Source of the DNA: Eledone cirrhosa
Lineage: Eukaryota
Assembly: GCA_964016885.1 (NCBI GenBank)
Contig: OZ024757.1
Coordinates: 39,122,001 to 39,186,000, forward strand
Length of the DNA stretch: 64,000 nucleotides
Direction: 5' to 3'
Positions 1 to 64,000 of the stretch are shown one piece after another. The notes under the pieces were generated by a model. That model saw only the letters and a program-made list of their open reading frames with translations, was not told where the DNA came from and did not search any database. The stretch's first letter is position 1. Each line of letters opens with the position of its first letter. A program made the translations under genes and the position numbers.

Positions 1-20281: not shown

Positions 20282-21413
20282 TCTCTCTCTTATCTCTCTC
20301 ATCTCTCTCTCTCATCTCTCTCTTTCTCTCCTCCCTCTCTCTCTCTCTCTCTGTATGTATATATATATATATATATACATACTGTGTGTGTAATAAAACC
20401 ATTTCAGTAACAGAATCTAATTCCAAAGTAGATGCAACAGCCGTTGCCAACAGCAGTAGCAGTGAAACTTTTGTTATTCCCATTCTTCTCTATCACTGTT
20501 TCTATCTTCTCTATCACTGTTTCTATCTTCTCTATCACTGTTTCTTACTTTTCAAAATACTGAAACATTTCAGCTGTATTTTATATCGTCCTTCCATTCC
20601 GATTCCTTCTTTTTTCTTCAACGTAATTTTCTTCTTTGCTTTTGTATATTTAAATGTTTATATTATATTCTTTATTTTTTTTTTATTTCATTTTATATTC
20701 GTTTATAGTTTTATTTGAGTCATTCTTTCAGTTATACAGTGTCAGCAAAACACTTTGGAAAAAGAGAAAGCGAAAGTGAATTAAACATTGTGCAATGAAC
20801 AATGCTGTTATGTTGCAAATGTCCGTTCTTTGAGCGGACCAATGACAGATAGCATTTTGATTTCTCGCAGATCTATTTCCGTCTGTCTTTTCCGCTCATT
20901 TTTGTGTCCACGTCAGAAATTTAATGGTAAATTTGTCTAGAAACTTGGATGTAATGGAAGATATTTTCTTTGGGTAAATGAGCAAATCGAGAAGAAAAAA
21001 AACACCCCAAAAAAACAACAAAAAATATAATAATAATGATAATAATGATAATAATGATAATAACAATAATAATAATAATAACAATAATAATAACAATAAA
21101 GTGAAATAAGTGATAAATGGTGGTAATAAGAACGAAAGAAAGGCGAAAGGAATAAGGAGAGTTAAAATCGTGAAGACGACAACAAACGGAAAGATTTAAC
21201 AAAAAAAGGGGGAAGAAAACCATCAGTTGTATAAAATACAATAAAAGCTGAAATGATTGAAATATAAAAAAATAATTTAAAAGAGAGAAAATGCTGAAGG
21301 AGAGAAATAAATAAATAAATAGGAGGAGGGATATAAACGGAAAGAAAAAAAATAAATAAGGAAAACAGGGAAACAACAACAACAGCAGCGTCATTAATAA
21401 GAAGGACATTACA

Positions 21414-21459
<46 letters not shown>

Positions 21460-21649
21460 GAAAAAGCATGTGGAGATAGAAATCTAGTAAAAGAGAAAAT
21501 AAATACAGAATGTGCAACAGGATCAGATGGAGGTAATTGAAAAAAGATATATGCTGGTGCGGAGGATGGGGAGGAGGGGGAGGGGGTAGAATGTAATTAG
21601 AAAGTTACATGTCCATCGCAGGTGGTTAGAATGTCTCAGGAAAGAATAA

Positions 21650-21890
21650 TTGGACAGATTTTTACGGTTGAAACCAACTGGTAAGATATCCAGAATTAGA
21701 CTCCGAGCAAGATGGTTGGATAACATCCATGAGCTTGGCTGGTCTGGTCTTGCTTGGGGGATCCAGCCGGATTGGTTGGAGACAGTTGCTTCTGACAGAA
21801 CAGGCTTGAAGGAGTGTTTGACGACTCTTCCCTCCCCCCACGACCCTCCCAGGATTAAGTGCGCGAAAGAAAGAAGAGGAGGAAGAACAA
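21650..21890 (+). pseudogene. Decayed 3' end of an RTE-clade LINE ORF
   Basis: LKPTGKISRIRLRARWLDNIHELGWSGLAWGIQPDWLETVASDR resembles the RTE C-terminal pattern GKR.RGRP..RW.D.I....W..LGI.P..L..VA.DR. Followed by a GAA-rich tail. Confidence 0.65.
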
Positions 21891-21937
21891 CAATGTCCAC
21901 CGCTGTAAAGACCTTTCAGAGTCTACCAGTAAAGATA

Positions 21938-22065
21938 CAGTGGAACCTCGGTTCACGATCGCCTCTTGTCACGAATAAATCAATTCACAAACATTTCCGG
22001 ACAAAACGTTGTCTCGGTTCACGAATGGAGACTCGGGTAACGATCGCGCAAGCCGGAAACTACGG
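21938..22065 (+). mobile_element. Tigger/pogo-like DNA transposon end
   Basis: TA|CAGTGGAACCTCGGTTCACGA with an internal repeat of ctcggttcacga. Confidence 0.5.
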
Positions 22066-22137
22066 TTGGCAAAACGCTTGGAGTTTTTGTAAGAAAATAA
22101 TGTCACTTGTTGTGTAGATGGTTACTATAGTGATCTG

Positions 22138-22290
22138 CCGTATTTCCCGGCGCCGAAGACGCTTCATCCGCGAGAACGTACCATAATTTTGACAACCAAA
22201 AATTTGAAAAAAAATAATAAACAACCTTCGGTCTCCAGGACGTATGGTAGATTTTTGAGAGTTATTTTGGGGAAAAAAGTAGCGACTTTC
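22138..22290 (+). mobile_element. Tc1/mariner (pogo-like) MITE, right TIR eroded
   Basis: Left TIR ccgtatttcccggcgccgaagacgc. The matching right end gcgtcttcgacgccgggaaatacggTA of the same family lies at 34200-34267. Confidence 0.6.
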
Positions 22291-23324
22291 TCTCTCTTCC
22301 TCGTGGGAGGGGAAATTCGATTAAATCGACCCCAGCGCATTATTGGAACTTTACTTTATCGACCTCGTGAGGCTGAAACTTAAAGCTAACCTTGACAGGA
22401 TTTAAACTCAGATTGTAAAGGGGTGTAACATTCTGTCGAAAAGCATATTGTTCGTCGCTCTTCCGATTATATTGCCAATCCCCCTCTCTCACAATATTAA
22501 TACGAAATATATGATAAATGTAAGAAAACAAAGAAAAGGAAGAAGATTGTGTTGGATGAAATGCACAAGAAGAAGAAGAAAGAGAGATTGAAGAATAAGC
22601 AATAGAAATAGATCTTATGTAATCACCTACTTTATCATTTATTTTTAATCTGTTTGCGACTTGCCAAATGTATAGTAGATCTGCTTTACTACGACACATG
22701 TCAAAGGCACTAATACTTCCATTGAGCAAAAGTAATATGATGGTCGTTGGCAGTAGAAAATCCTTCTACCGTATCTTGCATAATAATCTTCTATAAAAGT
22801 TACTGGAGTACATCTTGCCTCAACTTCATGTCAGAACGATATATTACAGATGGCATTAATGCATCCTACTCTCACCCACATACCATCAAATATAATGTCT
22901 TCCGATGTTGATTATTAGTCCCTCGCCTAGAAATGATATCTATCTATCTATCTATCTGTCTGTCTGTCTATCTGTCTGTCTATATATCTATCTATCTGTC
23001 TATCTATCTATTTAATCTATATGTCTACCTATATATCTATCTATCTCTGTCTGTCTGTATATATATCTACTTAATCTGTCTACCTATATATCTACCTATC
23101 TGTCTGTCTGTCTGTCTATCTATCTGTCTGTTTAATCTATATGTCTACCTATATATCTATCTATCTGTCTCTCTGTCTGTGTATCTATCTACTCTCTCTA
23201 TCTATCTAATCTTTATGTCTATCTATCTATCAATATGTATGTCTGTCAAGCTGGTCTTGTGCCGAAAGTAGAAACAAATATATATATGTCTATCTATATA
23301 TCTATATATATATGTAAACTATGT

Positions 23325-23403
<79 letters not shown>

Positions 23404-23562
23404 CCAACCAACGCCTATCTAATCTATCTATCTATCTATCTATGTAAACTCTGTTTATATATCTATCATTCTATCTATCTATCATAAAATGCCTCAGAAA
23501 AGCCGAATGTCACTACGGCGCCGCTCCAACTCCATCAGAGGTTATGGAGCCATACACTACTT

Positions 23563-23638
<76 letters not shown>

Positions 23639-23688
23639 GTCTCTGATTTTCTCAGACAAGACTTCTATAATCTTGTTAGTATTATATA

Positions 23689-23741
<53 letters not shown>

Positions 23742-24088
23742 TTCTTCTGGAAAATACATTTTACCACAACTATACCCCAGGCAATATGTTATAACGAATT
23801 AGTATCTTATAATGAAATATCACAAATTTGACTATATTACTCACTTGGTCATAATCTTACCTCTCTCTTCGTTTATTCTGAATTTTGTGTGTTTCTCTAA
23901 CTTTAAAATTAAATTGTCATCGCTAATGGTTTCAATAATTACTTCTACAATAGCAGATACAATTTCTATTATAAAATAACAAGAATCTATATGTGTGTTT
24001 CTATATGCCCGTATATATCTGTGTGTGTGTGTATGTGTACATATATATATATATTCACACACATATGTCTGTGTGTGAATCTGTATGC

Positions 24089-24133
<45 letters not shown>

Positions 24134-24555
24134 GTTGTGTGTGAGTCTGTATATCCTTGTGTGTGTGTGTGTAAACTATGACGAGACAAAATCAATTTGG
24201 TTTAGTCATTCTATGCAAATGACATAATACAGGCCCTCGGAATTAAATTATTTCTAATTCACTTACTACCTTCAGTTTGATTTGATATTTAATTTAATAT
24301 ATTTTTCCCATAAGTCTTATATTTTATATTTTTATATTACTTCATATAGTTCAATATTAGTAAAACGACATCTTGTATGAACAGTGGCTGGTGAATCAAA
24401 TTTGTATCGCTGGTGCTAAAAAAAAAAAAAGCTAAAGAAAGTGCTAGTTAATTATTTGTGTCCTTGTGGTTTTTGAAACCCAGATAATGACGTTGTCCTT
24501 CTTAATTTGACAGGCCATTAAATAAGGCCAACAAAATCTGATAAATAAAATCTCA

Positions 24556-24714
24556 ATAATTGTTTCTACTTTTGGCACCAGGCCAGCAATTATCCCAGTG
24601 CATTACTGGTACTTTATTTTATCGACCCCGTAAGGATGAAAGGCAAATTTAACCTCGGCGGGATTTGAACTCAGATCATAAAGGCGCCCGACCCTCTACC
24701 GATACTGCGACAAT
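24556..24714 (-). mobile_element. SINE (main family)
   Basis: Reverse-complement homology with an internal deletion. Confidence 0.85.
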
Positions 24715-24715
24715 C

Positions 24716-24990
24716 CCTCAAATGTATCCCAGTTATACAAGTACGTATGACCGCGTTCAAATTACTTGATATATATATATATATATAATATATATAATCA
24801 AGTAATTTGAACGCGGTCATACGTACTTGTATAACTGGGATACATTTGAGGCATTGTCAATATATTATTGAGATTGTATATATATATATATATATATCCA
24901 AGTTAAAACAATGAAATAAAAATGCAAGTCATTAGGAATATACTTTACTGCTTTACGATCGTTTCTAGGTGATAATAATACATCGTACGT
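24716..24990. mobile_element. Perfect 55-bp inverted repeat around (TA)n, with adjacent half-hammerhead
   Basis: Arms 24716-24770 and 24797-24851 are exact reverse complements. Minus strand 24948-24986 has GAAA-cgatcg-TA (palindromic ACGATCGT), truncated around stem II. Confidence 0.6.
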
Positions 24991-25084
24991 ATATTTATAT
25001 ATATATATATATATTCGATATATATATATTCGTTATACACACTGGAAAACGGCGACACTGGGCCATATCTGATTGTGTAGCTCG

Positions 25085-25128
<44 letters not shown>

Positions 25129-25913
25129 TTATGTGTGTCTCTGTGTGCATGGTGGACCTCCGTCATTTCTGACAACGAAAGCTCCAGTGACTGAGAATTC
25201 CACACCCTTAATATAATGTTCAGGTAGATTGAGACAGCATCGTGTCACAATGTGACTAGCGTTACCTCTTGACTGTGCAGGTACAACGTACTTTTACCAC
25301 CTGAATCAACTGTTTCTCTCTGCCTAAACTAAGTTACGGGATAATTTTACTATCTTGAGAATATATTAGTCGTAGTAGTATTCTATTGTATTAGGATAGG
25401 GAAAGACCAACTTCGAACACGTTTCATATAATCTAATGATGTGCAGTAGGTGTTTATTGTTCACAGTATTACAATTTCTGTCTGTGTGCAGCTATAATCA
25501 TTTATGTAAATAACCATTTCCCCGGGGCCTATACATATAATAAGAACATTAATGGAAATAATATTGTCTAAAGTGAAAAACTCTTGTTGGTATAAAGTCA
25601 TCGTCCTATTTGGTTTTGTCAAAAATATTTCTATAGCTGACATCTAGAAAGGTGAGGTCAACACAAACAGTTTGCAGAGTTGTTGGATGTAAAGAGCAAT
25701 TCTTGCGTGGGGGATCACACACACACACACACACATATATATTTCATATATATATATGTATGTATGTATGTATATATATATATATGTATATATATATAAT
25801 CTGAAGACTAAAATTCAAAAAGTGCTCGATGGGGATAAATATATATCAAATATATAAGAACCCTAGAGCAAATATTTATCTTAATAAATATATTTTAATA
25901 AATATATATATAT

Positions 25914-26166
25914 TTAGTTATGTAATAAACAAAATAAGATAATTATTTCATTTACCAGTGGTTTCCTGAAAGCAACCAAAATTGCTTTCATTCATCAGAA
26001 TGAAAAAATCCTGGTGTCTGATGAATGAAAGCAATTTTGGTTGCTTTCAAGAAACTACTGGTAAATGAAATAATTATCTTATGTTGTTTATTACATAACT
26101 AATAAGCTCTGTAGCCTACATAGAGCATTTTTTTTTCCTGGACCTTTCCGACGGAATTACTTCATT

Positions 26167-26170
<4 letters not shown>
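25914..26170. mobile_element. Fold-back hammerhead mini-element in (TA)n
   Basis: Near-perfect ~86-bp inverted arms 25914-25999 and 26017-26102, each containing the hammerhead core. The + copy begins at tCTGATGA. Confidence 0.75.
25946..26005 (-). ncRNA. Complete type-I hammerhead ribozyme
   Basis: Minus strand tttcatt-CTGATGA-a-tgaaagcaa(ttttgg)ttgctttca-g-GAAA-ccactgg-TA-aatgaaa: 7-bp stem I, 9-bp stem II, short stem III, GUA triplet, all core nucleotides canonical. Confidence 0.85.
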
Positions 26171-26216
<46 letters not shown>

Positions 26217-27033
26217 ATATCGACTAGAAATTGATTGACATATAAATATATCTAAAATAAACATATGAAACAATCACAGGGGATAATTTCTAGTTGATAT
26301 AAAATGCTCGGATCTATTCATTGGAATATTGGAACATATTTTACGGGTGATATGGCGCATGTCTATCTGACATGACACCCTTAATTTAACTTAATTTTGG
26401 ATATATATATATATATATATTTATTTTGAATATATACGAGGGCGGCCGACCAGGGTAGAAGATGTTGAATGTTCGGTCGCTCTCATGTCTCTGATTTTTC
26501 AGCCCCATGGATTTTGTCTATTGTCTTCTTCCTTTGTTATATTTGTGTTATGATGTCACCGGATTCATACTGAACCCGGTCATTGAAATGATCATAGTAT
26601 AACAAACCTTTCAAGGAAGTAAACCAATCCAGCCTCCTGTTATTTTATAATATATTATAGATATATATATATATATATATATTTATTTGTCATATATATA
26701 TATATATGACAAAAAAGAAAATAAATAAATAAGTAAATAAACAGACTAAATAAAGATGGCGCAGGCATACAGTACAACGGGAGGAAACATAATAGCACCA
26801 CTGACGATGCTGCAATTGTGCAACGAAAGAACTTTGTTAGACTATATATATGTGTTTATGTCTATATTATATCTGTATTTTTGGCCGTTGGTCAGTGAAT
26901 GGTAACATTGAGGACCGAATAAATTAAATTAACCGATATACAAGACACAGAAGCGAAAACCAACCAAACAGTGAGTGTGTTCTGTTATTAATTCTGGCAA
27001 TATTATTACCCAAATATGACCCTCCCCAAGTAT

Positions 27034-27088
<55 letters not shown>

Positions 27089-27128
27089 ATAGATAGATAT
27101 ATATTTATTTTATATATAGATAGATAGA

Positions 27129-27168
<40 letters not shown>

Positions 27169-27925
27169 GTGTGTGTGTGTGGAAAATAAAATCTATGTAG
27201 AAATAAAATAAATTCTCAGACGAACCTAAAATATCATGCCATTAGATTTTCTAGGGAAATATGAGAAATGTAATGTAAACAAAATTAGGAATGACATTCT
27301 ATATGAAAAGTTCAAACAAGAAGTTAGTTTTTCTTCATATAATTTTTGCAAGTATTTAAATACATTTTAGGGAATATTTCTATATTGTTTTAATGTTTGT
27401 CGGTGTTTCTTTCTTTCCTTCCTGATAGTTTTTCGTTGTTTTTTATTTATTTTTTTACTCTTTAAAAAAAAAAGTTTATAAACATTTTTTTTTTCTCTAC
27501 GTTATTCAGACAGACAGTGGAAAATAGTGTTTGTGTGGTTCAACATTTTGTGTCCCTTTTTTTATCGTTTTGTAGTGAAATATCAAAGATCCTTGACCTT
27601 TCTAAGATTATTATAAAGTTCAAAATAGACGAGCATACTACAAGAGGTTGGCTTAAAATAGACACAAAAACAGGCACGAAAAATATATTTAAAAAAGAAT
27701 ATGTATAAATATATATAAGTGTTAAACTAATATATTTCTTCATTTTACTGTGGCGTTTAGTTTATTTCTGTTTGCCTTTGCACGCACGCACACACATATA
27801 TACACATATATACGCACACATATATATATAGATACTCATATATACACACATATATATATACTCGTATATACACACACATATATATATACGCATATATACA
27901 TATATATATATACGCATATATATAT

Positions 27926-28530
27926 ATTTATTAAAATAACAGATTAAAGTTTAAGCAAAGAATCGCTGCTTTCACCCTTAACGGGATCTTCTGAAACTAA
28001 CAAAGTCAATCTGTGAACGCAGAAGTGAATATTTCAAAAAACGTTGCAACCGGAGGAAGACAGGAAGACGATACTTTGGTTCGTGGAAACACATGACGTA
28101 TTATCTTCGTTTTTTCCGTTCATTGCCAGAGAACGCCTCTATGAACCATCTAAGAGAATATTAGTCTACGACTTCTTTGATACCATAAACGTGGTTTTGT
28201 CTTTGCGTGTAATTGTTTTTCACCGCTCTAAATAATGACGTATTATATTCGTTTTTTCCCTTCTTTGCCAGGGCTCGTTTCCACGAACCAAAGTATCGTC
28301 TTTCTGTCTTCCTCCGGTTGCACCGTTTTTGGAAATATTCACTTCTGCATTCACAGATTGACTTTGTTAGTTTCAGAAGATCCCGTTAAGGGCGAAAGCA
28401 GCGATTTTTGCTTAAACTTTAATCTGTTATTCTAATAAATATTTGCTCTACGGTTCTTACATATTTGATATAGATTCATCCTTATCGAGCCCTCTTTGGA
28501 TTTTAGTCTTCAAATTTATTATTATTACTA
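27926..28530. mobile_element. Family B hammerhead element, inverted pair
   Basis: Inverted arms ~27926-28090 and 28277-28440. Motif agttt-CAGAAGA-t-ccc(gttaa)ggg-c-GAAA-gca..tgc-TT-aaact at 28369-28418 (+) and 27948-27998 (-), followed by AATAAA. Other pieces at 928-1025, 2020-2122, 15778-15808, 25797-25880. Confidence 0.75.
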
Positions 28531-28614
28531 TTTATATATATATATATATATATATACACACGCACGCACGCACGCACGCACACACACGCACGCACGCACA
28601 CACACACACACACA

Positions 28615-28653
<39 letters not shown>

Positions 28654-28668
28654 GCGCACACGCACGCA

Positions 28669-28741
<73 letters not shown>

Positions 28742-28935
28742 GCGCACGCACACGCGCACGCGCACGCGCACGCACACGCACACGCACACGCGCGCGCGCG
28801 CGCGCGCGCGCGCGCGCGCGCGTATATAGATAAAACAATTAAGCAAAGCATTTGGTCAACGACATCACGTGATTTTGTATTGAAACTGTTGAAAGTATGT
28901 TTATAAGTATTAATTTTCAGTAGATTTTCGTAGTT

Positions 28936-29008
28936 GTTTCTATGGCCTACCGGTAAGTACTAGAGCCGGTGGAGATCCTGGTCGTGGGTTCGATCCTTGT
29001 CGAGAGTT
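28936..29008 (+). pseudogene. tRNA-like relic or SINE head
   Basis: A-box tggcctaccgg and T-loop ggttcgatcc at tRNA spacing. Acceptor and anticodon stems are poorly paired. Confidence 0.45.
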
Positions 29009-30119
29009 ATATGTAATATTCTTCAGTTTTTATTTTACATCCCATAGAGAAAAAAACTCCCGGCCAGGGTCTAACTTCAGATCATGTCACGATCAATATA
29101 TCTATATCTTCATACTTTCATAAATAATTAACCTTTATATATATTACTACGACAGGTCAACACACTTAGGTACGTTTGTCAGTGTATGTATGAGTCTATC
29201 TATGTGTATGTATATGTGTCTAGATACTGTAATGTGGTGTATGTTGTTGTTTGTAATGTGTGGTGTGGTGTGTGTGTATGTGTATATGTGTGTGTTCCCG
29301 TGTGTTAATGATGCAGACTTCTCTCTAGTATTGTTTGCAGTAAATATGTGTGTATATGTGTGTGTGTAATATGTGTGTAATATGTGTGTGAGTAATATGT
29401 GTATATGTGTGTGTGTATGTGTATGTATGTCTATCATTTACAGTGTGTGTATATGTGTATGTTCCCGTGTCTTAATTATGAAGAGTTCTGTCTAGTATTG
29501 TTTGCAGTAAATATGTGTGTGTGTGTAATATGTGTAATGTGTGTGTAATGTGTAATGTGTGTGTGTATGAGTGTGTAAGTGTGTCCTATCTAGTCATTGT
29601 ATATGTACTACGTGTGTGTATATGTACGTGTATATGTACTCTTTGTGTATATGTGTATAAATACTCTGGTATTCTGTATGTGTATGAATATATGTATGTG
29701 TGTATCTTAATGCTGTAGTGTCCTGTCTATTGTGTGTAGAACGTGTGTGTATATGTCTAAAAGGTGTAGTGTTCTCTATATGTGTATATATGTGTATATG
29801 CCTCAATGCTGCAGTGTTACCTGTGTATATATATGTGTATGTCTGAATACTGTAGTGTTATGTATATATATATATATATATATTGATGTATATGTCTCAA
29901 TTCAGTAGTGTTATATATGTATATATATATATATATATATGTATATGTCTCAATTCAGTAATGTTCTCTCTATTCGTATCTGTACACAACTTCACGTATG
30001 TAAGTTATATAACAGACTTGTTGAAATCTAATTCGTAGATGATGTAATAAAGAAAATGCAGTAATCTGAATAACACGGAAATATAATGGATTTATAATGA
30101 TATGAACACACACACACAC

Positions 30120-30630
30120 TCTCTCTCTCTCTCTCTAACTCACCACCTCTCTCTCTCTAACTCACCACCTCTCTCTAACTCACCACCTCTCTCTCTCTCT
30201 CTCTAACTCACCACCTCTCTCTCTCTCTAACTCACCACCTCTCTCTCTCTCTAACTCACCACCTCTCTCTCTCTCTAACTCACCACCTCTCTCTCTCTCT
30301 AACTCACCACCTCTCTCTCTCTCTAACTCACCACCTCTCTCTCTCTCTCTAACTCACCACCTCTCTCTAACTCACCACCTCTCTCTCTCTCTCTCTAACT
30401 CACCACCTCTCTCTCTCTCTCTAACTCACCACCTCTCTCTCTCTCTCACTCACCACCTCTCTCTCTCTCTCTCACTCACCACCTCTCTCTCTCTCTCACT
30501 CACCACCTCTCTCTCTCTCTCACTCACCACCTCTCTCTCTCTCTCACTCACCACCTCTCTCTCTCTCTCACTCACCACCTCTCTCTCTCTCTCACTCACC
30601 ACCTCTCTCTCTATCACCACCTCTCTCTCT
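30120..30630. repeat. Minisatellite (CT)n-a/cACTCACCAC, ~20-26-bp unit
   Basis: About 20 visible units. Confidence 0.9.
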
Positions 30631-31062
30631 CTCACTCTCTGTTTCTTTCTCTCTAGCTCTCTCTCACTCACCCGCTCTCTCTATCTCTCTAGCTTACTCT
30701 TACTGTTTTTTTTCTCTCTCTCTCTCTCTAGCTTCTCTCCCTTCGTCTTCCTCTCTCTCTATCTATCTAGCTAGCTAGCTAGCTTATCTACTCTCTCTCC
30801 CTCCCTCTATCTATCTCGTCCTCTCTCAGCCTTTCTCTCTCAGCCTTTCTCTCTCACTAGCTCATCCTCTCTTTGTCTCTTTCTCTCACTAGCTCATCCT
30901 CTCTTTGTCTCTCTCTATCGCTCTCTAGCTCACACACACACACACACACACTCTCTCTCTCTCGTCTAAATATAATTATCATGCAATTTTATAACTCTGT
31001 ATCCAATTGCGACGCTTGAAAGCATGCACTGAGATCAGTTATTTGTACGAGACATGTCTTTC

Positions 31063-31450
31063 ACTTACACACAGCCTTACACACACACTTACACACACAC
31101 TTACACACATCCTTACACACATCTTTACACACAGCCTTACACACATCTTTACACACAGCCTTACACACATCCTTGCACACATCCTTGCACACATCCTTGC
31201 ACACATCCTTGCACACATCCTTGCACACATCCTTGCACACATCCTTGCACACATCCTTGCACACATCCTTGCACAGATCCTTGCACACACACTTGCACAC
31301 ACACTTGCACACACACTTGCACACACACTTGCACACACACTTGCACACACACTTGCACACACACTTGCACACACACTTGCACACACACTTGCACACACAC
31401 TTGCACACACACTTGCACACACACTTGCACACACACACTTTTTACACACA
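31063..31450. repeat. 12-bp minisatellite CACACATCCTTG / CACACACACTTG
   Basis: About 30 units arranged in blocks of variants. Confidence 0.9.
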
Positions 31451-31575
31451 TTTATGTATAACTCCATCTTGCTTAAGCTGTCACAAAATGCCTGTCTTAG
31501 TCTCGGTTGTAATTATGATCATTCTCTAACAAATATATTCAATACTGTCTGACATATGTCTTAACTATGTGTATT

Positions 31576-31970
31576 TGCAGTAATCGGTAGAGCGTCACAC
31601 ACCATGATTTGCAACATAGAGTTATGGCCCTTTACGTTCTGATCCTTTTACGTTCAAATCCCACTGCGGTTAACTTTGCTTTCATCCTTACAGGGTCGAT
31701 AAAATAAAGTACCACTAACACCCTGGGGTCGATGTAATCGACTTTCCCCTCCCCCAAAATTGCTGGCTTTGTGCCTATATAAGAAACCATTATTATTCAC
31801 CAGAGGGTTAGACGCCATGCTTTGCAACATAGAGTTACGCCCCTTTACGTTATGAGTTCAAATCCTGCCGCGGTTAACTTTGCCTTCCATCCTTACAGGG
31901 TCGATAAAATAAAGTACCAGTAATGTACTGGGTATTTGCTGGCCTTGTGCTCAATCTAGTAATAATTATA
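31576..31970 (+). mobile_element. Two tandem SINE copies
   Basis: Cores at ~31680-31715 and ~31880-31920. Confidence 0.85.
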
Positions 31971-32648
31971 ACCAACAATATTAACACTATTCCTTACTCC
32001 AATCCTTTAGTTCCTTAGATTGATTTAACCATTGTGTCCAAGACCATGTTTGAACAATATCTTAAACTTGAAATTTTCTGCTAAAACTTTTTAAAGCTGA
32101 AAAAAATAAATTGTTTTCTGATTTTTCATGAATTATTATGCGGCCATTTTTGTTTTTAATTAACGGACTAAATACAAATGTGTTTGAATATTAATATATC
32201 CATAATTGAATTAGACTGACCAATTAAAACATATTAAATATGTTTTAATTCCCTTTTGTTTGGTGATTTATTCAACACAGTTCATTTTGTTTCGTTTTAT
32301 ATATTAACGTAAAAATATACATATGAATACATGAATAAATTATGGAAATAGAAACAAAGCAATTAATACAAATAATAGATAATGTAATAATATATTGTAA
32401 TTTTTTAAATGTAGCACATTTTTCTGATACGTGTATGGCTGTGTGGTAAAGATATTTACTTAGTTGTAAGACCAGTTTAGATGAGGGGCACCTTGAGCAA
32501 ACGTCTTTTTATATACACCCACTGATTCACCACTGCTTTTAAAGCTATATTTCCTACATAGACTTTACACGTCATGTATATATATATAGATATATAAATA
32601 TACATATATATGTATAAATATATATATATGTATAAATATATATATATA

Positions 32649-32928
32649 TGTATAAATATTTGGTATCTCCAAAGAAATACAGTTTTAGGAAGCCGTAGCT
32701 ATGCAAACACCGGGGGGCTAACGCCCTCTGGTGATGTCCAGCAGAAGCGATGGGAGGTACCGTCCTCACAAAGACCAGTTAAGCCTGAAATGCATAGACG
32801 GTTGTCCCCCTTGCTTCTGCTGGACATCACCAGATAGCATTACCCCCCCCCCCCTCCCCCCCCCCGGTGTTTGCATAGCTACGGCTTCCTAAAACTGTAT
32901 TTCTTTGGAGATACCAAATATTTATACA
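32649..32928. mobile_element. Fold-back element with decayed hammerhead in the spacer
   Basis: Inverted arms 32649-32750 and 32811-32928. Spacer accgtc-CTCACAA-agac..gcct-GAAA-tgca-TA-gacggt (32759-32802): 6-bp stem I, palindromic ATGCAT stem III, two core substitutions. Confidence 0.7.
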
Positions 32929-32964
32929 TATTGTATAAAGCTATGCTTGAAGCGAAATCCTATT

Positions 32965-33004
<40 letters not shown>

Positions 33005-33010
<6 letters not shown>

Positions 33011-33328
33011 AACAACGAACAGCGGAGGACGCGTTTAGCACCTTTCCGACAGACAACCTTTCCCCCACCCCGGAAAAAACCCCCAGTTGATGGATGTGAA
33101 TCCGAAATATATAGGGACAATTAAATCTCTCCCAAGGTTACTCTCTCTCGTGTTGTTATTTTTATTTTATCCTTTATGCTCTTTCCTTCATTCCTCTACA
33201 CGTCTTATACACGCCACGCATCTCAACGTACACCCACTTACATCTCTCTCTCCACCACCGGATCTTGTTACCCGGAGATTTACCCATTTGCATTGTCGAG
33301 GCTTCCAAACGACTTAAAGAAATTTACC

Positions 33329-33330
<2 letters not shown>
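33005..33330 (+). mobile_element. (TA)n-flanked element with decayed minimal hammerhead
   Basis: ccc-CAGTTGA-t-ggat(gtga)atcc-GAAA-tata-TA-ggg at 33081-33116. Confidence 0.55.

Positions 33331-33357
<27 letters not shown>

Positions 33358-33359
<2 letters not shown>

Positions 33360-64000: not shown

Follow-up and report, generated by a model that had tools for sequence, protein, structure and literature searches.

The closest described relatives of the locus analysed here are Penelope-like elements (PLEs) and the hammerhead ribozymes that they carry. Hydra-clade PLEs are recognized by RWK, DKT and CxCX5C motifs and by CxxC and CxH around a conserved E and N (PMC8557442, cited throughout from parts of its text and supplement), and many rows of File S2 of that study show U·U at positions 10.1–11.1 of the Hydra-clade hammerheads. 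The same source describes PLEs with an inverted 5′-truncated copy and with a tail restricted to one end, lists Penelope-13_HM (Files S1 and S2) as having an inverted copy and hammerheads on both strands, and names the formation of PLE inverted structures as unresolved. Hammerhead pairs on opposite strands have also been noted in metazoan PLEs (PMC4209133, likewise cited in part), whose hammerheads are said to have a highly conserved G–C as the basal pair of stem II (10.1–11.1). Another PLE protein has been reported to cut and extend both strands of AT-rich DNA, with two internal reverse-transcription start sites bounding the tail (PMC11167929). A literature search returned no paper on the PLE family of the present locus, and PMC8557442 was its only match for octopus Penelope hammerheads.

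The locus lies in a 64,000-nt stretch of Eledone cirrhosa DNA (the whole of which is referred to as the window), from a microsatellite-rich genome of 3.0 Gb. A preliminary description had claimed an inverted pair of hammerheads with arms able to pair over ~86 bp, and this was found: the arms at 25914–25999 and 26017–26102 form an inverted repeat of 86 nt with 83 positions matching (three mismatches) and a 17-nt spacer. Its fold has a z-score of −21.5 against shuffled sequences, well outside chance expectation. That description had missed the continuation of the plus arm for ~70 nt beyond the inverted repeat, as well as the fact that both arms belong to a high-copy repeat, of which L002 in Table 1 is a natural copy. 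The minus arm has 18 nt of extra family sequence on its 5′ side that is absent from the plus arm, and the plus arm alone has the tail; as each arm holds family sequence missing from the other, neither was copied from the other. In tandem copies the tail sequence opens the 5′ UTR, and at two loci (L077 and L065) it runs on into the ORF. A target duplication is not readable at a locus flanked by (TA)n. The sequences farther out, at 25802–25887 and 26223–26400, are repeats too; the left one starts with a CTGAAGA core-like motif, is matched at 83–92% by 18 stretches in other examined loci and is likely to be the end of another element. A separate inverted repeat lies at 24709–24858 (62 nt, 98% matching), with arms pointing inwards around a TA run, a geometry opposite to that of the PLE pair.

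Table 1. Features of the head-to-head locus (positions in the window)
Feature	Position	Strand	Basis
Short arm, 5′-truncated pseudo-LTR end of a Penelope-like element, 106 nt	25914..26019	−	98.1% identity to L002 over 106 nt
Short arm, ending at the untailed (short) 3′ end of the family	25914..26019	−	In end cluster q94–98
Long arm, 5′-truncated pseudo-LTR end, 156 nt	26017..26172	+	96.8% identity to L002 over 156 nt
Head-to-head junction, 3 nt microhomology common to both arms	26017..26019	.	Overlap of 3 versus natural copy L002
One-sided tail, ~63–69 nt, between the two family 3′ end points	26103..26170	+	End clusters q94–98 and q157–163
Left (TA)n flank, likely target microsatellite	25902..25913	.	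Sequence
Right (TA)n flank, likely target microsatellite	26168..26220	.	Tandem Repeats Finder
Type I hammerhead motif	25946..26005	−	Sequence, pairing

In the minus-strand hammerhead, stem I pairs 26005–25999 with 25952–25946 (7 bp), the C3–A9 core lies at 25998–25992 with A10.1 at 25991, and stem II takes up 25990–25967 (nine Watson–Crick pairs and one G·U). G11.1 at 25966 is followed by GAAA (G12–A15.1) at 25965–25962, a palindromic stem III and GUA at 25955–25953, which puts the predicted cut between 25953 and 25952. Everything that a type I core requires (C3–A9, G12–A15.1, U16.1 and H17) is present. The complete core, the lengths of stems I and II, the GUA site and the position of the cut had thus been described correctly, as had the absence of the 5′ strand of stem I from the plus copy: the long arm is truncated one base before C3, so that only 1 bp of this stem is possible, and it has its core at 26018–26024 and GUA at 26061–26063, with stem III altered from C to T at 26056. 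Judged by sequence and pairing, the minus motif is a real type I hammerhead with an intact core. The term ‘fully canonical’ was too strong, as the 10.1–11.1 pair is A·G instead of G–C and stem III is of the weak palindromic dimer type, with a predicted energy of +0.4 kcal/mol as a hairpin versus −8.2 kcal/mol as a self-duplex; it is not stable in a monomer. No hammerhead family was reported by Rfam, either at the gathering threshold (0 matches within the window) or among the 30 matches at E ≤ 10. A microRNA precursor was rejected, since every Rfam hairpin match fell below the gathering score and reflected only the long hairpin. Elsewhere in the window, a minimal hammerhead of PLE type that belongs to another family is found at 2259–2300 (+), and with one additional base following A9, G10.1–C11.1, a 4-bp stem I and no stem III loop it is nearer to the published consensus than the motif at 25946–26005; a CUGACGA…GAAA motif with a short hairpin and TA at its end lies at 26796–26845 (+).

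Searching the genome with the plus arm gave 2,808 candidates, with 94–100% identity among the 40 that were scored, and 5,448 sites matched a degenerate ribozyme pattern exactly (control, 0). In the first 100 of these sites, read by eye, the 10.1–11.1 pair is U–A in 79, A·A in 12, C·A in eight, A–U in one and G–C in none. G at 11.1 is nearly private, with two exact matches genome-wide versus at least 130 with A. Sister families (at L085, L087, L088, L093, L096, L097, L100 and L107) have the 3′ end and the core in common and a different, longer stem II; at these eight loci the 10.1–11.1 pair is A–U, C·U, C·A or U·U. The A·G of the window need not kill activity, since mismatches here are common in Hydra-clade hammerheads and the pair is variable among sister families; the parts of PMC544870 and PMC2837043 available to us give no rates for 10.1–11.1 variants. 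The core is kept across sister families and stem II is altered by compensatory pairs, with three double changes in L093 and others in L096 and in the sister family at L013, so the hammerhead fold looks to be under selection in the element.

As tblastn found no ORF remnant within the window, the parent element was identified through other loci. Upstream of the ribozyme end the family has a microsatellite-rich 3′ UTR. At L031 a tailed end is found on one strand, and the opposite strand carries the 3′ half of an ORF and a UTR of ~1.8 kb, followed by the same ribozyme and, within (TA)n, a short end. This partial ORF led to one of 714 amino acids (once 715) that is intact at 16 distinct places among the 20 stretches examined, each with a related ribozyme end downstream that is ~83% identical to that of the window. 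The window subfamily is only 83–85% identical to the ends of the intact-ORF copies, and no intact ORF of this subfamily itself was found in the loci examined; a broken ORF at L026 has 79.5% identity overall to the 714-residue ORF. Tandem copies have a period of ~4.3 kb and inverted units are also present. The loci L063–L082 (e.g. L077:2620–4761) hold a young subfamily with near-identical intact 714-residue ORFs, tandem and inverted, which was probably active recently.

The 714-residue ORF has RWK at 41, DKT at 118, YRDD at 350, CxCX5C at 559–567, CxxC at 662–665 and CxH at 693–695. Pfam gave no family for it at E ≤ 0.1, although 1,342 relatives were found, and a PDB sequence search matched no solved structure. 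A structure model (pLDDT 93.4, built from 110 sequences) was submitted to Foldseek, and the top eight matches were telomerase reverse transcriptases (RTs), with E values of 2e-8 to 9e-8. A VVY…YVG strand pair followed by R, H, E and N can be seen by eye in the C-terminal region, and one homologue carries PF01541, which we take to be the GIY-YIG family; this motif inspection and the one homologue suggest a putative GIY-YIG endonuclease domain. Turning to the traits of the Hydra clade, insertion into (TA)n is seen in the window flanks and in 3,400 exact matches to the short end that continue into TA (a count that takes in sister families; control, 0), and the pseudo-LTR occurs in tandem and inverted form with the hammerhead inside and a one-sided tail. 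The single ORF with a telomerase-like RT is present at the parent loci and not in the window, and the unit exceeds the length of <3 kb that is a tendency, not a rule, of the clade. The window arms appear to be ends of a new Hydra-clade Penelope-like family, the clade being assigned from the motifs and the modelled fold. Separately, a coding-like stretch of higher GC content at ~40300–41800 of the window resembles a LINE RT by eye.

The 3′ ends of the family are sharply placed. Among the 123 ends with enough 5′ sequence in the examined loci, some of which overlap, 51 fall at q94–98 (window 26101–26105) and 69 at q157–163 (26164–26170), with three elsewhere; the minus arm ends at the first point and the plus arm at the second. 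Genome-wide, short and tailed ends number roughly 3,400 versus 858, both rough counts that take in sister families with another stem II (8 of 30 loci) and internal tandem junctions, respectively. A head-to-head partner within 1.5 kb was found at 13 of the 30 best tailed loci, counting the window, and, among the first 30 short-end loci on C1, at 14, with very short partners escaping BLAST in both counts, and 25 of the 27 pairs consist of one short and one tailed end. Ten pairs are as compact as that at 25914–26172. Still shorter pairs, joined inside or downstream of the ribozyme, number 106 and 91 (sets that partly overlap; controls, 1 and 9), and as these have no intact ribozyme, a complete hammerhead is not required for the layout. 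The junction could be resolved at 27 of 29 loci, with overlaps of −27 to +9, so that microhomology is no general feature. In many ultra-short inverted pairs the junction falls inside the palindromic stem III (e.g. G000:C1:28036041–28036075), which seems to act as the junction microhomology in these cases.

The locus very probably consists of two 5′-truncated, hammerhead-bearing ends of a high-copy Penelope-like retrotransposon that lie head to head in (TA)n and are likely to stem from one insertion event. What was observed directly is that the arms belong to the family, that the family is linked to an RT ORF and has two fixed 3′ ends, how the arms are joined, and that the layout recurs. In such an event the element endonuclease would nick both strands of the TA run and each nick would prime reverse transcription on element RNA, one cDNA starting from the short site and the other from a site ~65 nt downstream; both cDNAs would then stop early and be joined via the 3 nt of microhomology. 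This scheme is modelled on the PLE findings of PMC11167929 and PMC8557442. For the family at large, we lean slightly towards two-ended insertions being primed asymmetrically by rule, with one target strand using the short site and the other the tailed site ~65 nt downstream, as a dimeric RT-endonuclease would do on one or two RNAs.

A functional regulated ribozyme, in which a transcript of the host or of the element would be cleaved by the minus hammerhead, itself switched off via a duplex with the antisense arm, is very unlikely. The completeness of the core, the intact stems I and II, the tolerance of 10.1–11.1 mismatches in the Hydra clade and the compensatory stem II changes that speak for selection of the fold in the element are all consistent with it, and for the minus copy trimmed to 60 nt the predicted gap between the active fold and the minimum is just 1.3 kcal/mol. 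Within the 79 nt of its natural context, the core is misfolded by the 5′ flank of the copy, and the active fold is 5.7 kcal/mol above this misfold (compared with costs of 4.7 kcal/mol for L002 and 4.2 kcal/mol for an intact-ORF copy), with G at 11.1 predicted to worsen the misfold slightly; all of these energies are predictions for monomers. In read-through RNA the predicted ribozyme fold is 64.7 kcal/mol above the duplex for the minus strand and 57.8 kcal/mol above it for the plus copy in the plus strand, with stem pair probabilities of 0.0 in both. The ~86-bp duplex that had been proposed for a read-through transcript is thus the predicted dominant fold, and the two competing folds proposed with it are not supported: with the ribozyme fold 58–65 kcal/mol higher there is a single dominant fold and no real competition. 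In addition, the order of the sequence means that the antisense arm is transcribed first on the minus strand, the weak stem III depends on another copy of the same sense whereas the partner here is antisense, and a single PLE motif gave no cleavage in the work excerpted from PMC4209133, in which single-motif hammerheads of this type are inactive and dimers weak. The same inverted layout recurs with the ribozyme cut away, which points to an insertion mechanism rather than to regulation. The minus motif had been called the best candidate for an active ribozyme; it is one among thousands of retrotransposon-end copies and is of the dimer-dependent kind, for which single motifs are reported to show weak or no cleavage (PMC4209133). 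As read-through RNA would form the 86-bp duplex, the hammerhead at 25946–26005 is predicted to be a silent passenger of the PLE insertion. In the element itself the pseudo-LTR hammerhead probably acts on tandem element RNA, either as a dimer or assisted by protein; a PLE hammerhead needed protein in PMC11167929.

A fossil of in vivo cleavage, visible as 5′ truncations piled up just after GUA, was rejected, as there was no specific pile-up once controlled. Counting by eye in the first 50 of the 106 pairs joined inside the ribozyme, ~34 of 100 arms start at 0 to −2, using a pattern that is blind to starts downstream of the cut site. The control with a downstream anchor (first 50 of the 91 pairs, also by eye) gave 6, 5 and 11 arms at 0, −1 and −2, together with 15 at +1, 10 at +6 and 13 at +7, which follow AT-rich microhomology. 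For solo copies, 4 of ~30 start at 0 to −2 (among the first 100 of 620 overlapping rows).

We give almost no weight to a later inverted duplication of one copy by fold-back replication or repair, or to two independent insertions back to back. The 97% likeness of the arms would fit a duplication, but each arm has family sequence missing from the other and each stops at a family end point. Other local inversions exist (such as that at 24709–24858) and (TA)n runs attract repeated insertions; the ends are nevertheless unlike in 25 of the 27 pairs, though short ends outnumber tailed ends in the rough genome-wide counts. The chance that the hairpin is an assembly artefact of fold-back long reads is negligible: no contig from three public runs (X1–X3, one sample) spans the whole stretch or can confirm the junction, but the arms differ at 3 of 86 positions, their ends are unequal and family-defined, and the same layout is found at many loci with different junctions. 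A MITE or foldback DNA transposon was rejected, as the arms are 106 and 156 nt long and the junctions differ at every locus, and a non-LTR retrozyme was rejected, as there is no head-to-tail tandem array of the hammerhead unit at the locus.

For PLEs, the literature already describes inverted copies, tails on one side and hammerheads of this kind. Within the literature searched, the longer tail and unit, the absence of G10.1–C11.1 from the sample and the counted pairing of short with tailed ends go slightly beyond what is in print. The locus itself, a dead stub of a common retrotransposon, matters little, and it carries a caution: in such genomes, hammerheads in inverted pairs resemble riboswitches but have their source in PLE insertion. 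The family is of some value: its intact ORFs are young, its 3′ ends fall at two sharp points and short ends pair strongly with tailed ones, all of which is relevant to the formation of PLE inverted structures and to the role of PLE hammerheads. If asymmetric priming is true, the hundreds of compact pairs and at least 16 intact ORFs would make it the first Hydra-clade test system for PLE inversions and tails, and the same system would test cutting by a hammerhead that lacks G10.1–C11.1.

Among known systems, the family resembles the Hydra-clade C-terminal EN+ PLEs of PMC8557442 in its RWK, DKT, CxCX5C, CxxC and CxH motifs, its (TA)n targets and its type I hammerhead with a palindromic stem III and a 1-nt loop, for which Hydra-1_oBim has the same ACCA-N-TGGT form. 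The inverted 5′-truncated copy with hammerheads on both strands is like that of Penelope-13_HM. Hydra-1_Obim is a different family, with an N-terminus that is alike but clearly diverged (compared by eye only). Going by the parts of PMC8557442 cited here, the unit of ~4.3 kb with its 1.8-kb microsatellite-rich 3′ UTR contrasts with <3 kb in the Hydra clade, and the 63–69-nt tail with published PLE tails of 30–40 nt. The metazoan PLE hammerheads of PMC4209133 are similar in being of type I, within a pseudo-LTR, with a long stem II and a small palindromic stem III, and in occurring mostly as solo or truncated copies with opposite-strand pairs 100–700 bp apart and a predicted dimer activity; relative to the excerpted text, the present family differs in having no G10.1–C11.1 (0 among the first 100 of 5,448), a GUA site and a 7-bp stem I. 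The Poseidon PLE of Anolis, PAc (PMC11167929), likewise has two RT start sites that bound the tail, a hammerhead upstream of these sites and an AT-rich target of which both strands are cut and extended. It belongs to a different clade and has an ORF that starts inside stem II, whereas the ORF here starts ~250 nt downstream of the ribozyme, and the main text of PMC11167929 does not show inverted PAc insertions that pair unlike start sites. Non-LTR retrozymes, according to parts of bioRxiv 10.64898/2026.07.22.740005, are also non-coding, derive from PLEs as short pieces and carry a type I hammerhead, but form head-to-tail tandems, in contrast to the head-to-head pair and scattered truncation points seen here. 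With copies in the thousands and intact ORFs numbering at least 16, the family also stands apart from the Hydra-clade PLEs in the parts of PMC8557442 cited here.
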